Part shown: positions 1 through 31,155 of the stretch, piece by piece
Position numbering within the stretch: the stretch's first letter is position 1
Layout of the letters: the number at the start of each line of letters is the position of its first letter
From: a virus
Taxonomy: Duplodnaviria > Heunggongvirae > Uroviricota > Caudoviricetes
Length of the DNA: 31,155 nt
Direction: 5' to 3' (one strand)
IMG/VR virus record: IMGVR_UViG_2548876865_000016
Location: 1-31,155 of that record
Program-made: the position numbers and the translations under genes
Notes under the pieces: generated by a model
Told to the model about the DNA's origin: nothing
The model's input: the letters and a program-made list of their open reading frames with translations, nothing else
Databases searched by the model: none

Positions 1-966
1 ATGAAGCTATACATCATCGGGAATGGGTTTGATCTGCATCACGAACTTGACACGAGCTATTTCTCATTTGGGGATTATCTTCGGAAGAAAGATCGAGACA
101 TTTACGATCACTTGGTTGAGTTTATGGGATTTACTGACTTACCCCCTTCTCTTTCCGCAGTTGATAAGTCAAAACATTCTCTTTGGTCTGATTTCGAAAA
201 CAGCTTAGCGGGTCTGGATACAGAGTCGGTGCTCGAAGAGTTTAGCTATCTTTTACCCCAAATTAGCAGCCCCGATTTTCGTGACAGGGACTGGAACTCA
301 TTATCCATTGAAATGGAACGTATACTAGAAAATTTAACCGAGGGACTTTTAACACAATTCAAGTCATTTATATTGCAGGTTAACTACCCCGAACTTAATT
401 TAAAAAAAAGATTGCGTATCGATTCTGATTCTATCTTTATCAGTTTTAATTACACTGAAACTCTTCAGAAATATTATAGTATTGATGATAGACAAATTTT
501 ATATATTCATGGGAAAGCATCATCAGATCAACAGTTGATTTTAGGTCATGGTATTGACCCTATCAACTTTGAAGAAAAGGAAGCAGTCCCGCCCGAAAAT
601 GCAACCGATGAAGAACTTGAAGAGTGGCGTCAGTGGATGGCTGATAATTACGATCACTCTTATGAAATGGGAAAGCAGACTATTAATAAATACTTCACTT
701 CTTCTTTTAAGAATACTGAAAAAGTCATTGCTGACAGCGCTAAATTTTTTAAAAATCTCAGTAACGTAGACGAAATCATCATCATCGGCCATTCGTTATC
801 ATCTGTAGATGTTCCCTACTTTTCTTTTATACATAGCATTGTTAGTAAAAATACGGAATGGATAGCCACCTATTATCAGGAAACTGAGCGTGAAGCACAT
901 CATACAACATTATGTGAGATTGGCATTAAATCTCCCAAACTGATTTCAGTAAGTAAACTTCTATAA
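1..966 (+). CDS. AbiH-family abortive-infection protein (321 aa; ORF starts at window position 1)
   Basis: N-terminal MKLYIIGNGFDLHHELDTSYFSFGDY matches the AbiH family N-terminal signature as I recall it; clearly AT-richer than the phage backbone; convergent with the tail operon. Confidence 0.55.
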   Translation: MKLYIIGNGFDLHHELDTSYFSFGDYLRKKDRDIYDHLVEFMGFTDLPPSLSAVDKSKHSLWSDFENSLAGLDTESVLEEFSYLLPQISSPDFRDRDWNSLSIEMERILENLTEGLLTQFKSFILQVNYPELNLKKRLRIDSDSIFISFNYTETLQKYYSIDDRQILYIHGKASSDQQLILGHGIDPINFEEKEAVPPENATDEELEEWRQWMADNYDHSYEMGKQTINKYFTSSFKNTEKVIADSAKFFKNLSNVDEIIIIGHSLSSVDVPYFSFIHSIVSKNTEWIATYYQETEREAHHTTLCEIGIKSPKLISVSKLL

Positions 967-1440
967 ATAGAACAAAATATCACCCAGAGGGCGGGGGTTT
1001 TTATACGTTCCCTCCCCCTTAGCTAGAGATCCTTTTATCAAAACTTCGTGCATCATTTTGCAAAGCCCAAATAAAAGCAAACTAGCCGCCAGCCCGCGCC
1101 GCACAAGGCTTCACAATATCCGCCCCCGAAAACCATCGGATACAACCGAATCATTGTGATCGTCACGGAAACTAAAACGATCCTTTTAAAAACATCATGT
1201 TATCCAGTCGGTTAGCGACTGGCGACGCGGTGACTTTTGCAAAGTGCTGCAAATCTTTGCGCAGAGTGCAAACGCCCGCAGGATGCAAAAGCCCAGCATC
1301 GGCGCAGGCTGGCGGGGTGCTTTGCACAAAATTTCTTTTGCAAAATTTTTATGATCCAAACTGCGCAGGCGGGTGCGGTGTAGCGCCGTTTCCGTCCTGG
1401 ATCCGCTTCCGTCTGCCTGCTGTCGCTTACGCTGTGGGCC

Positions 1441-1483
1441 GCTGTTGAACAAACGAAAGAAAGGCCGCACGGTGGCGACCTTT
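1441..1483 (-). terminator. Putative intrinsic terminator at the end of the tail operon
   Basis: On the minus strand a GC-rich hairpin (AAAGGUCGC-loop-GCGGCCUUU) is followed by a U-rich run (CUUUCGUUUGUU), ~65 nt after the stop of the 1549..3273 gene. Confidence 0.4.
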
Positions 1484-1548
1484 AATATTTGCGCCTGCTG
1501 TGGCGCGTTCTGTGGTGTCTGGTGAGGTGTGCGGTAATGCCGTTTTTG

Positions 1549-3273
1549 TCAGGCTATCAGGGGACCGTATTTGCTTTTCAATGTACCGGTTTTAGTGGCC
1601 GTTGCGCTGAACTGCGCAGCCTGCCCGCTGGCCCCTGTGTTGGGGTGAGTATGTGACGCGGCAGTCTCTGCCAGTTCCCTCACCACGTCCAGGGTGTCGG
1701 TGAGTAGTGTCAGGACGTTAATCTCTTCGCTTCCCAGTTTTACCACCGGGGCAATCAGCTGTTGCGCCTGGGCCACACTTCGGCGGATACCGCTGATTTT
1801 CTCAGTCAGTGCGCCGCTGACGTTTGACGTGACATTCCCTTTCACGTCGTCTGTAACATCGCCCGCGACGTCCCGTTTTGCGTTCCGGCCAACACTGACG
1901 GAATTGTCCTTGCTGCAGGTTACTGTCAGGTTGCCGGATGTGCCGATACTGTAATCACCCTCGCTGATATGGACCACCGCCCCGGCCAGAAGAGTGGCCG
2001 TGCCAAGCACGGTTGTTTTATCCGTTGCCTGGACCGTAGTTTCACGGACAACCACTTTGCGGATCTCTTCGTCGGTGGTGACTTCGCGCATCATGGAGTT
2101 TTCGCGGATTGTCTGGTCCGTCTGGCGTTCCCAGTCTCCGGCAACCGTCACGCGCTGCGATACACCATCGCGCTGTTGCTGCAACTGCTCGCCGGGTTTA
2201 ACCGCTGGCAGGTTATGACCCTCCGCCATAATCTGGCGCACGAAGGGCTTATCCTGCCGCCCCTCAGTGAACCCGATTTCAACCAGCGTGCCAGGGGGCG
2301 GAAACTGGAACATTCCCGACTCGCTGCCCGCCATTGGTACAGGTAGCGGAACGGCAGAATAAACCGGCGTATTTGCGGCTGGCTTGCCGTATTCGTCAAG
2401 CAGCTGGAGATCCACGGCATAGCGCGGGCGGAATGGATCGGCAATATTACCCCCTGAAACATCCTCGCTTGGCGCTTCCACCCTGGCGAATTTTGGAAGA
2501 TGCAGGCCGCTTGCCAGCTCCGGGAATGCGTTTTCAATCTGCCGCTGAATGGGTGATTTTTGCAATGGCTGGCCGTTGGCTTTGTTGCGTGGCTGCCAGG
2601 TGATTGTCATGTCGTCGTTATTTAGCCGGACCTGGTTTAACCGCTGGCCGTTCACCTCAGCACCCGGGCGCAGGCTCTGAATCATCGGCACAACCATTGA
2701 ATTGCCGCCTGCCGATGCCTGGCTAAATTCGTGCGGGATCTCTACTGGTTTACCCGCAAAAAGACTGTGCTCAGCAGCACCGACGAAGACATCCCCGTCC
2801 GGCAGCTGATACCAAAGATAATCCGTCACTGAAAATGCTCGGCCCAGACTGGCAAAAAGCTGGTAGCCCGTGCCGCTGTGCGTAAAGTGGGGGATCGGTT
2901 TATCTGCATAAGCAGCGCCGACCGGCGTTGTGACGGTCAGCCCGCTTTGCTCACTTATCCAGTCAGTAATCTGGCGCAACGTTGGATGCTGGAAAGAACA
3001 CGGCCACAATTTATCAAAGATGCCGACCAGCTCACGCACGAACAACCGGCATGTTCCATTATCAGCAGGCTGTGACCGTTCGACGTACCCGGTAAACCAG
3101 CGCAGGACCAGACCATCATAACCAACATCGATACGCACCATTTTGCCGGTGTAATCTGTCTCTGTCCCCGCCGTAATAAACCCCCGACCGCACGCGTTCA
3201 GCTCCAGCACGATATTGCAGTCAATCAGATGGACCGGATCAGAGGAAAGGTACAGGCGTTTAATTGGTTTCAT
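1549..3273 (-). CDS. Baseplate hub / central spike fusion protein (gpD-like N-terminus, gpV/gp5-like OB-fold, beta-helical repeat C-terminus; VgrG-like)
   Basis: 574 aa; central GMFQFPPPGTLVEIGFTEGRQDKPFV resembles the gpV/gp5 OB-fold motif; C-terminal VxGxxxxx-type repeats (DVAGDVTDDVKGNVTSNVSG); last gene of the tail array. Confidence 0.5.
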   Translation of the reverse strand: MKPIKRLYLSSDPVHLIDCNIVLELNACGRGFITAGTETDYTGKMVRIDVGYDGLVLRWFTGYVERSQPADNGTCRLFVRELVGIFDKLWPCSFQHPTLRQITDWISEQSGLTVTTPVGAAYADKPIPHFTHSGTGYQLFASLGRAFSVTDYLWYQLPDGDVFVGAAEHSLFAGKPVEIPHEFSQASAGGNSMVVPMIQSLRPGAEVNGQRLNQVRLNNDDMTITWQPRNKANGQPLQKSPIQRQIENAFPELASGLHLPKFARVEAPSEDVSGGNIADPFRPRYAVDLQLLDEYGKPAANTPVYSAVPLPVPMAGSESGMFQFPPPGTLVEIGFTEGRQDKPFVRQIMAEGHNLPAVKPGEQLQQQRDGVSQRVTVAGDWERQTDQTIRENSMMREVTTDEEIRKVVVRETTVQATDKTTVLGTATLLAGAVVHISEGDYSIGTSGNLTVTCSKDNSVSVGRNAKRDVAGDVTDDVKGNVTSNVSGALTEKISGIRRSVAQAQQLIAPVVKLGSEEINVLTLLTDTLDVVRELAETAASHTHPNTGASGQAAQFSATATKTGTLKSKYGPLIA

Positions 3274-3280
3274 CGTTTAA

Positions 3281-3823
3281 TTACCCCAGCGCATCGTTGA
3301 CCGGCTTTAAGACCTTTTCTTCAAACCAGCTCATTTTGTCGGCTGGTTCATCAGCACCGGCGGCCGGACCCGCGCCCTTTGCCCCTGTTTGCCTGGTGGT
3401 GGCCGTCGCGTTGCCTTTTCTGGCCTGTCGTTTTTCCGGGACGCTGCCTTTTTCACGCAGGGTGAAACTTACCTGCCAGGCAAGGTGATCCTCCTGCGGT
3501 ACGGCATCAATCTGACCGGTGAACGTGGCTTCACGAAGGTTGATGGCCGTTGCCGTCGCATTGGCAACACGGTACTTTTTCAGTGCTCCGCTGGCTTCGG
3601 TTGCGGATGCCAGCTGGAAAAGCCGCTGTAAAACGGCTTCATCGTCGAATGTCACCAGACCCGACACGCGCAGCTCTTTGGCCTTGATACCCTGTTCAGC
3701 ATTGGCCGTGCTCGATGTCTGGCCCGACTGGTCCTTCTCCTGAAACTGCATGGAAGGTGAAACCAGCATGTTCTGCATGGCGATCCCTTCACCATCAAGC
3801 GCGAGTAATGCGGTCTGGCTCAT
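3281..3823 (-). CDS. Hypothetical protein in the distal tail operon (180 aa)
   Basis: ATG start with strong SD (GGGAGGA) upstream; tightly packed between flanking tail genes; backbone-like GC; no family recognised. Confidence 0.5.
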   Translation of the reverse strand: MSQTALLALDGEGIAMQNMLVSPSMQFQEKDQSGQTSSTANAEQGIKAKELRVSGLVTFDDEAVLQRLFQLASATEASGALKKYRVANATATAINLREATFTGQIDAVPQEDHLAWQVSFTLREKGSVPEKRQARKGNATATTRQTGAKGAGPAAGADEPADKMSWFEEKVLKPVNDALG

Positions 3824-4517
3824 GTAGCATCCTCCCTAAGTCAGATAACGAATCCCCGATAAACATCATCGCGGCGGTATGCACTGCCGTTGTTTGCGGG
3901 ATGCCTTTCAGCAATTCAGCGGCAGCAACGGCATAACTCCCGCTGTAACTGAATGAAAAAATATTCGCACTGGCGGCTTTCAGGTCGTCCAGTCCCTGGC
4001 TGAGTGAGGACAGCAAACCGGCCCGTTCCTGAATAAATCCCGTCACCTGGTTTTTTAGATCTGTTGTGGTGGTACTGACTGCGGCGGCCAGCTGCGCGGC
4101 GGCAACACGCTGGGCATTCAGCGCCAGCCGGTTGGTTGAGACTGATAACGGCGCACTGGCTGGCAATACATCGGCTTTAACCGGCAACTGCATTTTTACC
4201 GTGCTGAGTTCTGCGGCGGCTGCCGCCATGCGGCTTACCTGCGTAAAAACGGGGGCAGGAAATACGGTGGACAGTTTATTCAGCCCCTGCATAAATGCGT
4301 CGTGGGTATTCTCCGCTACCATCATGACGATGACATCGCCGCTACCGCCACCGGATAACAGCTTTTTAGCAAGATATCCCATCGCATTGGCCGGACTAAG
4401 ATAAGCGCCTGAATCCGTGGACTGACCCAGCCCATACACCCACGGATGGGCCGGAATGATTGAACAGGATAATGCCGACATATCATCGGCAATCCTTATA
4501 ATTGAATCACGCCACAT
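3795..4517 (-). CDS. Hypothetical Ala/Ser-rich protein in the distal tail operon (~240 aa; start ambiguous: TTG 4565, ATG 4517 or ATG 4481)
   Basis: Long ORF co-oriented with tail genes, overlapping the end of the tail fibre assembly gene; no family recognised. Confidence 0.4.
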   Translation of the reverse strand: MWRDSIIRIADDMSALSCSIIPAHPWVYGLGQSTDSGAYLSPANAMGYLAKKLLSGGGSGDVIVMMVAENTHDAFMQGLNKLSTVFPAPVFTQVSRMAAAAAELSTVKMQLPVKADVLPASAPLSVSTNRLALNAQRVAAAQLAAAVSTTTTDLKNQVTGFIQERAGLLSSLSQGLDDLKAASANIFSFSYSGSYAVAAAELLKGIPQTTAVHTAAMMFIGDSLSDLGRMLHEPDRITRA

Positions 4518-4944
4518 CGGCAGGTTGCTCCGGCCAGACAATATCTGTCGCTGAGTCGGTATCAATGCGCATCAGCGATACCCTGTATTCACGCCAGGCA
4601 GTAAAAAGCGCTTTTTCTGCGTCCGTCGCTTTACCCAGATCAACGGCATCCTGCAAAGGTGCCAGGATATTGCTGGCCGCAGCCATCAGGGCAGATTTTT
4701 GCGTCTCAGCCCTTACGATTGATTCTTCTTCAGAAAGCGGCAGGGGGTCAGAAAGGACCGGCTGACCATATTCATTTGGGATGATGATACGCCCTGAACT
4801 CTTATCAATCAGATACTGATACCAGCGCTCAGAAATCAACAAGGCGTCAGCAGGCCAGCCCAGTTCCGATTTTTCATAATCTGGCTTCAACGAAAGGAAG
4901 AAAAATCCATTCATGGAAGCACTGTAATAATATTGCTCATCCAT
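4507..4944 (-). CDS. Tail fibre assembly protein (Tfa / gpG-like chaperone)
   Basis: 145 aa; C-terminal ...LQDAVDLGKATDAEKALFTAWREYRVSLMRIDTDSATDIVWPEQP is the conserved Tfa motif; immediately downstream of the tail fibre gene. Confidence 0.75.
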   Translation of the reverse strand: MDEQYYYSASMNGFFFLSLKPDYEKSELGWPADALLISERWYQYLIDKSSGRIIIPNEYGQPVLSDPLPLSEEESIVRAETQKSALMAAASNILAPLQDAVDLGKATDAEKALFTAWREYRVSLMRIDTDSATDIVWPEQPADVA

Positions 4945-4947
4945 TTT

Positions 4948-6870
4948 TTAATATCCCGTTGCCAGCCAGAACAAAGGAAAGCCCTGGTTTGCGTTAAGCC
5001 TTGCCGTCGTATTGGAATATTGCGACACCGAACATTCGAGCGTCCCGGCCACATTCGAGGTAAAAGGCGTGACCTGAATATTCCGGCACGCATTCGGGAA
5101 TGCGATCGGGAACGTAATATTTTGATAACCGGACGTCTGGTTCGTGTAACCCCACTGACGGATCCTTCCTGTTGTTCCGTCGCGCTCCCAGCCGTTTTGC
5201 CCCAGGCTGGCCGTATTTTTCAGGTTATAGCGTGCGTCGCTCTCGGCTTTTGTATACGACCCAATCGACCCCGCCGAAATGGTGATGTTTGCTGTACCGT
5301 TAAATGCCACGCCGTTGATGGTGCGGGCGGTTTGCAATTGTGACGCTGAAACCGCATTACCATTTGACGCAAGAGCGCCAATCTCTGCCGGGGTGGGCTT
5401 GTTCGCCACATCATAGGCTTTTGTCCATGCAGACCAGGTGCCACCATAAAGCGTTCGGGCATAACTGCGGGAATTGTTGTACACGCGATAAATTTGCGTG
5501 ATTCCGGCATGCTTAAGGACTTCAAGAGAACCCGCGATCGCCTCCGGGTAATTCGTCCCGGTTTGCGCCTGCGCGTTCGCGGGCTGGTAATAAAGCCCTG
5601 GCGTGGTGTAGTTGTTCAGATTTGCTGCATTACCAATCCCTTCGGCCAACCGAAAAATATCAGACGGGAAAAGATCGATATTACTCGATAGCGCTCGACC
5701 GTTAACCGTTCGTGTTGAGGGCACGCGACTATTAGCATTATCGTTAGCCGCCTTAACTGCTTTCGGCGTCGCGGCGACGGCTTCCGACTCGCTGTCGGTG
5801 GCGCTGCTCAGTTGAATAATCCCTTTCTGCGCTGTCGTAGCGTCCTGCGCGGTGTATTTACCTTTCGCCAGGTCATAGGTTGCCTTAACCGCTTTCGGCG
5901 TTGCCGCTACTTCTTCAGAATCGCTATCCGTGGCGCTGCTTAATTGCGTGAATCCCTTTGCGGTTGTGGTGGCGTCCGGGTGGTTGCATGATTGTTCGTG
6001 TTTTTTCAGCGCATCACTGGCCTGTTGCTCGTTCAGCGTACCTTTTGGACGAAGATCGGTAATGACGCCGTTTGCGTCGATACTCGCAAGGGCAAACACG
6101 AAATGTTGCTCACCATTCTGCACGTAATCTTTAAGGTCGGCGGCAACCGTGATTTTGCTTTGTACCGCCCAAATGCTCGTAAGCGTTCCCATCCACGCCA
6201 CATCCAGCCAGACCTTAACCGGCTTTGTTGACACGGTAATATTCTGGTTTGCGGCCAACACTGAACGCAGACCGGCAAGGTATCCAGTACCTTTAGTGAC
6301 AAAATACTGGGTGCCTGTTTTCGCGACCAGATAACCCGCATCAAAGAACGACGCCGCACCATACAGATCGATATTTTCGCGGCGCTGGCGTTCATCCATT
6401 GCCGCCAGACGGGCAGTAAAATCAATCTGCCATGTCTCTGCCGGGGTGGTAATTTCCGTTGCTTCCCTGGCTCCGCTGTATTCCATCAGCATGGAACGGA
6501 CCAGAACGTTTCCCTGCTGGCCGTTCGCATTTTTGATTTTACGCTGGGTCGGGGCATGAATAATCATCGCCAGTGTACCGGTGGCTTTATTTGCCAGACC
6601 GATCCAGTTGAAATCAAAATCACCCACATCTGCCCCCATCGTGACGGAATAAACGACAGAGTTTTCATTCACAACACCGGATTTACTCACCACCTGACGA
6701 TAAACAATTTTATCCGCTGCGGGTGCTGTCTCGGTATTATCAATCGGCTTATCAGCATCCAGCCCCGGAATATACGCGAAAATAAATTCATCCAGCGCGA
6801 CGGGCTGATTATTAATAGCCTGCCTGGCTTTCCACTCTGTAAATGCTTTTGTAATAACGGCCTGTGACAT
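4948..6870 (-). CDS. Tail fibre protein (gpH-like) with internal tandem fibre repeat and divergent C-terminal receptor-binding region
   Basis: 640 aa; position between gpI-like and Tfa genes; two tandem ~44-aa repeats (…AKGFTQLSSATDSDSEEVAATPKAVKA… / …QKGIIQLSSATDSESEAVAATPKAVKA…). Confidence 0.8.
   Translation of the reverse strand: MSQAVITKAFTEWKARQAINNQPVALDEFIFAYIPGLDADKPIDNTETAPAADKIVYRQVVSKSGVVNENSVVYSVTMGADVGDFDFNWIGLANKATGTLAMIIHAPTQRKIKNANGQQGNVLVRSMLMEYSGAREATEITTPAETWQIDFTARLAAMDERQRRENIDLYGAASFFDAGYLVAKTGTQYFVTKGTGYLAGLRSVLAANQNITVSTKPVKVWLDVAWMGTLTSIWAVQSKITVAADLKDYVQNGEQHFVFALASIDANGVITDLRPKGTLNEQQASDALKKHEQSCNHPDATTTAKGFTQLSSATDSDSEEVAATPKAVKATYDLAKGKYTAQDATTAQKGIIQLSSATDSESEAVAATPKAVKAANDNANSRVPSTRTVNGRALSSNIDLFPSDIFRLAEGIGNAANLNNYTTPGLYYQPANAQAQTGTNYPEAIAGSLEVLKHAGITQIYRVYNNSRSYARTLYGGTWSAWTKAYDVANKPTPAEIGALASNGNAVSASQLQTARTINGVAFNGTANITISAGSIGSYTKAESDARYNLKNTASLGQNGWERDGTTGRIRQWGYTNQTSGYQNITFPIAFPNACRNIQVTPFTSNVAGTLECSVSQYSNTTARLNANQGFPLFWLATGY
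5750..6013 (-). repeat. Tandem duplication (2 x ~132 bp) inside the tail fibre gene, encoding the phage tail-fibre repeat
   Basis: Near-identical nucleotide blocks starting ~5750 and ~5882 (gccttaac(t/c)gctttcggcg...ggcgctgct...); in-frame 44-codon period. Coordinates approximate. Confidence 0.6.
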
Positions 6871-6881
6871 AGGTCTTTCCT

Positions 6882-7481
6882 CTACTTCAAACTTGCGCTG
6901 TACGTTGCTTCGGGCTGGTTATTCACATCGCCCAGGGTGGCAGGCCAGCAAATATATTCACCCTGATACCAGCCAATATTGATATTCAGTGGCAGGGCGG
7001 TAATCACTTCAAACTGGTAGCGGCGGCATGTGCGCCCGTATTTGCGGATTATTTCCAGCAGGAGATCGCCATTTTCCGCAATCTGGTTATTTGTCACACG
7101 AACGACAATAACGTCCCAGTCGAGTCCGTCCTGTCGTTCCAGTAATTCAACGTAACCAATCCCCAGTCGCTCAAAAATGGCAATAAAGCCCGCCACCTCT
7201 CCGGCCTGCTGCGCATTGATAAATGCGTAACTCACCCGTTTGCGGAAAATGTCGAGCGGCTCCCCCTTAAACCGAACGATGTCGCGTTCCCAGGCAATCA
7301 GGTTTAACAGCGGTTCGGGGCAGACCAGTGGGTCAAACTGCTTTAACGGCCAGGTAATCCACCCGTACACCTGCGACCAGAATTTCACGCAGCCACGCAA
7401 CAGCCTGGCGGGGTCGCCTTTGTTCAGCCACGACGGCAATTTCAGACCGGCAAGCAAGGTTGAAAACTCAGTCATTTTCAA
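6882..7481 (-). CDS. Baseplate/tail protein gpI-like
   Basis: 199 aa; sits between the J-like gene and the tail fibre gene as in P2 (J-I-H); overlapping start with upstream gene. Confidence 0.6.
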   Translation of the reverse strand: MKMTEFSTLLAGLKLPSWLNKGDPARLLRGCVKFWSQVYGWITWPLKQFDPLVCPEPLLNLIAWERDIVRFKGEPLDIFRKRVSYAFINAQQAGEVAGFIAIFERLGIGYVELLERQDGLDWDVIVVRVTNNQIAENGDLLLEIIRKYGRTCRRYQFEVITALPLNINIGWYQGEYICWPATLGDVNNQPEATYSASLK

Positions 7482-8652
7482 CCTCCACCGTTAACCCTGA
7501 CAGGCGCGGGACCGACAGTTCGCTGACAATATCCGTCAGTGAAAAATGCAGTGAATCGACAACCGGAAAAGCCTTGTGGATCTCGCGGCCCAGATTCGAA
7601 AAGGAATAGCGCGAATAGGGCTGCGTCTTTTTAACGTCGTAATTGGCGTTCTCGCGAAACGCGCAACGAATCAGGTCAGTAATACCGGTTTTTAACGCGT
7701 TCAGGCCTTCCGCTTCCATGTTTTCCACGCTTTTGACGTAGACCGTTACCGCCAGGGTGTGGCTGGTTTCCGGCATGGCATAACACTGCAGGTCATCACC
7801 GTGTCCGTGGTGGCCCTGGGTATTCACATAGTCGTTAACCGCATCAATAAAGGGCTGTGATATTTCGCCACTGTCCAGCAACAGGTAAGCATTTGCCGTA
7901 CCCGGCCCACGCGGGGCATCGTGCAAAAAGTAAATGCGATCAACGCTCAGGCCCAGCACGCTGGCAATCATGCTGCGGTAAATAGCATCAGAGTGGTAAT
8001 TACCTACCAGATTAAACTGGTTGCGGGTCCGGTCGCGCAGCTCGTCGTCGCTTTCCTCGTTAGCCCCTGGCGTAATCAGCCATTCGTCCTCGTTTACCGC
8101 GCTGGCAATCCCGGCCACCGCAACAGGTAAGATCCGGTAATAGCCGGGCGCAAGGTTATAGCCGCTACCGGTGCCGGTCGCCGTGACGGGAACCAGCCCG
8201 CTTTCAACCCCGGCAGGCAGCGTCACGTCTTCATTCACGGCCAGCACGTAAACCACGCCGTTAATACGCTCGGTTTGCACCAGTGTTCCGGCTGGCACGA
8301 CGACCACATCCGCCGCGTTCAGCTTGTAGAACCGCAGCACGCCAGCGGCAGCGCTGGCCGGTTTAGGCACGATATGGACCGCCCAGGCCAGCAGGCGCAG
8401 CATGGGACCGCTGGCCGTCGCAACAAACATATTGCGCAGAACCACATCGATCAGCGCCGCCCGCAGCCATAACACCGGCGTGGTGACAATCTTCGAAATC
8501 AGCCGCCAGAAAGGTGACATTCTTGACGTATTTGTGACGAACCCTTCCGCCTGCACGGTGGCTTTAAATGCCGCCGTAATTTCGGCCTCTGTCGCGGGCA
8601 TCCCGCTGTCATTCAGCACTTTTTCAAAATCAATGTCGGGTTTCTCAGTCAT
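7468..8652 (-). CDS. Baseplate protein J-like (start taken at ATG 8652, 2 nt after the upstream stop)
   Basis: ~394 aa; position W-J-I-H; ORF-track start at 8703 overlaps the upstream gene by 58 nt, whereas ATG at 8650-8652 has a GAGG SD and abuts the upstream stop. Confidence 0.65.
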   Translation of the reverse strand: MTEKPDIDFEKVLNDSGMPATEAEITAAFKATVQAEGFVTNTSRMSPFWRLISKIVTTPVLWLRAALIDVVLRNMFVATASGPMLRLLAWAVHIVPKPASAAAGVLRFYKLNAADVVVVPAGTLVQTERINGVVYVLAVNEDVTLPAGVESGLVPVTATGTGSGYNLAPGYYRILPVAVAGIASAVNEDEWLITPGANEESDDELRDRTRNQFNLVGNYHSDAIYRSMIASVLGLSVDRIYFLHDAPRGPGTANAYLLLDSGEISQPFIDAVNDYVNTQGHHGHGDDLQCYAMPETSHTLAVTVYVKSVENMEAEGLNALKTGITDLIRCAFRENANYDVKKTQPYSRYSFSNLGREIHKAFPVVDSLHFSLTDIVSELSVPRLSGLTVEVEND

Positions 8653-8980
8653 AGTTAACCTCTGTACCGACAGGGCCGAAATCGTAGGTTTCCGCCGTGA
8701 CATACAACCGCGAAAGGGTTTCTTCGGTGATCAATATGGTGCCGGGGACCAGACGTTCGTCGCTTTCCACCAGTAAGGACAGTTGCGTCAGCACGTCACC
8801 GCGCATTGTCGGGCTGCGCTCACCGATCAGGCGGGTGGTGATACCGCTTTCCAGAATGCTGTGAATAATGTCCTGGGTGATGCTGTCGCGGTTATCGCAA
8901 CGGCGCGGCTCGTTGCCGCTGTCCAGCGTGAAATCGCCGTCAGTGATCAAAAGGTCGATGTATAACGGTTCGGTACTCAT
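8645..8980 (-). CDS. Baseplate wedge protein gpW/gp25-like
   Basis: 111 aa; start overlaps the tape-measure stop; ...GERSPTMRGDVL... resembles the gp25/GPW family core; immediately upstream of the J-like gene. Confidence 0.45.
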   Translation of the reverse strand: MSTEPLYIDLLITDGDFTLDSGNEPRRCDNRDSITQDIIHSILESGITTRLIGERSPTMRGDVLTQLSLLVESDERLVPGTILITEETLSRLYVTAETYDFGPVGTEVNYD

Positions 8981-11073
8981 CCTGCGTTAAGCTCCTGCCA
9001 TTCAGCCAGCTGGGCCGGGGTGATTCCATTGGGGGCGTTGATGTAGGTGTCGCCCCACGATTTACGGTTATCCACAGCGGTTTTGCTGTCGGTTTTAACC
9101 TGACTCATCAGGCCGCCGCGTGGGATGTCTGCATTAATTCGGTTCCCCGTCAGCACGGACGGGCTGTTCAGCTTCGACGAACCTGCAGCACTGTCAGGAA
9201 CGACCGCGTTTGCCGGTGGCGAAACGGTTTTCAGGTCGATGTTGACGCCGGGGATCTTGTTTAACTTCTCAACAATCCAGTTATAGGTAGATGCAAAGGT
9301 ATTTTTGAGGACGTCGAAAAGTTTGCTGAATACCCCGCCGATGGTCTGTGCGAACCCTTCAAAGGTGGCGAGCGGGGAAAGACCGGCAAAGAAATCAACC
9401 ACCACGGCCCAGCCGTCAGTAATGGATTGCCAGACCTGCGCAAACACCTGGCCCACCTGTTCAGCGACTGACATCACCCAGGCAAAAGCCGCCGTATCCA
9501 TGATCGCTGCCGCCAGTTCTTCCCAGTGGGTGACGACATACCAGACCCCCACAGCCAGAAGCGCCAGTCCGGCAATAATCAGGGTGATCGGACTCATCAG
9601 GAATTGCATTGCAGCCCCGGCAAACATGGTCGCCGCACCGTAAACCCGCATGGCAATGGCCCCGGCCTTTAACGCGATATTCCATGCAGCAAGCGCGATG
9701 CGACAGACGCCCGTCCACAGCGCCAGCAATTTTGACTGGATCCATAATGCGGCCAGACCGATGCGCGTCGTCAGCAGGGACGGACGCAACAGGTTGAGCG
9801 TCCATAACAGGAGTTTCCATGCACCGCCCAGCACTTTTGCGATTGCGGCCAGCCCCATCATGGTGAAGCCAAAGCCCCCCATCACGATATTGACCGCCGC
9901 CCCGGCCAGCCCGAAGGACAGCACGCCCAGGGTGATGTAACCCAGCCAGCGGGCAATATTCGGGAACATATCCAGCCAGCGGGCAAATTTTGTCCCCACG
10001 TCGGCAATACGGTTCATCAGCGGTGACAGAATAGGGATCAGCGTGTTACCAATCGCCACGCGAATGGCAAAGAATGTCGCTTTGATACGCTCCCACGGCT
10101 CGGCCATTCGTGCGGCCATTTCCTGGGCGCGTTTCATCCCGTCGTTTCGGCCCAGCTCGGTGATACTGCGATTTAATTTATCCTGCTGGCCGTACAGCTT
10201 TTTGATAACGTCAGCACCGCCACCGAACGCGGCGTCCAGCGCCTGTTGTGCCTTGACGTTCCCTTCAATGCTCTGCCCGTATTTACTCTGGAGTTTTTGC
10301 AGAATGTCGCCCATCGGCAGCATTTTGCCGGTGGCATCGACAAAGCTCATACCCAGCTTTTCAGCGGCAGCCGGGGCGCTGCGTAAAAACTGCTCGTAGA
10401 TCCCGCTGGCCTCAGTACCCAGCGTGCGCGAAAGCGTACCCAGGACGGCGAACTGTTCATCCAGGCTGACGCCAAAGTCAGCACCGGCACTTTTCGTCCC
10501 CTCGATAAGCTCCTGCATGGTCTGCATTTTCACGCCGAAGTTTTGCACCATGTACGCGGTTTTCCCTGCCAGCTCTTCGGCAAAACGCACATGGCCCAGA
10601 CTGGACAACTCCGCGTTGAAACGTGACGCCATCGCGCCGATGTATTCGCCTGCCTCTTCGCCGCTGGCCTTGACGCCTGCCGCAAGGGTATTGGCCGCGA
10701 TGGTGACGCGGGGCAGGTCCAGATCGGACAGGCCCGCCATTGCACCTTTCATCGCGTAGCTTGACCGGACCACATCAACGGCCCCTTTGCCGTAGCGCAT
10801 ACTGAATCGCATAGCTTCGCCGGACAGACGCTTCAGCGCGTCCTCTGCCACGCCTTTGGAACCCACTTCTGCAAGTGCGGCGTTCATCTCATATGCCGGA
10901 CCCACCACGCCCGCGATGGACTGCGCCACGCCCCAGACAGCCGCCGCACCGATCCCGATTTTTGTAAAAGATGCCTGCGATTTTTCAGCAAAGCCGGACA
11001 GCGAAGACTGGGCCGTTTTTAATGGCCGCGTCAGCTTATCGATCAGGCTCAGGGTAAAATCCAGGTGGCTCAT
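8977..11073 (-). CDS. Tail tape measure protein
   Basis: 698 aa, Ala/Gly-rich with internal hydrophobic segments; directly downstream of the chaperone gene and its frameshift extension. Confidence 0.85.
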   Translation of the reverse strand: MSHLDFTLSLIDKLTRPLKTAQSSLSGFAEKSQASFTKIGIGAAAVWGVAQSIAGVVGPAYEMNAALAEVGSKGVAEDALKRLSGEAMRFSMRYGKGAVDVVRSSYAMKGAMAGLSDLDLPRVTIAANTLAAGVKASGEEAGEYIGAMASRFNAELSSLGHVRFAEELAGKTAYMVQNFGVKMQTMQELIEGTKSAGADFGVSLDEQFAVLGTLSRTLGTEASGIYEQFLRSAPAAAEKLGMSFVDATGKMLPMGDILQKLQSKYGQSIEGNVKAQQALDAAFGGGADVIKKLYGQQDKLNRSITELGRNDGMKRAQEMAARMAEPWERIKATFFAIRVAIGNTLIPILSPLMNRIADVGTKFARWLDMFPNIARWLGYITLGVLSFGLAGAAVNIVMGGFGFTMMGLAAIAKVLGGAWKLLLWTLNLLRPSLLTTRIGLAALWIQSKLLALWTGVCRIALAAWNIALKAGAIAMRVYGAATMFAGAAMQFLMSPITLIIAGLALLAVGVWYVVTHWEELAAAIMDTAAFAWVMSVAEQVGQVFAQVWQSITDGWAVVVDFFAGLSPLATFEGFAQTIGGVFSKLFDVLKNTFASTYNWIVEKLNKIPGVNIDLKTVSPPANAVVPDSAAGSSKLNSPSVLTGNRINADIPRGGLMSQVKTDSKTAVDNRKSWGDTYINAPNGITPAQLAEWQELNAG

Positions 11074-11074
11074 A

Positions 11075-11272
11075 TCAGTTTCCGTTAAATGCGATGGCTA
11101 TCCCTTCCGCCGTCTTGCTGGCGCGGGTCTGGGCAAAATACTCGTCCAGCCACAGGGCGCGGGCGATGCTTTCTTCGTCGTCGGCTTCGTGCGGGAGGTA
11201 GTAGCGGCGCAGGGCAAGGTATTGCTCAAGCGCATTCTTGCGAATGGCCGCCACCCGCGCCGTCAGTTTTTT
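11075..11272 (-). CDS. -1 frame extension of the tail assembly chaperone (E+E' / G-GT-like fusion segment); includes slippery heptamer A_AAA_AAC at 11266-11272
   Basis: Minus-strand reading GAA GTA AAA AAC TGA; after a -1 slip the frame stays open for 62 codons (LTARVAAIRKNALEQYL...AFNGN) and ends at TGA 11075-11077, 1 nt before the tape-measure ATG. Confidence 0.5.
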   Translation of the reverse strand, partial: KKLTARVAAIRKNALEQYLALRRYYLPHEADDEESIARALWLDEYFAQTRASKTAEGIAIAFNGN

Positions 11273-11532
11273 ACTTCGATCTCAAGTTTGGGGGAGTAAA
11301 TCTCGTTAACCTTCTCGACGATCTGCATTTCGCAACCCGGATAATCTTCCATCAGCTTGTTGAGCGACTCTTTACACTCGGCATCAACAATGCGGCCCAG
11401 ATACGTCACCATAGGGGCAACCTTATTGGTCATGGTCATTTCGTTAAGCAGGTTGTTAAACGCGGTTTTATTCGGCTCAAAGCTCAGATTTACGCCCGCC
11501 ACGGTCATGGCGATTTTTTTCGGTTTACTCAT
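11263..11532 (-). CDS. Tail assembly chaperone (gpE / lambda gpG-like), zero-frame product
   Basis: 89 aa immediately upstream of the tape measure gene; canonical slippery site at its last codons. Confidence 0.65.
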   Translation of the reverse strand: MSKPKKIAMTVAGVNLSFEPNKTAFNNLLNEMTMTNKVAPMVTYLGRIVDAECKESLNKLMEDYPGCEMQIVEKVNEIYSPKLEIEVKN

Positions 11533-11825
11533 TGTGCTAATTCCTTACGTTGTCGAATGATGCCCACCAAGGCGTTATGTCGGGCGGCGCAGTCGGTATA
11601 CATCTGCCGGTAGGCTGTCAGCGCCGCGTCAAAGTCATTTCCGGTCGGTCCGGCCAGACGTGGCAGCGTGACCGGGCAAAGTGTCAGCTGGTTTTCCTGA
11701 TAATTCTCGTTCGGCTTGATCTGCACTTTCGTTGAACAACCGGACGTAATCATCAGAAGCGCAAACGTTGCTAAAAACCGGCTTAATGATTTCTGTGCGA
11801 ATAACCCGTTCCGTGTGCCTTTCAT
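11529..11825 (-). CDS. o-spanin (Rz1 / LysC-like outer-membrane lipoprotein)
   Basis: 98 aa; signal peptide with lipobox-like ...LLMITSG|C; Pro-containing mature part; starts out of frame inside the i-spanin gene and extends past it (overlapped-spanin architecture). Confidence 0.5.
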   Translation of the reverse strand: MKGTRNGLFAQKSLSRFLATFALLMITSGCSTKVQIKPNENYQENQLTLCPVTLPRLAGPTGNDFDAALTAYRQMYTDCAARHNALVGIIRQRKELAQ

Positions 11826-12018
11826 TGGCTTTTAGCCCCGCGAGTTTTGCTTCCAGCGCTTCGCCAGACTGTTGCGTCACTTCAACGACAATCTGGCGTG
11901 TTTGTTCTGCCGCTTCACTGGCAGCGAGTTGCAGCTTTGCGTCGTGCCAGTCATGCGCCTGCCAGCCCGCTGACATTGCAGCGACCAGAATCAGCAAAAG
12001 ACCCAGCAAATTGCGCAT
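11635..12018 (-). CDS. i-spanin (Rz / LysB-like)
   Basis: 127 aa; N-terminal transmembrane segment (LLGLLLILVAAMSAGW) followed by charged helical region; downstream of endolysin. Confidence 0.55.
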   Translation of the reverse strand: MRNLLGLLLILVAAMSAGWQAHDWHDAKLQLAASEAAEQTRQIVVEVTQQSGEALEAKLAGLKANERHTERVIRTEIIKPVFSNVCASDDYVRLFNESADQAERELSGKPADTLPGHAATSGRTDRK

Positions 12019-12356
12019 CAGCGAACCCCGTTATGCTCAAGACTGAAATGGTTCCCGTCCGGCTTACTGAAACGGCCACCCCACGATCCGCCGATAGATT
12101 CCCAGTATTCGCCCAGTGGGCGATATGCGGCGCTGTCGGTCTGGTAATCGCCGTTAATAAACAGGTTAAAATCCACCGCCAGGCGCTGGTTATGCAGGCT
12201 GTTAGTAATGCCGCTCCCTTTTTTTGCGTTAAGCGCGGCCTGTTCCGGCGTGCGGTACGCTTCGCCAAACGTCAGCCGATAACCCTTTTCTTCGGCAAAA
12301 TGAATCAGGTTGGCGATCATCACCGTGAAAAGTTGCTGTTTTTCACTCAGTTTCAT
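12018..12356 (-). CDS. Endolysin, peptidase M15 family (L-alanyl-D-glutamate peptidase type)
   Basis: 112 aa; Zn-binding-like H..D (SLHNQRLAVD) and distal His (DGNHF) typical of M15/VanX-like phage endolysins; flanked by holin and spanins. Confidence 0.75.
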   Translation of the reverse strand: MKLSEKQQLFTVMIANLIHFAEEKGYRLTFGEAYRTPEQAALNAKKGSGITNSLHNQRLAVDFNLFINGDYQTDSAAYRPLGEYWESIGGSWGGRFSKPDGNHFSLEHNGVR

Positions 12357-12654
12357 TGCGCTTGCTCCCCCATCGCTTGATATACATATCCAGGCAGCGC
12401 TTTAACCCGGCCTCAATAAACGCGCTTCCCAGAATGCCCAGGGCGCAGGCCAGCCCAATGACGACCAGTTCCGGCATATCGGGGAATTTCAGCAGCGGGA
12501 TTGCGGCCAGCGGTGCGACCGCAGATCCCAGAATCATCCGCCCGACCAGCAGGCGGGTTGTGATTCGCTCATTGCTGACCATCAGTTGCCCCAGGCCAAT
12601 CACGGCCCCGATAAGCAACAGCTTTTCAAGCAGTGACGTTTCTCCGTTCATCAT
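12343..12654 (-). CDS. Holin
   Basis: 103 aa with three hydrophobic segments and a charged C-terminus (KRWGSKRNETE); immediately upstream of the endolysin. Confidence 0.55.
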   Translation of the reverse strand: MMNGETSLLEKLLLIGAVIGLGQLMVSNERITTRLLVGRMILGSAVAPLAAIPLLKFPDMPELVVIGLACALGILGSAFIEAGLKRCLDMYIKRWGSKRNETE

Positions 12655-12658
12655 CGTG

Positions 12659-13114
12659 TCAGCCTTTCAAATCGCGAGTGTCGCGGGCTGACAGGTACGG
12701 CACGCCGTCAATCGCGACAAAGTCCGGGCTTGTCACCATGAATTTAATTTTCTTCGTGGTTTTGCTGGCCTCGTTGGGGTTGATGTTGACGATGTCGGAC
12801 AGCGTCGGAACGCAGCCAAACACCTCGATTTTTTCTTCGTCGTCCCCGGCGTTGGCGTAGAACAAAAAGTCCTTTGCCGGAATGGATCGCCAGGAACCTG
12901 CGGCACGGGCCACGGCGGTAAACTTTTTAAAGTTCAGGGAGTCGACTTCGACTTCCACATCCGCTGAAACTGACCCTTTCGTGTGGCCGTTCGGGATGCC
13001 ACGCGACTGCGCAACGGCGCTGTTATCCGTAATGGTGACGGTGGCGTTTTCGACGTGAATCATGATGCTGTCGTAGTTCACATCGAACGATCCACCGCTG
13101 ATACGTTCAGTCAT
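12659..13114 (-). CDS. Putative tail tube protein
   Basis: 151 aa, directly downstream of the putative sheath gene; size and position typical of a contractile-tail tube subunit. Confidence 0.5.
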   Translation of the reverse strand: MTERISGGSFDVNYDSIMIHVENATVTITDNSAVAQSRGIPNGHTKGSVSADVEVEVDSLNFKKFTAVARAAGSWRSIPAKDFLFYANAGDDEEKIEVFGCVPTLSDIVNINPNEASKTTKKIKFMVTSPDFVAIDGVPYLSARDTRDLKG

Positions 13115-13117
13115 TGA

Positions 13118-14260
13118 TTAGCTCTCCAGTGAGGTGTCCAGTTCGATGCTGACGCTGATTTCTTTCGCGCTCTCATACGGTCGAACCACAAGGTAAATCT
13201 GCACCGCTTCGCTACTGGTCCAGGTGATGGTGATGTCGCCGTCCTTTGGTGGCTTCACTTCGCCCGGAAATTCGACGCCATTGATCTGGGTTGAAATCGC
13301 CATTTCGCGCAGCGGCTTGCCGAAATAGGTTTCATGCGCGGCGATGCTGCCCGGTGTGCTGTTCAGTGAACGATCGGCAATTTTTGGGATTGCACGCAGA
13401 CGGACGCGGCGGGAGGCTTTATCAACCACGCGCACGTTTTCAATCACCTGATAATCACCGCCTTCAACGTCCAGGGTGCGACCGTCAGCCCAGTAGATGC
13501 CGTCATAATCGTGATACCACATCGGCACGCTGTAGCGGTTCGCCTGCAAGGACTGCAACACGGCCAGATCAATTTCGGCCCCCGTCCCGTCGACCGGCAG
13601 GCCGTCGCTCCCCAGCGCGGTGACTGCGCCGGTTGCGACGCGGGCGGGGCTGTCTGCCACCGTCACCGAACGGTTACACAGGCGACCGACCAGGACGCCG
13701 GGTTCGTTACCCCACAGACGCGGGACCAGTTGCACTCCAGGCGATGCAATACCGTCCTGGAGTTCAGCCAGGCGCGTCACATAGTCGCTCCACGCTTCGT
13801 CCTTTTCCGGCCCGCCCACAGCAAGGGCAAACCAGATAAAACGCCCAAAACTGGCCTGTAAGGTGACGCGCATTTCCGTTGCGCGGTTAATGGTGGCTGC
13901 GTCGGCGGTATCAAATGCCAGGACAACCCCTTCCACGGATGCCACGCTCTGGGCCTGTTTGACCGCGTTCATCCAGTCTTCGTCTGGTTTGTAGCCCTCG
14001 GCTCCCTTGTCTGGCTCTGCCAGCACATGCACGTAAGCAAACCAGTTCTGACCGGCGTTATTGGCTGCTGCGGCCACCATATTTTTTAACGGGCTGTCTT
14101 TGTCGCCCAGAGCTTTAACCAGATCGCTGCCGGTATTAAGCGACTGGGTTTTCCCGATGTTAGTGTCGCCGTAACCCACAAAGAGGATGACGCGCTCGAC
14201 GTCGTTCGTTGTGCCGTTGAAGCGGTTTTTCTGACTGACGTTGACTGTAGGCCAGGTCAT
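13118..14260 (-). CDS. Putative tail sheath protein
   Basis: 380 aa; sits between the tail-completion genes and the tube gene; size comparable to P2 FI. Assignment is positional. Confidence 0.5.
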   Translation of the reverse strand: MTWPTVNVSQKNRFNGTTNDVERVILFVGYGDTNIGKTQSLNTGSDLVKALGDKDSPLKNMVAAAANNAGQNWFAYVHVLAEPDKGAEGYKPDEDWMNAVKQAQSVASVEGVVLAFDTADAATINRATEMRVTLQASFGRFIWFALAVGGPEKDEAWSDYVTRLAELQDGIASPGVQLVPRLWGNEPGVLVGRLCNRSVTVADSPARVATGAVTALGSDGLPVDGTGAEIDLAVLQSLQANRYSVPMWYHDYDGIYWADGRTLDVEGGDYQVIENVRVVDKASRRVRLRAIPKIADRSLNSTPGSIAAHETYFGKPLREMAISTQINGVEFPGEVKPPKDGDITITWTSSEAVQIYLVVRPYESAKEISVSIELDTSLES

Positions 14261-14262
14261 TT

Positions 14263-14958
14263 TTACCCCCTGATTTGCTGCGCGTTGACGTCCCAGCCGA
14301 AGCCGATTGCCTGCATTTGCCGCGCAATAATTTGGTTAAATTCGTCGTTGCTCACCCCCAGAAAAACGCGACCAGGAATATCAATAGTCCATGTGCGTTT
14401 TGATGGTGTGCCTTTCAGTTTTCGAATCAATAATCCCGCCTGGGCCATGCTCATGGTTTCCATGATTTGCCTGCTGGACGGCTTAACCCAGCGCTTGCCC
14501 TTGCGGGTTTTGTAGCCAAGCGCCCGCAGGCGCTTGGCCTGTCGCGGTAGCGCGGGCTGGTCAGCCTGCGGCTTGCGCGGGGCGTTACTGGCTTTCATCT
14601 GGATCCGTGCGCCGTCCTGCTGGACCGCACCGACCAGACCCGCCGCAATGGGCTTCGTCCCGTTCCGGTAGTTCCCGCCCTTGAGGTAAATCCGTACCCC
14701 CTGAATCTCCGGCATTTCACGCACGGCCAGCAGCCTGGGCAGCCCTTTTAACATCTTCCCTTTGCCACGCTTGCGCGGCTCCCACGGTGTGCCGTCCGCG
14801 GCCGCCTGCTGGCGCTGGTGACGTTTTGCCGCTGCAACAATGCCCAGCTTTGCAATACGCCATAAAAGGCGCTGGCGCTTACGTGGGGGAAGGTCAGCCT
14901 TTGCCAGTGTTTCCCGCATTTGCTTTAGCTGTTGCTGGTTCAGCTCCCCACGGATCAC
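14263..14958 (-). CDS. Virion morphogenesis / tail completion protein (gpS-like)
   Basis: 231 aa, basic; overlaps neighbours; position after the head-completion gene. Confidence 0.45.
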   Translation of the reverse strand: MIRGELNQQQLKQMRETLAKADLPPRKRQRLLWRIAKLGIVAAAKRHQRQQAAADGTPWEPRKRGKGKMLKGLPRLLAVREMPEIQGVRIYLKGGNYRNGTKPIAAGLVGAVQQDGARIQMKASNAPRKPQADQPALPRQAKRLRALGYKTRKGKRWVKPSSRQIMETMSMAQAGLLIRKLKGTPSKRTWTIDIPGRVFLGVSNDEFNQIIARQMQAIGFGWDVNAQQIRG

Positions 14959-15431
14959 GACGCGTCACCACGCTGGACAATAAATTCCAGTTGCGACGCC
15001 TCCCAGATTTCGGGGTCCACGATTTCCCAGCGCTTGCCTTTGTAGGGGATCGGGCCGTTTTCCGCTTCACGCAGGACCAGCGGATCAACCAGCGGGACAA
15101 CCACATCCAGAATGCATGACCCTTCGTCGTCAAACTCCGGGTCCACGGTGGGATCCCCCAGCCTCAGCTCGTCGCGCAGCTCGTTGGCGAACTCATCCAC
15201 CCAGGCCAGCACCAGGGCATAAATCAGCCCCGGCGAATACTTGCGAAACGGGAAGTTATCCCACGACAAACGGGCGGTGTAAGTCAGCACCCCGATCCGG
15301 CGCTGGTTGTTTCCCATCGCTTTGGCGTTGCGTGCCAGCTCGCAATCTTCCATCGCGCTGGAAAACATCTGCATGGCATCAGGCGGCAGATTTGCCGTAA
15401 TAAACGCCGTCAGGCTTTCAAGCTGGCTCAT
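14955..15431 (-). CDS. Tail completion protein (gpR-like)
   Basis: 158 aa (P2 gpR ~155 aa); between gpL-like and gpS-like genes; overlapping stop/start codons. Confidence 0.4.
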   Translation of the reverse strand: MSQLESLTAFITANLPPDAMQMFSSAMEDCELARNAKAMGNNQRRIGVLTYTARLSWDNFPFRKYSPGLIYALVLAWVDEFANELRDELRLGDPTVDPEFDDEGSCILDVVVPLVDPLVLREAENGPIPYKGKRWEIVDPEIWEASQLEFIVQRGDAS

Positions 15432-15961
15432 ATCAGATGCACCCCCACGCGTGGTTGTCGCAGCATGTTTCGCATCACGTTGGCCGCCTCGGCCAGCAGG
15501 CTGGCGCGGGTGTCCTGGCTTTCCTGCCCCGGATGCGATTCACGCCGCCCGATGGTGGCGAATTCCCCCAGTAAATCGGCCTTTGCGCGGGCGTAGACCG
15601 CTTTTTTGTACTGGGCTGTTAACTGGGTTTCGTCGCCCATCTTTGCACCCGGTACATCTGCGGCCCGCTCGCAGGCTTTCGCGTTCCAGTACGTCACCAC
15701 GTCGGCCAGCGCGTCGTTTACCTCCGCAATAGCGGCCAGCAGGGCCACGCCTGCGGTTTCTGGCGGCAGGTCAGCGGGCAACGTGCGCACCTTCTGAAAC
15801 TCCGCCAGATCGAGATCGGGCCAGAACGCCACGCCGTTGGTGATCACTGTTGGCGTCACCGTCACCGGCTTGCCGCTGACACTGAAACTTGGGCCACTCA
15901 TTGGCGTACCTCGGTTTTGCAATAGAAACGGGCTAACGGGTTCCACGGCCAACAACCGCAT
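15428..15961 (-). CDS. L: Head completion/stabilisation protein (gpL-like); alternative ATG start at 15901
   Basis: 177 aa; follows the terminase small-subunit gene as in P2 (O-N-M-L). Confidence 0.65.
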   Translation of the reverse strand: MRLLAVEPVSPFLLQNRGTPMSGPSFSVSGKPVTVTPTVITNGVAFWPDLDLAEFQKVRTLPADLPPETAGVALLAAIAEVNDALADVVTYWNAKACERAADVPGAKMGDETQLTAQYKKAVYARAKADLLGEFATIGRRESHPGQESQDTRASLLAEAANVMRNMLRQPRVGVHLI

Positions 15962-16003
15962 GGTTGATGCCTCCCCCGCGCCCGTCCCGGCTTGCGGGAG
16001 TCG

Positions 16004-16702
16004 TTAAAGCTGGGTCAGGCCGTTAATCCGGGCGCGGATTTTTTCGCGCATGGTCTTAACTCCGGCGTTTTTGTTGTACGCCGCCGCCTGGGCCAGCAGG
16101 GCGTCGGCCTGCTCCAGCGTGTTCACATCATCCACGGCAGTGGCTCGCGGCTGCCCCTTCTCGTCGCGCAGCAGGTAAAGACCGGCGAATTTGAACCACT
16201 TCGCGTTAATGTCTTCGTGCAACCGCCACTTTTCGCGGATGTTTTCAAACGTGCGGCTGAAATAGGGTTCAATGCTGTGACCGGCTTCCGCCTGCATGAT
16301 CGACCACTCCAGCACCGTGTCGGCCACAAAGGCGGGCAGGTTGCTTTTGAAGTTCTCCGGCGTGGCCTGGCTTTCACTGATAGCCACGTCAGCCCAGTCC
16401 AGCGCCTTGCCCATTTCCCCTGTATCGAACAACCAGATCACGCAGTAAACCAGGGCCGGATTGGCAAAGCGGGCATCACCGGCGAGGTATGCTTCAACGG
16501 TCGGCATCCAGCGCGGCAAAAGGACATCACGTTTCAGTTCGATGCGGTCTTCCGTGCGCTGTACGCTGCGAAGCATTGCGACATCTTTTTCCAGTTCCAG
16601 CTTTTGCAGGTGGAAGCTGACCGGCGACGCGGTCAGTGCTTCGCGGTTATCCAGCGCCTTTGCGGCTTTCATGCGTGCTCGGTGTCGTTGACACAGGGTC
16701 AT
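16004..16702 (-). CDS. M: Terminase small (endonuclease) subunit, gpM-like
   Basis: 232 aa; position after the major capsid gene; P2 gene order O-N-M-L. Confidence 0.7.
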   Translation of the reverse strand: MTLCQRHRARMKAAKALDNREALTASPVSFHLQKLELEKDVAMLRSVQRTEDRIELKRDVLLPRWMPTVEAYLAGDARFANPALVYCVIWLFDTGEMGKALDWADVAISESQATPENFKSNLPAFVADTVLEWSIMQAEAGHSIEPYFSRTFENIREKWRLHEDINAKWFKFAGLYLLRDEKGQPRATAVDDVNTLEQADALLAQAAAYNKNAGVKTMREKIRARINGLTQL

Positions 16703-16710
16703 AGCTATTT

Positions 16711-17742
16711 TTACGCGCCTCCCTCCGGTGCTACCGGATCGGCTGCGAGGGTGATTTTGTCGAACGCTGCATACAGTTCGTCATGCTCGACGGCGTAACC
16801 TTCCATACGCAAATAGTTGTTTTCAAACTGCTTGCGATCGTCGCTCCAGTCGGCTTTACGCTTACGGGTTCCCGACTGCGTATAAATATGCAGGTTGCTC
16901 AGGGTGGTAATGATGAGGCGACCCTCTGGCATAAATGGCGGGGTGTACACCTGTTTGCCTGCGATCTGGCGGTTCATCAGCTGCGCCGCGACTTTTTCGG
17001 TTGGACGGTCAACCATATTCATCATGGTTGTGGCGTCCTTCCCAATCAGGTCACCGGAAATCAAAACGCAGAGGTTCGGGTCATTGCGGTAATGCTCCAG
17101 AATGCAGGTATGCAGCAGGTCAGTGACTGCCGCATCCAGCGACACATAATCCGCACCAGCACCGCCCAGCGTGACCGTATCGGTGATGATTTGGGCAGGC
17201 GTACGCGTTTTGACGATCTGGTGCCAGCCGATGTTAACGTCTTCGCCATTTGGGTTTTCTTCTGGTTTGGTAGTCTCGGCAACACTCACGCCGTTAAACG
17301 CCACGCGCAGCATATCCAGCGCAAATTGCTCATTGCTGAATGCCTGAATCAGCTGGAAGAATTCATCTTCACTGCCGGAGTTTGCCCAGTTGGTCAGGGT
17401 GTCATAGTCCAGGAATGAACCGGAATCCGTTTCCGCGAGAGCGTAAGTATTACCGCTGACGCCCAAGGATCGGGAAAAACGGCCGCCTTTTGTACGCCCG
17501 GTATAAATACCTGGCTTGCCGGTACTGATAACCTGGCCGGTGGTCTGCTGGACGTCTTTCACATTGACCAGGCGCAGGAATTCGGAAGACTCCAGCAGCG
17601 CCTGGCGCAGCATGGTTTCTTTCGGCGGCGTGATAGCAAACATCTTTGAGGTGTCGCGCACGCCATAAGATTTAGCCAGGGCTGCGGTAAAACTTTGCAG
17701 CATTCCCTCGGCCTGGGCAGATAGTTGTTGCGTATGATGCAT
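16711..17742 (-). CDS. N: Major capsid protein (gpN-like)
   Basis: 343 aa; P2-capsid-like size and position between scaffold and terminase small subunit. Confidence 0.85.
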   Translation of the reverse strand: MHHTQQLSAQAEGMLQSFTAALAKSYGVRDTSKMFAITPPKETMLRQALLESSEFLRLVNVKDVQQTTGQVISTGKPGIYTGRTKGGRFSRSLGVSGNTYALAETDSGSFLDYDTLTNWANSGSEDEFFQLIQAFSNEQFALDMLRVAFNGVSVAETTKPEENPNGEDVNIGWHQIVKTRTPAQIITDTVTLGGAGADYVSLDAAVTDLLHTCILEHYRNDPNLCVLISGDLIGKDATTMMNMVDRPTEKVAAQLMNRQIAGKQVYTPPFMPEGRLIITTLSNLHIYTQSGTRKRKADWSDDRKQFENNYLRMEGYAVEHDELYAAFDKITLAADPVAPEGGA

Positions 17743-17765
17743 TTTATTTTCCTTAAAACAGGCGC

Positions 17766-18815
17766 TTAAACTAATTCACGCGGTTTTTTGTCGCCCGCAG
17801 GCGCATTGCCAGGACGACGCGTTCCGTTACTTTCCATCGCTGACAACTTGGTCATGACGGTGGTCAGTTGTTCGGACAGGTCGTTCAGCGGGTTACCGGC
17901 TTGACGGCCTGCGGAAAGCTCACGGCGGCGACTGCGGGTACGCTGACGACGCGCCGGAGCGGCGCTGAATTTTTTCATCGCTTTAGCCAGGTTGGCTTTG
18001 GCGACGCTGAATTCTTCCGCTTTGACTTCGTCTTCCGGGTTCTCTGCAACTTCCTCCGCCAGATCTGCCACTTCGGCGGCAGCGTCTGCGATTTCGTCAG
18101 CAATGACGGCCACTTCGTCGGCGGCCTGTTCCGGTGTATCGACCGTGTCAGCGTCACCCGTTGCAGCGTCTTTACCGCTTTTAACTAAATCCAGTAATTG
18201 CTGGATGAGGGCTTTTAACTCTTCCATTTTTTCTCCGTCGCCCTCGGTGGGCTTATCAGTGTTTGGTTCTGGTGTTGGTGTAAAATTTTTACCGGTAGTA
18301 AATAAGCGCGTCCAAAACCCCGGCTTATCTTTATGCAAATCACCCAGACTGAATGTTTCAAGGTTTCCGCGTTCGGCGTCCTTTTCTTCTCCAGCTAATA
18401 CGAATTTAATTTTTTCTGTTCCAAGACTCGCGGGAATATCTGTCACAGCCAGCCCGAAAAGATATTCACGACCGCTGCCCCCAAAATCAGAAACAAATTC
18501 CGCAGATGTGAAAAGCTTTTGCCCCATACGATTGGCATCTAATAAAAATTCATTCGGAATAAGCTGTGCATAGAGTTTAGTGACATCACCTTCAGTCTCT
18601 ACTTTGAGCGCGTCCACTTCCCCCAGATTGTAAGTAAAGGCACGTTCTCCAATGTCGTATTCTGGGTGATGCGGCCAAATCATGGCGGTGTAGGTTTTGC
18701 GGGTGTAGGTTTCTGCCGCATCGATCAACCATTGCGGCTCAATAGTGCGACCGTCCACTGCCTTACCGGACGTGGCAATACAAATCCAGTCCGTTCGTAA
18801 ATTAGGTTGCGGCAT
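17766..18815 (-). CDS. O: Capsid scaffolding protein (gpO-like)
   Basis: 349 aa; acidic Ala/Glu-rich C-terminal half; ...LFGLAVTDIPASLGTEKIKF... region typical of P2 gpO; divergent from the terminase large subunit gene. Confidence 0.8.
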   Translation of the reverse strand: MPQPNLRTDWICIATSGKAVDGRTIEPQWLIDAAETYTRKTYTAMIWPHHPEYDIGERAFTYNLGEVDALKVETEGDVTKLYAQLIPNEFLLDANRMGQKLFTSAEFVSDFGGSGREYLFGLAVTDIPASLGTEKIKFVLAGEEKDAERGNLETFSLGDLHKDKPGFWTRLFTTGKNFTPTPEPNTDKPTEGDGEKMEELKALIQQLLDLVKSGKDAATGDADTVDTPEQAADEVAVIADEIADAAAEVADLAEEVAENPEDEVKAEEFSVAKANLAKAMKKFSAAPARRQRTRSRRRELSAGRQAGNPLNDLSEQLTTVMTKLSAMESNGTRRPGNAPAGDKKPRELV

Positions 18816-18991
18816 AACTGACCTTTAATAATGAAATTAAATAACAATGATTCGTTTGTGTGGTCAGTATTGCGAATTGATTAAAACAGCGCGACCGCTT
18901 TATTTCTTATGCGTTCGGTTATAAATAGTTAGCCACTTTTTAACGATATTTAATTATCAGTTCCGCAAAATAATCCCGCCATAATAGCCGC
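18816..18991. promoter_or_regulatory. Divergent late promoter region between scaffold (O) and terminase (P) operons
   Basis: 176-bp AT-rich intergenic region between divergently oriented late operons, as in P2; no clean TGT-N12-ACA Ogr box identified by eye. Confidence 0.4.
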
Positions 18992-20803
18992 ATGGCTAAA
19001 TATTCCGATGAATTAAAAGAAGCGGCCCGCACGCTTTATATTAAAAGCTGGTCGCCGAAAGATATCGCGCAGGAACTGAATATTCCACCGCGTACAATTT
19101 ACCACTGGGCTGACGCCGGGAAGTGGGCATCACTGCTGCCTGTTGAATCGGTGGAAAATGTCATCACCCGCCGTATCGACCAGCTCTCCCGCCGCGAGAA
19201 AAAAACCGCACTGGAACTGGAGGAGCTGCGCGAACTGATTGCTCACCATGTGAAGCTCATGGCGCAGCGCAACAAGCACGCCGAAAAGCTGGCAGAAATT
19301 CAGGCCCAGAAAGCGGCTTATGATGGTGAAGGGTACTGCCTCAGCAGCGCAGGCGGGGAACCAGGGGAAAGAAAGCGCCGGTATAAGAAAAACGACGTTT
19401 CCGGCATTACACCTGAAATGCTCGACACCTGGGCGCGGGAGCATCTCTTCGAGTACCAGCTGCACTGCCGCGAACATAAAGGCGAAGACTGGCGCTTCAT
19501 TCTGAAAAGCCGACAGGTCGGCATGACCTATTATTTCGCCTGGGAGGCATTCGAAGATGCCGTCATTACCGGTGATAACCAGGTCTTTTTCTCTGCAAGC
19601 CGCGCCCAGTCAGAAATCTTCCGCGAATACATCGTCCAGATCGCCCAGAACCATTTCGGCGTTACACTGACGGGTAAAAATATCCGCCTCAGTAACGGCG
19701 CAATACTGCGCTTTTTATCCACGAACGCCAGCACCGCGCAGGGCTTTAACGGCCACCTGTATGGCGATGAGGTTTTCTGGATCCCGAAATTCACGCGCCT
19801 GCACGAAGTTGCCAGCGCAATGGCGACACATAACAAATACCGGACGACCTACTTTTCGACGCCCAGCGCGAAAACACACCAGGCTTACCCGGTCTGGACT
19901 GGCGAAGCCTGGCGCGGGGACGACCCGAAACGCAAAGGTGTGACGTTCCCGAAAGAAGACGAAATGCGCCAGGGCATTCTCTGCCCGGACCAGATCTGGC
20001 GCTACATCATCACGATGGAAGACGCTATCAAAGGCGGCCTCGGGGCGCTTGTCGATATTGAACGGCTGCGCAACAAATACAGCCCGACCGCGTTTGCCAT
20101 GCTCTACATGTGCCAGTTTGTTGACAGTAAGGACGCGGTGTTCAAGTTCTCCGCGCTTGTCGGCTGCGAAGTGGACCGGGCCACATGGGGCGACTTTGAT
20201 CTGACCGCTGCGCGGCCCTTTGGCAATCGCGAAGTATGGGCAGGTTTTGACCCGTCCCGCTCCGGCGACAACTCCACCTTTGTGTTAATCGCGCCCCCAA
20301 TCGAGGACGGCGAGCGCTTCCGCGTGCTGGCCGTCTGGCAATGGCAGGGCTTTAACTTTAGCTGGCAGGCTGACCAGATTAAGCAGCTTATGCGACGCTT
20401 TAACATTACCTACATCGGGATCGATACAACCGGCATTGGTAAAGGCGTTTATGACCTGGTCAGTAAGTTTGCACCGCGCGAAGCCACGCCCATTCTTTAC
20501 AGCGTCGAAAGTAAAAACCGCCTGGTCATGAAGATGATCGACGTCGTCGAACGCAAGCGCATCGAATGGGCAAAAGATGCCGTAGACGAAACGAACAAAG
20601 AGCGCGTCGAAATACCGGCCAGTTTTATGGCTATCCGGCGCACCACAACCAACAGCGGCAACGCGCTAACGTTTGTTGCCGAACGCTCGGACGCGACCGG
20701 CCACGCAGATGTTTTCTTCGCTATCTCGCACGCCGTAATTAACGAACCTATTGATCACGAATATGACCGCCCATCGGGCTGGCACTTTGGGAATGCAGCA
20801 TGA
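18992..20803 (+). CDS. P: Terminase large (ATPase) subunit, gpP-like
   Basis: 603 aa (P2 gpP ~590 aa); precedes the portal gene with an overlapping stop/start. Confidence 0.85.
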   Translation: MAKYSDELKEAARTLYIKSWSPKDIAQELNIPPRTIYHWADAGKWASLLPVESVENVITRRIDQLSRREKKTALELEELRELIAHHVKLMAQRNKHAEKLAEIQAQKAAYDGEGYCLSSAGGEPGERKRRYKKNDVSGITPEMLDTWAREHLFEYQLHCREHKGEDWRFILKSRQVGMTYYFAWEAFEDAVITGDNQVFFSASRAQSEIFREYIVQIAQNHFGVTLTGKNIRLSNGAILRFLSTNASTAQGFNGHLYGDEVFWIPKFTRLHEVASAMATHNKYRTTYFSTPSAKTHQAYPVWTGEAWRGDDPKRKGVTFPKEDEMRQGILCPDQIWRYIITMEDAIKGGLGALVDIERLRNKYSPTAFAMLYMCQFVDSKDAVFKFSALVGCEVDRATWGDFDLTAARPFGNREVWAGFDPSRSGDNSTFVLIAPPIEDGERFRVLAVWQWQGFNFSWQADQIKQLMRRFNITYIGIDTTGIGKGVYDLVSKFAPREATPILYSVESKNRLVMKMIDVVERKRIEWAKDAVDETNKERVEIPASFMAIRRTTTNSGNALTFVAERSDATGHADVFFAISHAVINEPIDHEYDRPSGWHFGNAA

Positions 20804-21861
20804 CAAAGAAACAGCGTAATAATAAAAAATTCAGGTCCATGACCGGCAACAAGGTTGAAACCTTCACGCCAGGGCGCGGAAGCGTGATCACCTTTGGCGA
20901 ACCAGAACCCATCCTGACGACCGGCACGGATTATCACAATATCTGGTATGACAATGAGTATGACCACTGGCGACTCCCGATTGATCGCCTGGCGCTGGCC
21001 CAGCTGCCGAACCTTAACGGCCAGCACGGCGGGGTACTGTATGCGCGGCGCAATATGGTGGCCGGTGGCTATATCGGCGGCGGCCTGACGCCTGACCAGG
21101 TCGAACAGGCCGTCTTTGATTACCTGCTGTTTGGTGACGTCGCTATCCTGAAAATTCGTAATATGTTCGGGGAGGTGATCGACCTGCTGCCGCTGCCGTC
21201 GCTGTATCTGCGCTGCCGGAAAGACGGCTCTTTTGCTGTACTGCAGGAAGGGCCGGCGCTTATCTATGACCCGGAAGACATCGTCTTTTTTAAAATGTAC
21301 GACCCGCGCCAGCAGGTTTACGGCCTGCCTGACTATATCGGCGGCATCCATTCGGTGTTACTCAACAGTGAGGCAACCATATTCCGGCGCCGTTACTACA
21401 ACAACGGGGCGCACATGGGCTTTATCCTCTATACCAGCGATCCCAATCTCACGCTGGAAATGGAAAACGAAATCAAAGACAAGATCGCCCAGTCCAAAGG
21501 GCTGGGTAACTTCCGCAATATGTTTATCAACATCCCGAAGGGCGACCCGGAAGGGGTTAAAATCATGCCAGTGGGCGAGGTCAGCGCAAAGGATGAATTT
21601 GCCAACATCAAAGGGATCACCGCACAGGACATCTTTACCGCCCACCGTTTCCCCGCTGGCCTGGCGGGTATCATCCCGACCAACGGCGCGGTAATGGGCA
21701 ACCCGGAAACCGCCCGCACAACCTATCGCAAGGATGAAGTTATCCCACTGCAGCGCAAGCTAATGAACGGCGTCAACAATGACCCGGAGATCCCCGCACA
21801 TTTGCACCTGGTTTTTGATGTAGATATCCCGGCAATTACCGCCGAAAAGGGCGAAAAATGA
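20800..21861 (+). CDS. Q: Portal protein (gpQ-like)
   Basis: 353 aa (P2 gpQ ~344 aa); downstream of terminase large subunit. Confidence 0.85.
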   Translation: MTKKQRNNKKFRSMTGNKVETFTPGRGSVITFGEPEPILTTGTDYHNIWYDNEYDHWRLPIDRLALAQLPNLNGQHGGVLYARRNMVAGGYIGGGLTPDQVEQAVFDYLLFGDVAILKIRNMFGEVIDLLPLPSLYLRCRKDGSFAVLQEGPALIYDPEDIVFFKMYDPRQQVYGLPDYIGGIHSVLLNSEATIFRRRYYNNGAHMGFILYTSDPNLTLEMENEIKDKIAQSKGLGNFRNMFINIPKGDPEGVKIMPVGEVSAKDEFANIKGITAQDIFTAHRFPAGLAGIIPTNGAVMGNPETARTTYRKDEVIPLQRKLMNGVNNDPEIPAHLHLVFDVDIPAITAEKGEK

Positions 21862-22184
21862 GCGCAGTTAAGTTAAAATCATCCCCATTGTTAGCAATGG
21901 CGTGCGGGATGGTGAACATGCGAGTTTTTAAAATTAAATGTCCTGAATGCGGCTCACCGGCCATCATTCGTAAATCTGACTGGAAAGACAAAAAACTGGC
22001 TGATTTATACTGCGCCTGCACGGAAGTTGAATGCGGCCACACCTTTGTTTTTAACGCTCAGTTTTCTCATACCCTCAGCCCCAGCGGGCTGACCGGAAAC
22101 AAGCTGGTTAAATTTCTGATTGACCGGCTCAAGCCGGAAGAACGTCAGTTCGCGCTGGACCTGCTCAACGGCCAGACGGCATAA
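21858..22184 (+). CDS. ogr: Ogr/Delta-family zinc-finger late transcription activator (alternative ATG starts at 21897, 21909, 21918)
   Basis: CPEC...(21 aa)...YCACTEVECGHTF matches the Ogr pattern CxxC...YxxCxxxxCxxTF; the first start overlaps the portal stop (ATGA). Confidence 0.6.
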   Translation: MSAVKLKSSPLLAMACGMVNMRVFKIKCPECGSPAIIRKSDWKDKKLADLYCACTEVECGHTFVFNAQFSHTLSPSGLTGNKLVKFLIDRLKPEERQFALDLLNGQTA

Positions 22185-22190
22185 AAACAA

Positions 22191-22237
22191 AAACCCGCAT
22201 CAGCTAAATTTTAGTTCTTAGCCAAAAGCGGGTTTTC
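22191..22237. terminator. Putative bidirectional intrinsic terminator between the convergent ogr-like and MazF-like genes
   Basis: Two-tier hairpin cccgc-atca-gctaa-[loop]-ttagc-caaaa-gcggg, flanked by an A-run on the 5' side and tttt on the 3' side. Confidence 0.45.
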
Positions 22238-22252
22238 AATCATGAGATATTT

Positions 22253-22672
22253 TTACGCAGCCTTGTTAACTTTTTGATGGGCTAACTTCAATGCTGGGAT
22301 GTAGGCAGGATGTAAAGCGCCCATAACTGGTGACGTTGGTGCTTCGCCACTTTTCATGGGCGCAAGATTGAACCAGTCACTGTTATAGGGGAGTTTTATG
22401 AGCGTACTCATATCAAATTTAGTGTCGTGCGCAAGTCCAGAGATAGCAAACCCAGCATCAACAGTTCTGATAACAAACTCAGTACCGTAAATTCTGTCAG
22501 TTTTCTGACTTGTTCCGTAGACAACCATTACTGCATTATCTTCTTCTGCTACCTTCACAACCAGTGAAGGGCGAGGTTTTGGGCCAGGTTCCCCTGGAAC
22601 CTGAGGAAAGTAACACCAAACGATATCGCCTGGCTCAGGGAGGGGGGTATAGTTTTTTGTATTGGTTGCCAT
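22253..22672 (-). CDS. PemK/MazF-fold protein (putative toxin / endoribonuclease)
   Basis: 139 aa; N-terminal PEPGDIVWCYFPQVPGEPGPKPRPSLVV resembles the MazF/Kid signature (GD-I/L-W-x-F...RP-x-VV); strong SD (AAGGAG) upstream; AT-richer than backbone. Confidence 0.55.
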   Translation of the reverse strand: MATNTKNYTPLPEPGDIVWCYFPQVPGEPGPKPRPSLVVKVAEEDNAVMVVYGTSQKTDRIYGTEFVIRTVDAGFAISGLAHDTKFDMSTLIKLPYNSDWFNLAPMKSGEAPTSPVMGALHPAYIPALKLAHQKVNKAA

Positions 22673-22681
22673 TTGTTCTCC

Positions 22682-22966
22682 TTACAAGAGACTTTTAGTA
22701 AATCGCTCCTCCGGTATATCGCTCGCGGTAGAAAGCTCACGAATAGTTTGGATTTGAGCTGTTGTCAGCGGCCCGTCATCTTTTTCGTAATGTGGCAGAA
22801 AAGCATCAGCCAGTTTACGTAATGCCAAATGGGCCAGTTCGGTTTTTGTCATCCCTGTCAGCGTCATCAGCGCATCCAGCGTATAGCCGCTGATAGCGTT
22901 CGGCGTATCCTTCTCTCTTAATCGAAGAACGAAATCGCCGGTTTTTTTAACGACGTGTACTGTCAT
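22682..22966 (-). CDS. Unknown protein upstream of the MazF-like gene (candidate antitoxin/partner)
   Basis: 94 aa; 9-nt gap to downstream gene; GGAG SD; no resemblance to MazE/PemI seen by eye. Confidence 0.4.
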   Translation of the reverse strand: MTVHVVKKTGDFVLRLREKDTPNAISGYTLDALMTLTGMTKTELAHLALRKLADAFLPHYEKDDGPLTTAQIQTIRELSTASDIPEERFTKSLL

Positions 22967-23106
22967 TTTTGATACTCCAGTTAGTTACTTGTGTAATAGA
23001 CCTCTCTTATTCTTAAAGTTGTCTTCGGAACACCGAATGAGCTGGGTTACGGTTGAACATTATTCACTCCTAGGTTAGGGATGCCTGATAGTAGGCACAT
23101 AAGAAA

Positions 23107-23156
23107 GATATCAGATTGATATCACAAAAGCAAGGCAAAGATATCATATTGATATC
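23107..23156. promoter_or_regulatory. Twin 17-bp palindromes (GATATCA-N3-TGATATC), candidate operator pair
   Basis: gatatcagattgatatc at 23107-23123 and gatatcatattgatatc at 23140-23156, 33 bp apart, in the intergenic region between the stop of gene A and the start of the 94-aa gene. Confidence 0.5.
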
Positions 23157-23243
23157 TTCATGACTGAGCGGGCTCTTTGCCGCCCGCACCCGCAGAATCA
23201 CGCTAACCGACGCAACCAGTTGCGACGGCCAGCGCGATTTCAT

Positions 23244-25859
23244 TCATTCTTTTGGGTGGCGACCTTCCACATCCGCCAGCATTTTTTGATACTCCCCGAT
23301 CGGATCAAACCGCAGACGCGTGGCATCAATGCCGTGGTTATCCCGCAGGCGTTCCCATAATTTATTTACCGTCTGTGACTCATCGGGTAATTGACGTGTT
23401 ATCAACTGACCGCCAGCGCTGGCCTGATAAATTTTGCCGTCTATCTCCAGACGGCTCCCCATTAACAACGAAACGGCCTGAATCTCTGAAATCTCAACTG
23501 AATACAACGCCGCATCAGCCAACAGGCTGGCAACCGCAGGGGTAAGCGATGCCCGTCTGGCTTTTTCAGCCGTCGATCTGACCTCGGTTTTTTCGACAGC
23601 AGAACGCCAGGCGACATCTAATTCGCTTCCTGGCTCATAAGGTGATCCGCTTTGCTGCCTTTTGAATGGTGTTTCACGTAGTCGCCGCATCAATTTGCGC
23701 CGCGTTGTCTGGTCCATGTTTTCAAAATCGACGATTTCCTCTTCTGATTCTTCTGTCATACCCTCCACATCAGGCAAAAAATCGGTGATTTTTTCGTCTT
23801 CCGTAGAGTTATTGACAGAACTCCAAGCGTCGCCGGTTGGCGACGGCAAAAGGTCAACCCCCAAACCAGGGCCGTTTTTGGCCCCGGTGGCGGCTTTGGA
23901 TTTGGCGCGGATTTTCCACTTAACCAGACGGGTGCAAATACGGGAGGCATCACCCAGACGCGGCGACCAGACCCCGAATACCTTTTCGGGGATCTCACAA
24001 TAGGCGTTCATTTCATCAGCTGGCTGATAGGCCAGACGGACGACATAGTTTTCTCGCGGGATCAAAACACCGCCCTGGCGGATGATGTAGGTAGCAAAGC
24101 ACCCGACATCGGCAGCGGCGCAAACCGCATCCATTGCAGGATCCACAAGCAGCGGCGCACCGCGTTTGAAGGTATTGTCAATTTTCTGGCGGGTCGTGAT
24201 CTGATTGCTCAGTTTGCGCAGCTCGCGGTAAACCGATATGGGCGGCTGTCCGATAGGCTGAAACTGGCGGATACGGTGAAGCGACGCCCAGGCCATTGCA
24301 TATTTGGCGGTTTCATTCAGCGGTTTGCCGCTTTCGTCGTCCAGTTCACCGGCCAGCGCGTGGCCGTCGATATTCTTCGAAATGTATTTAGCGATGTATG
24401 CCGTTGCTGACCCTTTCCGTGGGTCCATTTTTTTTGACTTGAAACGAGCACCGGTATTACGGCCCAGCTCGTCGCGGTCTTCCGCAATGAAGTAGGCGCG
24501 AAGGATCGCAATCGTGGCTTTGACTTGCTCTTGTGGCATAAATAGCAACGCGTGCCAGTGTGGTGTCCCATCGTGATGCGGCTCGGCGACGCGGAAGCCA
24601 TAAGGGCGCAAATCTTCGCGTTTCAGTTTGGCGGTTGCCCGGTTCCATACTCGGCATAAATAGCGCTGCGCCTGGGCGACGGTGGAATGATTCCATTTGG
24701 CGTTATGGTGGCCGGACGCAATATTACTGTGATATTTCGACGGGCAAGTGATGGTCAGGAAGATGCCAACATCGCCGCGACTTTGGGCGACAAGCTCAAC
24801 CCCAGCCATTCGGGCCATAAGCTCATGGCGACGAATAGCCGGGTTAGACGTGGATTTATTAATCATTTCCTCAAGCGACGAAACGTTGCCGTCTTCGTCT
24901 ACCAGTTCATGACTTTTGAAAAAATCCCGGTGTTTACGGCGCTGTTCCTGCCACTCGATCAGGCTGGAAACGCTAACGTAGGCGTGCGCTTTTTTATTTA
25001 CCGCGCCAACAGCACGCAGCTGGTTCTCGCGCCAGTCACAACGCAAGCGCCAGATTTTACGCCCCCACCAGTCAGGCGAAGCCATACGCAAAATGGCCGT
25101 GCATATGCGCTCGCGTTCCCACGGCGCATACCATGCAGGCGGTACAATGCGAAGCGCCAGCATTTCGCGGCCCTGGTGGCAATAAAGCCAGTCCAATTCT
25201 TCGACGTTCATGTCTGAAACATTCCGTCCCAGGGCTTCGCATTCCGTCCCCAGCATTTCAGCCATGCGGCTGGCGATCTCATTAGCGGCGCTCAGTGCTT
25301 CCCGCTTTGTGAAATCAGCCAGACGTTGCCAGCGCCCGAACCAGTACGCAGCCAGTTCGCCGGTGATATCAGGCGAAACACCTTGCCTTGTGCGTACAAC
25401 ATCAAGACGCAGCAATGATTTTTTCACGGTCCCCATAAGAAAATCATTGGTGTGTCTGGTTTCACGGTTGACCCGTAACCACTCAATTTTTTTACGCCAG
25501 ACTTCACGAATGAAGAACGGTTCTGATAATAAACGCGCTTCGACACCTTCGGGCGTATTGACCCAGGCTGCCGTCGTAGCTTTAGCGGCTTCCATTTCCT
25601 GCCGGATTATATTTTGATGGGCGGCCAGTAGCAGGCCGTACGGTTCGTACCTGTCCAGCGCCTGGATAAGCGCGTTACGGTCCCGAACCTCGTCGGGGTT
25701 GTAACCGGCGCGTTTGAAGATGTGATCGATGTGTTTTTTTACGGCTGGATGATGTACCACCGCCCCTGCAAGCGGGGCGATTTTTTTCGGTTCGTAGGTG
25801 TACAGGCCAATAGCTGGGCGCGGCGCGTTCCAGGGCCATGCAAAAGCGGTGTCAGACAT
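23244..25859 (-). CDS. A: Rolling-circle replication initiator (P2 gpA-like HUH endonuclease); start taken at ATG 25859 (ORF track GTG at 25877)
   Basis: ~871 aa; HUH-type motif (TPHWHALLF) and paired Tyr (ATAYIAKYISK); ATG at 25857-25859 lies 2 nt after the upstream small-ORF stop. Confidence 0.8.
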   Translation of the reverse strand: MSDTAFAWPWNAPRPAIGLYTYEPKKIAPLAGAVVHHPAVKKHIDHIFKRAGYNPDEVRDRNALIQALDRYEPYGLLLAAHQNIIRQEMEAAKATTAAWVNTPEGVEARLLSEPFFIREVWRKKIEWLRVNRETRHTNDFLMGTVKKSLLRLDVVRTRQGVSPDITGELAAYWFGRWQRLADFTKREALSAANEIASRMAEMLGTECEALGRNVSDMNVEELDWLYCHQGREMLALRIVPPAWYAPWERERICTAILRMASPDWWGRKIWRLRCDWRENQLRAVGAVNKKAHAYVSVSSLIEWQEQRRKHRDFFKSHELVDEDGNVSSLEEMINKSTSNPAIRRHELMARMAGVELVAQSRGDVGIFLTITCPSKYHSNIASGHHNAKWNHSTVAQAQRYLCRVWNRATAKLKREDLRPYGFRVAEPHHDGTPHWHALLFMPQEQVKATIAILRAYFIAEDRDELGRNTGARFKSKKMDPRKGSATAYIAKYISKNIDGHALAGELDDESGKPLNETAKYAMAWASLHRIRQFQPIGQPPISVYRELRKLSNQITTRQKIDNTFKRGAPLLVDPAMDAVCAAADVGCFATYIIRQGGVLIPRENYVVRLAYQPADEMNAYCEIPEKVFGVWSPRLGDASRICTRLVKWKIRAKSKAATGAKNGPGLGVDLLPSPTGDAWSSVNNSTEDEKITDFLPDVEGMTEESEEEIVDFENMDQTTRRKLMRRLRETPFKRQQSGSPYEPGSELDVAWRSAVEKTEVRSTAEKARRASLTPAVASLLADAALYSVEISEIQAVSLLMGSRLEIDGKIYQASAGGQLITRQLPDESQTVNKLWERLRDNHGIDATRLRFDPIGEYQKMLADVEGRHPKE

Positions 25860-26073
25860 TGGATGCCCCGCTATCACCCTCCCGCAGGGAATGCTTTTCG
25901 ATTAGCGGGTCGAGTAACACATTGAAAGAAATCAACAGCGTGTTTGCGGCTTCACTTCCGGCGAGAACACCCGCCAACGTTGCGTGTGCAAGGGCCAGTG
26001 TTTTGGCTTCGTTAAGCGCAGCCAGTGCGCCGCGCTGGTATTCCGAAAGACCGTTATTAATTTTGCTAGCCAT
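25852..26073 (-). CDS. Small hypothetical protein (73 aa), translationally coupled to dam
   Basis: ATG overlaps the dam stop (ATGA); its stop abuts the proposed start of gene A. Confidence 0.35.
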   Translation of the reverse strand: MASKINNGLSEYQRGALAALNEAKTLALAHATLAGVLAGSEAANTLLISFNVLLDPLIEKHSLREGDSGASNV

Positions 26074-27038
26074 CAGAAGAGCACCTCGTCAGCCGTTCCA
26101 CCCCACACGGAATAACCAGCACAAGGGCCGCAGTCAGGGCAGCACCCACCACCGGCACGGCGACAAGTCGCGCAGACTTTGAGGACGCCGATCACTTCAC
26201 TGGCGGCCCCTCTGGTAATGGCGTTCGCGCTAACAGAACGGTTAACGCTGATTTCCTGGAAGTTGAAACAGCGATAAATCTCGCGGGTGACTGGGGTGTC
26301 GCTATTGGACAGGATCACCGGCGAACCAGTAAGGCGGTTAATATCCAGCAGGGCGGCAGCTAACTGGCGATGTTCTTTAATGCCAAACGGGGCTGTGTGA
26401 TATTGGGTGAAATTAGCTGTTTCGCTTGTTGGCAGGTATGGCGGATCGCAGTAGATAACCGCGTCACTACCAATCATGATTTTTAACGTGCTCTGGAAAT
26501 CGCAGCACACGAAAATGGCTTTCGTGTCGTTAGCTTTTTCAGAGAATAAACGGATCTGTTCTTCCGGGAAGTAAGGCGGGGTTTTGTGACGCCCAAAGGG
26601 AACGTTATATCCACCCTGTTGGTTGTAGCGTACTACGCCGTTATATCCGTGACGGTTCAGGTAAAGAAATTGTGCTGCACGAAGAATCTTGCCCGCGTCC
26701 GGCCCATCTTCAAACACACTGCGCAATGACAGTAGGTCACGTGCGCGGGCGTTGAAATCATCGCGGATCCACTTATAGCCGTCTTTATCGCCGTACACTT
26801 TAAACAGTGGGCGAGCAGCGTCGATCACCGCATCAGGCCAGCGGGTTATCTGGCGATACAGGTTAATTAAATCTGGGTTGATATCACCCAGGATATAACG
26901 GCGATATTCAGTATTGAGGAAAACAGAAGCACCGCCGACAAACGGTTCCACCAGGCAATCGGCTTTCGGCAGAATCGGCAGCAAATCAGGCATAACGCGG
27001 CCTTTACCACCGGGCCATTTAACGAGAGATCGAATCAT
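26073..27038 (-). CDS. dam: DNA N6-adenine methyltransferase (Dam-like), with a Cys-rich C-terminal extension
   Basis: 321 aa; SAM-binding motif EPFVGGASVF and catalytic DPPY; C-terminal ~40 aa CATCRRAGGGCCPDCGPC. Confidence 0.85.
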   Translation of the reverse strand: MIRSLVKWPGGKGRVMPDLLPILPKADCLVEPFVGGASVFLNTEYRRYILGDINPDLINLYRQITRWPDAVIDAARPLFKVYGDKDGYKWIRDDFNARARDLLSLRSVFEDGPDAGKILRAAQFLYLNRHGYNGVVRYNQQGGYNVPFGRHKTPPYFPEEQIRLFSEKANDTKAIFVCCDFQSTLKIMIGSDAVIYCDPPYLPTSETANFTQYHTAPFGIKEHRQLAAALLDINRLTGSPVILSNSDTPVTREIYRCFNFQEISVNRSVSANAITRGAASEVIGVLKVCATCRRAGGGCCPDCGPCAGYSVWGGTADEVLF

Positions 27039-27108
27039 TTTTACTTTCTCCAGGGTGCAAGAAGCCCGACGCGTTAGCGCCTGTTTCTTTTTTGTGGGTA
27101 GTTAGTTG

Positions 27109-27498
27109 TTAATTTACTGCGTTATCTGGCGCGGGTGGTTTGTCGCGTATCGCCTGAATTTCGGCGCGTGGTGCGGCGTAGTCCTCAAATTCCCACGGCA
27201 TTGATGCTGCAAATTCGGAAAGGCGCTTAATGCCCATCAAAAGGCACGTTTGCTCCTTTTCGGTTAGATTTTCGTAAGTACAACCCAGTTGTTTGGCGGT
27301 CAGCTTCGGCATTCCGACTATGTATCTGGACGCATCGTTTGCCAGGATGAAAATCACCTTTTTGCAGGCATCATCCAGGCGGTTAAAACGGGTTGCAGTG
27401 TCATTCACGCGTGAGGCGTTCAAACTTGCTTGCAGCCGCGCCCGTTGCTCTAAGAACTGGCGGCGACCTAGCTGTTGTTCTGTCTTATCCATCAACAT
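27109..27498 (-). CDS. Hypothetical early-operon protein (start at ATG 27498 with strong SD)
   Basis: ~129 aa; GGGGAGGTGG SD 5 nt upstream of ATG 27496-27498; function not recognised. Confidence 0.4.
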   Translation of the reverse strand: MLMDKTEQQLGRRQFLEQRARLQASLNASRVNDTATRFNRLDDACKKVIFILANDASRYIVGMPKLTAKQLGCTYENLTEKEQTCLLMGIKRLSEFAASMPWEFEDYAAPRAEIQAIRDKPPAPDNAVN

Positions 27499-27513
27499 AA
27501 CCACCTCCCCGAA

Positions 27514-27735
27514 CTACGCAAAGATGCCCATTAAGCGGGAAAACCAGCGGCGCTTATTACGCGGGCGCGACATGAACGGTACACGGCAGTTTTTAACAAA
27601 TTGAACATCTACCGCTTTCGGCTGGAAGAACCTCCCGTCCGGGGTTTCAATCCAGCCACGTTGATGCTGACGGTGGGTGATCTGCTGGCCGTGCGTGAGC
27701 AGACTGGCGAGTGAAGGGCATTGTGTTAATTCCAT
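27514..27735 (-). CDS. Small hypothetical early protein (start ambiguous; ATG 27735 has best SD, ORF track start 27807)
   Basis: Basic C-terminus (SRPRNKRRWFSRL); GGAG SD before ATG at 27733-27735. Confidence 0.3.
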   Translation of the reverse strand: MELTQCPSLASLLTHGQQITHRQHQRGWIETPDGRFFQPKAVDVQFVKNCRVPFMSRPRNKRRWFSRLMGIFA

Positions 27736-27873
27736 GTTAATCTCCGTCATATTGAAAAGATGCCGGGATACGACCCCACGCCCGGCGCGTGTTTCCTGTG
27801 ATAACATCGCTATGCCTGTGTAACTTTGAGCGGTGAATCAGGCATAACAATCACCAACACAGAAGGAGTTGTA

Positions 27874-28353
27874 ATGAAATTCAATGTATTTTTTAAAAAA
27901 GACCACGGATCACACTGGGTGCTTTCCGATGGTGCCCCCCTCTTTGAAAGTCCACTATTTGAAACAAGACCTAAAGCCATTGATGACCTTGAGAACTTTG
28001 TAGGCCTTATGGAATCGCCAATCTTTATTAAGGCTGGTGACGATATTAATTCTGGCGATACAGAAAACTGTCCATCTGTAGTTATTTCTTTAAAACAGCA
28101 TGAATCGCTATGGGGCTGGGAATTATTTATCTCAAAAAATGGACAACTGTCTAAAGTTACCGAAAATTCAGGAAATGGCTTTGACTCATTAGAATTAGCA
28201 AAGCAAAATGCCCAGTTTTTCCTTAATGCCATTATCGACGCTCCTATTCTGGATCAAGCCGATGTCGCTATCCCCGGCATGCACTTCTCAAAATCTTTCG
28301 AGGAAACGCACCACATTGGTGACACTCACCCATCTAGTAAATGGTTCAAATAA
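27874..28353 (+). CDS. Hypothetical protein with two DUF1508/YegP-like repeats (tentative), inverted relative to the early operon
   Basis: 159 aa; AAGGAG SD 7 nt upstream of ATG; repeat-like segments HWVLSDGAPLFES... and WGWELFISKNGQLSKVTENSGNGFDSLELAKQNA; AT-richer than backbone. Confidence 0.45.
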   Translation: MKFNVFFKKDHGSHWVLSDGAPLFESPLFETRPKAIDDLENFVGLMESPIFIKAGDDINSGDTENCPSVVISLKQHESLWGWELFISKNGQLSKVTENSGNGFDSLELAKQNAQFFLNAIIDAPILDQADVAIPGMHFSKSFEETHHIGDTHPSSKWFK

Positions 28354-28357
28354 TCCA

Positions 28358-28705
28358 TCACTGTGGCGTTATCGTTTTTCTTGTGCGAGGTGGTACATCT
28401 CGCACGGTTTCTTCATCAACAATCAACTCATAAACTCTGATGCTGTTATCACCTTTTGATACGTCATCAAATACCTGAAAAAGAAAACTCATGAATTGCT
28501 CATAAGTGACGCTGGGTTCAACATACCCACCAGTAACCTCAATTAATGGTGTTAGTCCTGAATTATCTGCTAACGAAACGCAGTCCAACTTATCCAAACG
28601 GAAAAAGTAATTACCGCAAGGTGTTCTTTTATCCTTAATCCGTATAAACACATTTGATAACGCTGTATGACTATCTGAGAGTTTAAAGATTTTTGCCGTG
28701 TCCAT
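28358..28705 (-). CDS. Hypothetical protein (115 aa from ATG 28705; ORF-track TTG at 28714)
   Basis: First gene downstream of cox in the early operon; AT-rich; convergent with and 4 nt from the 27874..28353 gene. Confidence 0.4.
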   Translation of the reverse strand: MDTAKIFKLSDSHTALSNVFIRIKDKRTPCGNYFFRLDKLDCVSLADNSGLTPLIEVTGGYVEPSVTYEQFMSFLFQVFDDVSKGDNSIRVYELIVDEETVRDVPPRTRKTITPQ

Positions 28706-28727
28706 TTTATTCAACCCTGTAAGTTGC

Positions 28728-29003
28728 TTATGATGGATTGCCCAGACCCAACCACATTAACCACCCTTCCCTAATTTCCTTCGGGCGGCTCTCATACGCC
28801 ATTTTCATGCCGTTGTTCCAGGCTGGAAGATAGACCCAGTACTCACCTGCCCGCCCGGAAGTTGATTGCGGATCGGTCATTTCAACTACAGGTAGCTTTC
28901 CTTTTTCAATCATCCCCTTCACCGCTGCCGGTGTTTTACCAATGAGTTTTGCGAACTCCTGATATGGGACGGCATCTGTGCTTAACGCGATCTGTTTAAC
29001 CAT
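28728..29003 (-). CDS. cox: Cox-like excisionase / early-operon regulator
   Basis: 91 aa (same as P2 Cox); divergent from C across a short switch region; ...GRAGEYWVYLPAWNNG...GWLMWLGLG... as in P2 Cox. Confidence 0.8.
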   Translation of the reverse strand: MVKQIALSTDAVPYQEFAKLIGKTPAAVKGMIEKGKLPVVEMTDPQSTSGRAGEYWVYLPAWNNGMKMAYESRPKEIREGWLMWLGLGNPS

Positions 29004-29065
29004 TTAAGGCCCTCACAAGTTTAAGAATCGTCACCAATGGCTTATAGTTGCTTTTGATGTTCATT

Positions 29066-29117
29066 TCTAAACATCAAACAGTCTACATCTAAATCAAATA
29101 GTATTGAGATCTAAACA
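29066..29117. promoter_or_regulatory. Immunity switch region with three direct repeats TCTAAA(C/T)(A/C) at exact 22-bp spacing (candidate C-repressor operator half-sites)
   Basis: Repeats at 29066, 29088 and 29110, between cox and C; P2 C is known to bind direct repeats spaced 22 bp. Confidence 0.45.
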
Positions 29118-29119
29118 CT

Positions 29120-29419
29120 ATGTCAAACGCCTTAAACGAGAAAATTGTACTCATCAGAAAGTCTGAGTATCTCAGCAGACAGCAACTTGCTGATTTAACA
29201 GGCATTCCCTATGGCACTTTAAGTTATTACGAGAGTGGTCGTTCTACACCGCCCACGGACGTAATGATGAGGATTTTGCAAATGCCCCAGTTCAGCAAAT
29301 ACACGTTGTGGTTTATGACCGATCAGGTTGCTCCCGAAGCCGGTCAGATAGCACCGGCCCTCGCACACTTTGGGCAAGATGTAACAACATCGCAGCACTC
29401 AGACCAAAAGATTGGTTAA
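29120..29419 (+). CDS. C: Immunity repressor C (P2 C-like)
   Basis: 99 aa (same as P2 C); N-terminal ...EKIVLIRKSEYLSRQQLADLTGIPYGTLSYYESGRSTPP... HTH; directly upstream of int. Confidence 0.85.
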   Translation: MSNALNEKIVLIRKSEYLSRQQLADLTGIPYGTLSYYESGRSTPPTDVMMRILQMPQFSKYTLWFMTDQVAPEAGQIAPALAHFGQDVTTSQHSDQKIG

Positions 29420-29564
29420 CCATTCATCAGGCGCATCTTTATTACAAAATTTGTTTACTTGTTGCCAAATACAACAAGCACAACAAGTTTGTGAAATCTA
29501 AGCGCAAGGGAAAATTAACAGCAGCAAAGAAAACTCAACCTAGCACCATTCATTTGGGGGTCTT

Positions 29565-30572
29565 ATGACAATTAAGAAACTCGATGATGGTCGTTATGAA
29601 GTGGATATCAGACCTGCAGGGCGCAACGGAAAGCGCATCCGCAGGAAATTTGACAAGAAAAGTGAGGCTGTAGCTTTTGAGAAACACACTCAATACAACC
29701 ATCACGATAAAGAATGGCTAGCTAAACCGACAGATAAGCGGCATCTGTCTGAATTAACAAAAGTCTGGTGGGATCTGAAAGGCAAGCATGAAGAACACGG
29801 AAAATCCAATTTGGGTAAGATTGAAATCTTTACCCGGATCACTGATGACCCTTGCGCGTTCCAGATAACCAAAGCGCTTATTAGCCAGTACAGCATGACT
29901 CGCAGAGGGCAAGGCATAAAACCGGCCAGTATTAACCGCGACCTTACCTGCCTGAGTGGTATGTTTACTGCGCTAATTGATGCGGAACTGTTTTTTGGCG
30001 AACACCCTTTCAGAGGAATGAAAAAGCTCAAGGAGCAGAAACCAGAAACAGGCTATCTGACGCAGGAAGAAATAACATTGTTACTTGCCAATCTTGACGG
30101 GGACAACAAGAAAATCGCGATCCTCTGTTTAAGTACCGGCGCTCGATGGGGTGAAGCCGCGAAACTGAAAGCTGAGAACGTAATACAGAATCGGGTGACG
30201 TTCGTTAAAACAAAGACGAACAAACCGCGCACAGTCCCTATCTCTGAGGAAGTTGCTGTAATGATTGCGGGTAAAGGTTATCTGTTCCCTGATGCCTCAT
30301 ATCCGAAGTTCAGGCGAACAATGAAAGATGTAAAACCAGATCTACCGGACGGGCAAGCAACTCACGCATTGCGTCACAGTTTTGCTACCCACTTTATGAT
30401 TAACGGCGGGAGTATCATCACCCTGCAGAGAATACTGGGACATTCACGCATAGAGCAGACAATGGTCTATGCGCACTTTGCCCCGGAGTATCTTCAGGAT
30501 GCTGTTTCACTCAATCCGCTACGTGGTGGCGTTGACTCCATGAGTGTCCACACTGTGTCCACAGTAGGGTAG
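29565..30572 (+). CDS. int: Tyrosine integrase (P2 Int-like)
   Basis: 335 aa (P2 Int 337 aa); catalytic-box residues ...HALRHSFATHF... and ...LGHSRIEQTMVYAH...; transcribed toward the att core. Confidence 0.95.
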   Translation: MTIKKLDDGRYEVDIRPAGRNGKRIRRKFDKKSEAVAFEKHTQYNHHDKEWLAKPTDKRHLSELTKVWWDLKGKHEEHGKSNLGKIEIFTRITDDPCAFQITKALISQYSMTRRGQGIKPASINRDLTCLSGMFTALIDAELFFGEHPFRGMKKLKEQKPETGYLTQEEITLLLANLDGDNKKIAILCLSTGARWGEAAKLKAENVIQNRVTFVKTKTNKPRTVPISEEVAVMIAGKGYLFPDASYPKFRRTMKDVKPDLPDGQATHALRHSFATHFMINGGSIITLQRILGHSRIEQTMVYAHFAPEYLQDAVSLNPLRGGVDSMSVHTVSTVG

Positions 30573-30653
30573 TTTATTATGGCTTTCAGTGGTCTTGCGT
30601 GCCGCGCAAACCCGCATTGCACCGCTGAAAGCCCATGTTACCTACCCTGAAAA

Positions 30654-30678
30654 ACGCCCTTACACGGGCTTATTTTTT
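30654..30678. other. Prophage attachment-site core (P2 att-core-like), integrase-proximal junction
   Basis: cgcccttacacgggcttatttttt is the reverse complement of AAAAAATAAGCCCGTGTAAGGG, matching the P2 att core as I recall it; ~80 bp after the int stop; low-GC DNA begins to its right. Confidence 0.5.
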
Positions 30679-30837
30679 TATGCATAAGCCCTATCTCTGG
30701 TAACCGTCTTCCATTGACCACATCGATAGAATCTCCCTTCATAGCACGATGCCTTTCACGTAACGGCATCGTGCTCGCACAGGTTCCGGCTAAGCACAAC
30801 CAGAACGCGCATGTTTGACGCTTACCAAAAAATATTC

Positions 30838-31155
30838 TCACTCTCCACATTTGAATGTCAGACGAGCGACGCCATGTAATCCTGCACCTTCTGTCTTCAG
30901 GTCAACTATCTGCATTTTTTTGCCCTGAGTAACACAGAAATGGGCTGCATCATTTTTTACTATATTTTCTGCACCAGATATTCTGCCCCTGGCTAAAGAA
31001 GCTTCGGCTTCGGTGTAGTATTGATTATCGAGTTTACGCTGAATATTACTTTTATATGCAAGACCAAATTTACCGATACTTGTCTCATCATTATGCACAG
31101 CACAACCAGACATAATAAAAATACTAATTAATGATATAGCAGCTATCTTTTTCAT
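30838..31155 (-). CDS. Host-flank small lipoprotein (105 aa); possibly YegR-like by size and synteny with a P2 attachment locus (unverified)
   Basis: Signal peptide plus lipobox (FIMSGC); low GC; start codon is the last three bases of the window; outside the att core. Confidence 0.6.
   Translation of the reverse strand: MKKIAAISLISIFIMSGCAVHNDETSIGKFGLAYKSNIQRKLDNQYYTEAEASLARGRISGAENIVKNDAAHFCVTQGKKMQIVDLKTEGAGLHGVARLTFKCGE

Follow-up and report, generated by a model that had tools for sequence, protein, structure and literature searches.

An AbiH-family gene as cargo at the end of a P2-related prophage in the cyaR terminator of Escherichia coli

The stretch of viral DNA considered here, referred to as the window, is 31,155 nucleotides long and opens with a complete open reading frame at 1-966 (+ strand). 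This frame encodes a protein of 321 amino acids with a predicted SIR2-like core, starts with an ATG, and has a product whose N-terminus reads MKLYIIGNGFDLHHELDTSYF. Both ends of the window are start codons, position 1 being the ATG of this gene (+) and position 31155 the ATG of yegR (-), which means that the window was cut at called gene boundaries. An earlier interpretation made from the DNA letters alone (below, the sequence-only reading) had pointed out that the frame begins at coordinate 1, that it is much more AT-rich than the tail genes, and that it is convergent with them, and all three observations are borne out. The GC content of the gene is 0.366 (GC3 0.35), compared to 0.565 for the neighbouring hub gene, 0.543 for the capsid gene and 0.527 for the whole window; the tail genes are at about 0.55, against 0.37 here. 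The neighbour at 1549-3273 is encoded on the - strand, and the two genes are therefore convergent, with a gap of 582 bp between them.

Several lines of evidence place the gene in the AbiH family of abortive-infection genes. The Pfam AbiH model (PF14253) matches the protein with 209.9 bits (E 9e-62, cut-off 30.9), and the AbiH model of PADLOC matches it with 100.9 bits, although in that case the best stretch covers only residues 118-308. A search of NCBIfam with the protein gave 0 matches. All 54 aligned homologues match PF14253 as well, and E. coli orthologues that are 96-97% identical carry the RefSeq label 'bacteriophage abortive infection AbiH family protein'; the family name is already on record for these orthologues. 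The sequence-only reading had proposed the family from the N-terminus and had suggested a profile search as a check, and the Pfam and PADLOC scores agree with it. Judged by these profile matches, it is practically certain that the frame encodes an AbiH family member. The possibility had also been raised that the frame is the 3' fragment of a longer gene, and this was rejected. PF14253 is matched end to end (model positions 1-260 of 260 aligned to residues 3-291), nearly all of the homologues (120 listed of 871) are 307-380 aa long with 89-100% query coverage and 2 are partial, and in 7 related loci there is no other in-frame start between the ATG and the nearest upstream stop.

The window and Salmonella phage SI7 (Peduoviridae, Irrigatiovirus) share 92% identity from window position 1054 on. 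The element is a P2-related, Irrigatiovirus-like prophage of ~30.9 kb that sits in the cyaR terminator of E. coli, between yegQ and yegR. The gene at 1549..3273 (-) is the last tail gene and encodes a baseplate hub/spike protein of 574 aa, which has weak matches to Gp5 C-terminal repeats and is a baseplate protein in SI7. Further into the prophage are the genes for a P2-family capsid protein (16711-17742), the GPO scaffold (17766-18815), the large terminase (18992-20803) and the portal protein (20800-21861). The end of the portal gene overlaps by 4 bp with a gene for an Ogr/Delta zinc-finger protein of 108 aa (21858-22184, +; Pfam 62.9 bits), a presumed late-gene activator that adjoins the portal gene here and is found at the att end in P2. 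Then follow the gpA replication protein (23244-25877), a Dam-type methylase (26073-27038) and, reading towards the att core, a tyrosine integrase (29565..30572, +) with Pfam Int_N and Phage_integrase matches. The integrase is 99.7% identical to that of a prophage in E. coli RM13322. In RM13322 an IS3-family transposase lies just past the prophage cox gene, in the early region (locus L003, 4899-6112), and with such an insertion in at least one E. coli carrier, some copies of the AbiH prophage are likely defective. It is worth noting that the prophage has another gene pair of interest at 22253-22966 (-), where a 94-aa ORF without family match is followed by a 139-aa PemK/MazF-like toxin (Pfam 28.7 bits), at a GC content of about 0.46. 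This pair sits between the Ogr/Delta gene and gpA, that is, in the classical gpA-portal hotspot of P2-like phages, and probably forms a toxin-antitoxin module, the second accessory unit of the prophage.

The borders of the element can be given precisely. The sequence upstream of window position 1 was taken from a 5.1-Mb contig (GCA_964048225.1), which agrees with the window at every one of the 8966 bases compared; the identical AbiH protein appears in 113 blocks in the assembly collection. Upstream of the AbiH gene, this contig contains the yegQ stop codon and then the CyaR sRNA (Rfam 100.7 bits), 254-169 bp before position 1. Comparison of contig and window shows an exact direct repeat of 22 bp, CCCTTACACGGGCTTATTTTTT, whose sequence is that of the CyaR terminator. 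Its left copy is at -187..-166, outside the window, and its right copy at 30657..30678 (+), 85 bp past the integrase stop codon. Extending the sequence leftward, as the sequence-only reading had advised, thus located yegQ, CyaR and the second att copy. Inside the repeats there are tandem TGTCCACA sites 11 bp apart, at 30545 and 30556 (30545..30563, +), which are presumably arm-type integrase sites of the P arm. A matching tandem pair (TGTCCACA / TGACCACA), also 11 bp apart, lies upstream of the AbiH gene at -124 and -113. Of the 4 occurrences of the TGTCCACA motif across the window, 3 are at the integrase end; the tandem sites are presumed to be the integrase arm sites of attP. The empty site, rebuilt from the CyaR side and the yegR side, is contiguous in 4562 of the 5426 complete E. 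coli genomes, with identities reaching 100%, so everything between the repeats, AbiH included, is one insertion of ~30.9 kb. That AbiH is cargo inside an att-bounded mobile element is thus very highly probable, and the claim of the sequence-only reading that it is cargo at the prophage end holds, with the 22-bp repeat bracketing the element and AbiH on its inner side.

On the right, the last 477 bases of the window (30679-31155) are bacterial and 99.1% identical to E. coli on the DNA level, and on the left the att copy lies 166-187 bp beyond the window. A host other than E. coli was considered as the source of the window and rejected, given this 99.1% identity of the right flank and the 5.1-Mb contig that agrees with the window over 8966 bp. 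The right flank contains yegR (30838..31155, -), which is outside the prophage and 100% identical over 105 aa to the YegR-annotated stretch of RM13322. Between the right att core and yegR (30680-30837) there is a further TGACCACA arm-like site at 30715. It is at about the expected P' arm distance from the core, and this flank is also present in prophage-free E. coli; the site looks like something that an earlier P2-like phage left behind at cyaR.

The AbiH gene is followed by a short 3' flank that is specific to the AbiH cassette (967..1053, +), similarity to SI7 beginning only at 1054. A weak hairpin at about 987-1020 in this flank folds no better than shuffled sequence (z -0.63). The stretch from 1054 to 1548 (about 480 bp) belongs to the phage backbone as a non-coding spacer that separates the cargo slot from the hub gene, and is no part of the AbiH cassette. 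It contains 4-5 copies of TTTGCAAA(A/G), several GATC sites and long, perfectly conserved blocks, and the phage also encodes the Dam-type methylase. The spacer is common to SI7 and to prophages of 5 other genera, with conservation that runs block-wise, and the terminator-like hairpin of the hub gene lies within it at 1483-1460 (-). An Rfam search of the whole window, spacer included, gave no match. A 91-aa ORF at 1195-1470 (-), part of which is a hypothetical protein in SI7, was considered as a partner gene for AbiH and rejected. Its conservation is block-wise and not codon-like, so the ORF is probably spurious, and phages without AbiH have the region too.

Upstream of the gene, the picture is less clear with regard to expression. 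The sequence-only reading had placed the promoter, and possibly a partner gene, to the left of the window. The flank has been recovered, but the 168 bp upstream of AbiH contain no convincing sigma-70 promoter, and the scan counts are at chance. There is one weak promoter-like site, and a conserved terminator-like hairpin with a U tract (z -3.65) falls between this sole candidate promoter and the AbiH ATG. No partner gene was found on either side: upstream there are only the attP arm sites, the conserved hairpin, CyaR and yegQ, and downstream there is the non-coding spacer. AbiH is thus present at this locus as a single-gene system.

The predicted structure of AbiH (pLDDT 89.2) has a Rossmann fold of the SIR2 type. 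In Foldseek, the top matches of the model are immune sirtuins that hydrolyse NAD+, with weak E-values (best 0.026). In the alignment of 54 sequences, G7, N8, G9, F10 and D11 are invariant, as are N150, T152, H170, G182, H183, G263, H264, S265 and D270. Four candidate NAD-site motifs include most of these residues. They are GNGFD at residues 7-11 (GAGIS in E. coli CobB), FNYTE at 149-153, with FNYT at 149-152 (TQNID in CobB), YIHG at 168-171, with IHG at 169-171 (HMHG in CobB), and GHSLSSVDVP at 263-272 (GTSGHVYP, or GTSxxVYP, in CobB). The motifs come in the same order as in CobB and each stands behind a predicted strand, a correspondence matched by eye and not by a computed alignment, and on the model they may be the counterparts of the sirtuin hallmarks of CobB. 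As for the catalytic histidine, H170 and H183 are both invariant in the 54 homologues, and H183 remains an alternative candidate to H170. An hhalign comparison of AbiH with CobB gave a probability of 0.3%, and here H183 was paired with the catalytic His of CobB while the Asn motif was misplaced. In the model, helices inserted at about 20-125 and 187-255 take the place of the zinc module of a sirtuin. Sequence profiles do not pick up the relationship: Pfam SIR2 and SIR2_2 have no match in the 54 AbiH members at E <= 5, and a profile search of PDB sequences has no SIR2 match at E <= 10. The same PDB search returned only chance-level matches, to a nucleotidase and a class-3 lipase (E 0.08-0.4). 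The lipase reading was rejected, as its alignment sits on GHSL, which is read as a sirtuin GTSL-type strand-loop and not as a lipase nucleophile elbow. The catalytic core of AbiH is predicted, from the model, to be a divergent sirtuin (SIR2) fold.

AbiH is not a constant part of this group of phages. The sister phages SI7, SW3 and SW5 lack it. In SI7 the hub protein is 97.6% identical, the integrase is a different one (51% identical), and a 68-aa ORF lies between the integrase gene and the conserved spacer. Five prophages in Citrobacter, Enterobacter, Erwinia, Rahnella and Kluyvera, with hubs that are 80-98% identical, also have no AbiH, and their slot contains other small genes (a lipoprotein, a zinc-ribbon protein, DUF333) or nothing. 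In the complete E. coli genomes, AbiH lies beside the hub in 19 of the 19 genomes that have the hub gene, and it is linked to the hub gene in 19 of the 19 that have AbiH. Salmonella shows the same arrangement of AbiH and hub. Because it is absent from SI7 and the five prophages and lies beside the hub in all 19 E. coli genomes, AbiH is a moron, dispensable cargo specific to its lineage, and the slot that it fills, immediately outside the P' arm, is variable. A tblastn search for AbiH relatives in 50,697 sequenced phage records found none. Relatives that are 57% identical, in Klebsiella and others, have genes for HNH nucleases, ScoMcrA-like proteins, SymE and CbeA around them; this setting is a defence island, and it has no neighbour in common with the window locus.

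The gene is under purifying selection. The reading frame is unbroken in each of the five orthologues compared (85-98% identical), and dN/dS values are 0.34-0.39. Substitutions among the orthologues show no clear clustering in any region, the helical inserts, a possible sensor surface, included. In a metagenomic relative, the locus L086 (932-5327; also L087 and L088) contains an intact AbiH gene that is 85% identical, with the spacer kept. After AbiH and the spacer it contains a portal fragment, an Ogr/Delta gene, a gene for a 570-aa protein with a weak Apea-like HEPN match, and then yegS; this is a decayed prophage in which the structural genes have been lost and AbiH has survived. Between the window and its closest variant in IMG/VR (L004, 1699-2661) there are 5 non-synonymous differences (G71S, G115R, I140L, W212C, K283E) and 0 synonymous ones. 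Among the 5 orthologues, W212 and K283 are found only in the window allele, in numbers too small to call selection. The host of the L004 variant has a different CyaR terminator sequence.

The explanation that we find rather probable is that AbiH is a stand-alone, NAD+-consuming abortive-infection effector of the SIR2 type, which the prophage carries as cargo against other phages. For NAD+ depletion as its mode of action, the chances are a little better than even. Expression in the lysogen, the consumption of NAD+, the trigger and the resistance phenotype are parts of this explanation that we infer. The lysogen would express AbiH at a low level, and on infection by a different phage, a phage cue would activate the enzyme, possibly via oligomerisation, as in other defence sirtuins. 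The activated protein would then consume NAD+, and the infected cell would stop supporting phage growth. Such abortive infection would protect the lysogen population and, with it, the resident prophage. A different outcome of the same fold is conceivable. Sirtuins of the SirTM type modify specific targets by ADP-ribosylation or deacylation, and a SIR2-like AbiH could likewise act on a specific phage or host target in one of these ways, or make a signalling nucleotide, with no depletion of NAD+. We consider this rather unlikely. In structure, AbiH matches best with NAD+-hydrolysing immune sirtuins, and it has been grouped with them in publications; the protein has no additional target-binding domain, and the abortive phenotype reported for AbiH fits depletion.

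Two other explanations concern the gene itself and its origin. It could be silent or decaying cargo without function, a hitch-hiker that is kept through its proximity to attP. This would agree with the lack of a clear promoter, the terminator-like hairpin upstream and the 3' hairpin that is no better than chance, and the differences from the L004 variant (5 non-synonymous, 0 synonymous) can be read in the same way. However, the frame is intact in all 5 orthologues down to 85% identity, with the dN/dS values given above, all family-invariant residues are present, the identical protein occurs in 113 assembly blocks, and AbiH has been kept in L086, where the rest of the prophage decayed, which together make a functionless gene quite improbable. 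It could also be argued that AbiH is a chromosomal gene of the bacterium, or part of a distinct neighbouring island, and not a phage gene, since it is right at the margin of the element, has a composition unlike that of the phage, and has no relative in 50,697 sequenced phage genomes. This has been largely refuted and is hardly credible any more: AbiH is bracketed by the two 22-bp att copies and located past the P' arm sites, CyaR runs straight into the yegR flank in the 4562 genomes with the empty site, and the linkage to the hub gene holds in 19/19 complete E. coli genomes, with the same arrangement in Salmonella.

A more speculative idea concerns the position of the gene. The slot outside the P' arm could be a separate and so far unlisted cargo position of Peduoviridae, where AbiH would be wired to the state of the element, or else to read-through from cyaR; we regard this as a long shot. 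In the integrated state, the CyaR terminator, which is regenerated by the att core, and the second conserved hairpin would insulate AbiH. In the excised state, AbiH would be directly downstream of the integrase gene and co-oriented with it. If this wiring were true, AbiH expression would differ between the integrated prophage and the phage after excision or during replication. Another option is leaky read-through that starts at the cyaR promoter, which is controlled by cAMP-CRP, and that would tie the level of defence to host physiology.

With regard to the family, the locus is a well-supported but ordinary example of AbiH, and it leaves what is known about the family unchanged, since the E. 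coli orthologues already bear the AbiH name in RefSeq, and AbiH has appeared before in published surveys as one of the systems enriched in phages (for phage genomes, bioRxiv 10.1101/2024.10.26.620412). Its value lies in being a clean and fully delimited one-gene immune sirtuin on a small, inducible-looking E. coli prophage. As the att sites, the promoter region and the neighbours are now known, it is a convenient AbiH system in a tractable host. Questions that can be addressed with it include whether NAD+ is hydrolysed, what the phage cue is, how a sirtuin core without a sensor stays off, and why AbiH spares the lytic growth of its own prophage.

AbiH was reportedly described in Lactococcus lactis by Prevots et al. 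in 1996, and the lactococcal gene has been reported to be associated with integrative conjugative elements. The gene at the present locus resembles lactococcal AbiH and PF14253 members in being a single gene for about 320-350 aa, with an N-terminal GNGFD motif and carriage on a mobile element. It differs in that the relation is distant, the host is Gram-negative, and the carrier is a P2-related prophage and not an integrative conjugative element. A closer comparison is with Vibrio, where AbiH is a one-gene system with a SIR2-like domain; protection there amounts to 5.7 logs, and two phage proteins, Tlaloc and Enki, inhibit the system (bioRxiv 10.1101/2024.06.14.598830). This AbiH is also a one-gene, SIR2-like system from a gammaproteobacterium, and its defence has been measured, whereas the window AbiH is known here from its sequence. 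Among the relatives of the window protein there are Vibrio proteins with 46% identity. The AbiH of S. thermophilus is active as well and inhibited one phage genus (PMC12322248). AbiH has been placed among the 'SIRim' immune sirtuins (bioRxiv 10.1101/2024.09.18.613514), and a 2026 review proposed NAD depletion for it from structure prediction (PMC13064643). The statement in the sequence-only reading that the mechanism of AbiH is uncharacterised is therefore partly outdated, given the SIR2-like domain, the defence seen in Vibrio and S. thermophilus, and the known phage inhibitors. The literature searched contained no biochemical proof of the activity, and neither an NADase assay nor another enzyme assay for any AbiH.

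Compared with other defence sirtuins and their relatives, namely ThsA (Thoeris), DSR2, SIR2-HerA (Nezha), KomC (Kongming), Avs5 and human FAM118B, AbiH has no detectable sequence similarity. It also does without the sensor or partner domain of those defence sirtuins (SLOG, HerA, STAND, KomB) and has large helical inserts instead.

The place of the gene can be compared with that of other cargo in P2-like phages. Published defence hotspots of these phages are named gpA-portal, within tail genes, integrase-att and integrase-primase (PMC9122126, PMC13586616). No mention of AbiH, or of the exact slot between tail and attP, was found in these two papers. Unlike cargo at the gpA-portal hotspot, which is occupied here by the PemK-like toxin gene, or at the one within the tail genes, AbiH lies between the last tail gene and attP, across attP from the integrase gene. 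The sequence-only reading had likened this to the position of ogr in P2. As a positional analogy this is sound: E. coli T-HYM1 has a true P2-like prophage at the cyaR site (integrase region 94.5% identical), in which gpD is followed by a 73-aa DNA-binding transcriptional regulator, presumed to be ogr-like, at the same end. The analogy does not go further, as the prophage in the window has its own Ogr/Delta gene at 21858-22184, and P2 ogr and AbiH are unrelated in sequence and function and have opposite orientations. In kind, the closest parallel is with the accessory exclusion genes old, tin and fun/Z of P2, which, like AbiH as interpreted here, are dispensable anti-phage cargo of atypical GC content, carried by a Peduoviridae prophage and varying among relatives.

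Follow-up and report, generated by a model that had tools for sequence, protein, structure and literature searches.

The last genes of the tail operon in a probable HP1-subgroup prophage: a predicted hub-spike fusion, a putative tube initiator and an orf33-family protein

The tail gene array in the window, which is the whole stretch of 31,155 nucleotides analysed here, ends in three genes located after the tail fibre assembly (Tfa) gene and encoding proteins of 240, 180 and 574 aa. What do these genes encode, and is their position unusual? An earlier note considered the first two products as either missing structural proteins or a novel addition to the tail operon, and the third as a hub combined with a spike. 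The analyses presented here indicate that the three genes very probably represent the distal tail-operon end of a prophage of the HP1 subgroup of Peduoviridae, encoding the central baseplate: a hub-spike, a tube initiator and a presumed low-copy protein of the orf33 family.

Gene order and relatives of the three genes

The three ORFs and the upstream gene order, as the earlier note had described them, were confirmed on the minus strand (Table 1). The order is tape measure, DUF2590, J-like, I-like, fibre, Tfa, 240-aa, 180-aa and 574-aa genes, followed by a terminator-like hairpin; the upstream context genes form one operon with the trio and span 4507..11073 (-). The hairpin is probably the end of the tail operon; in phage K139, the equivalent position, after orf39, is annotated as a terminator. 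The gene overlaps of 11 and 29 nt are typical of translationally coupled genes, and hundreds of homologues were found for each of the three proteins. The three ORFs are genuine genes, not chance ORFs.

Table 1. Features of the distal part of the tail operon in the window
Feature	Position	Strand	Remark
240-aa ORF (HP1 orf33 family)	3795..4517	-	ATG start at 4517, protein begins 'MW'
180-aa ORF (HP1 orf34 family)	3281..3823	-	PF25759 match
Tube-fold domain of 180-aa protein, residues 1-125	3449..3823	-	predicted structure, fold matches
C-terminal helix of 180-aa protein, residues 164-180, 'MSWFEEKVLKPVNDALG'	3284..3334	-	conserved; helix predicted 166-179
574-aa ORF (HP1 orf35 family, predicted fused hub-spike)	1549..3273	-	phrog_2258 match
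Hub-like N-terminal domain, residues 1-228	2590..3273	-	stand-alone gene in relatives; phrog_196
Spike domain, residues 244-574	1552..2544	-	gp5/VgrG profile matches; phrog_4011
OB-fold region, residues ~279-349	2227-2439	-	part of spike domain
Beta-helical repeats, residues ~436-500	1774-1968	-	part of spike domain
HxH motif His541-Thr-His543	1645..1653	-	predicted Fe-binding histidine cage, spike apex
Terminator-like hairpin	1460..1483	-	66 nt past hub-spike stop codon
Tfa gene	4507-4944	-	Caudo_TAP; same operon, upstream of trio
Fibre gene	4948-6870	-	Pfam/PHROG; upstream of trio
I-like gene	6882-7481	-	weak Tail_P2_I match
J-like gene	7468-8703	-	Baseplate_J match
DUF2590 gene, sheath-initiator candidate	8645-8980	-	Pfam/PHROG match
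Tape measure gene	8977-11073	-	PF10145 match

The trio corresponds to orf33-orf34-orf35 of Haemophilus phage HP1 (phmmer E-values of 3.5e-20, 1.9e-35 and 2.2e-141, respectively), and the order of HP1 orf27-orf32 matches the upstream context genes from the tape measure to Tfa. The three genes are kept, in the same order, in HP1, K139, phiO18P, F108, ESSI-2, vB_YenM_324 and SI7. The complete module order (tape measure, DUF2590, J, I, fibre, Tfa when present, orf33-35 and operon end) is found also in HP1, K139 and SI7. The DNA identity of the window to the Salmonella phages SI7, SW5 and SW3 (Irrigatiovirus) is ~95% over the trio region. All three proteins have homologues in the HP1 subgroup (HP1, K139, phiO18P, F108, ESSI-2, SI7/SW5/SW3), from which the trio of the window shows no essential difference; the beta-helical segment of its spike is longer than in HP1 or K139, and the fibre C-terminus and Tfa cassette are unlike those of SI7.

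The earlier note had set this layout against that of P2, in which, as it correctly quoted, the spike gene (V) precedes W-J-I-H-G and the hub gene (D) follows the tape measure. When P2 tail proteins were searched with phmmer against the six-frame translation of the window, gpH and gpG were the sole matches. The implied oddity of the layout disappears in the comparison with the tail modules of related prophages, which the note had itself proposed: the trio and its order are shared across the HP1 subgroup, and the layout is the canonical gene order of this subgroup, present in HP1 itself. In addition, identity comparisons among close relatives showed that the trio shares its inheritance with the baseplate backbone genes and is therefore no add-on to the operon. 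That the three genes are cargo lodged in the tail operon is scarcely credible, given this co-inheritance and the fact that the trio ends at the operon terminator.

The 574-aa protein, a predicted hub-spike fusion

Judged from its sequence, the 574-aa protein joins a predicted hub domain to a spike of the gp5/VgrG type. Along its whole length, residues 1-574, it matches phrog_2258, 'baseplate protein' (2e-275), and full-length homologues are found in HP1, K139, phiO18P, ESSI-2 and vB_YenM_324. In the literature, HP1 is described as fusing its gpD and gpV homologues. The reading of the earlier note, a hub with a gpV-like spike, is borne out by two observations: the halves are separate in five relatives (phi3, UFJF_PfPro, PV94, C5a and ACA2), where hub and spike are encoded by overlapping genes, and a profile search relates the C-terminal half to T4 gp5 and VgrG. 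The hub domain also occurs as a stand-alone gene of ~230 aa in many Pseudomonas and Pseudoalteromonas genomes.

The separate genes of these five relatives would also be expected if the 574-aa ORF were an artefactual fusion caused by a sequencing or frameshift error. However, the fused ORF is unbroken in independent genomes, among them SI7, about 40 IMG/VR contigs, ESSI-2, vB_YenM_324, HP1, K139 and phiO18P; the linker region is conserved, and in no relative with the fused form is the frame interrupted by a stop or a frameshift from codon 228 to codon 244. An artefact is as hard to credit as the cargo reading, and we keep the genuine fusion.

A profile built from 10 members of the spike family matches T4 gp5 (E 2e-5), VgrG1 (E 1.9e-4) and further VgrGs, and with this family profile the spike presents the gp5/VgrG-type succession of an OB-fold and a triple-stranded beta-helix. 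Residues 240-571 are covered by phrog_4011. Searches with the single sequence gave matches to Gp5_C and Gp5_trimer_C below the Pfam threshold, NCBIfam matches likewise under the curated cut-offs, and marginal matches only, to gp5, in the PDB.

For the hub domain, phrog_196, 'baseplate hub', matches half of the 12 family members (6/12; best E 3e-8). Sequence and profile searches found no significant PDB or Pfam match for this domain; the top phage match of the hub profile in the PDB, the XkdQ-related hub of phiCD508, is non-significant (E 0.36). A published HHpred analysis relates the hub homologue of phage ACA1 to P2 gpD with 10% identity. The hub part of the 574-aa protein, with ~228 aa, is much shorter than P2 gpD (387 aa) and is not recognisably gp27/gpD-like in Pfam or in the PDB profile search.

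The HxH motif occurs once in the 574-aa protein, at residues 541-543, and both histidines are nearly invariant across the hub-spike family. P2 gpV, whose C-terminal end reads '...HTHKHPGD...', has the same apex motif, and the HxH is comparable to gpV H197/H199. An HxH close to the C-terminus is diagnostic of the spike Apex domain (bioRxiv 10.1101/2023.02.25.529910). We predict that the HxH of the 574-aa protein forms a histidine cage that binds Fe at the spike apex. About 40 residues of unassigned structure separate the beta-helix from the motif, which is followed by a 31-residue tail. As in T6SS VgrG, the predicted hub, the gp5-type OB-fold and the beta-helix succeed one another in one chain. 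Compared with VgrG, eCIS Afp8/Pvc8, T4 gp27 plus gp5 and P2 gpD plus gpV, the 574-aa protein has neither a lysozyme domain nor a PAAR partner gene.

The 180-aa protein, a putative tube initiator

The 180-aa protein matches Pfam PF25759 with 182.7 bits (cut-off 27); the description of both proteins as unrecognised fails for this one and stands for the 240-aa protein, which has no Pfam or NCBIfam match. A relation to standard tail proteins, the outcome that the note had set as refuting its finding, was likewise found for the 180-aa protein, for which the finding falls, and not for the 240-aa one. The model of the 180-aa protein presents a tube fold, and its top fold matches are ripcord and tube-initiator proteins, as would suit the gpU analogue that had been suspected among the two. 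We predict from the model that it is a tube initiator, of the class that includes T4 gp48-gp54, functionally analogous to P2 gpU and to the pyocin ripcord.

The tube-fold domain carries the invariant loop 'KDQSGQTSST..EQGIK'. It is followed by a linker of low model confidence and poor conservation (residues 126-163) and by the C-terminal helix, in which W166, F167, E168, V171 and L172 show little or no variation. P2 gpU and the R2-pyocin ripcord PA0626 are also composed of a tube-fold domain and a C-terminal extension or helix, and the C-terminal helix of P2 gpU touches the wedge triplex (bioRxiv 10.64898/2026.09.14.750843). As with gpU and PA0626, the 180-aa gene adjoins the hub gene, always so in the genomes compared, including HP1 and K139, and the product is likewise expected to form a hexameric ring where hub and tube meet. 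Unlike these comparison genes, it does not lie directly after the tape measure gene, and its product is without the long helical ripcord domain of PA0626 (180 aa vs 285 aa).

No sequence similarity to gpU was detectable: the 180-aa protein does not match PF06995 (Phage_P2_GpU), and its family profile aligned to P2 gpU, as a single-sequence template, with an hhalign probability of 0.2. A single-sequence PDB search gave no matches. A published HHpred match of the HP1_ORF34 family to gpU, with 15% identity, was called 'uncertain' by its authors, and ACA1 gp47, the orf34 homologue, was undetected in ACA1 virions. The fold evidence firms up this assignment.

It is very improbable that the 180-aa protein is another tube-fold part, such as a second tube or an adaptor ring at another place in the tail, or the DNA-binding protein or adenine glycosylase named in several GenBank records. 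The window has its own separate tube protein and a gpR-type terminator, and the constant position beside the hub gene argues against another tube-fold part. No Pfam, NCBIfam or PDB sequence match connects the protein to an enzymatic or DNA-binding family, and the fold is unambiguously a tube fold. The names 'adenine glycosylase' and 'nucleoid DNA-binding protein' given to the HP1_ORF34 family in GenBank are wrong.

The orf33 family and the assembly of the tail tip

The mechanically called ORF of the 240-aa gene opens at a TTG at 4565, and the conserved start is the ATG listed in Table 1; the 'MW' start is conserved in 28 homologues. The protein is Ala/Ser-rich, as the earlier note had it (Ala 15.8%, Ser 10.8%, with Leu 10.8%). 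It matches phrog_1677 (function unknown; 2e-78), and its homologues include HP1 orf33, K139 orf37 and F108 orf42. The homologue in vB_YenM_324 carries the annotation 'structural protein'. The family comprises 216 clusters among 1.84 billion representatives. Single-sequence and profile searches found no PDB relative; the AF2 model is mediocre (pLDDT 63.6), with long conserved segments predicted to be disordered, and a fold search with it returned nothing meaningful, neither LysM nor another baseplate fold.

The identity of orf33 to its relatives falls into three tiers (about 93-95%, 73-78% and 47-50%), in step with the backbone genes. In the same close relatives, the C-terminal half of the fibre and Tfa were exchanged independently, with 30-55% identity or no match. 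Since orf33 stays at backbone identity while these parts are swapped, it lies outside the host-range cassette. This weighs against a place of the 240-aa protein in the fibre system, as a second fibre chaperone or a fibre-to-baseplate adaptor rather than a part of the central hub complex, which we consider unlikely. Such a place is suggested by the position of the gene directly after Tfa, whose 3' end it overlaps, by PV94 and C5a, complete HP1-type genomes that have neither orf33 nor an annotated Tfa gene, and by the database protein P0270, in which the C-terminus of Tfa is fused with the N-terminus of orf33. However, the genomes without orf33 are few in the sample, and P0270 looks like a frameshifted gene call; Pfam searches on long or fused orf33 members found nothing beyond the Tfa fragment in P0270. 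The absence of the family from PV94 and C5a implies that it is not a universally required core part.

Virion data come from phage ACA1, whose gp46, a distant homologue only 16% identical to HP1 orf33, was detected in virions with 2 spectra and 6% coverage (PMC10612066 Table S2). This makes a structural role, which the earlier note had proposed for both proteins, plausible for the 240-aa one. For vB_YenM_324 and PV94, no usable virion proteomics was found. So few spectra would also be consistent with a non-structural assembly factor, a chaperone of the hub or tape measure present in traces or absent in virions, and so would the fact that orf33 evolves faster than all neighbouring backbone genes, its dispensability in some lineages, and the low-confidence model with its conserved, predicted-disordered segments. 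On the other hand, the spectral-count-to-mass ratio of gp46 (0.09) resembles that of the gpW-, gpJ- and gpV-like baseplate proteins (0.05-0.08), and the ACA1 authors reported nothing unexpected among the proteins detected in virions (PMC10612066). We regard an assembly factor as quite improbable. The 240-aa protein is most likely a low-copy virion (baseplate) accessory.

We propose the following assembly, of which we infer the stoichiometry, the contacts, the metal binding and the entire role of the 240-aa protein. A trimer of the 574-aa protein would form the hub with residues 1-228, closing the end of the tube, and would run on into the OB-fold, the beta-helix and the HxH (iron-cage) apex, which would be pushed through the outer membrane upon sheath contraction. 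A single polypeptide would unite the roles of P2 gpD and gpV, as T6SS VgrG does. Six tube-fold domains of the 180-aa protein would make the ring that joins the three-fold hub to the six-fold tube, and the conserved helix at its C-terminus would extend to the wedge by way of a flexible linker, which corresponds to the role established for P2 gpU and for the pyocin ripcord. The 240-aa protein would be a low-copy virion protein in the same central module; our best guess is that it bridges the wedges (J/I/DUF2590) and the hub-initiator complex, in the place of gpX in P2.

The glue of P2 gpX and pyocin PA0627 is the sole conserved role of the minimal baseplate without a candidate in the HP1-type lineage. 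No Phage_tail_X/LysM protein was detectable in the window, small ORFs included, nor a gpX/LysM gene among the short ORFs that follow the spike gene in PV94, ACA2 and SI7, and published assignments list no gpX homologue for ACA1 or HP1. As X does in the pyocin cluster, the orf33-family gene adjoins the initiator and hub genes. By contrast, the protein has 240 aa vs 67 aa of the LysM glue, without LysM fold or Phage_tail_X sequence signature; the family is missing from some HP1-type phages, and the equivalence is reached by elimination only. We offer only tentatively, as a possible but doubtful reading, that the orf33 family is a new baseplate connector replacing the LysM glue (gpX, PA0627, T4 gp53 class) in the HP1 subgroup.

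For the wedge, published HHpred assignments identify the DUF2590 homologues of ACA1 and HP1 as gpW with 17% identity. A DUF2590 profile of 5 sequences matched neither gp25 nor gpW in the PDB, and its hhalign comparison with gpW, a single-sequence template, was null. Five family profiles compared by hhalign with P2 X, U, D, V, W, I, G, E, S, R and FII gave probabilities of at most 1.1 throughout; with single sequences as templates, this test has little power.

Published work already covers the gene order, the gpD plus gpV fusion of HP1 and a tentative assignment to gpU, and GenBank contains near-identical phage genomes. The layout, being already described, is an ordinary finding, and the significance of the trio as a discovery is small. 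When a 2026 copy of the PDB was searched by sequence, none of the three families had a solved structure in it, which makes the HP1 subgroup a gap beside the newly solved P2 tail. In a minimal baseplate whose other parts are all assigned, the orf33 family is left as a small and tractable target. If it does replace the glue, HP1-type tails would represent a second, structurally unsolved way of joining wedge and hub in a minimal contractile tail.

Tail gene order and relation to the HP1 subgroup

The window contains a P2-like prophage. Besides the integrase, it encodes the portal, terminase, scaffold and capsid proteins and a replication protein resembling P2 A. All tail genes are on the minus strand and follow the order listed below, closing with three ORFs after the tail fibre assembly gene (Tfa), as the earlier note had stated; the P2 order quoted there for comparison (spike V before W-J-I-H-G, hub D after the tape measure) is also right. 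Conservation places the start of the 240-aa ORF at ATG 4517 rather than at the upstream TTG (4565), and the composition of its product agrees with the Ala/Ser richness first reported.

Main features of the prophage and its tail region
Feature	Position	Strand	Location
Integrase	29565-30572		
gpR-like	15431-14955	-	
gpS-like	14958-14263	-	
Sheath, tube, lysis genes, then tail chaperone			between gpS-like and tape measure
Tape measure	11073-8977	-	
DUF2590	8980-8645	-	
Baseplate_J	8703-7468	-	
Tail_P2_I (weak match)	7481-6882	-	
Fibre	6870-4948	-	
Caudo_TAP fibre assembly protein (Tfa)	4944-4507	-	
240-aa ORF (orf33 family)	4517-3795	-	
180-aa ORF (orf34 family)	3823-3281	-	
574-aa ORF (orf35 family)	3273-1549	-	
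Terminator-like hairpin	1483-1460		past 574-aa ORF

The region has 95% DNA identity to Salmonella phages SI7, SW5 and SW3 (genus Irrigatiovirus, family Peduoviridae). The same gene order, closing with three homologous genes, occurs in HP1 (Haemophilus; orf27 to orf35) and K139 (Vibrio; orf37-39), and the same closing trio and order in phiO18P (Aeromonas), F108 (Pasteurella), ESSI-2 (Cronobacter) and vB_YenM_324 (Yersinia). The window proteins match HP1 orf33, orf34 and orf35 with phmmer E-values of 3.5e-20, 1.9e-35 and 2.2e-141, respectively. A comparative analysis (PMC10612066) splits the Peduoviridae into P2 and HP1 subgroups and places SW5 in the latter; together with the shared order, this makes the departure from the P2 order a known lineage character rather than a peculiarity of the locus. 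In pairwise comparison, the fibre and Tfa are the only P2 tail proteins recognisable in the window, which is consistent with the HHpred identities of 11-17% to P2 tail proteins in that study. The arrangement is thus the standard, previously described layout of HP1-type phages, with nothing added from outside. Of the earlier interpretation, the hub-spike fusion and the gpU analogue stand, while a peculiar arrangement, with something new attached to the tail operon, does not.

Other features lie along the locus. The gpS-like protein has 231 aa, against 150 aa for P2 gpS, and its Phage_tail_S match is limited to residues 8-69, the C-terminal two thirds being without assignment. A 59-aa ORF with a DUF6890 match (11075-11254, minus strand), located after the tail chaperone gene (11263-11532) and before the tape measure, is, by position, probably a frameshift extension of the chaperone, equivalent to P2 E/E+E'. 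A 321-aa AbiH abortive-infection protein (PF14253, E 9e-62) is encoded at 1-966 (plus strand) within a 37% GC stretch, flanked by 967-1400. Since DNA similarity to SI7 ends near position 1400, and given this GC content, it is either a defence gene just outside the prophage end or a moron at that end.

The 574-aa protein, a probable hub-spike fusion

Alignment with relatives divides the 574-aa protein into two modules, connected in fused forms by a short linker (229-243). The counterpart of residues 1-228 is a separate gene of about 230 aa in the Pseudomonas phages phi3 and UFJF_PfPro, in PV94 (Vibrio), and in C5a and ACA2 (Pseudoalteromonas), a form also present in many bacterial genomes. In these five phages the following gene, with a 7-28 nt overlap, encodes the equivalent of residues 244-574. 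The C-terminal module profile matches T4 gp5 (E 2e-5), VgrG1 (E 1.9e-4) and other VgrG spikes across the OB-fold and beta-helix; single-sequence matches to Gp5_C, Gp5_trimer_C and vgr_GE are below threshold (Pfam, NCBIfam). The whole protein has one HxH, at 541-543, with both histidines nearly invariant in the family. P2 gpV similarly ends in '...HTHKHPGD...', and an HxH close to the C-terminus is diagnostic of the iron-binding Apex domain (bioRxiv 10.1101/2023.02.25.529910).

By sequence, the N-terminal module would be the hub, an assignment less secure than that of the spike. The profile phrog_196 'baseplate hub' matches six of 12 hub-module members (best E 3e-8), the homologue in phage ACA1 was linked to gpD by published HHpred (PMC10612066), and no significant match was found in Pfam or PDB. 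The separate genes, the gp5/VgrG profile matches and the ACA1 link support the hub-spike fusion first proposed from the sequence.

The PV94 spike gene (L049, 5235-5999) is without the family HxH and has a Cys-rich end, 'GKGVCTGATVCPFTGGGH', which suggests a different apex chemistry. Reference records also hold unannotated orf33-like/hub genes, in phi3 (L047, about 3080-3998 and 4534-5232) and C5a (L050, 4492-5181); the C5a omission is noted in PMC10612066.

The 180-aa protein as a putative tube initiator

The 180-aa protein is a full-length PF25759 'HP1_ORF34 baseplate complex protein' (Pfam, E 6.7e-54). In an AlphaFold2 model from an alignment of 46 homologues, residues 11-125 are mostly confident (pLDDT mostly >90) and form a beta-sandwich with one flanking helix; the invariant 'KDQSGQTSST..EQGIK' motif is in a poorly modelled loop. 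A poorly conserved, low-confidence linker (126-163) leads to a conserved C-terminal helix (166-179). The P2 structure shows a tube initiator of six gpU copies seated on the gpD trimer, with a gpU C-terminal helix touching the wedge triplex (bioRxiv 10.64898/2026.09.14.750843); in R2 pyocin, the ripcord PA0626 takes this place. The 180-aa protein shares this two-part build, its gene is always immediately 5' of the hub gene, and the genome has its own tube protein and gpR-type terminator. For these reasons we read it, by analogy, as a putative tube initiator and functional analogue of gpU, as the earlier note had suggested for one of its two unrecognised proteins.

Membership of the gpU family was not demonstrable by sequence (Pfam, hhalign to P2 gpU), and the ACA1 authors grade their own HHpred link to gpU 'uncertain' (PMC10612066). 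The ACA1 homologue, gp47, was absent from virion protein detection in that study, which we take to reflect sensitivity, though it may count against this reading. In GenBank, some homologues of this tube-fold protein (NC_070917 gp34, NC_027368 gp45, NC_047775, NC_030940 gp33, NC_055862) bear the names 'adenine glycosylase', 'nucleoid DNA-binding protein' or 'DNA-binding protein'; nothing found here backs any of them.

The 240-aa protein and the vacant gpX role

Across 42 related loci, identity of the 240-aa protein to the window copy falls into three tiers (about 93-95%, 73-78% and 47-50%) that track the baseplate backbone. Tfa and the C-terminal half of the fibre are swapped independently of it, with 30-55% identity or no match even where the remainder is 97-99% identical. 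Sequence comparison thus places the 240-aa protein in the conserved central module, despite its evolving faster than its neighbours. Its distant homologue in ACA1, gp46, was among the proteins detected in purified virions (PMC10612066), with a spectral-count-to-mass ratio of 0.09, comparable to the 0.05-0.08 of the gpW-, gpJ- and gpV-like proteins. A rival reading is a fibre-docking or fibre-chaperone factor, the gene adjoining that of Tfa; another is an assembly factor, mostly non-packaged.

The LysM glue gpX is the one conserved role of the minimal P2-type baseplate without a candidate here: it was not found in the window by Pfam, NCBIfam, ORF checks or P2 protein searches, nor is a homologue among the published assignments for ACA1 and HP1 (PMC10612066). 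The 240-aa protein is not a LysM protein. By elimination, the vacant role leads us to prefer it, at somewhat under even chances, as a low-copy protein that would connect the wedges to the hub-initiator complex. It is not a universal core part, since the family occurs in about 50 of 75 phage records carrying an orf34 homologue and could not be detected in PV94 or C5a, both of them complete genomes. Infectivity of PV94 was never demonstrated, and its original description found no indicator strain; C5a, however, was isolated from seawater as a phage.

Compared with loci L001-L042, the stretch 4507-6030 (minus strand) amounts to a swapped host-range cassette made up of Tfa and the C-terminal half of the fibre: relatives that are 95-99% identical in their other tail genes show 30-55% identity or no match here; IMG/VR contig L002 has an identical cassette (100%). 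In the 527-aa metagenomic representative P0358, an orf33-like domain (307-514) follows a segment of about 300 residues, with Ala/Gly/Thr-rich repeats among them and no Pfam match, perhaps a natural fusion pointing to the partner of orf33.

Sequence searches returned no PDB relatives of the orf33 family, the orf34 family or the hub domain, and solely distant gp5/VgrG for the spike. What is still of interest is the orf33 family, together with the apparent lack of a solved baseplate structure for HP1-type phages.

What the first reader, a model, noticed from the sequence alone, without database searches (positions are those of the whole stretch)
11075..11532. Programmed -1 frameshift at A_AAA_AAC fusing the tail chaperone to a 62-codon extension that ends at the tape-measure start
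The chaperone ORF ends ...GAA GTA AAA AAC TGA (minus strand), placing the canonical slippery heptamer in the zero frame at its last two codons. The -1 frame is open for 62 codons and stops 1 nt before the tape-measure ATG. This is the arrangement of lambda G/GT and P2 E/E+E', and it supports both the chaperone and tape-measure calls.
Basis: seen in the sequence. Interest (0 to 1): 0.4.

Follow-up and report, generated by a model that had tools for sequence, protein, structure and literature searches.

The report
Tail chaperone programmed -1 frameshift
This prophage makes a second, longer version of its tail-assembly chaperone by letting a few ribosomes slip back one base at A_AAA_AAC, the ordinary trick of long-tailed phages, though public records of this phage group annotate it as two separate genes.

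Summary
On the minus strand an 89-codon ORF (11532..11263) ends GTA AAA AAC TGA. This puts A_AAA_AAC (11272..11266) in the zero frame at its last two sense codons. The -1 frame is open only from 11281. It runs 63 sense codons to TGA (11077..11075), 1 nt before the tape-measure ATG (11073).

The ORF belongs to Pfam Phage_TAC_10, and its predicted fold matches solved tail chaperones. The -1 ORF belongs to Pfam DUF6890.

In 146 distinct related sequences from Enterobacterales, Pasteurellaceae and Vibrio phages, including HP1 and K139, the ORF always ends NTA AAA AAC + stop. The -1 ORF is 60-64 codons long (one 44-codon outlier) and shows codon periodicity in the -1 frame. Within the enterobacterial set, 29 of 90 sequences have no start codon in its first 30 codons.

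More distant relatives carry other shift motifs at the same spot: A_AAA_AAA, A_AAA_AAG, G_GGA_AAG and A_AAG.

It is a new member of a well-known kind. No public record I read annotates the fusion, and DUF6890 is best read as the frameshift extension. No family-wide stimulatory RNA structure was found. No experiment on this lineage was found.

The parts
11263..11532 (-). Tail assembly chaperone ORF (89 aa, 10.1 kDa), zero frame, stop codon included
11542..11546 (-). Shine-Dalgarno-like AAGGA upstream of the chaperone ATG. The ATG overlaps the stop of the preceding ORF (ATGA).
   Evidence: Read directly from the sequence.
11282..11284 (-). Stop codon (TGA) in the -1 frame. It marks the 5' limit of the window in which a -1 shift can give the long product.
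   Evidence: In relatives this overlap window is 10-40 nt.
11266..11272 (-). Slippery heptamer A_AAA_AAC in the phase X_XXY_YYZ, covering the last two sense codons (Lys88, Asn89)
   Evidence: Invariant in 90 + 56 distinct related sequences and in HP1, K139 and vB_YenM_324. The preceding codon is always NTA: GTA, ATA, CTA or TTA.
11263..11265 (-). Zero-frame stop TGA immediately 3' of the heptamer
   Evidence: The position is fixed in all HP1-like relatives while its identity varies (TGA 48, TAA 29, TAG 13 among the 90).
11075..11266 (-). -1 frame extension: 63 sense codons (LTARV...AFNGN, 7.2 kDa) plus stop TGA 11077-11075. The predicted fusion protein is 152 aa, 17.2 kDa.
   Evidence: Pfam PF21830 DUF6890, E 2.3e-22. 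Gapless protein alignment across relatives. Codon-position entropy 0.72/0.52/1.44 in the -1 frame. AlphaFold model with four helices, pLDDT 91.7. Masses.
11252..11254 (-). GTG used as the start of a separate 'hypothetical protein' in the phage SI7 records. Probably not a real start.
   Evidence: Annotation. No Shine-Dalgarno sequence upstream. GTG is present at this codon in only about a third of distinct relatives, and 29 of 90 have no ATG/GTG/TTG in the first 30 codons.
11205..11262 (-). Candidate G+C-rich stem (CGGCGCGGG...CCCUGCGCCG with inner hairpins) starting 3 nt after the heptamer. Its role is not established.
   Evidence: MFE -28.1 kcal/mol. It is the most stable 60-nt window in the chaperone-to-tape-measure region. 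However, z is only -0.65 to -1.6 against shuffles, there is no family consensus structure, and only 63.5% of cells pair.
8977..11073 (-). Tape measure protein gene (698 aa). Its ATG lies 1 nt after the stop of the -1 extension.
   Evidence: PF10145, TIGR01760, phrog_28. In relatives the junction is TGAnATG, TAATG or ATGA.
12659..13114 (-). Tail tube gene (context)
   Evidence: PF10772 Phage_HP1_Orf24, phrog_1182 'tail protein'. The equivalent gene is annotated 'tail tube protein' in vB_YenM_324.
13118..14260 (-). Tail sheath gene (context)
   Evidence: PF10758, phrog_907 'tail sheath'.

Best explanation
This is the tail assembly chaperone gene pair of an HP1-like (Peduoviridae, Irrigatiovirus-type) P2-family prophage, expressed by programmed -1 ribosomal frameshifting.

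Most ribosomes translate the 89-codon ORF and terminate at TGA, giving the 10-kDa chaperone. A minority slip back one base, with tRNA-Lys on AAA and tRNA-Asn on AAC re-pairing to AAA AAA. They then read CUG and 62 further codons in the -1 frame. The product is a 152-aa, 17.2-kDa fusion (...EIEVKN-LTARV...) whose C-terminal four-helix domain is the family now filed as DUF6890.

By analogy with lambda gpG/gpGT, the shared N-terminal part would coat the tape measure protein. The extension would recruit the tube subunit, so that the tail polymerises around the tape measure at a fixed chaperone-to-fusion ratio. Neither protein would end up in the virion.

Shown here:
- the sequence arrangement;
- the family memberships;
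- the chaperone-like predicted fold;
- conservation of the heptamer, its phase and the -1 ORF;
- the lack of an independent start for the -1 ORF.

Inferred:
- that the shift is ribosomal, and its (probably low) efficiency;
- the roles of the two domains.
For: - Anatomy.
- Identity: PF10963 for the ORF, PF21830 for the -1 ORF, PF10145 for the next gene.
- Conservation: 96 of 96 loci end NTA AAA AAC + stop, and every complete one has a 63-64-codon -1 ORF. The same holds in HP1, K139 and vB_YenM_324 and in 56 more distinct sequences.
- Selection on nucleotides rather than amino acids: the codon before AAA is GTA, ATA, CTA or TTA, always ending in A. Those codons make up only 13.7%, 8.3%, 3.3% and 17.2% of Val, Ile and Leu codons in these loci. 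AAC is always used although AAT is 52% of Asn codons, and AAT would preserve both reading frames.
- No own start: 29 of 90 distinct sequences have no ATG/GTG/TTG in the first 30 codons of the -1 ORF. Leu1 and Arg4, upstream of the GTG used in annotation, are invariant.
- Inconsistent database calls: database 'DUF6890 proteins' have at least six different called starts and lengths of 45-63 aa.
- Coding signal: entropy periodicity 0.72/0.52/1.44 in the -1 frame.
- Narrow shift window: it is 10 nt in many relatives, which is essentially the heptamer plus three bases.
- The signal changes while the arrangement stays: distant PF10963 members have A_AAA_AAA, G_GGA_AAG, A_AAA_AAG or A_AAG at the homologous codons. 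Each is followed by a DUF6890-like -1 ORF that ends at the tape measure start.
- Precedent: A_AAA_AAC is a low-efficiency heptamer in E. coli, yet a proven programmed shift site in an IS cluster that has no established stimulator (PMC4066793). Low-level G-T type frameshifting is widely conserved among long-tailed phages (PMC5009743).
Against: - No experimental evidence for this lineage was found in the searchable literature.
- No public record I read (SI7, vB_YenM_324, HP1, K139, one RefSeq E. coli genome) annotates a joined CDS.
- No family-wide stimulatory RNA structure was found, and the heptamer is a weak one in E. coli. The efficiency could therefore be very low.
- The heptamer and a long -1 ORF are not improbable in this window on their own.
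- The functional roles of the two domains rest on analogy with lambda. The extension shows no detectable sequence or fold similarity to P2 E' or to any viral model.
Confidence: 0.9

Rival explanations
1. There are two independent genes. The -1 ORF is translated from its own start (GTG 11254), giving a free 59-aa DUF6890 protein, as annotated in phage SI7 and in RefSeq genomes.
For: Public annotation treats it this way. A GTG exists at codon 5 of the -1 ORF in the window and in about a third of distinct relatives.
Against: - The start is not conserved: 29 of 90 sequences have no ATG/GTG/TTG in the first 30 codons.
- There is no Shine-Dalgarno sequence upstream of the GTG.
- Residues upstream of the GTG (Leu1, Arg4) are invariant.
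- Gene callers pick at least six different starts.
- HP1 and vB_YenM_324 leave the ORF uncalled altogether.
- This reading cannot explain the invariant in-phase heptamer and the A-ending rare codons.
Confidence: 0.04
2. The mechanism is transcriptional slippage. RNA polymerase inserts one extra A in the A6 run, and the altered mRNA encodes an in-frame fusion (...EVKK-LTAR...).
For: The shift site is a homopolymeric A run. Insertion of one A would reach the same frame. Nothing done here can distinguish RNA-level from ribosome-level slippage directly.
Against: - From my own knowledge of documented bacterial cases, efficient slippage uses runs of about 9 or more A or T. Here the run is exactly A6 in every sequence and never longer.
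- Its phase relative to the codons is invariant, as are the flanking T and C. RNA polymerase would not require that.
- Relatives use G_GGA_AAG and A_AAG, which are ribosomal shift motifs and not homopolymer runs.
Confidence: 0.04
3. It is an artefact or chance: either a sequencing error in the A-run splits one real 152-codon gene, or a heptamer happens to sit next to an open frame.
For: Homopolymer runs are error-prone. The heptamer count in the window is at the chance level.
Against: - The same A6 run and the same frame change recur in more than 150 independently assembled loci and in phage isolates sequenced by different groups.
- No in-frame chaperone-DUF6890 fusion of about 150 aa exists among the database hits.
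- The -1 ORF is under protein-coding selection.
Confidence: 0.01

Closest known systems
Phage lambda gpG / gpGT tail assembly chaperone frameshift (Levin et al. 1993; Xu et al. 2004, 2013, 2014, as summarised in PMC5009743)
   Same: - Two overlapping ORFs lie just upstream of the tape measure gene.
- A -1 shift on an in-frame heptamer near the end of the first ORF gives a minor fusion product.
- A low-efficiency site is used.
- The predicted chaperone fold matches the spiral-forming chaperone structures (HK97 gp13).
   Different: - There is no sequence similarity.
- The heptamer is A_AAA_AAC rather than G_GGA_AAG.
- It sits flush against the stop codon.
- The phage has a contractile tail, with sheath and tube genes.
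- A lysis cassette (holin, endolysin, spanins) lies between the tube gene and the chaperone.
- Protein ratio and function are untested here.
Phage P2 gpE / gpE+E' (annotated in NC_001895)
   Same: - Same virus family (Peduoviridae).
- Same order: sheath, tube, chaperone, -1 extension, tape measure.
- The extension stop abuts or overlaps the tape measure start.
- Similar sizes: 91 + 51 aa in P2 against 89 + 63 aa here.
   Different: - There is no detectable sequence relationship (hhalign probability 0.3% and 0.1%).
- The P2 heptamer is T_TTT_TTG, 18 nt before the E stop.
- P2's frameshift is annotated and, according to PMC5009743, 2-3 times more efficient than lambda's.
IS-element -1 frameshift on A_AAA_AAC (cluster A_AAA_AAC_1 in Sharma et al. 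2014; I believe this is IS1 insA-insB', from my own knowledge)
   Same: It uses the identical heptamer. The site is of low efficiency in E. coli yet is used for programmed shifting, and it has no established stimulator.
   Different: The proteins and the biology are unrelated (transposase control against virion assembly).
Pfam families Phage_TAC_10 (PF10963) and DUF6890 (PF21830) in HP1, HP2, K139, phiO18P, ESSI-2 and vB_YenM_324
   Same: The window's two ORFs are clear members of these families. HP1 orf26 and K139 orf30 end with the same heptamer plus stop.
   Different: These families are catalogued as separate proteins. No record I read or Pfam/PHROG name I saw links them by a frameshift.

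Membership tests
Tail assembly chaperone pair with programmed frameshift (lambda G/GT type) | Two overlapping ORFs lie between the major tail (tube) gene and the tape measure gene, with the second ORF in the -1 frame. | tested here: met
   Gene order is sheath 13118-14260, tube 12659-13114, lysis cassette, chaperone 11263-11532, -1 ORF 11075-11266, tape measure 8977-11073. The lysis cassette lying between tube and chaperone is a feature of the HP1 group.
Tail assembly chaperone pair with programmed frameshift (lambda G/GT type) | A slippery sequence lies in the zero frame inside the overlap. | tested here: met
   A_AAA_AAC 11272-11266 lies within the 16-nt overlap. It is the only in-frame X_XXY_YYZ in the overlap in 95 of 96 relatives.
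Tail assembly chaperone pair with programmed frameshift (lambda G/GT type) | The arrangement is conserved in relatives independently of sequence similarity, and the downstream ORF has no start of its own. | tested here: met
   146 distinct sequences were examined. 29 of 90 have no start codon in the first 30 codons. Distant members use other shift motifs at the same place.
Tail assembly chaperone pair with programmed frameshift (lambda G/GT type) | The chaperone has the fold of solved tail assembly chaperones (HK97 gp13, YqbN, Rbstp2171). | tested here: met
Tail assembly chaperone pair with programmed frameshift (lambda G/GT type) | Two proteins are made in a fixed ratio; both are needed for tail assembly and both are absent from virions. 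| not testable with these tools
   This needs protein analysis and genetics. No publication on this lineage was found.
Pfam PF10963 Phage_TAC_10 | The score against the family model is above the curated cutoff. | tested here: met
   103.3 bits against a cutoff of 25.7, covering residues 7-89 and model positions 1-82 of 82.
Pfam PF21830 DUF6890 | The score against the family model is above the curated cutoff. | tested here: met
   78.9 bits against a cutoff of 23.6, covering residues 19-62 of the -1 translation and the full model 1-44.
P2 gpE / E+E' protein family | Detectable sequence homology to gpE and to E'. | tested here: not met
   hhalign of the chaperone alignment against gpE gives probability 0.3%. 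The extension alignment against E' gives 0.1%. The relationship is one of arrangement only.
Canonical -1 programmed frameshift cassette with a 3' stimulator (IS911, IS3 or dnaX type) | A conserved downstream hairpin or pseudoknot, or an upstream Shine-Dalgarno-like element, at a fixed spacing. | tested here: inconclusive
   - Against: there is no consensus structure over the family. The window's own fold pairs in only 63.5% of cells. The window's z-score is -0.65 to -1.6. GGAG upstream is present only in some relatives.
- For: the 60 nt 3' of the heptamer are among the most stable local windows in most clades. Clade-specific hairpins show a little covariation.

The most novel reading that the evidence does not exclude
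In the HP1-like lineage the recoding signal may be more than the heptamer. On this reading, a deliberately weak heptamer (A_AAA_AAC) is kept flush against the stop codon. The slip would then happen while the ribosome waits for a release factor (a 'shifty stop'), helped by clade-specific structures just downstream. The chaperone-to-fusion ratio would be set by competition between termination and slippage, and so could respond to release-factor supply or to the host's growth state.

The evidence does not exclude this. The stop is adjacent in all 146 HP1-like sequences even though its identity changes. The region 3' of the site is unusually stable in most clades.

Two things count against it. Wider family members place the stop 1-7 codons further on. 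The fixed position can also be explained by constraint, because losing the stop would add a 57-codon junk tail to every chaperone molecule.
Probability: 0.15. Interest if true: 0.4.

Novelty: new member of a known kind. Interest (0 to 1): 0.25.

Why it matters
- Annotation: it corrects the annotation of a widespread prophage group. 'DUF6890 family protein' and the 'hypothetical protein' next to the chaperone gene in Salmonella, E. coli and Enterobacter, and the unannotated gap at that position in HP1, are best read as the frameshift extension of the chaperone and not as a separate gene.
- Gene calls: it anchors the chaperone and tape-measure calls in this window.
- A comparative series: it offers a natural series of one recoding site that uses six different shift motifs at the same codons across one protein family. 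That series is useful for benchmarking frameshift predictors and for asking how efficiency is tuned.
- Scope: beyond this it is the expected, textbook arrangement for a long-tailed phage.

Tried and rejected
- Family-wide RNA stimulator: RNAalifold on 24 non-redundant sequences predicted no pairs. The window's own minimum-energy fold is not kept across the family. I therefore dropped a conserved-stimulator claim and kept only 'clade-specific, unproven'.
- Rfam and tRNA scans of the window found nothing.
- A sequence search of the chaperone-extension profile against PDB chains found nothing below E 0.6.
- A fold search of the extension model against viral predicted structures found nothing significant.
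- Homology to P2 gpE and E' was tested by profile comparison and rejected.
The two parts were modelled separately instead.
- Literature searches for a description of this frameshift in HP1, K139 or Irrigatiovirus, or for DUF6890, found none.
- I could not check whether Xu et al. 2004 listed HP1. That paper is not held, and the PRFect supplement that reuses its list is not held either.
- I considered using the heptamer count in the window as evidence, and rejected it because the count is at the chance level.

Full report
**What is in the sequence.**

On the minus strand an ORF starts at ATG 11532, preceded by AAGGA. Its ATG overlaps the stop of the preceding ORF as ATGA. The ORF ends ...GAA GTA AAA AAC TGA, with the stop at 11265-11263 (89 aa).

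The heptamer A_AAA_AAC occupies 11272-11266 in the phase X_XXY_YYZ. The -1 frame carries a stop at 11284-11282, so it overlaps the ORF by only about 16 nt. It then stays open for 63 sense codons, from CUG at 11266 to AAC at 11078, and ends in TGA at 11077-11075. One base later comes the ATG (11073) of a 698-aa ORF. The count of 62 codons holds only if the CUG that contains the heptamer's last base is left out.

**Is it more than chance?**

Taken alone, no. AAAAAAC occurs 11 times in the window against 9.7 expected. Three of 38 other long ORFs also have an in-frame X_XXY_YYZ in their -1 overlap. Long -1 ORFs after a stop are common in this tightly packed genome because the next gene often lies in that frame. 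The case rests on identity and on comparison.

**Identity.**

- The window is 97% identical over this region to Salmonella phages SI7, SW3 and SW5 (Peduoviridae, Irrigatiovirus).
- It carries a full P2/HP1-type module. This includes terminase, portal, GPO scaffold, P2-type capsid, sheath, HP1 Orf24-type tube, baseplate J, tail fibre, gpA replication protein, Ogr and integrase.
- The 89-aa ORF is Pfam Phage_TAC_10 (103 bits against a cutoff of 25.7).
- The -1 translation is Pfam DUF6890 (78.9 bits against 23.6).
- The next gene is a tape measure protein (PF10145, TIGR01760, phrog_28).
- A published comparison treats all three as tail assembly chaperones (PMC9603447).
- The extension folds confidently as four helices (pLDDT 91.7) but matches nothing in the viral structure library.

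**Comparative test.**

Profile-guided scans gave 16 genomic and 80 viral loci with 49-100% protein identity.

- All 96 end NTA AAA AAC followed directly by TGA, TAA or TAG.
- In every complete one the -1 ORF has 63-64 codons and stops at or over the tape measure start (TGAnATG, TAATG or ATGA).
- HP1 orf26, K139 orf30 and Yersinia phage vB_YenM_324 do the same.
- So do 56 further distinct HP1-like and K139-like sequences. One outlier, L120, has a 44-codon -1 ORF.

The conservation acts on nucleotides, not just on amino acids.

- The codon before AAA is GTA (66), ATA (15), CTA (6) or TTA (3), always ending in A. These codons are only 13.7%, 8.3%, 3.3% and 17.2% of their amino acids' codons in the same loci.
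- AAC is invariant although AAT is 52% of Asn codons there, and AAT would preserve both the Asn and the -1 frame Leu.
- These counts are not phylogenetically independent. Even so, at least three codon switches kept the A.

The -1 ORF aligns without gaps. It shows codon-position entropy of 0.72/0.52/1.44, as strong as the chaperone's own 0.90/0.70/1.40.

The -1 ORF has no conserved start.

- 29 of 90 distinct sequences have no ATG, GTG or TTG in its first 30 codons.
- Leu1 and Arg4, upstream of the GTG that annotators use, are invariant.
- Database entries for 'DUF6890 proteins' are 45-63 aa long with at least six different called starts.
- No in-frame chaperone-DUF6890 fusion of about 150 aa exists.

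In many relatives the overlap is only 10 nt, so the shift can occur only on the heptamer.

**Wider family.**

A profile search of 1.84 billion representatives found 199 relatives. Most end in V/I/L-K-K, -K-N, -G-K or -G-E, either at the C-terminus or up to 8 residues before it. I looked up the DNA for six of them; five gave usable flanks (the L179 contig ends just after the gene):

| Loci | Last codons of the chaperone ORF | Shift motif and position |
|---|---|---|
| L180, L181 | GTA AAA AAA TAG | A_AAA_AAA, flush with the stop |
| L182 | GTG GGA AAG TAG | G_GGA_AAG (lambda's heptamer), flush with the stop |
| L187, L188 | ATA AAA AAG + 7 codons | A_AAA_AAG, 21 nt before the stop |
| L185, L186 | GTA AAG GAA TAA | A_AAG tetramer, one codon before the stop |
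| L184 | GTG GGG GAG TAG | run of five G, non-canonical |

Each is followed by a DUF6890-like -1 ORF that ends at the tape measure start. The shift signal therefore changes while the arrangement stays the same. That is what a selected frameshift predicts, and what chance or independent initiation does not.

**Mechanism.**

- Shown: the heptamer, its phase, the adjacent stop, the conserved -1 coding region and the absence of an independent start.
- Inferred: tandem -1 slippage of tRNA-Lys and tRNA-Asn (AAA AAC to AAA AAA), then decoding of CUG. This gives a 152-aa, 17.2-kDa fusion alongside the 10.1-kDa chaperone.

Sharma et al. 2014 class A_AA.A_AA.C as a low-efficiency heptamer in E. coli that IS elements nevertheless use. 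Their cluster A_AAA_AAC_1 is a proven case with no established stimulator (PMC4066793). A low rate fits the roughly 30:1 ratio of gpG to gpGT in lambda (PMC5009743).

**Stimulators: inconclusive.**

- Across the family RNAalifold predicts nothing.
- The window's own fold is kept in only 63.5% of cells.
- The window's z-scores are modest, -0.65 to -1.6.
- On the other hand, the 60 nt after the heptamer are the most stable such window in the window's chaperone-to-tape-measure region. They are within the most stable 11% of local windows in 20 of 34 non-redundant sequences.
- Different clades have different hairpins, two of them with a compensatory change.
- The adjacent stop may add a pause, but in wider family members it lies 1-7 codons further on. 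Its fixed position can also be explained by constraint, because the zero frame would otherwise run on for 57 codons.

**Function.**

The functional reading is by analogy with lambda, as reviewed in PMC5009743. The shared N-terminal domain would bind the tape measure protein and the extension would recruit the tube protein. It was not tested here.

**Rivals.**

- Independent initiation at GTG 11254, as annotated in SI7 and, from an internal ATG, in RefSeq E. coli. It fails on start-codon conservation, on the lack of a Shine-Dalgarno sequence and on the conserved residues upstream of the GTG.
- Transcriptional slippage. It is unlikely on an invariant, in-phase A6 run, and relatives use motifs that are not homopolymers. 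Only RNA sequencing or the junction peptide can exclude it.
- Sequencing error. It is excluded because the same frame change recurs in more than 150 independent assemblies.

**Comparison with what is known, and novelty.**

This works like lambda G/GT and P2 E/E+E'. It meets every defining feature of that system that could be tested here.

It is not a sequence relative of P2 gpE or E' (hhalign 0.3% and 0.1%). In P2 the heptamer T_TTT_TTG lies 18 nt before the E stop.

The general phenomenon is textbook knowledge. I found no description of it for the HP1, K139 or Irrigatiovirus lineage, nor for DUF6890. No record I read joins the two ORFs. I could not check whether Xu et al. 2004 already listed HP1.

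**Verdict.** This is a new member of a known kind and of low to moderate interest. Its main value is in correcting annotation.

Noticed in passing
window 11529-11825 (-), overlapping 11635-12018 (-): A 98-codon ORF has a lipoprotein-type signal (FALLMITSGC) and a weak Pfam LysC/Rz1 match (E 0.007, below the cutoff). It overlaps the Rz-like spanin gene in another frame and ends in ATGA with the chaperone start. It looks like the o-spanin. The SI7 records leave it unannotated, while vB_YenM_324 annotates an O-spanin at the same place.
   Followed up: partly
L101 2204-2782 (K139 orf30, NC_003313 22798-23376): The annotated 192-aa ORF starts with a lipoprotein signal (LLLSGC) and runs in one frame into the chaperone domain. 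Either the o-spanin and the chaperone are merged by annotation, or they are truly co-linear in K139.
   Followed up: no
L105-L160 (HP1-like viral contigs), alignment A5 columns 35-59: A conserved hairpin, GCAAUGGnUU...AAnCUAUUGC, lies 27 nt after the heptamer. One pair switches between UA and CG in three sequences. It is too far downstream to be a classical frameshift stimulator.
   Followed up: partly
L069, L070, L084, L087 (enterobacterial viral contigs), 8 nt 3' of the heptamer: A 9-bp hairpin, CGAGUCCAU...AUGGACUCG, gives z-scores of -2.4 to -5.4 against shuffles. L087 shows one compensatory change (CAU/AUG to CGU/ACG). It is absent from the window's own clade.
   Followed up: partly
L184 1752-1764: A distant family member ends GTG GGG GAG TAG. 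It has a run of five G and no canonical X_XXY_YYZ, yet a DUF6890-like -1 ORF follows. This may be a non-canonical shift site.
   Followed up: no
proteins P0098, P0159, P0127, P0171 (representatives): Some family members carry two chaperone domains in tandem in one ORF of 182-211 aa. Each domain ends in a K-K or similar motif.
   Followed up: no
L179 1-1761: On a 12.6-kb metagenome contig, a Phage_TAC_10 gene lies about 750 nt downstream of cas1-cas2. The contig ends just after the gene.
   Followed up: no
window 21846-21861 (+): The portal gene (20800-21861) has an in-frame A_AAG_GGC 6 nt before its stop, and the Ogr/Delta-like gene (21858-22184) lies in the -1 frame. That gene has its own ATG in an ATGA overlap, so this is probably chance.
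   Followed up: no
L120 (HP1-like contig): This is the only locus with a shortened -1 ORF (44 codons, with a divergent tail after ...NLAR). It is probably an indel in that assembly or a decaying prophage.
   Followed up: no

Follow-up and report, generated by a model that had tools for sequence, protein, structure and literature searches.

We are highly confident that the two small genes situated between gene A and the ogr and portal genes of a P2-like prophage form a MazF-type toxin-antitoxin (TA) pair, in which the gene of a 94-residue antitoxin directly precedes that of a 139-residue toxin. The pair is an ordinary kind of TA with a previously unnamed antitoxin and not a new kind of system. 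It is very likely a self-contained, autoregulated type II module consisting of a MazF-family toxin and an antitoxin that has its own operator. The DNA that carries it within the window (the entire stretch of 31,155 nucleotides analysed) is very probably a horizontally mobile cassette, borne as a 'moron' by a P2-like (Irrigatiovirus-like) prophage in its cos-proximal gpA-portal hotspot. The features are listed in Table 1.

Table 1 Positions of the cassette, its parts and the neighbouring phage genes in the window
Feature	Position	Strand	Basis or remarks
Portal gene	20800-21861	+	
Ogr/Delta zinc finger	21858-22184	+	Pfam 2.6e-17
Whole mobile cassette	22186-23167	-	982 bp; terminator, genes of the pair, leader, putative promoter and the two proposed operators
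Bidirectional intrinsic terminator	22189-22237		RNA folding; common to the converging ogr and toxin transcripts
MazF/PemK-family toxin, 139 aa, predicted sequence-specific endoribonuclease	22253-22672	-	Pfam, AF2/Foldseek, catalytic residues
Antitoxin, 94 aa, unnamed family	22682-22966	-	Probable N-terminal ribbon-helix-helix domain (~11-57) and conserved C-terminal module (~58-94)
Leader, ~140 nt	22967-23104	-	Between the putative promoter and the antitoxin start
Putative sigma-70 promoter	23105-23133	-	By eye: -35 TTGCTT 23128-23133, 17-nt spacer, TGn and -10 TATCTT 23105-23110
Promoter-proximal palindrome GATATC-N5-GATATC	23107-23123		GATATCAGATTGATATC; overlaps the putative promoter at its spacer and -10
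Distal palindrome GATATC-N5-GATATC	23140-23156		GATATCATATTGATATC
Gene A	23244-25877	-	Phage_GPA 1e-105

A mobile cassette in the gpA-portal hotspot

The initial annotation had placed a tight two-gene operon between gene A and the portal/ogr genes and described it as AT-richer than the phage backbone; both statements were borne out, and the two genes lie on the minus strand. The open reading frames are separated by 9 nt (GGAGAACAA); the Shine-Dalgarno sequence of the toxin gene, AAGGAG, overlaps the stop codon of the upstream gene, and GGAG lies 8 nt ahead of the ATG of the antitoxin gene. The GC content of the cassette is 43.6% as compared with 52.7% for the window, a value as low or lower being reached by just 6% of 982-bp segments, and GC3 amounts to 40-46% versus 57-68% in gpA, portal and terL. 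The exact boundaries of the cassette are set by homology to Salmonella phage SI7, which stops at 22185 and restarts at 23168. Related phages hold other cargo in exactly the same slot. The P2 19-mer of cos was not matched in a scan of the window that allowed up to 3 mismatches, and cos was not located.

According to Rousset et al. (2022, PMC9122126), the interval between gpA and portal is a variable hotspot of P2-like phages that serves as a reservoir of anti-phage systems; together with the exchange of cargo among the relatives, this upholds the earlier assignment of the interval to the P2 tin/old hotspot. The arrangement 'hypothetical + Ogr_Delta + PemK_toxin' appears in the catalogue of that study, where it is only listed and was not tested (PMC9122126). 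P2 tin/old and the other gpA-gpQ cargo (PMC9122126) share with the cassette the slot and the form of an exchangeable AT-rich unit with its own promoter and terminator, but their proteins are unrelated to the 94-residue and 139-residue proteins.

The same parts travel together on Klebsiella plasmids and in prophages of Yersinia, Edwardsiella and Morganella. Among 80 species-representative genomes, 79 of the 82 toxin matches are preceded immediately and in the same orientation by a member of the 94-residue family, at a distance of ~3-10 nt, which answers positively the question whether the family co-occurs with MazF-like genes. The pair recurs in settings as different as P2-like prophages, a second type of prophage, plasmids, chromosomes and a TA island, and no third conserved gene was seen beside it at the loci inspected. 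Homologs are present on 50 PLSDB plasmids (36 conjugative); IncFII replication genes and Tn3 are among their neighbours, and some homologs reside at prophage ends beside integrases. None of 50,697 cultured phage genomes gave a tblastn match to the toxin, and the cassette was not found at 85% identity or more in the complete E. coli genomes of the collection.

The cassette probably serves to exclude phages, to stabilise the element that carries it, or both. Exclusion of other phages may be the main selected role of the cassette in the prophage, a proposition for and against which we find the case evenly balanced. It competes with pure addiction (post-segregational killing), according to which the cassette would stabilise its carrier without any role against other phages; as the main role this is rather unlikely. 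MazF/PemK (Kid) toxins first became known for their part in plasmid stability, and the homologs on plasmids and next to integrases would suit a stabilising function. Against it speak the position of the cassette in a hotspot enriched for anti-phage systems and the orphan antitoxins and antitoxin modules of jumbo phages (see below), which are not easily accounted for if phages are never exposed to the toxin. Addiction and anti-phage activity are compatible and do not exclude each other.

The antitoxin

The partner upstream of the toxin had been called unrecognised, and indeed it belongs to no family in Pfam, NCBIfam, PHROG or PADLOC; the sole PADLOC-DB v2 match, REase_II (E 0.007), is at chance level. 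At 90% identity its family falls into 320 or more clusters (278 or more at 50%), all labelled 'hypothetical'. The lack of MazE/PemI (AbrB-type) features noticed earlier by eye was corroborated: AbrB/SpoVT-type models (PF04014 and relatives in Pfam and NCBIfam) matched neither the antitoxin of the window nor 59 family members, even at E<=1, and the predicted fold is strand-helix-helix. Comparison with PDB sequences, by single sequence and by profile, produced chance matches alone, such as Bcl-2. AF2 modelled a beta-alpha-alpha core of residues 11-58 with helices at 27-37 and 41-56 followed by a low-confidence tail, but a Foldseek search of the PDB with this model returned nothing significant.

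The strand motif LRLR and the turn T37-G38-x-T-K41-T42-E43 are invariant or nearly so in the family. 'GxSRSE' is the turn signature of ribbon-helix-helix (RHH) proteins, and the antitoxin turn G38-x-T-K-T-E fits it. Sub-threshold matches to PSK_trans_fac, VapB and RHH_1 recur in the family; those to the Rv0623/VapB RHH families are in register in 39 of the 59 members, with PSK_trans_fac (PF07704) scores of 15-20 bits, which are under the Pfam cut-off of 28.3. This sequence resemblance of the N-terminal half to an RHH DNA-binding domain is weak but consistent, and the domain is probably RHH rather than helix-turn-helix (HTH). The C-terminal 37 residues form a strongly conserved module (YExDDGPLTxxQIxxIRxxSxAxxxPEExFTxxLF) that is nevertheless poorly ordered when modelled alone. 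Because the module is also met with on its own, as a tandem repeat or attached to other N-termini, it appears to be an independent functional unit, and by analogy it presumably neutralises the toxin. An N-terminal beta-alpha-alpha domain, most likely RHH, and a C-terminal tail make up the layout of a standard two-part type II antitoxin.

Weak HTH_26 or HTH_31 matches were obtained with a few family members, two of which are labelled HTH regulators by JGI, and neither structure nor sequence comparisons gave a significant match by which the fold of the protein could be assigned. It could thus be taken for an HTH transcription factor alone, with the neutraliser encoded elsewhere and no classical two-part TA. 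This is very unlikely in view of the near-obligate, closely spaced pairing with the toxin gene, the conservation of a C-terminal module that is disordered by itself, as a toxin-binding tail would be, the independence of this module and the absence of a third conserved gene.

Probable operators, putative promoter, leader and terminator

As had been proposed, the antitoxin-toxin pair is bracketed by a bidirectional terminator and twin palindromes. The two 17-bp palindromes are 33 nt apart, equivalent to three helical turns. Throughout the family the palindrome takes the form (G/T)ATAT(A/C)-N5-(G/T)ATAT(A/C) and travels with the pair; in 73 of 80 loci it lies no more than 200 nt upstream of the antitoxin gene, where its density is 4.7/kb versus 0.019/kb elsewhere, an enrichment of about 250-fold. 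No other non-coding element is as well conserved among the enterobacterial cassettes. Four of the five that were compared (window, Klebsiella, Yersinia and Edwardsiella) have the twin arrangement, and in the fifth, from Morganella, the distal palindrome coincides with the margin of the extracted segment and could be read only in part. An origin of replication or cos site of the phage backbone was considered as the identity of the palindromes and rejected, as they are inside the swapped cassette and move with the pair to plasmids and other phages.

Residue 15 of the antitoxin, situated in the predicted N-terminal strand, is Arg in 28 of 28 cases with G-type operators and Lys or Gln in 27 of 27 with T-type operators, counts that are uncorrected for phylogeny and correspond to ~5 switches on a rough tree. 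Since the palindromes covary with this residue, they are regarded as the operator of the antitoxin. The link between antitoxin and operator is supported by the family-wide conservation and by the Arg/Lys-G/T covariation, from which binding may be deduced.

A simple consensus scan called no promoter; the promoter, which is weak by consensus, is therefore considered putative. Its geometry is kept in the other cassettes compared, and in that of Edwardsiella the -35 sequence is a perfect TTGACA. The leader is poorly conserved among these cassettes; RNA folding of positions 22960-23110 revealed no significant structure (z -0.83), and no Rfam family matched the leader or any other part of the cassette. 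The terminator was identified by RNA folding, which was used in place of the simple promoter/terminator scan; the latter overlooked the hairpin because its loop is structured. On the minus strand the hairpin has a dG of -22.4 kcal/mol (z -4.95) and is followed by the U-run UUUUUGUUUUU, and on the plus strand the dG is -16.2 kcal/mol (z -3.85), followed by UUUU.

The toxin

The MazF/Kid-like signature that had been seen in the 139-residue protein was verified by Pfam and extended to the whole protein by structure prediction. The protein matches PF02452 (PemK_toxin) with 28.7 bits (E 1.6e-6), above the gathering score of 23.1; the match spans residues 14-70 alone, equivalent to profile positions 2-61 of 109, the N-terminal half. 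About half of the toxin homologs have a precomputed PF02452 match. The PHROG 'MazF-like growth inhibitor' also matches, and an identical protein bears the NCBI name PemK/MazF toxin. With a score of 13.7 against a cut-off of 120, the toxin falls far below the NCBIfam MazF equivalog and is therefore not the E. coli MazF ortholog. Matches to PDB sequences are marginal (E 0.08-0.9), and the PADLOC-DB v2 defence models gave none.

The AF2 model (pLDDT 93.7, pTM 0.87) corresponds over its full length to the SH3-like barrel (CcdB/MazF) fold with a C-terminal helix. Foldseek retrieved 68 PDB matches at E<=1e-3, and each of the 50 listed is a toxin of the MazF type (MazF, YdcE, MoxT) with a probability of 1.00, a target TM of 0.68-0.79 and 126-140 aligned columns. 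No substitution of R34-P35 or G53-T54 occurs among 68 homologs, and an HMM alignment places R34, P35 and T54 on R29, P30 and T52 of E. coli MazF. R29 of E. coli MazF (R25 of B. subtilis MazF) and T52 (T48) are the catalytic Arg and Thr/Ser of MazF. As judged from the predicted structure, the protein is a MazF/PemK-fold protein, and it is predicted to act as a ribosome-independent endoribonuclease. CcdB and MazF have a common fold, and the half-length PemK_toxin match as well as a 20-residue insertion at about residues 96-115 and a length greater than that of classical MazF might point to a toxin of this fold that is no RNase and poisons gyrase like CcdB or has another target, but this is most improbable because all 50 listed structural matches are MazF-type RNases and none is CcdB, Pfam CcdB does not match, and the equivalents of the catalytic Arg and Thr are invariant.

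Proposed mode of action

In the proposed mechanism, the N-terminal domain of the antitoxin, probably RHH, would dimerise and bind to the two (G)ATATC-N5-GATAT(C) operators that flank and overlap the promoter, and because the antitoxin would sit at the promoter, the operon would repress itself. The 37-residue C-terminal module would wrap onto the MazF dimer and block the RNA groove, by analogy with solved MazE-MazF complexes. Antitoxin synthesis could be halted by phage-induced host shut-off or by loss of the element; the labile antitoxin would then decay, and the free toxin would cleave RNA and arrest growth. Either the superinfecting phage would be aborted, or cells that have lost the prophage or plasmid would be killed.

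Relation to known TA systems

The closest structural relatives are the MazEF systems of B. subtilis (EndoA/YdcE and EndoAI/YdcD; 1ne8, 4mdx, 4me7), S. aureus and M. tuberculosis, which have RHH-type MazE; the MazE-MazF complex of B. subtilis (4me7) and the MazE4-MazF4 complex of M. tuberculosis (5xe3) are both among the fold matches of the toxin. In common with these systems, a MazF-fold toxin is encoded downstream of a small antitoxin in a tight operon with probable palindromic operators, and the antitoxin combines a probable N-terminal RHH-like DNA-binding domain with a presumed C-terminal toxin-binding tail. The sequence identity of the toxins, however, is 12-21%. The toxin is ~25 residues longer and has the insertion near residues 96-115, the antitoxin family has no Pfam or NCBIfam model and no detectable homology to known MazE, and the pair is one of Proteobacteria, where phages and plasmids carry it.

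E. coli MazEF and ChpBIK and PemIK (Kis-Kid) of R100/R1 share with the pair the toxin family PemK_toxin, the aligned catalytic Arg and Thr, the antitoxin-first gene order and the presumed role in addiction or phage exclusion. MazE and PemI carry an AbrB/SpoVT swapped-hairpin domain, whereas the 94-residue protein is predicted to be beta-alpha-alpha. Rv0623-like (PSK_trans_fac, PF07704) and VapB antitoxins display the recurrent weak N-terminal similarity and probably the same layout of RHH domain and C-terminal tail, but their partners are PIN-domain VapC toxins and not MazF. The suggestion of the initial annotation that the genes may be an atypical TA with a novel partner was retained for the TA-like operon and abandoned for the atypical character: the layout is standard type II, RHH antitoxin-MazF pairs were already known from 4me7 and 5xe3, the toxin already has its PemK/MazF name at NCBI, and the arrangement is already in the Rousset catalogue.

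Solitary copies of the antitoxin and its module in jumbo phages

The antitoxin, or its C-terminal module, is encoded as an orphan by lytic jumbo phages that infect the same bacterial genera. Yersinia, Pectobacterium, Erwinia and Pseudomonas are their hosts, and the module stands by itself, is repeated in tandem or is joined to other domains; in some cases other orphan antitoxin genes (RnlB-like, PrlF-like) adjoin it. In the 135-residue product of the gene downstream of the Yersinia jumbo-phage homolog, none of the invariant motifs of the toxin family was seen by eye. Most of the 'orphan' module matches in IMG/VR were discounted, as ~55 of 80 are partial (positions 2-23), lie in open reading frames of 400-550 residues and probably represent an unrelated motif.

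Precedents for such orphan copies are the antitoxin mimics of phages 3T and SPbeta, AimX and the MazE-like YosL, directed against B. subtilis MazF (bioRxiv 10.1101/2023.04.27.537455), and orphan DarG-like antitoxins, which are phage-encoded antitoxin mimics (PMC11825919). The jumbo-phage copies derive from a different antitoxin family, and their role in counter-defence is putative. The solitary C-terminal module of several jumbo phages is possibly a counter-defence factor, and a defence role of the cassette is hinted at by these modules. A more far-reaching model, in which the MazF-like clade is a dedicated abortive-infection defence of Proteobacteria and jumbo phages captured the portable 37-residue module as a decoy antitoxin, is speculative and rather doubtful. 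If true, it would be the first case among Gram-negative hosts of such a counter-defence to a MazF-family toxin, and 'anti-TA islands' of jumbo phages would thereby be defined.

With the present analysis an unannotated antitoxin family gains a name and a testable model of its domains, operator and specificity residue, and the P2 defence hotspot gains one more type of cargo. If the cassette excludes phages, the orphan modules of the jumbo phages would offer a ready-made pair of defence and counter-defence for study. Otherwise, the cassette would be one more MazF-type TA of mobile elements, which may aid the persistence of conjugative plasmids in Klebsiella.

Organization of the cassette

The window is a prophage of the P2-like type (Peduoviridae), in which the genes for TerL, the portal protein and the Ogr/Delta zinc-finger activator converge on replication gene A. 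Two minus-strand ORFs of 94 and 139 aa, separated by 9 nt, lie between Ogr/Delta and gene A. The 94-aa ORF has GGAG 8 nt ahead of its ATG, and the AAGGAG Shine-Dalgarno sequence of the 139-aa ORF overlaps the stop codon of the 94-aa ORF. The GC content of the cassette interval is 43.6% whereas that of the window is 52.7%, and the third-position GC is 40-46% in the cassette but 57-68% in the adjoining backbone genes. RNA folding predicts a hairpin of -22.4 kcal/mol when the minus strand is folded (z -4.95) and of -16.2 kcal/mol for the plus strand (z -3.85); since a good fold followed by a U-run occurs on both strands, it is a bidirectional terminator. Every element that the initial annotation had read from the sequence, from the two linked ORFs with their short gap, Shine-Dalgarno sequences and low GC to the bidirectional terminator and the twin palindromes, was confirmed.

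For the Ogr/Delta ORF two readings exist, one of 108 aa, with a 4-nt overlap with the portal stop, and one of 91 aa, the form called in most relatives (comparison loci L005, L006, L008); both calls are present in public annotations of near-identical prophages. In some relatives the early operon contains, directly upstream of gene A, a 75-aa ORF with a ParE_like domain, perhaps another TA-derived gene of this phage lineage.

Coordinates of features in the window and in comparison loci (L-numbers, each with its own coordinates)
Feature	Coordinates	Strand	Remarks
TerL	18992-20803	+	
Portal	20800-21861	+	
Ogr/Delta	21858-22184	+	zinc-finger activator
Terminator hairpin	22189-22237	both	
Toxin ORF	22253-22672	-	139 aa
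Antitoxin ORF	22682-22966	-	94 aa
Leader ORF	23013-23060	-	15 codons
Putative promoter	23105-23133	-	-35 TTGCTT 23128-23133; 17-nt spacer; TGn; -10 TATCTT 23105-23110
Palindrome	23107-23123		GATATC-N5-GATATC, 17 bp
Palindrome	23140-23156		GATATC-N5-GATATC, 17 bp
Inverted repeat	23196-23216 / 23219-23239		21 nt, imperfect
Replication gene A	23244-25877	-	
ParE_like ORF	L008:2330-2557; L011:1599-1826		75 aa
Second toxin copy	L056:3881-4237		Burkholderiales contig
Toxin-antitoxin pair	L056:1601-2246		same contig
925-aa 'hypothetical protein'	L105:4848-7625		E. coli 2011C-4251 prophage, WP_249926060.1
925-aa 'hypothetical protein'	L106:4848-7625		E. coli O45:H2 FWSEC0003 prophage, WP_000439987.1
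Y. enterocolitica cassette	L107:3707-4420; L108:3707-4420	opposite	
gp277	L002:2489-2758		Yersinia phage fHe-Yen9-02
gp44	L003:2498-2803		Erwinia phage Yoloswag
CBB_474	L020:1486-1629		Pectobacterium phage CBB
CBB_476	L020:1972-2448		same phage
174-aa protein	L021:1495-2019		Pseudomonas phage HRDY3
P0292	L022:5001-5291		metagenomic protein
RnlB_antitoxin domain genes	L022:4384-4785; L023:3530-4024		

The predicted toxin

The 139-aa protein is, by homology and structure prediction, a toxin of the MazF/PemK fold, as initially proposed. Only its N-terminal half matches Pfam PemK_toxin (28.7 bits, cut-off 23.1), PHROGs lists it as 'MazF-like growth inhibitor', and an identical protein in Enterobacteriaceae has the NCBI name 'type II toxin-antitoxin system PemK/MazF family toxin'. 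The AlphaFold2 model, built from 68 homologs (pLDDT 93.7, pTM 0.87), obtained 68 Foldseek matches in the PDB at E<=1e-3; the 50 matches listed are MazF-type toxins throughout (MazF, YdcE, MoxT), aligned over nearly the full length. R34-P35 and G53-T54 are invariant in the family alignment, and in a profile alignment to E. coli MazF, R34-P35 falls on R29-P30 and T54 on T52, the catalytic residues in MazF structures. A CcdB-like, non-RNase function is unlikely because of the MazF-type fold matches, the invariant residues at catalytic positions and the family matches. The Burkholderiales contig L056 carries, besides a normal toxin-antitoxin pair, a second copy of the toxin family with no partner detected upstream.

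A predicted antitoxin family without annotation

The 94-aa protein has no family in Pfam, NCBIfam, PHROG or PADLOC, and a sequence search found no relative in the PDB. A profile search yielded at least 320 clusters at 90% identity, every one labelled 'hypothetical', and an exhaustive HMMER search 278 representatives at 50% identity. Species-representative genomes contain 401 loci that encode a toxin relative. Of the 82 toxin matches in the 80 loci that were fetched, 79 are immediately preceded, on the same strand, by a gene of the 94-aa family, a pairing that is close to obligate. The pair is located on a Massilia chromosome, in IncFII/Tn3 plasmid regions of Klebsiella, in P2-like prophages and in a Methylophilaceae island, where it adjoins RelB/YafQ, BrnT/CopG and AbiEii. 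The 94-aa protein is thus the predicted antitoxin to the 139-aa toxin, from a family named in no library searched.

In the AlphaFold2 model of the antitoxin, a confident core (residues 11-58) comprises an extended segment and helices 27-37 and 41-56, and a low-confidence tail contains one helix (69-78), as is usual when type II antitoxins are modelled alone. Foldseek revealed nothing significant, the best match being DinJ (E 2.2). Among 59 members, sub-threshold Pfam matches to RHH families recur (PSK_trans_fac, Rv0623-like, 39; VapB_antitoxin 14; RHH_1 7), those to PSK_trans_fac in register. The sequence contains a basic alternating strand, L-R-L-R, and a turn, T37-G38-x-T-K41-T42-E43, that opens helix B, both hallmarks of RHH proteins. 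The DNA-binding domain is probably RHH, and the protein clearly falls outside the AbrB-type MazE and PemI antitoxins. The partner that had been called unrecognised is thus unannotated and not AbrB-type, but its architecture is that of an ordinary type II antitoxin. RHH-type antitoxins occur in the MazEF pairs of B. subtilis and M. tuberculosis, which are among the fold matches.

Proposed operator and promoter

The twin palindromes, spaced 33 nt apart, both fall within the swapped cassette. In Klebsiella they precede the pair both on plasmids and on chromosomes, within flanks that are otherwise unrelated, and they are also kept in prophage copies of Yersinia, Edwardsiella and Morganella, where they are the best-conserved non-coding elements. 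Across the family, 73 of 80 loci have NATATN-N5-NATATN in the 200 nt that precede the antitoxin gene, at a density of 4.7 per kb compared with 0.019 per kb in the other 527 kb of the same loci. The identity of antitoxin residue 15, in the predicted beta-strand, covaries perfectly with the outer base of the half-sites: G at both half-sites goes with Arg (28/28 loci), T at both with Lys or Gln (27/27 loci; Fisher p = 2.6e-16 with phylogeny ignored; 24/0/0/24 without duplicate proteins). A rough NJ tree places about five switches, more than one single event. An RHH protein is expected to read guanine by Arg from its strand, and the covariation hence speaks for the operator assignment as well as for the RHH fold. 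Judged from sequence, the twin palindromes are the operator of the toxin-antitoxin module, to which the antitoxin presumably binds.

The putative promoter, read by eye, lies between and over the palindromes. Its geometry is shared by other cassettes, with a perfect TTGACA as the -35 in Edwardsiella; it is kept as putative because it was absent from the calls of a consensus promoter scan. The antitoxin gene's leader contains an upstream ORF, MFNRNPAHSVFRRQL, behind a good Shine-Dalgarno sequence, AGGAG; short ORFs occupy a similar position in the Klebsiella and Yersinia cassettes, and that of Yersinia likewise ends in RRQL. As the rest of the leader is poorly conserved, this ORF may encode a leader peptide or have arisen by chance.

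Exchange of the cassette

Homology to Salmonella phage SI7 (Irrigatiovirus) ends at 22185, one base past the ogr stop codon, and restarts at 23168; the exchangeable unit is therefore 22186-23167. The same slot contains a DNA methyltransferase gene and a 66-aa ORF in SI7, SW3 and SW5, and a gene for a single 925-aa protein in two E. coli prophages of the same backbone, inspected from among 19 genomes matching only the 3' end of ogr. The pair is thus not invariant in all relatives, and the variable hotspot initially proposed is borne out. The 925-aa protein has no Pfam or PADLOC match and is a candidate defence gene in the gpA-ogr slot. Precisely this cos-proximal gpA-gpQ region was defined by Rousset et al. 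2022 (PMC9122126) as an anti-phage hotspot, with 1,650 arrangements among its 18,150 occurrences. One arrangement in their supplementary table, 'hypothetical + Ogr_Delta + PemK_toxin', outside the systems tested (PMC9122126), is very probably the same pair.

The cassette adjoins an integrase in Edwardsiella, lies at the Ogr-proximal end of a P2-like prophage in Morganella and is carried by 50 PLSDB plasmids, 36 of them conjugative. In a different prophage of Yersinia it is inserted between terminase genes. The insertion in this Y. enterocolitica prophage, which is of a non-P2 type (Phage_portal_3, Mu_F, Mom), has the small-terminase gene (Terminase_2) on one side and, on the other, a 547-aa gene upstream of portal, probably the large terminase; a packaging operon is an unusual moron site.

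The 76 bp of backbone from the cassette to the gene A stop (23168-23243) contain an imperfect inverted repeat and a G-rich run, GGGTGCGGGCGGCAAAGAGC (minus strand), loosely like the P2 cos overhang. P2 cos has no exact match within the window; because ogr directly abuts the cassette, cos, if within the hotspot, would have to fall in this stretch.

Orphan antitoxin modules in jumbo phages

Among 50,697 cultured phage genomes no relative of the toxin was found; relatives of the antitoxin are present. Full-length solo antitoxins are gp277 of fHe-Yen9-02 and gp44 of Yoloswag. The conserved 37-aa C-terminal module alone forms the 47-aa CBB_474 and the N-terminus of the 174-aa HRDY3 protein, and two more Yersinia phages, fHe-Yen9-03 and -04, match it in part. 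These jumbo-phage copies occur without any MazF-like gene and are 40-66% identical to antitoxins of the same host genera. In metagenomes the module takes the form of 41-44-aa peptides (stand-alone P0339, P0388), fusions to unrelated N-termini or tandem duplications (P0292, P0361, P0370). On phage-like contigs, a solo gene with an RnlB-antitoxin domain is found two genes away from P0292, and CBB_476, which has a PrlF_antitoxin domain according to the record note, lies at the same distance from CBB_474; this neighbourhood hints at small 'anti-TA' clusters in large phages. The 80 matches fetched from IMG/VR included about ten full-length orphan modules, mostly on 195-380 kb contigs, and twelve whole TA cassettes; the remainder, short partial matches within large ORFs, were discounted.

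Precedents are AimX and the MazE-like YosL of phage 3T, which inhibit B. subtilis MazF (bioRxiv 10.1101/2023.04.27.537455), and the orphan DarG-like antitoxins of T4-like phages (PMC11825919). The jumbo-phage copies may be decoy antitoxins, a reading with odds below even, and they lend circumstantial support to a defence role of the pair.

Proposed mechanism and role

The type II TA reading is supported by the toxin fold and catalytic residues, the pairing, the conserved operator with its covariation and the mobility of the cassette. An antitoxin dimer would bind both operators and repress the operon, and its C-terminal 37 residues would sit over the groove in which the MazF dimer binds RNA. 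The antitoxin would be labile, such that a halt in its synthesis, when an infecting phage shuts off the host or the element is lost, would free the toxin to cleave RNA and stop growth. Two compatible outcomes are likely, phage exclusion via abortive infection and stabilization of the element. For the window prophage, the chances that exclusion is the main selected role are about even; stabilization is a less probable candidate.

The toxin name, the hotspot and the kind of TA system were already known; the antitoxin family is the part without annotation. The covariation between operator and specificity residue and the possible decoy antitoxins of jumbo phages add somewhat to the interest of the cassette.

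Follow-up and report, generated by a model that had tools for sequence, protein, structure and literature searches.

Self-repression by the antitoxin, with the toxin acting as co-repressor, is the standard scheme of type II toxin-antitoxin (TA) operons. Ribbon-helix-helix dimers, such as those of Arc and Mnt of phage P22 and CcdA of the F plasmid (6-bp GTATAC), occupy short self-symmetric subsites, with the dimers about one helical turn apart. In Mycobacterium tuberculosis, the ~18-bp operator of the ribbon-helix-helix antitoxin MazE6 contains the -10 (TANNNT) of its own promoter (PMC9477884). The MazF-family TA operons Kis-Kid (parD, plasmid R1) and MoxXT each have two promoter palindromes, through which they are autoregulated according to the toxin:antitoxin ratio (as summarised in PMC3879964). 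The gpA-gpQ interval of P2 is a published cargo and defence hotspot, where the cargo is diverse, exchangeable, and provided with its own promoters (PMC9122126, PMC13586616).

The window, i.e. the whole stretch of 31,155 nucleotides that was analyzed, is a P2-like prophage, and among sequenced phages it is closest to SI7, SW3, and SW5 of Salmonella (Irrigatiovirus). It carries two 17-bp palindromes at 23107-23156. At a probability of roughly 0.78, we consider them to be operators on the promoter of a self-contained, mobile type II TA cassette in the gpA-gpQ hotspot of a P2-like (Irrigatiovirus-like) phage. The features of the region are as follows.

18992-20803, plus strand: terminase gene
20800-21861, plus strand: portal gene
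21858-22184, plus strand: Ogr/Delta-like zinc-finger gene directly after portal (Pfam, 62.9 bits)
22186-23167: extent of the cargo cassette in the gpA-gpQ hotspot, with both flanks common to relatives that carry other cargo
22253-22672, minus strand: gene of a 139-aa PemK/MazF-like toxin, starting 9 nt past the antitoxin stop
22682-22966, minus strand: gene of a 94-aa protein, the predicted antitoxin and repressor
22967-23098, minus strand: putative 5' leader of ~131 nt
23060-23013, minus strand: leader ORF of 15 codons with a Shine-Dalgarno sequence, MFNRNPAHSVFRRQL
23105-23113, minus strand: predicted extended -10 TGaTATCTT (TG at 23113-23112, TATCTT at 23110-23105)
23107-23123: proximal palindrome GATATCAGATTGATATC, read on the minus strand as GATATCAATCTGATATC
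23128-23133, minus strand: predicted -35 TTGCTT (3/6 matches), between the palindromes
23140-23156: distal palindrome GATATCATATTGATATC, read on the minus strand as GATATCAATATGATATC
23168-23243, minus strand: backbone element outside the operators, between the cassette and gene A
23244-25877, minus strand: gene A

Compared with the described systems, the GATATC hexamers of the window, set at 11 bp, matched the subsite pattern of Arc/Mnt and CcdA; the sequences are unrelated and the stoichiometry proposed below for the window follows from this spacing. Like the MazE6 operator, the proximal 17-bp palindrome supplies a -10 (TATCTT). MazE6 has one operator, whereas the window cassette has two that flank the -35, the two systems are unrelated in sequence, and binding in the window is predicted. 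Kis is an AbrB-type antitoxin, and the palindromes of Kis-Kid and MoxXT differ in length and affinity, whereas the window pair is near-identical (PMC3879964). The cassette occupies the same slot as the old/tin hotspot of P2 (PMC9122126, PMC13586616); unlike P2, the window backbone carries an additional Ogr/Delta-like gene after portal. The cassette itself is not mentioned in PMC9122126 or PMC13586616, neither MazF nor PemK appearing in their text. Set against these systems, the palindromes are most likely an ordinary autoregulatory operator pair, the antitoxin family of which is not yet annotated.

The limits of the cargo segment were drawn from the relatives. Homology to SI7 and to an E. coli prophage ran through the portal and ogr-like genes to 22185 and resumed exactly at 23168 (GCGGGCTCTTTGCCGCCCGC...) into gene A. 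In SI7, the slot in between held a DNA methylase and a small ORF; in the E. coli prophage, its occupant was a 925-aa protein. A scan of viral contigs (IMG/VR) for the 20-nt junction motif recovered 13 more relatives, among which the cargo was of at least five kinds. The GATATC palindrome was found in none of these 13, nor in SI7 or the E. coli prophage. Since the backbone homology restarts at 23168 and the palindromes are absent from the relatives, the palindromes belong to the cargo segment 22186-23167. Some side observations were made in the same interval. The Ogr/Delta-like gene of annotated relatives begins ~47 nt past the portal stop, and its true start in the window is probably an internal ATG near 21918. 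A bidirectional terminator-like element (AAAACCCGC...GCGGGTTTT, 29-nt loop) lies at 22190-22236 between the convergent ogr-like and toxin genes. The gaps from portal to ogr and from ogr to toxin are shorter than 75 bp, and a P2-type cohesive-end sequence is missing from the window. A 57-aa ORF across the palindromes (23070-23243) was judged spurious; it straddles the boundary between backbone and cargo, and Pfam returned no match for it.

Between the cassette and gene A, the stretch 23168-23243 folded into hairpins with a free energy of -46.5 kcal/mol (z -4.4). The hairpin GCGGGC-N8-GCCCGC (23168-23187) was invariant and marked the exact edge of the hotspot in the 13 relatives with their five or more cargos. 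In SI7-like relatives, it is followed by a T-run and is terminator-like; the window has no T-run there. The long hairpin at 23196-23239 (minus-strand sense, 21-nt arms) lies just 3' of the gene A stop. Compensatory changes were seen in 10 of its 19 pairs (9 distinct relatives). Its G-U pairs are possible only in the sense strand of gene A, which suggests that selection acts on an RNA fold where the early gene A transcript ends. Both hairpins were absent from a Pectobacterium prophage of the same gene order. The hairpins probably end the gene A transcript; they make read-through from gene A less likely, which agrees with a promoter of the cassette's own. The GC-rich sequence 23168-23243 was also considered as a cos-like element and was rejected, as it is this hairpin pair, kept in relatives and sometimes joined by a T-run. 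Likewise, a structured RNA of known family was rejected, since no Rfam family reached its gathering score in 22150-23300, where the matches were at chance level only (bantam, 20.5 bits versus 61; GlmZ, 15.2 bits versus 60).

The earlier note had described the palindromes as near-perfect, 33 bp apart, and framed by identical flanks, and had placed them 140-190 bp upstream of the 94-aa/MazF-like operon, just past the gene A stop. All of this was borne out. Each 17-bp palindrome has 7-bp arms (GATATCA/TGATATC) around a 3-bp spacer, within a window segment 23104-23159 that reads AAAGATATCAGATTGATATCACAAAAGCAAGGCAAAGATATCATATTGATATCTTC. A repeat finder called a 20-nt direct repeat, AAAGATATCA[G/T]ATTGATATC, with 95% identity and 33 bp from start to start, and it called the matching inverted repeat as well. 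The pattern GATATCANATTGATATC, allowing up to three mismatches, was confined to 23107-23156 within the 31,155-bp window; 0.12 matches were expected in shuffled sequence, and the observed count was reached in none of 100 shuffles. Relative to the 94-aa ORF, whose ATG is at 22966 on the minus strand, the palindromes are 141-190 bp upstream; the gene A stop (23244-23246) precedes them by 88 bp. No conserved element of the cassette lies farther out than the distal palindrome, which is 11 bp short of the backbone junction (23167/23168).

Each 17-mer can also be read as two self-symmetric GATATC hexamers 11 bp, or one helical turn, apart. With starts at 23107, 23118, 23140, and 23151, the hexamers are spaced by 11, 22, and 11 bp, and 4 of the 11 GATATC hexamers of the window fall inside this 50-bp stretch. 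When the operator regions of eight loci were aligned, the invariant columns lay almost all within the palindromes and the flanks were unrelated. Such concentration of conservation on the palindrome columns indicates that the palindromes are under selection and are no chance match. Across loci the hexamer spacing inside a palindrome was constant at 11 bp, and the spacing from palindrome to palindrome ranged from 32 to 35 bp, a variation that argues against a rigid complex spanning both sites. Querying a phage collection with the palindrome region returned only 21-nt chance matches. Two lone, half-site-like TGATATCA octamers were noticed in coding regions (25364-25371 and 26879-26886); the chance expectation for 31 kb is about 0.5, and both are probably fortuitous.

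Genomes, metagenomes, and viral contigs were then searched for homologues of the 94-aa protein. Each homologue recovered had a gene for a 132-142-aa PemK-like protein at most 9 nt downstream. Upstream of the 94-aa gene, the twin palindromes were present in every enterobacterial homologue, in at least seven different contexts. The loci are given below with the identity of their product to the 94-aa protein.

L009, L012, and L013, an IMG/VR viral contig and metagenome contigs: 94%, adjoining P2-like tail genes
L010, metagenome scaffold: 94%, after gpD-ogr
L011, Cronobacter-like genome assembly: 94%, following an Ogr_Delta gene and a fragment that resembles portal
L014, Edwardsiella: 88%, adjoining an integrase
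L021 and L022, Pantoea: 88%, among ordinary metabolic genes with no phage genes nearby
L015-L017, Serratia: 84%, after gpD, with ogr in between in L015 and L017
L019 and L020, Pectobacterium: 82%, in the gpA/ogr/portal slot as in the window
L005, Rouxiella: 78%
L018, L023, and L007, Pseudomonas; L006, Giesbergeria; L008, Accumulibacter: loci with a single palindrome

The last group comprises distant homologues (39-61% identity), in which the single palindrome is built on a (G/T)ATAT core. Sought in related prophages, the motif therefore tracked the 94-aa cassette and not the backbone, no copy accompanying the other cargos of the 13 backbone relatives. Judged from these sequence contexts, the cassette is mobile, passing among the hotspots of P2-like prophages and the chromosomes of Enterobacterales. 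In other P2-like prophages it was seen right after the canonical ogr, and it lay repeatedly beside Ogr_Delta genes.

Promoter scans placed the palindromes on a promoter. The scans returned TTGACA-N18-TATCTT in L010 and in the Edwardsiella locus L014, and TTGACT-N17-TATCTT in the Rouxiella locus L005 and the Serratia locus L015. All four hits had TG one base before the -10 and hence an extended -10. At these four loci the -35 lay between the palindromes and the extended -10 TGaTATC was the end of the proximal palindrome, such that a palindromic operator overlapped the predicted operon promoter. By alignment, the -35 position read TTGACA, TTGACT, or TTGACG in the orthologues. The promoter of the window was called from the orthologue scans (L010, L005, L014, and L015), and its predicted -35 and -10 are separated by a spacer of 17 nt. 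A scan of the window itself over 22200-23400 gave no site above threshold; as the -35 TTGCTT falls below that threshold, the promoter may be weaker in the window.

From the position of this promoter, transcription would start near 23098 on the minus strand. A distance of 141-190 bp from operator to ATG is unusually far and counts against the operator reading; the ~131-nt leader that follows from a start near 23098 would explain it. In the Rouxiella locus, the proximal palindrome is only 56 nt from the ATG. A small ORF with a Shine-Dalgarno sequence occupied the equivalent position of the leader in 6 of 7 orthologous loci (L019, L010, L011, L014, L015, and L021) and was absent in Rouxiella. It begins at -90 to -98 from the antitoxin ATG and extends to between -46 and -53, continuing to -15 in L014, and is 12-15 codons long in most loci and 26 in L014 (for example, MAHLINLNLIIFLGR in L011 and MRNLVNINAFFLLRI in L019). 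It may encode a leader peptide or serve to control translation. Other properties of the leader were observed as well. A AAGAGAGGT block lies ~35-45 nt upstream of the antitoxin ATG (window ~23010-23002, minus strand), and no start codon follows it in the window; the block was found at the equivalent position in 6 of 7 other loci, reading AAGTAGGT in L014, and was absent in Rouxiella L005. The leader of the Pectobacterium loci (L019 3779-3891 and the matching region of L020) contains tandem arrays of (TTAAAC)n and (AACTTCAAATT)n. Since their copy number differs between L019 and L020, the leader is hypervariable in length, at 250 versus 271 nt.

These leaders raise the question of whether the cassette is more than a two-gene TA system, with translational or phase-variable leader control on top of operator repression, acting as an abortive-infection or anti-phage module in a defence hotspot. 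We regard this as doubtful. If it were true, an unannotated ribbon-helix-helix family, which forms 278 clusters at 50% identity and lacks a Pfam model, would be paired with a leader that bears an upstream ORF, and the upstream ORF of 12-26 codons together with the strain-variable Pectobacterium repeats would constitute a layer of control.

The two genes of the cassette have the order of a type II TA operon, being co-oriented, with the small antitoxin gene first, the toxin gene second, and a gap of 9 nt that is constant in the orthologous loci. The 139-aa protein belongs to a recognised toxin family, Pfam PemK_toxin (PF02452; 28.7 bits versus a gathering cut-off of 23.1), and was also assigned to the PHROG of MazF-like growth inhibitors; its similarity to solved MazF proteins in the PDB was weak (E 0.28). 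It would be expected to be toxic and to be neutralised by the 94-aa protein. The 94-aa protein matched no Pfam, NCBIfam, or PHROG family, and PADLOC returned nothing meaningful. Its family consists of 23 close homologues and 278 representatives at 50% identity, with the consensus ..LLLRxR..D...GV...T...LA..LG..ET.VIH.AL..LA...LP.YE.DDGPLT. A few members gave faint Pfam matches to PSK_trans_fac, RHH_1, and helix-turn-helix families. PDB profile searches with the family (A1 and A2) yielded spurious Bcl-2 matches only.

An AF2 model built from a shallow alignment (the 23 close homologues) was unusable, with a pLDDT of 52.6. With an 83-sequence alignment, the pLDDT was 81.8, and residues 11-55 were near or above 90. 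This model has an extended segment at 11-26, helices at 27-37 and 41-56, and a C-terminal helix at 69-78; a Foldseek search with it against the PDB gave nothing significant. Judged by the predicted fold and the faint Pfam matches, the 94-aa protein is likely a ribbon-helix-helix DNA-binding antitoxin. Within its motif F12-V-L-R15-L-R17, R15 and R17 were invariant among the close homologues, and the alternating pattern would fit a DNA-reading beta-ribbon. The 94-aa protein had no detectable sequence similarity to the antitoxin of the Bacillus subtilis pair MazE (EndoAI)-MazF (EndoA) (PDB 4ME7). In a structural alignment of 4ME7 with the model, the identity was 17%, and in the 94-aa protein the stretch from the predicted strand to helix A was longer by ~10 residues. 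Compared with B. subtilis MazF, the window toxin is longer (139 aa), and its resemblance to the solved MazF proteins is, as noted, slight.

Based on this geometry, we propose how the cassette would regulate itself. The -35 comes just after the distal palindrome; the proximal palindrome overlies the spacer and contributes the extended -10 TGaTATCTT. At each hexamer, an antitoxin dimer would place its two-stranded beta-ribbon (conserved F-x-L-R-L-R, residues 12-17) in the major groove. Because each palindrome consists of two self-symmetric GATATC hexamers at a fixed 11 bp, two dimers per palindrome appear more likely for a ribbon-helix-helix protein than one, which would place four on the promoter. 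Toxin dimers bound to the C-terminal tails of the antitoxin may strengthen the complex as co-repressors. Occupied operators would block RNA polymerase, so that the operon represses itself, and degradation of the antitoxin would de-repress it.

That the palindromes autoregulate the 94-aa/MazF-like operon was one of two functions considered in the earlier note, and our results favoured it: the palindromes travel with the operon into unrelated contexts, they bracket and overlap a conserved sigma-70 promoter, and the 94-aa protein models as a ribbon-helix-helix antitoxin. The other function, a cos/packaging site recognised by terminase, draws on the position of the palindromes in the gpA-gpQ interval, which is the site of P2 cos (PMC9122126). 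However, the palindromes were missing from all relatives with the same terminase, portal, and gene A backbone, the 13 relatives above among them, and they came with the cassette where it sat elsewhere in prophages and at a Pantoea locus outside phage sequence. Moreover, they are AT-rich, in contrast to the GC-rich P2 cos, and the 19-nt P2 cos sequence GGCGAGGCGGGGAAAGCAC had no match in the window at up to three mismatches. A packaging role is contradicted by these results, and we give it next to no credence. A phage regulator (C, Cox, or an Ogr/Delta-like protein) could instead bind the palindromes and tie the cargo to the phage life cycle, and the cassette does often sit beside an Ogr_Delta gene (the window, L010, L015, and L019). 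Yet the motif was kept in the Pantoea loci L021 and L022 and in Edwardsiella L014, where phage genes are not nearby. Operators of the P2 C/Cox type are repeats at the Pe/Pc switch, whereas here the motif occurred at 23107-23156 only, and the rest of the prophage, the C-cox region included, has no second copy. The sites of Ogr-type activators, TGT-N12-ACA upstream of the -35, do not fit the palindrome motif. Control by a phage regulator is thus highly improbable.

A transcription factor of the host, rather than the antitoxin, might bind the palindromes. In favour of this, the core is conserved over several enterobacterial genera, which would share a global regulator. Against this, the motif goes with the cassette into Pseudomonas and Betaproteobacteria, its changes parallel the divergence of the 94-aa protein, it is found at the cassette only within the window, and the model of the protein encoded first in the cassette shows a DNA-binding fold typical of autoregulators of TA operons. 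We therefore hold a host factor to be unlikely. Finally, the palindromes could be recombination or insertion determinants that mobilise the cassette, their regulatory role being incidental. In line with this, they are the outermost conserved elements, 11 bp from the junction, and nothing upstream of them is conserved between contexts. But the cassette has no recombinase and no matching repeat at its other end, the fixed geometry relative to the -35 and -10 accounts for where the palindromes lie, and the hotspot junction is set by the backbone hairpin, whichever cargo is present. This explanation is very unlikely.

As probable autoregulatory operators, the palindromes leave the understanding of TA regulation unchanged. 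The result gives a conspicuous non-coding motif a likely function and removes one candidate cos location for this phage group. The boundaries of a compact mobile cassette, made up of operators, promoter, leader, antitoxin, and toxin, are set as well. Moreover, GATATC hexamers 11 bp apart offer a testable DNA target for an unannotated antitoxin family, which aids its annotation and the building of a family model.

Follow-up and report, generated by a model that had tools for sequence, protein, structure and literature searches.

The DNA analysed here (the window, 31,155 nt) covers the right half of an E. coli P2-like prophage integrated beside yegR; E. coli matches the yegR flank at 99.1% identity and is also the recorded source of the exact protein sequences. 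Since a Pe-like and a Pc-like promoter face each other as they do in P2, the genes from cox to A constitute the early lytic operon (Table 1). Between cox and a 186-type fil homologue lie two genes, orf115, which begins at an ATG 22 nt after cox and reads with the operon, and orf159, which reads towards it, the two stop codons being separated by only 4 nt (28354-28357). This convergent arrangement had been described in a first-pass annotation of the sequence, as had the inversion of the plus-strand gene relative to the cox-to-A operon, and both are borne out: orf159 is the sole gene of the interval reading the opposite way, against cox, orf115, fil, orf131, dam and A. The strong Shine-Dalgarno sequence and the upstream intergenic region reported for this gene were likewise found, the latter being 138 nt of non-coding DNA between the fil start at 27735 and position 27874. 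The ORF positions in that annotation hold as well, except that the start given for orf159, 27826, corresponds to a TTG further upstream at which the mechanical ORF opens, whereas every homologue starts at the ATG at 27874. The slot is, as had been claimed, the one in which the P2 map shows gene B, together with orf78, and no B homologue was found in the interval of this phage in the ORF list or by Pfam and PHROG searches.

Table 1. Genes and predicted signals at the cox-proximal locus (window positions, unless another locus is named)
Feature	Position	Strand	Basis or remark
int	29565-30572	+	
C-type repressor	29120-29419	+	
Pe-like promoter, TTGACA-17-TACTAT	29126 to 29098	-	Promoter scan; P2 map; reads cox
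Pc-like promoter	29021-29048	+	Faces the Pe-like promoter, P2 arrangement
cox, right-hand cassette flank	28728-29003	-	PF10743 at 5.9e-43
orf115 (115 aa)	28358-28705	-	Follows cox directly; reads with the early (Pe) operon
3' hairpin of the orf159 transcript, 10-12 bp, then TTTCTTC	28381-28407	+	Terminator-like call; covariation
orf159 (159 aa)	27874-28353	+	Full-length match to a PHROG without assigned function
Shine-Dalgarno sequence AAGGAG	27863-27868	+	5 nt before the ATG
CA-rich leader	27846-27862	+	Directly after the 5' stem-loop
5' stem-loop of the predicted orf159 mRNA, ATGCCTG / 20-nt loop / CAGGCAT	27812-27845	+	Covariation; MFE
Predicted extended -10 promoter TGTGATAACAT, read as TG-n-TAACAT	27797-27807	+	No -35 hexamer; TGnTAnnnT at 27799-27807
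GC-rich two-stem element, 31 nt	27762-27792	-	Just upstream of the orf159 -10
Element copies elsewhere	L033 4234-4276; L031 4851-4893		
fil homologue (186-type), left-hand cassette flank	27514-27735	-	PF10893; RefSeq annotation of E. coli relatives
orf131, dam, small ORF, replication endonuclease A	A, 23244-25877	- (all)	

Other accessory genes were observed in this prophage and its relatives. An AbiH abortive-infection family protein of 321 aa (window 1-966, +; PF14253, E 9e-62; GC 0.37) is encoded at the prophage far end, and a toxin-antitoxin-like pair, consisting of a PemK/MazF-like toxin (22253-22672, -; PF02452, 1.6e-6) and a 94-aa ORF before it (22682-22966, -), occupies the hotspot between A and ogr/portal. 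A hypothetical protein of ~925 aa replaces this pair in E. coli relatives, and the same hotspot of related prophages holds a NACHT-domain protein or a KAP NTPase (L019 477-2423; L004 1921-3276). Early-operon proteins of ~140 aa adjacent to cox match Pfam Phage_GPO_N (L003 9632-10057; L018 6861-7280), a capsid-scaffold N-terminal domain that is unexpected beside cox, and Salmonella carriers of the cassette (L008-L010 2245-3743) hold genes for an SseK/NleB-type effector and a CesT-like chaperone in the interval from int to the host flank.

The orf159 product is an acidic (pI 5.0), soluble protein, whose homologues form 16 clusters in a search among 5.8 billion sequences. Its alignment has 24 invariant residues and a median pairwise dN/dS of 0.23, and the fold is predicted with confidence: two repeats of beta-beta-beta-alpha-beta topology (E-E-E-H-E at residues 2-53 and 68-127), each resembling the DUF1508 unit in its small fold of a beta-sheet plus a helix, followed by a conserved C-terminal tail, IxDxHPSxKW, that is predicted to be disordered. 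YegP proteins, also known as UPF0339 or DUF1508 (PF07411), are exemplified by PDB 2K49, 6Q2Z and 3BID, and their tandem units form a pseudo-dimer in YegP (2K8E) and SO_3888. The likeness to DUF1508/YegP that had been tentatively suggested therefore stands for the unit fold and the presence of two like repeats, but not for the sequence: orf159 has no match in Pfam, its 16 family members have none to PF07411 at E<=10, and its profile found nothing among PDB sequences at E<=10, so that sequence-profile similarity to UPF0339 is lacking. Neither NCBIfam nor PADLOC gave a match to orf159, and its only PHROG match is to a family without function.

The orf115 product is likewise acidic and soluble, with homologues in 22 clusters of the same search, many invariant alignment residues, a median pairwise dN/dS of 0.14, and a full-length match to a PHROG without assigned function. 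It has no match in Pfam, NCBIfam or PADLOC, its structural model is poor (pLDDT 60) and gave no match in a fold search, and a deep profile search of 1.84 billion representatives returned 15 proteins only, none with a known domain. A diverged DUF1508 repeat was considered for orf115 because of its similar predicted topology, and was rejected at an hhalign probability of 0.1%; the two families are unrelated by this method. Scanning every member of both families against Pfam yielded nothing consistent, neither protein matched a toxin or antitoxin family in Pfam or NCBIfam, with family members scanned too, and orf159, orf115, fil and orf131 gave zero matches at E<=1 in PADLOC-DB 2.0.

The genomic context was recovered for homologues at 44-99% identity in Citrobacter, Salmonella, Serratia and E. 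coli genomes and in metagenomic contigs. The two genes are convergent in all 31 loci that hold both, their aligned ends lying 7-32 nt apart with the sole exception of one IS3-split locus, while in the two loci with orf159 only, either a contig end or an IS interrupts the locus. The association extends to remote pairs at ~30% identity (L031 and L032), which were recognized by the orf115 profile at E ~1e-6 and by hhalign to the orf159 profile at 99% probability. The backbones that bear the pair differ, with a P2-type or a 186-type switch and with gpA or a Toprim primase, and its position also varies, either right after cox or past one or two extra genes; in a Serratia element it lies beyond fil and next to the primase, and a 214-aa protein has the orf115 domain as its C-terminus. 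At every locus, orf115 has the orientation of the early operon and orf159 the opposite one. Therefore, orf159 and orf115 form one module and are obligately linked.

This module is a mobile insert, as the first-pass annotation had supposed from its base composition and orientation. GC and GC3 are 0.40/0.36 for orf159 and 0.39/0.34 for orf115 versus 0.54/0.62 for fil, 0.50/0.53 for cox and 0.54/0.57 for A, and the comparison with the backbone places the low GC sharply within the two genes. An empty site is found in Salmonella phage SI7, which shares the replication genes A, dam, orf131 and fil with this prophage, is 96% identical over dam-orf131-fil, and has cox directly abutting fil. The pair occurs in 19 of 5426 complete E. 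coli genomes, all with the same prophage at yegR, and at 11 loci in IMG/VR; no encoded relative was found in the species-representative genomes (185,579 species), and tblastn of phage and plasmid collections gave no match for the proteins. Comparison of the cox-proximal interval thus shows the pair to be patchy among relatives, and not fixed there with backbone-like composition.

The cassette is also subject to exchange and decay. L069 (7860-8649) as well as L011 and L012 (both 6001-6790) still have the promoter element and, with it, codons 1-107 of orf115, at 91-92% nucleotide identity; an unrelated 91-aa antisense gene replaces orf159 there, and the orf115 homologue (P0019) has a new 76-aa C-terminus, reaching 183 aa in total. 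Because the breakpoints are the orf159 ATG and the 3' hairpin, the cargo and the end of the sense gene next to it have been swapped jointly, and because the N-terminal 107 residues of orf115 now stand beside another antisense gene, the partnership is not exclusive in the orf115 direction. L011 and L012 had been considered as a decayed cassette, which this swap ruled out; L030 and L081 have a genuinely decayed copy. IS3-family elements have entered these cassettes more than once (L002 5740-6953; L024 ~4520; L036 2574-3802). Seven of the 19 E. coli carriers have an IS3 element in the orf159 3' hairpin that truncates orf115 but leaves orf159 intact, so orf159 is tolerated in lysogens whose orf115 is incomplete, and in strain 2013C-4830 one lies between the promoter element and a 68-aa gene. 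This repeated insertion may reflect either a target preference for the hairpins or tolerance of inactivation.

The signals around orf159 point to a self-contained transcription unit with a predicted promoter. The extended -10 motif TGnTAnnnT stands at an invariant position in every copy of the cassette, those with remote homologues or unrelated cargos among them, and predicts a transcription start at ~27813-27816; it was not called by a two-hexamer sigma-70 scan, and we predict it to be the orf159 promoter from consensus plus conservation. In the 5' stem-loop of the predicted mRNA, which is also the minimum free energy structure, both partners have changed in four of the seven pairs and 94.9% of cells are paired, and in the Shine-Dalgarno sequence the AGGAG core shows no variation in alignment A3, with the preceding A kept in most copies. 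A terminator-like hairpin of its own follows 28 nt beyond the orf159 stop, within orf115 codons 101-108 (V101 to T108). It folds at -20.2 kcal/mol (z -2.6) on the plus strand and more weakly on the minus strand, 94.6% of cells are paired, and the third positions of R102 and P106 show synonymous covariation among A-U, G-C and G.U. As the several G.U pairs would be C.A mismatches on the minus strand, selection acts on the plus-strand RNA, and as the minus-strand stem is weaker and lacks a U-run, the hairpin should not halt the early transcript. Its U-tract is weak or not conserved in some loci. The promoter motif, 5' stem-loop, leader with Shine-Dalgarno sequence and 3' hairpin are all conserved and travel with orf159.

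Just upstream of this promoter, a GC-rich two-stem element accompanies the cassette at all loci. Its stems, GCCGGG (27762-67) with CCCGGC (27781-86) and CCACG (27776-80) with CGTGT (27788-92), interleave, and on the minus strand they have the geometry of an H-type pseudoknot, with a loop 1 of 1 nt, then 0 nt, and a loop 3 of 8 nt here and of 6-10 nt, A-rich, in most other copies. Compensatory changes occur in stem 1 (GCCGGG/CCCGGC to GCCGGA/TCCGGC, GCCGAG/CTCGGC or ACCGGG/CCCGGT) and in stem 2 (CCATG/CATGG to CCACG/CGTGG or CCCTG/CAGGG); since MAFFT gapped stem 2, the formal count covers stem 1 only, and stem 2 is given by direct reading and regex counts. The element ends ~18 nt before the fil Shine-Dalgarno sequence and, across loci, 9-20 nt before the ribosome-binding site of the next early gene. 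The loops fit a pseudoknot on the minus and not on the plus strand and the element lies upstream of the predicted orf159 start, so we take it as an RNA structure of the early transcript, inferring both the strand and the pseudoknot itself from the loop lengths; a probable early-mRNA pseudoknot, it would mark the point at which sense and antisense transcripts cease to overlap. Rfam gave no matching family for it. A counterpart of the P2 terminator after gene B was rejected because the sequences are unrelated, and a conserved intrinsic terminator because the U-tract is unconserved on both strands.

The same element, with the -10 motif and leader, is also found 5' of unrelated antisense genes, namely a 63-aa gene (a63) of E. 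coli EC11, a related 64-aa gene, a 68-aa gene (a68) of L035 and an unannotated small ORF in L037, whose convergent sense partners encode 139, 154, 198 and ~119 aa, respectively. (These cox-proximal convergent pairs, none of which has a family assignment, lie at L033 4316-4923, which is E. coli EC11, in L034 and L035, and at L037 2442-2774.) E. coli EC11 shares the cox-C-int region with the phage studied here, and EC11-type phages have B preceded by an antisense cassette. When IMG/VR was scanned for the pattern, the element appeared in at least 119 contigs, mostly of 30-38 kb, and the ORFs downstream of it cluster into at least 27 cargo families, or roughly two dozen without chance pattern matches. 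Among the matches listed, the cargo ORFs range from 37 to 174 aa, and for most listed cargos a convergent ORF ends no more than a few tens of nucleotides away. The cargo ORFs are intact in most copies, and the promoter element is always directed against the early operon. None of the cargo and partner proteins tested had a match in Pfam or NCBIfam, to a PHROG with function, or at significance in PADLOC. Isolated phages with the element are only a few Yersinia and Salmonella P2-like phages, in which it is unannotated. The commonest listed cargo is a 152-aa protein (MTKQSSEYFQLHY...), found in L039 and about 30 other IMG/VR loci and convergent with fil; by eye it has two hydrophobic, membrane-like segments, and it has no Pfam or PADLOC match. 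L099 has two element copies, at 10735-10778 and 11620-11662, 885 nt apart, which suggests tandem antisense cassettes.

Based on these findings, we propose that orf159 and orf115 would be expressed in opposite states of the phage. Having its own predicted promoter, stem-loop, Shine-Dalgarno sequence and 3' hairpin, orf159 should be made in the lysogen, as a moron is, and would be expressed in the repressed prophage while Pe is silent. Lacking a promoter of its own and lying 22 nt past cox, orf115 should be made only when Pe fires, upon infection or derepression. Because the genes converge, each Pe transcript, which would have to cross orf159 to reach fil and the essential A, should be antisense to all of orf159 and its promoter. 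This wiring, with orf159 autonomous, orf115 Pe-dependent and an antisense crossing between them, we consider highly probable. It would act as a reciprocal switch, wherein orf159 is on in lysogeny and off in lytic growth, through collision and duplex RNA, and orf115 behaves in the opposite way.

As for the proteins, orf159 could be a lysogenic-conversion protein that acts as a YegP-like nucleic-acid- or protein-binding pseudo-dimer, likely in conflict between phages or between a phage and a satellite, and orf115 could be a lytic-phase partner or neutralizer through which the prophage would escape its own product. The prophage that holds orf159 also encodes the AbiH protein and the MazF-like pair, and P2-like phages reportedly have a minor hotspot of defence in their int-to-gpA interval (bioRxiv 10.64898/2026.02.27.708500). 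We regard such a conflict and self-neutralizer role as possible but doubtful, whereas the whole account, of a mobile cassette with a reciprocal switch, orf159 as lysogenic conversion factor and orf115 as its partner or neutralizer, stands in our judgement about evenly between right and wrong. A wider generalization is equally tentative as the conflict role, namely that P2-like early operons may hold an undescribed class of antisense cassettes, in which a portable pseudoknot-plus-extended -10 element drives a lysogen gene, mostly with a convergent lytic partner, and which would be new effector/self-neutralizer systems switched by convergent transcription.

Other explanations of the pair have to be weighed against this account. 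The two genes could be independent, orf115 being an ordinary non-essential early gene like P2 orf78 and orf159 an unrelated moron, joined by the embedded terminator. The persistence of orf115 residues 1-107 beside the 91-aa antisense gene in L069, L011 and L012, the truncated orf115 alongside intact orf159 in seven E. coli genomes, and the missing hhalign relation between the families would all agree with that. However, all 31 sufficiently flanked orf159 homologues are partnered by an orf115 domain, even at ~30% identity and in varied backbones and positions; a terminator needs ~30 nt, yet the whole orf115 domain is strongly constrained (omega 0.14); and the other cargo families also have their own specific convergent partners. 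We therefore consider independence unlikely. Somewhat less likely again is a function at the RNA level, wherein the antisense unit would damp leaky early-operon expression in lysogens by transcriptional interference and antisense pairing, in the manner of the convergent promoters Pe/Pc and pR/pL of 186, with the proteins as secondary passengers. This would account for a promoter and pseudoknot element far better conserved than the roughly two dozen listed cargos and for a unit that always opposes the early operon, but passengers would hardly show an omega of 0.23, 24 invariant residues and a confident fold, as orf159 does, or intact cargo ORFs in most copies, and SI7 does without any such unit.

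Two further readings have less in their favour. A toxin-antitoxin or addiction pair stabilizing the prophage is very unlikely: two small acidic proteins, tightly linked, mobile and AT-rich, are what it would predict, and a PemK/MazF-like pair of this kind is found elsewhere in the same prophage, but the genes are convergent and not co-transcribed, so that their products would not be made together, neither protein matches a toxin or antitoxin family in Pfam or NCBIfam, and IS3 disruption of orf115 is tolerated. A replication accessory replacing P2 gene B, which the orf78/B position and the lack of a B homologue in the interval here would suggest, is the least probable and can nearly be dismissed, as SI7 has A, dam, orf131 and fil yet no pair, EC11-type phages hold B plus the antisense cassette ahead of it, and one of the two genes is oriented wrongly for an early replication role.

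Few prophages of enterobacteria are commoner than the P2-like ones, and new anti-phage systems have demonstrably come from their accessory slots. The slot reported here is marked by a searchable 45-nt element and holds roughly two dozen listed protein families, all unannotated. If the logic of one gene for lysogeny and a partner for lytic growth is true, these would form a catalogue of candidate conflict systems, the locus would be a natural case of gene-pair control by convergent transcription over ~1 kb, and orf159 would offer the first functional handle on the YegP/DUF1508 fold; if it is false, the pair is merely another moron.

Among known systems, the face-to-face promoters Pe/Pc of P2 and pR/pL of 186 act by transcriptional interference. 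The cassette shares with them a weak promoter of the lysogenic state facing a strong early lytic one, so that the latter should silence the former, but ~1.3 kb and two complete genes separate its promoters (29098 versus 27807), and its lysogenic unit carries a cargo and not the repressor. BstA with its aba element provides prophage exclusion with built-in self-immunity. Prophage exclusion with self-immunity is likewise known from SieB/Esc of P22 (PMC7067206). The logic hypothesized here would be alike, with a lysogen effector and a cognate element that spares the phage's own lytic cycle; the likeness to both systems is an analogy without homology to orf159 or orf115. P2 old, tin and Z/fun are likewise non-essential, AT-rich genes transcribed independently of the lytic operons, as is predicted for the cassette, which differs from them in its cox-proximal early-operon site and has no sequence or family relation to them and no PADLOC match.

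Morons are, reportedly since Hendrix and colleagues, autonomous promoter-gene-terminator units expressed from a prophage. The concept is used in PMC3573123 and PMC7067206. The cassette resembles them in its predicted promoter, terminator-like hairpin, AT-richness, patchy presence and orientation against lytic neighbours, and it combines variable presence (SI7 empty, 19 of 5426 genomes) with deviant composition (GC 0.39-0.40 versus 0.50-0.54 in the flanks), which supports the moron interpretation given in the first-pass annotation. Taken singly, the locus would count as a moron as these are usually understood and, with PHROGs already existing for both proteins, the pair alone is not categorically new. 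No description of such early-operon antisense cassettes was found in the searchable literature, and searching it by accession number and PHROG id returned nothing on the pair. For P2, only two moron positions have been described, from A to Q/portal and within the tail genes, neither of which is the cassette site (PMC3573123). The cassette departs from the described morons and P2 hotspots in its placement within the essential early operon and not between operons, in the constant, obligatory convergent partner on the sense strand that hosts its terminator, and in a portable promoter and pseudoknot element that is common to many unrelated cargos.

Follow-up and report, generated by a model that had tools for sequence, protein, structure and literature searches.

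Positions 30538-30679 of the 31,155-nucleotide stretch of DNA that we analyzed (hereafter, the window) very probably (about 93%) constitute the integrase-proximal recombinant attachment site of a P2-like (Peduoviridae) prophage integrated in the cyaR (ryeE) site. In P2 nomenclature, this junction is attL (B-O-P'), here on the opposite strand. From left to right, it is composed of two arm-type Int sites, a stretch collinear with the P2 Cox-binding region, the core, and E. coli DNA that continues into yegR, and our comparisons with other genomes place the insertion site between yegQ/trhP-cyaR and yegR of E. coli. The cyaR/ryeE P2 site is presumably locI of E. coli C (Barreiro & Haggard-Ljungquist 1992).

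The use of cyaR (ryeE) as a P2-type insertion site is already known, and our finding is real but ordinary. In the genome paper on E. coli W (PMC3032704), the "cyaR RNA" appears as a P2-type insertion site that is occupied in W, K-12 (ogr-D'), and B, and according to Bobay et al. (PMC3603311), ryeE in E. coli was "previously known to be targeted by phages". The variant features of the present case, a 22- rather than 27-nt identity with attB and a mosaic prophage, are minor. The analysis bears out a textbook situation, in which a temperate phage targets a small-RNA gene at its terminator and the gene stays intact, and it provides exact coordinates for annotating the prophage, whose right boundary is at 30678/30679.

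A P2-type integrase gene is followed by a core that duplicates part of the cyaR terminator

The integrase gene (29565-30572, + strand) encodes a P2-type tyrosine integrase of 335 aa that is 87% identical to P2 Int over its full length, contains Int_N and Phage_integrase Pfam domains, and is transcribed toward the attachment site. Upstream of int and in the same orientation is a gene for a C-type immunity repressor (29120-29419, + strand), a 99-aa open reading frame in the position of P2 C for which identical loci gave an HTH_3 Pfam hit. The excisionase/directionality factor gene cox (28728-29003, - strand) encodes a protein of 91 aa that is 80% identical to P2 Cox, with a Pfam Phage_Cox assignment in identical loci.

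The sole match in the window to the 27-mer core of P2, AATCTCCCTTACACGGGCTTATTTTTT, was found at 30652-30678 on the + strand, with 25/27 identical positions and 0 such matches expected by chance. This segment starts 80 nt from the int stop codon and corresponds in the alignment to the annotated attP core of the P2 GenBank entry. Both mismatches are within the 5 nt on the integrase side, where the window has AAACG and P2 has AATCT. The last 22 nt of the core, CCCTTACACGGGCTTATTTTTT, occur only once in the window (30657-30678, + strand; 0 expected by chance) and are an exact duplicate of the 3' half-stem and U-tract of the cyaR terminator. The original prediction of an integrase-proximal attachment junction with a P2-type core was therefore borne out by the adjacent P2-like Int, by the core match that is unique in the window, and by the identification of the empty site (see below).

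That prediction had also put a P2 attachment locus of E. coli K-12 at the 3' end of CyaR, beside a P2 remnant and yegR, and the K-12 annotation agrees. In K-12, cyaR occupies 2167114-2167200, and the cryptic prophage PR-X, which contains ogrK and yegZ and has yegR next to it, has its annotated start within the cyaR 3' end, at 2167183. At its right end, PR-X has the sequence CTACACGGGCTTATTTTTTTATGCATAAGCCC..., which is also that of the window from 30659 on. The K-12 annotation and the relatives of the window thus confirmed the proposed chromosomal site, and the prophage has a common target with P2 and the PR-X remnant (ogrK-yegZ), the cyaR 3' end next to yegR.

We located the transition from phage to host DNA by several comparisons. 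BLAST homology to P2 stopped at 30678, and homology to the K-12 chromosome started at 30661. A synthetic unoccupied site was constructed by joining the yegQ-cyaR side of strain FWSEC0003, up to the end of the core, to window positions 30679-31000. This sequence was found with 100% identity over all 617 nt, as a single piece, in many E. coli genomes (e.g., APEC O78), which fixes the position of the junction. Across 10 assemblies with an identical Int, the phage side up to ...GAAAAACGCCCTTACACGGGCTTATTTTTT was almost invariant, and strain-type single-nucleotide polymorphisms, a T6/T7 length difference, and a 12-nt deletion occurred only to the right of the core. This combination of an invariant phage side and strain polymorphism beyond the core indicates that phage DNA switches to host DNA within 30657-30679. 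Furthermore, the flank types are swapped between the two junctions of the prophage. The int junction has the phage-type AAACG to the left of the 22-mer and TATGCATAAGCCC to the right, whereas the cyaR junction has the host-type AATCT to the left and the phage-type GCCTGTAATC... to the right, which implies strand exchange inside the 22-nt identity. From P2 homology and this comparison of flanks, we infer that strand exchange must have occurred within 30657-30678.

The window and some strains have T7 as the run of T residues at the right edge of the core (30673-30679 in the window, with equivalents in loci L010-L019); other strains have T6. The run at the cyaR junction is T6 and precedes the phage G, so that the CyaR U-tract of lysogens differs by one U from that of T7-type empty sites. 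In such lysogens, cyaR has a phage-derived downstream context, with T6 and then GCCTG as opposed to T7 and then ATGC.

Two other predicted features of the core region fared less well. A short hairpin formed by GGGCTTAT (30666-30673) and ATAAGCCC (30684-30691) is real, with 8/8 positions paired, but it extends beyond 30680, where the predicted feature ended. It spans the core and the host flank and occurs in unoccupied sites too. A sharp drop in GC content to the right of the junction was not observed, as GC content remains at 0.49-0.51 until about position 30800, and it is only within yegR that it declines, to 0.43-0.38.

A second core copy and an intact CyaR are present at the opposite prophage end

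The window holds a single core copy, and the distal junction lies outside it; the duplication was seen in identical and near-identical genomes. By an exact-protein look-up with the AbiH-family protein encoded at the left end of the window, we located assembly GCA_964048225.1, in which all 3966 nt compared are the same as in the window. A second copy of the 22-nt core is present in this assembly 166-187 nt to the left of window position 1, where it forms the 3' end (half-stem and U-tract) of a full-length CyaR (RF00112, 100.7 bits versus a gathering score of 47). In FWSEC0003 (E. coli O45:H2), a prophage 92-97% identical to that of the window fills the yegQ-yegR interval, and a second core with a full-length CyaR (RF00112, 100.7 bits) is likewise found at its distal end. 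In GCA_029620285.1, both junctions are on one contig, and the AbiH-to-int distance is identical to that in the window. The second core copy is about 31.3 kb to the left of the core in the window. The lack of a second copy at the other prophage end had been named as the result that would speak against an attachment junction, and the copy was found in all three of these genomes.

These findings fit a mechanism extrapolated from P2 biology in which Int (with IHF) would recombine the phage attP core with the cyaR terminator. CyaR would be left intact at the distal junction because the core duplicates the terminator segment, and the prophage would contribute to that junction only what lies to the right of the crossover and downstream. 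Judged by sequence, CyaR is unchanged by the insertion.

The AbiH-family abortive-infection gene (1-966, + strand), with whose ATG the window starts, is the first gene of the prophage, and the integrase-distal att arm with its hairpin terminator is its immediate neighbor. This cargo/defense position is close to the cyaR junction.

Putative Int arm sites at the int 3' end and an inverted repeat in a putative Cox region precede the core

For comparison with P2, we took the P2 sequence by accession. The reverse complement of the P2 attP region aligned to the window gap-free, starting at the int 3' end and continuing through the whole core. In this alignment, the P2 attP core (P2 24356-24382) is collinear with window positions 30678-30652, the P2 Cox-binding region (P2 24399-24472) corresponds without gaps to 30635-30562, and the P2 Int P' arm site (P2 24470-24496) maps collinearly to 30564-30538. 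The last int codons of the window contain two direct repeats of GTGTCCACA (30544-30552 and 30555-30563), which we read as P' arm-type Int sites. The complement of this repeat, TGTGGACAC, fits the P2-type Int arm consensus, tgTGGaCa (PMC3448106). By homology to P2, Int would be expected to bind these putative arm repeats and the core, and Cox would be expected to bind within 30562-30635. The details of accessory factors could differ, considering that the prophage departs from P2 outside the int-C-cox module.

An imperfect inverted repeat that had been predicted in this region was confirmed, with arms at 30566-30593 and 30621-30648 and a 13-bp center formed by GGCTTTCAGTGGT (30581-30593) and ACCGCTGAAAGCC (30621-30633). 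By its alignment with P2, this repeat appears to be the stretch that is bound by Cox in P2. Across 64 related loci, the distance from the arm sites to the core was constant at 112 nt, and the stem of the inverted repeat was kept in 15/15 distinct variants drawn from these loci. The arm repeats in the int 3' end, the inverted repeat in the putative Cox region, and the core at 112-nt spacing together form a layout like that of P2. Excision would involve assembly of Int, IHF, and Cox on both this P' arm and the P arm of the distal junction, followed by recombination between the two cores. The products would be an attP consisting of window ...AAACG, the core, and GCCTGTAATC... and an attB consisting of cyaR, T7, and ATGCATAAGCCC.

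The host flank contains yegR and a possible relic of an older insertion

The E. coli chromosomal flank (B arm) extends from the core to yegR (30679-30837) and is defined by the 100% identity of the synthetic empty site. The host gene yegR (30838-31155, - strand) encodes a 105-aa lipoprotein with a Pfam YegR assignment and is annotated in all relatives. When the last 756 nt of the window were compared with complete E. coli genomes, the yegR part matched 5418/5426, and the int part was matched as well in 809/5426 (~15%), with annotation as "phage integrase" and "yegR"; these genomes thus have a P2-type integrase gene at precisely this position beside yegR.

Within this flank, positions 30692-30726 (TATCTCTGGTAACCGTCTTC-CATTGACCACATCGA) align at 29/36 positions with the ogr-side P arm of P2, which carries Int arm sites, and the alignment score was reached by 0/2000 shuffles. 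The orientation of this segment relative to the core is as in P2, its distance from the core is about right, and it retains one arm-type Int site, TGTGGTCA, on the complement. The segment is not present in the Citrobacter cyaR flank. It is also found in unoccupied cyaR-yegR sites of E. coli, and the species-wide attB may for this reason be a scar of an older insertion. On these sequence comparisons, we consider it possible, but rather doubtful, that the unoccupied cyaR-yegR spacer of E. coli was left by an older P2-like integration. If so, the attB found across the species would contain a remnant arm site with a potential effect on how Int assembles or in which direction recombination proceeds at this hotspot.

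Other elements were observed in the same interval. An 11-bp hairpin formed by AGCACGATGCC and GGCATCGTGCT (30743-30775) is located 62 nt downstream of the yegR stop codon in the position that the ogr terminator has in P2. As minus-strand RNA, it has a folding energy of -24.6 kcal/mol (z -3.8) with no U-run after it, and its loop varies between strains while the stem is kept. The sequence AATCTCCCTT at 30730-30739, 52 nt to the right of the real core, repeats the initial 10 nt of the 27-nt core of P2, which are also the cyaR terminator loop. It is polymorphic between strains, being AATCCTCCTT in K-12 and AATCACCCTT and AATCCCCCTT elsewhere, and could be due to chance or represent a second, degenerate core remnant.

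We also considered yegR as former phage cargo and rejected this idea, as its only phage hits were host DNA in a prophage-derived partial record and a 2.3-kb fragment. The partial genome of Escherichia phage vB_EcoM-720R8 (ON470606.1) contains yegR, yegS, and the gat repressor gene, which indicates that this record includes host DNA beyond the same int-side junction. Caution is warranted when ON470606.1 is used to delimit phage genomes.

Alternative interpretations of the junction

The host flank bears on whether the true prophage boundary could be elsewhere, for example beyond yegR, with the core match being a secondary or fossil site. Although the P2 P-arm-like relic to the right of the core and the presence of yegR in one phage database record are what such a boundary might produce, cyaR is joined directly to window position 30679 onward with 100% identity in many genomes, and yegR occurs almost throughout E. 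coli with the prophage or with none. The phage record with yegR is itself partial and prophage-derived and also includes yegS and gatR. We regard a boundary elsewhere as extremely improbable. Only slightly more credence is due to the original prediction that the int junction doubles as an sRNA 3' end and that the prophage supplies a replacement CyaR terminator there. The final 22 nt of the CyaR/RyeE sRNA (RF00112) are shared at 30657-30678 in the cyaR sense, but the int junction has none of the other parts of this sRNA. All DNA to the left of the core on the + strand, which is the cyaR sense, is of phage origin (int coding sequence and P' arm). The 85 nt upstream of the U-tract belong to the P' arm and have no similarity to the cyaR body, no seed region, and no CRP-dependent promoter of their own; a promoter scan detected no site in 30400-30680. 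No Rfam match to CyaR was obtained anywhere in the window at the gathering threshold or in 30400-30900 even at E<=10, and the sole hit was a chance-level match to STnc320. The int junction lacks the 5' half of the stem of the CyaR terminator. The true terminator folds into a stem of 11 bp, but folding of the int junction gave a stem of only 4 bp (GCCC/GGGC) ahead of the U-run, and a consensus terminator scan found nothing at the core. Considering also that a complete CyaR is present at the other junction, a replacement sRNA end at the int junction is very unlikely. The predicted link to an sRNA is right as to the locus, which is the cyaR/P2 site, but it is at the integrase-distal junction that the 3' end of the sRNA is rebuilt. 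The core copy at the int junction is instead a displaced, orphan CyaR 3' fragment, a half-terminator without an sRNA body that would act at most as a weak stop for C-int read-through and is not to be annotated as an sRNA. A pseudo-terminator pairing between AAGCCCATGT (30629-30638) and ACACGGGCTT (30662-30671), with -10.1 kcal/mol and z -1.8, was rejected as a designed replacement stem because the much stronger inverted repeat competes with it, because it is not kept in P2, and because the same arm also joins a Citrobacter core variant (see below) with which the pairing is worse.

A different possibility is that the stem-loop that directly follows the int stop codon (30581-30633) and the A5-GCCC...GGGC-U7 element of the core have, in addition to their role as recombination DNA, a role in RNA as a 3' stabilizer or weak (bidirectional) terminator of the C-int transcript. 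The inverted repeat does form a strong RNA fold (-35.7 kcal/mol, z -3.8, compared to -33.2 kcal/mol and z -2.9 for the P2 equivalent), and its stem is retained in every one of the distinct variants. Wherever the alignment of these variants departs from Watson-Crick pairing, the int-sense strand has G.U or U.G (the opposite strand would have A.C). GC, GU, and AU all occur at one pair, and a U7 run follows the core. However, a covariation test of the 15 variants found the stem to be conserved but the covariation to be indistinguishable from that of shuffles, 63/500 of which reached the score. In addition, 9/15 helix pairs are invariant, as expected of a protein-binding site, and this DNA corresponds to what is annotated in P2 as the Cox-binding region. 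The core hairpin, with just 4 bp and no support from the terminator scan, is broken in both the P2 and the Citrobacter-type core variants. We consider a role of this stem-loop at the RNA level unlikely.

Comparison with P2 and other phages that target RNA genes

The prophage differs from P2 outside the int-C-cox module. Even within it, the DNA of the int module is only ~74% identical to that of P2, and a megablast search with the junction did not retrieve P2 for this reason. Due to AAACG in the prophage core in place of AATCT in P2, the core has an identity of 22 nt, not 27 nt, with the E. coli attB. The gene order and content of the prophage also differ from those of P2: AbiH cargo flanks the distal arm, the ogr-like gene comes behind that for the portal, and the tail genes are HP1-like. 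The prophage is thus a mosaic of a P2-type int-C-cox module and other structural genes (HP1-like, DUF2586/DUF2590).

Copying of an RNA-gene 3' end by the attP core is also found in 186 and HP1 (tRNA genes), Fels-2/SopE-phi (ssrA), and P2-like elements in rybB and ryeB/sdsR. In these phages, as here, the gene remains intact and an orphan 3' fragment is located on the integrase side. In contrast to the phages that target tRNA or tmRNA genes, the target here is the terminator of an Hfq-dependent sRNA, and the duplicated segment is short (22 nt).

Five IMG/VR loci combine the same integrase (99-100% aa identity) and P' arm with a variant core, CCCTTACGCAGGCTTATTTTTT. This variant is the CyaR 3' end in Citrobacter species, as found in two Citrobacter loci (105.5 bits). 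The first bases of the distal phage arm, GCCTG, are also those found after the Citrobacter terminator, so that the identity would be 27 nt in Citrobacter versus 22 nt in E. coli. These sequence matches hint that the phage lineage has moved between genera. The occurrence of this integrase lineage at cyaR in Citrobacter with a host-matched core is an example of how the att core tracks the terminator sequence of the host.

Relative to the window, the FWSEC0003 prophage contains an IS3-family insertion (positions 37582-38795 of that locus) that is absent from the window at 28395/28396 and has an ALIL pseudoknot (Rfam, 120.9 bits). Three segments of the window, ~4662-5891 (tail fiber), 22185-23168, and 25848-26171, are replaced or highly divergent between the two prophages.
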